Source of the DNA: Amoebophrya sp. A120
Taxonomy: Eukaryota; Protista; Dinoflagellata
Direction: 5' to 3'
DNA: 12,084 nucleotides
NCBI GenBank assembly: GCA_905178155.1
Contig: CAJINV010000009.1
Span: forward strand, 3,621,956 to 3,634,039
Shown: in pieces, positions 1 to 12,084 of the stretch
How the letters are laid out: each line of letters starts with the position of its first letter
Position numbering within the stretch: the stretch's first letter is position 1
The notes under the pieces: model-generated
Database searches by the model: none
What the model was told of the DNA's origin: nothing
What the model saw: the letters and a program-made list of their open reading frames with translations, nothing else
Translations under genes and position numbers: made by a program

Positions 1-69
1 AGGCACATGCAAGGATGACCATGCAGCATTTTTACAAGTTTCCAGACCCAGCCATGTTTGCAATGCACA
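1..69. mobile_element. Right end of the same TIR element in duplication copy 1 (truncated by the window)
   Basis: Identical to 5232-5300. Right TIR at 39-69 followed by GGGGT at 70-74. Confidence 0.85.
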
Positions 70-70
70 G

Positions 71-1192
71 GGGTTGCCTCGCGAAGTTTCTCGTCCCGAC
101 TTGCGCCGTCTTTGCTTGGCAAGGGTGCGACGAAGGTGGCCCGGTCTGCATGGCTATTCTTTGTGGTTGCTTCTACACCCTGCTCTGCTGGAAGCCTGCG
201 CCGGAGCAAAAAATTTGGGAGGCCGACGCTACCAAGGCGAAAAAAGTCTTGTTATCCATAGAGTGAAATAAAACGTGTCGCCCGTCACGTCGACCCCAGA
301 GTCAGTTCTTGTCACGCACATCTGCATTTTTATACTTAACCTATTGGCCCGTGGTGTTGGGGTGATGGTCCTGGTCGTGTCCAACACACACGATAATGCT
401 GTTGATGCGGAGCCCTCTGGGAAGAGTTATTGTCTATTGCTGATGTTTTTGGAATTTCAATTTGCGATGCTCGAATCAGCATGAGATGCCAGATCTGTGA
501 TGCGGATTCTTCGCTAGCTATTAAGTACTTAAGAAGCACGATTTCTGTGGAGCTGCGAGCTCAAAGAATGAACTTGCCGTGCGCGGCGGTAACTACAGCT
601 AATATGCTTGTTCATTTCTTTGATGTCTCGTCCTCGTGCCAGATCAACATGTTGACAACAACAACTCTGGGACCCCCGCGGCGTGGGCTTTGTTTTATTT
701 GGCCTCAGGATATTGGTGCTGCGGATGCCACCCGCTGGATAAGTGCTGCAGGTTCTGGTTTCCGTTCACGGCTATCGCCTCCTGGCAAGGGTGTGACGTA
801 ATTCTCGACTTCATTCTCGCATTCGTCGTACCGTGCTACGCATGCTGCTGCTGGCAGCCGCGCCCCACGCAGAAGATTTGGGGGGCGGGGGCTGGAGCCC
901 CGGTCGTCGGACAACCGCAGGTATACATATTTAAAACGTACGCACGCAAGTGTAATGCCAGTAATAAGCTTTTGCTTTACAAGAACTTGTACTTGAACTA
1001 CACAAAGTCAAAGCAAGTGTCTACTTGCTCGCGTCGTCGACGTCGTGAAGAATGAAGTAAGAAGAAGAACGTACGAAAGATGAAGAATGAGTTCCGATTT
1101 GGCTATAGAAAAAAATTAAAATGCACATAATCTTGTTGTTGATGTTGTTTCAGGCGGCCGAAACTACTCCGCTGACTGCCGACCCGGAGTAA
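71..1192 (+). CDS. Cys-rich membrane protein gene, copy 1 (5' exon outside the window)
   Basis: Exon from 71 (module 1), exon ~709-920 (module 2), GT-AG intron 921-1153, last exon 1154-1192 (AAETTPLTADPE*). The three substitutions vs copy 2 in module 1 (ATT/ATC, TAC/TAT, CTC/CTT) are all synonymous in this frame. Confidence 0.65.
921..1153 (+). other. Canonical GT-AG intron (paralogous intron at 6091-6317)
   Basis: CAG|GTATAC donor and TTGTTGATGTTGTTTCAG| acceptor, phase 0, giving a short open terminal exon in both copies. Confidence 0.65.
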
Positions 1193-1717
1193 TTGGAGGA
1201 CGAGTACTTCTAACCCGGGCTCGCCGCGGAGGACTGAAGATTTGTTAGTAGTTGGAGCACAATACATTGAGTCGGACAGGCTGCGCGGAAATGTGTGAAT
1301 TACATGCTTGTTTTGCGCCAGTTTCTGTTTTTTTCGACTGAAAATTAGCAACGTAGGCGTAAGTACGACGTCTGGAGTTTCATTTGATGTCGTGTATTTG
1401 AATTTGACCCTAAAGATGAAATTATACTTCACCCCCTTGATTAGCTTCAGCAAGACGAAACTCGATAATCGTTTGTGACTTGATATTCCATTTCCTAGTC
1501 CCAGAAAAAAACAAAAAGCGCGATGTTGTAACCCATCATCGAACTTTTGACGCCATGCCCAGGCACGGAAAGAAAGGAAGAACCTCCCATCATAAACAAT
1601 TACAAGAAAAAAAATTCTATTTTCGTCACCAGTTCACGTTTTACTTTTATTCTGCTTGTGCGTGAAGTAGATCCGACCTGATAGCAGGTCCGGGCAGCTG
1701 CACGCACAACCCCCCTA

Positions 1718-2193
1718 CTAGAGCAGATCGCGACACGATACTAGATTCTGAATAGATTTAGATACTACTTCGAGGGATCCCCGGGAATAAGTATATCTAA
1801 GACCTATCATAGATGACAAGATTCGAATCGTATTAGTAGTGTGAAGACGAAAGAATTTGCAACGCATTTGTTCTTCATCAGTCTGCCACTTCTTGTGCGT
1901 ATCACAAACGACCTGCACGCGCAAAGTGAGTGAAAAGGCAAATACTTGTTCATAATCCTTGTCTTCGTGCACAAAAATGAAGGGAGCTCCCACCGCCTGC
2001 TCCACTGAAGCTTGTAGTTCGAAAGATTTGTAGAGCCCCGCATGGAGGTGGTCGTTATCCTTCGATTCTTTTGCGGCTATCAAAAAACCGAGCGAGGAGG
2101 AGAGAACAAAAGCAGGGTAGCCCGGTGCTCGTTTAATATCGTTCTCATGATCTTCATGAAGCTGCATTGAAATTAGAACTAGTTCGTCTCCAC
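1718..2193 (-). CDS. Possible terminal exon of an unknown minus-strand gene (also 6900-7375)
   Basis: Longest ORF in the window, open in both copies. The one substitution I saw is synonymous (CGT/CGA). A TTGCAG| acceptor lies at the duplication end. No recognisable homology. Confidence 0.22.
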
Positions 2194-2879
2194 CTGCAAT
2201 CTTTTTGAAAAAAGTTGCTCTACGACGAAACTTCCAAATATTTACTGGCCATAAATATTTTGCAGCTTTTAAGTAGGGGGAGTGGTAACACACTCTCGGT
2301 GTCGTGTTATGCCCATCGTTCGCAGCAATAGCATCGCGCTACGATTTCGGTTGTTGCTCGTGCGCTCTTCGGTGCTCACCTTGCAGCGAGGAAGCTTTAG
2401 CATTAGCCTCGTGATTCGAAAGACAAGAAGGAAAGAAGTAGAAGAAGAAGAGGAAGAGGAAGCTGTTTGTGACAACATGCTGCTATCTTTTCTTCAGGTG
2501 CTGTAAGTAAGGAAAAACAAAAGCAACACGCATCCCGAAAACCAGTCGGCTTTTGCTGTATACCATCGATGTTCGCGCGCTAAGAGGAGGAATGCTCAAA
2601 ATTCGCCATGATTGCTGAAGTAAATCGATGGCTTCTATTCGATCGTCTGTTTTCAAAAATGTTAATCGTTACTTCAACAGGCAAATTATTGCACTTCAAC
2701 ATAGTTGCTTTTTACTAGCTGTGGTCGACAAGAAATATCGTCGGATCAATGCATCTAAGCTCTGTTGATCCAGTTCCAGCAGGAGATCACTTTGTTGATC
2801 TTCGTGTCGGTTTTACGTACTCAATGCATGTGCAACTGAGTCAAAGATTATCCAGCTGTATCTCTGTTCAATAGATAAT

Positions 2880-3370
2880 TTTATGTCAACATCCCTTGAC
2901 TTTTTTGAATATAAACTTCTGCTTGCTCCTTCAGCTTCGTCCACATGCCTCTCTTCGGTTCTTTCTTTCTGTGCTCTGCTTCCTCGAGAGATTTTTAGTC
3001 CATGTATCGACTTACGCATGCTCATCGCTCGTGATTCTCGTTTTGCATTTTCTCGCATTCTGTCCTCATGTCTTCCTCGGTTTTTCATTTCTATTTTCTA
3101 GTTTGTCATGCTATTTTCGATCCTCTCGCTCTCCTTATTTTTAGATCTCGCTACCTCGTGTGACTCGACGTGCTTGTATCGATCTATGCTTGTTTCTCGA
3201 CTGTTCTTTGTTTCGATTTGCAGGTATTTTCAGCTCTATCTTCGCTCTCGATCTTGGCTATGCATTTTTCGATCTCGACCTCGATGGATCTCGTTCTCGA
3301 TTTTCGCGCCCCGAGTGAGCTTCATCTTTCTTGCGTTCTTCCTTTTCCTCTTCTTCTATTCTCTTTCCTT
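2880..3370. repeat. Pyrimidine-skewed low-complexity tract with degenerate TCTCGA/TCGATC units
   Basis: Strong T/C bias on + strand with repeated TTTTCGATC, CTCTCGATCT and GATCTCG words, densest at 3115-3305. Confidence 0.55.
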
Positions 3371-4226
3371 GAAGCACGTTGTTTTCGTGGTTTTGTGGTC
3401 GGTGAGCCGGTACCCCTGTCCGCCATAAAAATCTATGACACGACAAACAAGCGAGCACTCCCGTACATTGTCTCTTTCCTCTGCTTCATAGGGCAGTGAG
3501 ACTGTGTTCGGTGAGACGGCAGGGGCTGTAGTGCTTTCCCTCCTCCTTCGGTCCCGAGTGAGTTTCGGTGCGTAGTTTTGTGTTGCGAGTGAACCTGAGC
3601 TGTCCAAATTCCTGTTTCTGTTCTCATGCAAAATGTCATTTGCATGCTCGACAAAATTCAATTTTATGTGTCACAACGAATAAGTACCCGCCGGGCGGTG
3701 AACAAGCCGAAGGCACTCCCAGGGTAGAATAGTTGTTGTACGAAGAGCATGATAGATCACCCCCAGGAGGTATAATGAAGTTGTGATTTTCAGTTTGTTC
3801 TTCTTGCGCCTGTACATGTAGCTGAGCATGAACGTATTTGCATATGCATGATTCGAGGCCGTTCGTTGATGCCGTCAAGACTTTTTCTGAAAATTTCTAT
3901 CCGAATCGTTCGTTGATTCGAGTCGGTCAACACACATGTCATCTTCGTTCACCTCGTGCTGATGAAATCGTTCACCCTTCCAGCACTGCATCTCTGTAGT
4001 TGTAAAAATCTCGGTAGTTGTATGGAAGCGTCAGGTTTGAAATCGTCAAAGTTGAAATAATCTGTAAGGCATAAAATGCATGACCCGAGGCGCGTGTGTT
4101 GCAGAGCAGGCAAGTGAGGCCGATTGTAAGCCTGTTTGGGGTTACAGCTCGAGGTGCTAAAGTAGCATGAGAAAATCGCTCTTCTTTGCCTAAATAGCAT
4201 GACAGACTGGATCTAGGGACCGCCGA

Positions 4227-4289
4227 AATTTGTCATGCGCCACTTGGAAACTGGGTTCCAACTGGCATCCATTTTATGCATGACAAATT
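4227..4289. repeat. Nested inverted repeat (hairpin)
   Basis: AATTTGTCATGC (4227-4238) pairs with GCATGACAAATT (4278-4289). Inner GCCACTTGGAA (4239-4249) pairs with TTCCAACTGGC (4256-4266) with one mismatch. Confidence 0.8.
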
Positions 4290-4960
4290 ATTTGAACTTT
4301 GTCGATTTCAACTCTGACACATCCATAAGTTGTGAAAAAATTGATTTTAGTTATTTTGCGCTACAGCCCTCACGTTTTTGTTTCCTTTCAGTTTCATAAA
4401 CGGCGTATAATTTATTTTCATCGTCCGCGACGCTCTCAGACGTTGGCTCCTGGTCCTCCTGCTGTCGTCATCTTCAGGCGATTTATTTTACTCGTACACA
4501 CAGCAGAGGTTCAGGAGAAACTACAACTTCTAGTACCTCTTCACCTGCTCGGTTTTCGTCCTGCTTTATTCCGTGCAAAAGAATATTCAAGACTCGTCGT
4601 ACTCCCCTCATCTCTGCGAACTTGTCGTTTTATTTCGTTTTTCTGCGAAAGCTCTCATGATAGACATAGTCAACAGCAAAATGATGCTCTTCTTCATCAC
4701 AACTCAGACTCAGGATAATAAATTCGTTGAGCTCGTCCACCTCTACTACCTTGTAGACCTGTTGTGCCCCGCACTCTCCTCCACCTCTCTCAACAGACAT
4801 CGGAACTCGAGAAGTAGTTTTTCGAACCATCATCTCTCGCAGAAAAGTAGAAAGAAAGCTCTTGCACGTGTAGCAAGACAAATAGTTCTGTGTTCCGTTT
4901 TCTGCATCACAAGTTCAACGCAGTTGTTTCTTGCGGTAGAGTTAGGCAAAAAAATACAAA

Positions 4961-6374
4961 ATGCCGACCACCCCGAACGAGTCCGTTGACCCCCGGGGTT
5001 ATCCACTGCACATATGTCTGGGTCTGGAAATAGGTTGAACCTGTATAATAATTGCGTGTCTCGCATTTATTTTCCTGCAAAATCTGCATTTTTGCAAAAA
5101 AAGCAGCACCAAAGGCGCCACGCTACTTCCGTCATGCTCTTGCAAAGTCGCAGTTTGCAACAATGCGTGCTGTTGTGTATGAGAAAGCGACTGAAAATGA
5201 ATTTGTCATGCTTTCCTGCAGTTAAACTTAAAGGCACATGCAAGGATGACCATGCAGCATTTTTACAAGTTTCCAGACCCAGCCATGTTTGCAATGCACA
5301 GGGGTTGCCTCGCGAAGTTTCTCGTCCCGACTTGCGCCGTCTTTGCTTGGCAAGGGTGCGACGAAGGTGGCCCGGTCTGCATGGCTATCCTTTGTGGTTG
5401 CTTCTATACCCTGCTTTGCTGGAAGCCTGCGCCGGAGCAAAAAATTTGGGAGGCCGACGCTACCAAGGCGAAAAAAGTCTTGTTATCCATAGAGTGAAAT
5501 AAAACGTGTCGCCCGCCACGTCGACCCCAGAGTCAGTTCTTGTCACGCACATCTGCATTATGCTTAACCTATTGGCCCGGGGTGTTCGGGCGATGGTGGT
5601 CCTCGTCGTGTCCACCACACGATAATGCTGTTGTTGCGGAGCCTCATGGCGAAAGAGTTATTTTCTATTCGCTGTTTTTGGAATTTCAATTTGCGATGCT
5701 CGAATCAGCATGAGATGCTAGATCTGTGATGCGGATTCTTTGCTAGCCATTAAGAAACACGACTGTGCAGCTGCGAGCCCAAAGAATGAACTTGCCGCGC
5801 GCGGCGGCAACGAGGTACATGTTGACAACAACAACCCTGGGGCCGCGGCGTGGGCCGCTTTGTTTTATTTGGCCTCAGGATATTGGTGCTGCGGATGCCA
5901 CCCGCTGGATAAGTGCTGCAGGTTCTGGTTTCCGTTCACGGCTATCGCCTCCTGGCAAGGGTGTGACGTATTTCTCGACTTCATTCTCGCATTCGTCGTA
6001 CCGTGCTACGCATGCTGCTGCTGGCAGCCGCGCCCCACGCAGAAGATTTGGGGGGCGGGGGCTGGAGCCCCGGTCGTCGGACAACCGCAGGTATACATAT
6101 TTAAAACGTACGCACGCAAGTGTAATGCCAGTAATAAGCTTTTGCTTTACAAGAACTTGTACTTGAACTACACAAAGTCAAAGCAAGTGTCTACTTGCTC
6201 GCGTCGTCGACGTCGTGAAGAATGAAGTAAGAAGAAGAACGTACGAAAGATGAAGCATGAGTTCCGATTTGGCTATAGAAAAAAATGCACATAATCTTGT
6301 TGTTGATGTTGTTTCAGGCGGCCGAAACTACTCCGCTGACTGCGGAGGAGTTTACTTGTTCTAACCCGGAGTAA
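4961..6374 (+). CDS. Small Cys-rich membrane protein gene with two homologous modules (copy 2); unknown function
   Basis: ATG 4961 after an A-rich leader. Exon 4961-4995, then the introner, then an exon from 5302 (GCLAKFLVPTCAVFAWQGCD...CWKPAPEQKIW). Exon ~5879-6090 (YWCCGCHPLDKCCRFWFPFTAIASWQGCD...CWQPRPTQKIWGAGAGAPVVGQPQ), phase-0 GT-AG intron 6091-6317, last exon 6318-6374 (AAETTPLTAEEFTCSNPE*). The junction between the two modules is unresolved; these could be two tandem genes with the first stopping at 5497. Confidence 0.65.
5000..5300. mobile_element. MITE-like TIR element, probable introner (non-canonical intron) in the Cys-rich gene
   Basis: Left TIR 5000-5030 TATCCACTGCACATATGTCTGGGTCTGGAAA vs reverse complement of 5270-5300 TGTGCATTGCAAACATGGCTGGGTCTGGAAA (25/31). 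Flanked by direct repeat GGGGT (4995-4999, 5301-5305). Removing 306 nt joins MPTTPNESVDPRG to CLAKFLVP in frame. Confidence 0.85.
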
Positions 6375-7381
6375 TTGGAGGACGAGTACTTGTTCTAACC
6401 CGGGCTCGCCGCGGACTGAAGATTTATTAGTAGTTGGAGCACAATACATTGAGTCGGACAGGCTGCGCGGAAATGTGTGAATTACATGCTTGTTTTGCGC
6501 CAGTTTCTGTTTTTTTCGACTGAAAATTAGCAACGTAGGCGTAAGTACGACGTCTGGAGTTTCATTTGATGTCGTGTATTTGAATTTGACCCTAAAGATG
6601 AAATTATACTTCACCCCCTTGATTAGCTTCAGCAAGACGAAACTCGATAATCGTTTGTGACTTGATATTCCATTTCCTAGTCCCAGAAAAAAACAAAAAG
6701 CGCGATGTTGTAACCCATCATCGAACTTTTGACGCCATGCCCAGGCACGGAAAGAAAGGAAGAACCTCCCATCATAAACAATTACAAGAAAAAAAATTCT
6801 ATTTTCGTCACCAGTTCACGTTTTACTTTTATTCTGCTTGTGCGTGAAGTAGATCCGACCTGATAGCAGGTCCGGGCAGCTGCACGCACAACCCCCCTAC
6901 TAGAGCAGATCGCGACACGATACTAGATTCTGAATAGATTTAGATACTACTTCGAGGGATCCCCGGGAATAAGTATATCTAAGACCTATCATAGATGACA
7001 AGATTCGAATCGTATTAGTAGTGTGAAGACGAAAGAATTTGCATCGCATTTGTTCTTCATCAGTCTGCCACTTCTTGTGCGTATCACAAACGACCTGCAC
7101 GCGCAAAGTGAGTGAAAAGGCAAATACTTGTTCATAATCCTTGTCTTCGTGCACAAAAATGAAGGGAGCTCCCACCGCCTGCTCCACTGAAGCTTGTAGT
7201 TCGAAAGATTTGTAGAGCCCCGCATGGAGGTGGTCGTTATCCTTCGATTCTTTTGCGGCTATCAAAAAACCGAGCGAGGAGGAGAGAACAAAAGCAGGGT
7301 AGCCCGGTGCTCGTTTAATATCGTTCTCATGATCTTCATGAAGCTGCATTGAAATTAGAACTAGTTCGTCTCCACCTGCAA
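5232..7381 (+). repeat. Direct segmental duplication, copy 2 (true left boundary unknown)
   Basis: Matches 1-2199 with the offset shifting from 5231 to 5182. Paired ORF translations are identical or nearly so (15..266 vs 5246..5497; 1480..1665 vs 6662..6847). Confidence 0.97.
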
Positions 7382-8126
7382 CTACGTGCCTCGACGCTCG
7401 ATGCTGTATGCTTCCCCAGCCACCGTGCCTGGATGTTAACGAAAAACAAAGCGTCTACTCGGAAATCGTGGCAAGATGAGGTCGCGCTGGATGCAGTGAA
7501 TGAAAAGCACAAGAACCAGAAACTGTTTTAAAAAAAGCAATAGAAATACTAGTCCATGGCCCCGAGATCGAGAACTACTACGTCTGCACTCCGTCCTTTT
7601 CCATCACACGCCAGGAGTCGTGTTGATGTACATCAATGCACGAAAAGCGCTCCCGGTATTTACTCAACTAGTCTCGTGCACTCCAAAAAAAATCCTACCC
7701 TCGTTCTCAAGAAGTGATACGACTTTTCGTATAATACGTTCGAACAAGTACAGCACAGCAAAGAATAAACTAGCTTCGTGAAAATTTTTACATTCGAGTT
7801 GTATGTTGTTTGTGGGTCGTCTCCGTCTCGTCGCGTGAACTACAAGAGAGCAGTGCCATTCTTGCCTCGTTCTCGAAAGAAAAAAACAAGCGCCTAGCTG
7901 CTCCTTGACTTCTAGTACATCAAGAAATCCGTCGTTTCAAAAAACTATCAACCTCCACAGCCCAGGACGTTTTTTAAACCAAAAAGAAACTACGACTTCT
8001 CGCACTCTCTACTCTCCTCGACAAGAAAAAGTACTCGGTCTTTAGGGAGTTGCTGTCCCAAAAGAATTTTAAACTTCTTGTTGGAACTTCTACATCCAAC
8101 GTCAACGAAGTACGAATCGACAGAAA

Positions 8127-9761
8127 ATGTTGGCTGCTCTCGCGAAGAATCCAGTGGTGGAAGTGATGGCAGGGACCTCGAGTCTGCCGTACGTGTGGGA
8201 GGTGATGACCTTTTTGTTCCTGGCCCAGGTAGCCGAGACCGTGGTGCTGCTCTCGGAAGCAACCACTTTGGTGGGAAAGGCCGCCGACCTGCTCCGGATT
8301 GCCGTTAGGGCTTTTGGAGGTAATGAAGAAGCATTGCAGTTTTGCATGCGAATTACAATTATTTATGCGAAGATGCGTACAACAAAGTAAAAGTTCTTCC
8401 CCTACACGTACAAATTGTTAATCACAAACCCACCCACTTCGAGCATGCCACTTGTTATGCTGAGTGGGGTACTAGCTTGCCGAAAGTATTTTTCAAATGC
8501 AGATGAATGCGTTCCGGTTCACGTTGTAATTAGGCACCAAAAAAATTCCAATCCTCTAAAAAAAATGAAAACTATCAGGTGTGCACATTGTGTTGCCGTT
8601 CATTCTGGGTTCCTTCCCATCTGTCCTGCTGAACGAGCTCGACCGGTATGCGGGTATCTTCGTGGCCGTGGTTGTCATCTTCGTGTTGCTCGGCAGCTAT
8701 GTCCCAGACAGGGTCATGAACGCACTCAACTACCCGAAACAGCTGGGCTACGCAATCTTCGTCTCCAACATCTGCGTCAGCGGAACCATGCAAGGTTTTT
8801 TTTGGTGTTTTGCTTGGGTGGAGCTAGAAGGAGAAGGACAATAGAATTGAGCGGTCGTTCCGCTGTCATGTTGTTCTGTACGACGTAGTGGACAACAAGT
8901 CAAGGGCAACCCACTATATTACGTTTAGCTCTTCAAGAACCAGTCCTTTTGCTATGGCAACGAAATTGCATATGCTAAAACTTCTACACAAACGACAGGT
9001 ATGGCCGCCTTCCCAGATAGCGAGTGCGCGCCAGTTTTGTTGGGCTTCTTGGCCGTGTGCGGTGGGTACCTGCTGGAGATGGGCGTGACCGCGAAATTAT
9101 GAAATGCAAAAATGTCTGGGTCTGGAAGGTCGCAGATTTTTGTCATGTTGTTCTTGCATGACACGGAAGGTCTGGCATGGACGCCCTAGCATCACAGGTT
9201 TAGAGAAGGTTACGCAATGCCTAATCCGCATGACAACTCCTCTATTCCGATGACAGAGAATGGGTAACTTTTGCTGCCTAAGCATGAGAGATTTCTGCGC
9301 GTTGTGAAATGCGCATTACAAGTTCGAATCTTTCCAGACCCAGACATATTTGCAATGCATACAAATTCTTCAAGAAGGACTATTCCTCCGACCAGTTGTT
9401 GGCACTCTTCGGCCCGGTCCTCTTCATGCAGCTGACGACGTACTTTATATTTTCTTTATTTTGCTCGTGGTCCTCTAGAAGGAAAGTAGCATAATTTTTG
9501 CATTCACTATAGTGCTACTGCTACAACAATTTTAATGAAAGTGGAAATCTGTATTGCACAGCTGGTAAAAGTAAAAGATGTTTTCCCAAAAACAAAACCA
9601 GCAACTCTCGTCTCCTGCTCGCCGAGCCGCTCGCGCGCGCGATGGTGTTCGTGTTCCGTCTGTCCTGTGAAGTCATTGACTACAATGAAATCCTGGCGTA
9701 CGTGAATTACCTGCGCATCAAGGTCCTGCAGAAGGTCGCAACCGCGATCGGCTATCCGTAA
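8127..9761 (+). CDS. Five-exon polytopic membrane protein, 246 aa, TRIC/TMEM38-like (trimeric intracellular cation channel family, tentative)
   Basis: Exons 8127-8319, 8579-8794, 8999-9093, 9363-9439, 9602-9761 total 741 nt and read open to TAA. GT-AG introns at 8320-8578, 8795-8998 and 9440-9601 have matching phases; intron 3 is the TIR element. Several hydrophobic helices and two glycine-kink motifs (RAFGGVHIVLPFILGSFP; FLAVCGGYLL) recall the two repeats of the TRIC fold. C-terminus ...ARAMVFVFRLSCEVIDYNEILAYVNYLRIKVLQKVATAIGYP*. The gene model is strong; the family call rests on motif resemblance only. Confidence 0.8.
9098..9361. mobile_element. MITE-like TIR element of the same family, probable introner (intron 3 of the membrane-protein gene)
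   Basis: Left TIR 9098-9128 TATGAAATGCAAAAATGTCTGGGTCTGGAAG vs reverse complement of 9331-9361 TATGCATTGCAAATATGTCTGGGTCTGGAAA (27/31). Flanks are GAAAT (9093-9097) and CAAAT (9362-9366). Removing 269 nt joins ...LEMGVTAK to FFKKDYSSDQ... in frame; unspliced reading hits TGA at 9100-9102. Confidence 0.87.
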
Positions 9762-11865
9762 TTTTGCGGCGGCTCTGCAGTTTGACGGATGTTTACGATA
9801 TCGGGACGAGGAGTAACACGAAAAGCAGACTCCTATTCGGGCGGAATAGCCAGCGAGTCAACACGACGACCTACGGAGGTAGGAGATGAAAAGGTTTACG
9901 AAAAAAAGAAAAACAATTTTGAGATTTTACAGTATTAACAGTATGGCTTTCTATTTGATAGTAGAGATTACAACTAAAGCTAAACACACACACTACGTAC
10001 GAGAGCAGGTACGTAAATAAACAGCATTTATTTTACGAGATTACAGCAATAGCAAAAACCTACGGTAGGACTTCCTTTAAACTGACTTTAACAAAATTAC
10101 CTTGAAATTTTATCACGTATGTATGAATTTTAGCAAAGTTACAACAGCACTGCGGCTTGACCCGACGGAGCATGAGCAAGCGCAATCAAGTTTCTTTCTT
10201 AACCTTTAAATTGCAACAAAAATCAGCACCAATTTCTCAACCACCTTTTATTGTAATCAGACAAGCAAATTTCCAAGCAAAACCTAGAGTTCTGTATGTT
10301 AATGCCGTTCAGAGAAAATGCACAAAGTTTTACCCGCAGAGACCTTTATTTGGCAGTTTCGCACGACGAAAAGAAAAAATGGCGGCTTCTCCGGAAGCTG
10401 CATCTACCCTAGAAGACCAAATTCTACCCTAGGAATGCATTGTACACTATTCGCTTGATAAGTAACCCACGGTAAGTAGCCCTACCACGGCGCAGCACTC
10501 GAAAATGGGAAATGCAGGACCTGTACGAGCAATATCAGAGCAAACGCAGAACGTAGTGCTGGCAGTGTGTCCGTCTCCGCAGGGTGGAAGTTACTAGAGC
10601 AGTAAAATGTTGTTTTTTTCAAAACAATGATGTACGAATGGAGAAATGCGCACCAGCTTGCTTTACGGCAACCGCGTCTAGAAAACTTACGAGACGATAC
10701 GCCCACGACGACAAGTAGAAGAAACTCACATTTGCTTCGTAGCGGCCCTTGTTTCCCCTGGTTCGAGAAAAAAATACGACTTTGCGTCTGTCACTGCGCC
10801 GACGGTTGTGGCGTGACTGATGAGGTGGATGACGGTCTTCATTCGTCGTCGTACCTGCTACTACTGCTTTTTTCTGTTCTGATTTTTCTTAAAGTTGGCC
10901 AACTTTACCAGTGGGTTGTCACTGTCAGTGTGATGTCGTCGAGGGGTCGCATTGTGTGTCGACCAAGTGAGCGTGCGTAAGTATTGATTTCGGAAAGCTT
11001 GTGTGTGTCGCAATGGCGAAGCAGGGCATGATCTCGAGCAGTCCGAGGGCATTATACCACAAGTAGGAGTGCAGTGACGTCGAGAGGAGACAAGTTGATT
11101 AGAGCATTATAACTAAGTGTAGGTTGATAGATTCAACAGACTGACTCTCAACACTCCTTCGCTATCGCTGCGACCCTTCGTAAAATTACCTGGTCGCTGG
11201 ACCAGCGTCAAGAATTCTCCTCGTAGTTACGTATCGATATACCAGTCGAGGAAAGAACACTCGCAAAGCTCCACGTGCGACGTCCACACACCGCCAACTA
11301 GAAAAAAAAATGACCGCCGGTACATCCTCCCAGCATCACCGCAATGCCGCTTCGGAGATGGAGGCGGTGCTCCACTACTCCGCTTTGCACGATGCCTGCA
11401 GTTCTTCAAAAGCAACCAGCAGCTCCTCCTCCCGAGGAACCAGGCCCGATAATGGACAGTCGTCCTGCGCCCCGCGGTCACATCTGCACTGCCCGGATTT
11501 CAAACAGTACGATTTTTGTCTTTGTTGAATTGTAAACGAGAAGGTTGACTGGGGGGAGGTAAAGAAAAACGCACTAGCACCGTGATTGGGGCAAAACCAC
11601 TTGTGTAACAAGTGGTGCAGTAGCACCGTGATTCAGCTATTTCATGCGCGCCATTTCAGGTGGTTGCGGGAACGCAACCCCGATGGTTTGCTGGGTTCCC
11701 GGGCTGTCGTTTTTGTGCAACGTCAAAATCTTGCCAGAAACCACAAGCGCAACCCTTCCCCCGATGGTACGGGCTCGCTTAAGAGGCCGGCGCCGGATTT
11801 GACCGAGTCGGCCACACCGGACGAATCACCGAAATCCGCGGATTTGGGTGTTCTCGGCGTTCGCG

Positions 11866-12084
11866 TGTTCGCGCGTGCCCTTTTTGACGGCTAATCCGCC
11901 TGCTACGGCGCCGCGAACAGAGCGCGAACACAGTGTTCGCGCTCTGTTCGCGCGTACCCTTTTTGGCGGCTAATCCGCCTGCTACGGCCTCCGCGAACAG
12001 AGCGCGAACACAGTGTCCGCGCTCTGTTCGCGCGTGCCCGCTTTTGGCGGCTAATCCGCATGCTACGGCCTCCGCGAACAGAGC
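11866..12084. repeat. GC-rich tandem repeat, 79-81-bp unit, ~2.7 copies visible, containing a 41-nt palindrome
   Basis: Unit starts TGTTCGCGCGT at 11866, 11945 and 12025. CGCGAACAGAGCGCGAACAC-A-GTGTTCGCGCTCTGTTCGCG at 11912-11952 has perfect 20-bp arms. Continues past the window end. Confidence 0.95.

Follow-up and report, generated by a model that had tools for sequence, protein, structure and literature searches.

Introner elements (IEs) in the genome of Amoebophrya sp. A120, a dinoflagellate that lives as a parasite, were described by Farhat et al. 2021 (PMC7789003), and non-canonical introns with RNA support were reported there in numbers of tens of thousands. The inverted repeat (IR) of these elements begins with TAT, seven variable nucleotides and AAA, and the Amoebophrya spliceosome is nearly complete, with 83/89 spliceosomal proteins present, U1 snRNA not having been found (PMC7789003). 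Gozashti et al. 2025 list introner families derived from DNA transposons with terminal inverted repeats (TIRs) in file 8 of their dataset (PMC12130899). The introners of Micromonas and Aureococcus, as summarised in PMC11282704 and PMC7789003, and the non-canonical introns of Fritillaria borealis and nonconventional introns of euglenids (PMC11282704, section 6) are the other systems with which the present elements can be compared.

The window analysed here is a 12,084-nt stretch of the A120 genome, in which two elements interrupt the coding exons of two genes.

5000-5300, no strand assigned: E1, a 301-nt element with a 31-nt TIR, skipped with one 5-nt repeat (306 nt)
4995-4999, plus strand: 5′ target-site duplication of E1, GGGGT
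5301-5305, plus strand: 3′ target-site duplication of E1, GGGGT
9098-9361, no strand assigned: E2, a 264-nt element with a 31-nt TIR and TAT..ATA ends, skipped with one repeat (269 nt)
9093-9097, plus strand: 5′ target-site duplication of E2, GAAAT, with its G retained in joined contigs
9362-9366, plus strand: 3′ target-site duplication of E2, CAAAT

The coordinates, lengths and 31-nt TIR proposed in an earlier sequence-only reading were correct, and the direct repeats that it named are present, identical at 5/5 positions at E1 and at 4/5 at E2. When the ends of both elements were compared, all four agreed with one another at 25-28 of the 31 TIR positions. When the window was scanned with the 31-nt consensus, five matches were obtained at ≤6 mismatches and the same five at ≤10, while 0-1 matches at ≤10 mismatches appeared in each of 10 mononucleotide shuffles. 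The assignment of both elements to one family holds for the TIR, which is common to both, but not for the interiors, which have little in common and could not be aligned. The TAT, seven-nucleotide, AAA motif was found at both E2 ends, and E1 was off by one base at each end. Searches of Rfam and of viral contigs gave 0 matches.

The host genes were delimited as follows.

4961-6374, plus strand: host gene 1, encoding a 158-aa cysteine-rich protein with two internal repeats and a putative start codon
4961-4999, 5306-5483, 5888-6090 and 6318-6374, plus strand: exons of host gene 1, taken from joints; the non-canonical borders may slide within the repeats
1-69, no strand assigned: right terminus of an E1 copy that lies in gene 1's upstream paralogue
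8127-9761, plus strand: host gene 2, encoding a 246-aa hydrophobic protein with no family assigned, with three GT-AG introns and E2
8127-8319, 8579-8794, 8999-9097, 9367-9439 and 9602-9761, plus strand: exons of host gene 2

Both reading frames were restored once the element and 5 nt were taken out, as had been claimed. E1 plus one repeat (306 nt) is in frame and contains stops, whereas E2 plus one repeat (269 nt), for which in-frame stops had also been proposed, is a frameshift. Host gene 1 had been thought to end at 5497; two more introns follow, giving 158 codons in all. Its internal repeat showed 43% identity over 49 aa (E 3e-11), and a search for homologues among longer proteins with exon 3 found none, which is a weak negative. 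The sequence at 1-69 had been listed as a partial copy, but it is not a third, independent insertion. Its identity to the right end of E1 at 31/31 positions comes from a 2.2-kb duplication of the host gene, in which the block 1-2199 copies 5232-7381 at 94%. The paralogue exons also stay open when joined at the joint equivalent to that of E1.

The whole spliced host gene 2, including exon 8581-8793, is identical to the public protein P0001 of Amoebophrya sp. A120. P0001 matches the spliced product exactly and E2 is absent from its public gene model, indicating that the E2 intron is already annotated. Amoebophrya, which the sequence-only reading had cited as a parallel, is therefore the actual source of this DNA. 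Nothing significant was found for host gene 2 in Pfam or among PDB sequences. The orthologues P0002 and P0003, compared as proteins, aligned without gaps across the E2 joint, and on this protein-level comparison the E2 host is a conserved gene.

Precise absence of both elements was observed in contigs of runs X3 and X6. The joint across E1 was 4994->5301 (306 nt skipped) and that across E2 was 9093->9363 (269 nt skipped); these are assembled contigs rather than reads, both runs come from one study, and their RNA origin is presumed. The contigs skipping E1 or E2 also skip GT-AG introns. None of the equivalent borders, seven for the E1 joint and six for the E2 joint, is GT-AG. The exact joints in these two presumed RNA runs support the earlier proposal that the elements are removed as non-canonical introns. 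The E1-skipping contig bears the alleles that mark gene 1's upstream paralogue, so removal from the copy at 5000-5300 is not separated from removal from that paralogue. The two copies of gene 1 can be told apart at paralogue-specific sites 5389, 5407 and 5416. Other contigs in X3 and X6 carried the same element end with different flanks, as for a sequence repeated in the genome. Run X13 yielded 2 reads only.

The sequence-only reading had overlooked two more elements with TAT..ATA ends, whose TIRs are different.

5484-5882, no strand assigned: E4, 399 nt long with TAT..ATA ends, a degraded TIR unlike that of E1 and E2, and CTTGT/TTGGT as repeats
4021-4327, no strand assigned: E3, a 307-nt TAT..ATA element of another family, with a 62-nt TIR and perfect AGTTG repeats

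E4 was skipped as a 404-nt non-canonical intron, with the joint 5481->5886 in X3, X6 and X9. The last run is recorded as RNA and covers the E4 joint but neither E1 nor E2. No joint was seen across E3, whose flanks were sparsely covered. Full-length relatives of E3 were present in loci L011, L050, L051, L054 and L058, and one minus-strand frame of E3 is open for ~57 codons. The two ends of each of E1-E4 were predicted by folding to base-pair.

The earlier reading had also suggested a high genome-wide copy number. Many copies with paired ends and target duplications were found in a second assembly, JACKZZ01, which is identified here by accession only and in which 152 loci of ~550 stretches were examined. 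In total, 141 paired copies were obtained, 135 of them 240-324 nt long. A perfect 5-bp target duplication flanked 111 of the 141; among the alternative repeat lengths between 2 and 9, none was perfect in more than 9/141, and perfect 6-bp repeats occurred in 0/141, which rejects a 6-bp duplication. The repeats showed no target consensus (88 distinct among 92 copies), and insertion occurred in both orientations (48 vs 44). Ends starting with TAT numbered 250/262, and the published A120 motif fitted 240/262. In 92/125 copies the codon phase was best when the element and 5 nt were taken out, compared with 45 for shuffled flanks; a test for a stop-free frame across the joins (123/125 vs 122 shuffled) was uninformative at 45-60 nt. 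RPB1 and TCP-1 domains were each exactly split by a copy. Exact GT-AG removal would be possible in 9/92 copies (3.5 expected), and neither GT nor AG was available in 33/92. The modest GT-AG enrichment indicates that canonical signals may help.

No transposase-sized frame was found in 19 unpaired ends and five long candidates from these 152 loci. The flanks of a 1888-nt span in L003/L004, considered as an autonomous copy, do not match each other, and this span probably consists of two half elements. No pair of identical copies was found among 131. The T that follows the 3′ repeat at E1, E2 and E3 is not a rule, being present in only 35/141 copies.

The elements are real and of a kind already known in the A120 genome. 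Like the A120 introners, they lie in the A120 genome (by protein identity), carry the TAT, seven-nucleotide, AAA termini, are ~240-300 nt long with no transposase found, occur in repeated copies, and are removed at non-GT-AG ends in presumed RNA runs with a border repeat within the 3-5 nt range; a 5-bp example is given in the legend of Fig. S19 of PMC7789003. On the other hand, IRs of 8-20 nt and variable repeats of 3-5 nt are described in that paper, whereas here a 31-nt TIR goes with a duplication of strictly 5 bp that is flush with the ends. Families are called strain-specific there (A25 vs A120), whereas two families recur in JACKZZ01, whose origin is known by accession only. The 31-nt TIR string was not found in the supplements searched, and a numbered introner family could not be assigned. 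Introners of Micromonas and Aureococcus are likewise MITE-like, with TIRs, target duplications and exact removal, but they bring GT/GC and AG with them or co-opt these, while the present elements need neither and occur in both orientations; such a type was rejected by the lack of GT-AG at E1 and E2 and its possibility in only 9/92 copies elsewhere. Introns of F. borealis and euglenids share the TIR and the target-site duplication at non-canonical borders. The former prefer AG-AC/AG-AT ends and a TAC target, and the latter differ in end consensus (PMC11282704). A Fritillaria-type intron was rejected, as no equivalent E1 or E2 border starts with AG and targets are as diverse as noted above. The TIR, constant 5-bp duplication, short length and non-coding interior are those of MITEs, or non-autonomous TIR DNA transposons. 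Transib and Ginger are superfamilies with TIRs and 5-bp duplications, with termini CAC..GTG and TGT..ACA, respectively. Membership in either was rejected, since these termini do not match the predominant TAT.

We consider it likely that E1 and E2 are transposon-derived introns, that is, non-autonomous DNA transposons belonging to the A120 introner elements, and that a relaxed spliceosome takes them out, with their termini as its guide. A trans-acting transposase would bind the TIR and insert the element with a 5-nt stagger, at almost any exonic site and in either orientation. The sequence displays the resulting 5-bp duplication flush with the TAT..ATA ends, and in the contigs the element is skipped together with one repeat, which brings back the original coding sequence. 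Because GT/AG is dispensable and both orientations are used, the borders would have to come from the sole symmetric feature, the TIR, which may act as an RNA stem joining the ends or as a protein-binding site. Selection for an RNA hairpin gave no signal (G-U 90 vs A-C 92 in the transcribed strand), and ends paired with their own partners no better than with shuffled ones (26.54 vs 26.54 of 31). From PMC7789003, the chemistry would most likely be spliceosomal.

The same elements could instead be cut from RNA outside the spliceosome, whether by a specialised endonuclease-ligase or by another machine that recognises the TIR or its stem. The dispensable GT and AG, the two orientations and the missing U1 snRNA fit this, as does the precedent of euglenid nonconventional introns, excised as circles by a debated mechanism; the GT-AG enrichment, the nearly complete set of spliceosomal proteins, the reported spliceosomal nature of Fritillaria non-canonical introns and the null hairpin result make it improbable. 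A broader proposal is unlikely as well: a machine reading the TIR rather than splice-site dinucleotides, possibly outside the spliceosome, would remove elements in either orientation and from any target, and an unclassified DDE transposase with TAT..ATA termini and strict 5-bp duplication, common to several families and to more than one Amoebophrya-like genome, would move them.

The joined forms might also be DNA (empty alleles, precise excision in some cells or processed copies), the element-bearing genes being unspliced. X3 and X6 have no RNA status on record and the E1-skipping contig has other alleles, but at least three GT-AG introns are missing from those contigs too, the RNA run X9 skips E4, the essential genes RPB1 and TCP-1 bear such elements in another assembly, and RNA-supported non-canonical introns are abundant in PMC7789003, so that this explanation is very unlikely. 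Also very unlikely are ordinary MITEs in pseudogenes or removal through nearby cryptic sites. Gene 1 has no homologue found, and in-frame GT-AG pairs do exist near E1 and E2, but the observed joints lie elsewhere, and the gap-free alignment of P0002 and P0003 excludes the nearest in-frame option at E2, a 7-codon deletion; cryptic GT-AG removal was thus rejected.

As the class is published for A120 and the E2 intron stands in a public gene model, the finding itself is not new. In the literature searched, no paper was found that settles how Amoebophrya removes such introns, and the relevance of the finding comes from this open question. The description of the elements is sharpened to a strict 5-bp target duplication without target consensus, both orientations, dispensable GT/AG and insertion into essential genes. 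Moreover, E2 offers a clean substrate for lariat mapping, with an imperfect repeat and a gene whose three GT-AG introns serve as internal controls.

The two terminal inverted repeat (TIR) elements of the sequence-only reading, E1 and E2, were recovered at the positions claimed for them. Their four ends match at 25–28 of the 31 positions of a common TIR. The 31-nt consensus gave five matches in the window at up to 6 mismatches and still five at up to 10, while each of 10 shuffles of the window gave 0–1 at up to 10 mismatches. The direct repeats are GGGGT/GGGGT around E1 and GAAAT/CAAAT around E2, and the interiors differ as had been described, being unalignable past the first 46 nt. Two further elements, E3 and E4, had been overlooked; they have TAT..ATA ends, 5-nt repeats and TIRs unlike those of E1 and E2.

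Elements in the window
5000-5300: E1, in gene 1 (4961-6374, + strand)
9098-9361: E2, in gene 2 (8127-9761, + strand)
4021-4327: E3, TAT..ATA element of a second family, 62-nt TIR, perfect 5-bp repeat
5484-5882: E4, older TAT..ATA element, degraded TIR, repeat matching at 3/5 positions

The partial copy at 1-69 is present as reported. However, it is not an independent third insertion, because 1-2199 duplicates 5232-7381 (94%) in a tandem-like arrangement that takes in gene 1 with its introners, and the partial copy belongs to the duplicated host gene. Between the duplicates, the E4 copies differ in size (about 460 versus 399 nt), and exons are open in both. A 54-nt imperfect hairpin lies 3′ of each gene 1 copy (1656-1709 and 6838-6891), and the window ends in a GC-rich tandem repeat of ∼80 nt with internal palindromes (11859-12084). 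Rfam gave no match within the window.

Four of 15 listed sequencing runs (X3, X6, X9, and X13) were mapped to window 3300-10000. X3 and X6, from a single study, are tentatively taken to be RNA, and the evidence consists of assembled contigs. In these contigs, 306 nt were absent at the E1 joint, 269 nt at the E2 joint and 404 nt at the E4 joint, in each case the element plus 5 nt. The three GT-AG introns of gene 2 were likewise missing from the E2-skipping contigs, and a fourth GT-AG intron was skipped in gene 1; therefore, the contigs behave as spliced RNA. X9, recorded as RNA in a separate study, showed the E4 joint at depth 3 and left the E1 and E2 joints uncovered, and X13 contributed 2 reads. 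The exact 404-nt skipping of E4 was thus seen in three runs, recorded-RNA run X9 among them. GT-AG was found at none of the equivalent borders of E1 (0/7), E2 (0/6), or E4 (0/3); the options for E1 include GG-AG and GT-GG, and the six for E2 contain neither GT nor AG. At 5389, 5407, and 5416 the E1-skipping contig has the bases of the paralogue, which leaves E1 indistinguishable from the paralogous element there; the contig variants suggest that both gene 1 copies are represented. No joint across E3 was seen in contigs of the mapped runs. Among the rows listed, several contigs leave the TIR at 9097-9098, 4021, and 4327 into other flanks, indicating more copies of the E2 and E3 families in these runs. 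Contigs (in X3, 7352-10000) connect the end of gene 1 with gene 2 across window 6427-8317. This hints at extended untranslated regions or at transcripts that overlap, neither of which contigs can establish.

Translated over the observed joints, gene 2 yields 246 aa identical to the public protein P0001 of Amoebophrya sp. A120, so E2 is already omitted from the public model. The orthologues P0002 (A25, 55%) and P0003 (51%) align gap-free over the E2 joint, and the nearest in-frame GT-AG alternative would cost 7 codons. Family searches gave no assignment for this product. Gene 1 yields a small protein of 158 aa. It contains a cysteine-rich unit twice (WQGCD ... QKIW; 43% over 49 aa, E 3e-11), an internal repetition that argues for gene 1 being coding. 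A single search with its exon 3, a weak negative, found no relative among 12 candidates.

The family was then sought by TIR pattern in metagenome contigs. The 152 loci recovered, all in assembly JACKZZ01, contained 141 distinct paired elements; 14 of 64 parts were scanned, from which the total was estimated at about 550 stretches. Viral contigs gave 0 matches. Sizes were 240–324 nt in 135/141, and a perfect 5-bp repeat lay flush with the ends in 111/141, other lengths (2 to 9) occurring at most 9 times each. After 10 elements with a repeat match below 4/5 were left out, 131 remained. E2 resembles 42 of these in its interior (best 84% over 194 nt), and one cluster joins it with 130/131. E1 has one full-length match (L127, 72%); it therefore represents a subfamily that shares the TIR but has diverged. 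Full-length relatives of E3 occur in JACKZZ01 at 74–78% identity, several with 5-bp repeats. No identical pairs were found among the 131 copies, and the median best interior identity was 88%. The long transposase-encoding copy that had been proposed as a target was not found, with no transposase-sized frame in 5 long candidates or 19 unpaired ends. Three longer members, L028:632-1465 (834 nt), L056:1807-2437 (631 nt), and L054:571-1051 (481 nt), have perfect 5-bp repeats, mostly unique interiors, perhaps captured DNA, and longest open frames of 85–137 aa. Local density in JACKZZ01 can be very high, with 3–4 family copies per 3 kb at L015, L072, and L008.

Coding phase and gene orientation were assessed with a codon model trained on genes 1 and 2. 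With 60-nt flanks, the phase scored best after excision of the element and 5 nt in 92/125, compared with 45 for shuffled flanks (94/131 at 45 nt, 60/94 at 90 nt). From the 125, 58 flank pairs with at least 30 open codons per side were submitted to Pfam. In two pairs, both flanks matched the same family over neighbouring stretches, namely RPB1 (1-24 and 26-66) and TCP-1 (285-341 and 344-400); 5/58 matched on one side and 51/58 gave no match. The 92 phase-supported elements occupy 88 distinct targets, and their orientation relative to the gene is 48 to 44, a split in which the model is expected to make some errors. A GT donor was possible in 43/92 (41 expected), an AG acceptor in 39/92 (41 expected), and neither in 33/92 (33 expected); both were possible in 9/92 versus 3.5 expected, a modest enrichment.

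The introns have a TIR, a constant 5-bp duplication, an exonic position, and exact skipping without GT-AG. A cut-and-paste transposase acting in trans may insert the element with a 5-nt stagger. The termini of Transib and Ginger, CAC..GTG and TGT..ACA, differ from the TAT..ATA ends of these elements. The TIR would set the intron borders, since it alone is common to both orientations. Predicted folds pair the ends of E1–E4, as expected of any TIR, and two tests for RNA-stem selection gave no signal (G-U 90 versus A-C 92; pairing between the two ends of an element did not exceed that with shuffled partners). Where the repeats differ (E2 and E4), joined contigs retain the letters of the 5′ copy, placing the 5′ cut after repeat position 1 and position 3, respectively. 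Removal would probably proceed by spliceosomal chemistry, because 83 of 89 spliceosomal proteins are reported from Amoebophrya, in a survey that did not recover U1 snRNA (PMC7789003).

The same paper describes A120 introner elements with inverted repeats beginning TAT, 7 variable bases, and AAA, flanked by 3–5-nt direct repeats (5-bp in the legend of Fig. S19), and numbering 29,850 members in 1954 families over 17% of the assembly. This motif is fitted by 240/262 ends of the family analysed here. A120 families of TIR DNA introners of unknown superfamily (PMC12130899; 21/58 A120 rows of file 8) are similar to it in element size and TIR length. The TIR string was absent from 12 of the 14 supplementary files of that paper as searched; the remaining files or figures may hold it. 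Set against other systems (PMC11282704), Micromonas introners carry or co-opt canonical splice sites, Fritillaria introns prefer AG-AC/AG-AT ends and a TAC target, and euglenid intron ends follow another consensus, unlike the elements analysed here.

The feature is real and its original reading correct. E1 and E2 exemplify a class that the literature already documents in the A120 genome, and one of the two introns is already in the public gene model.
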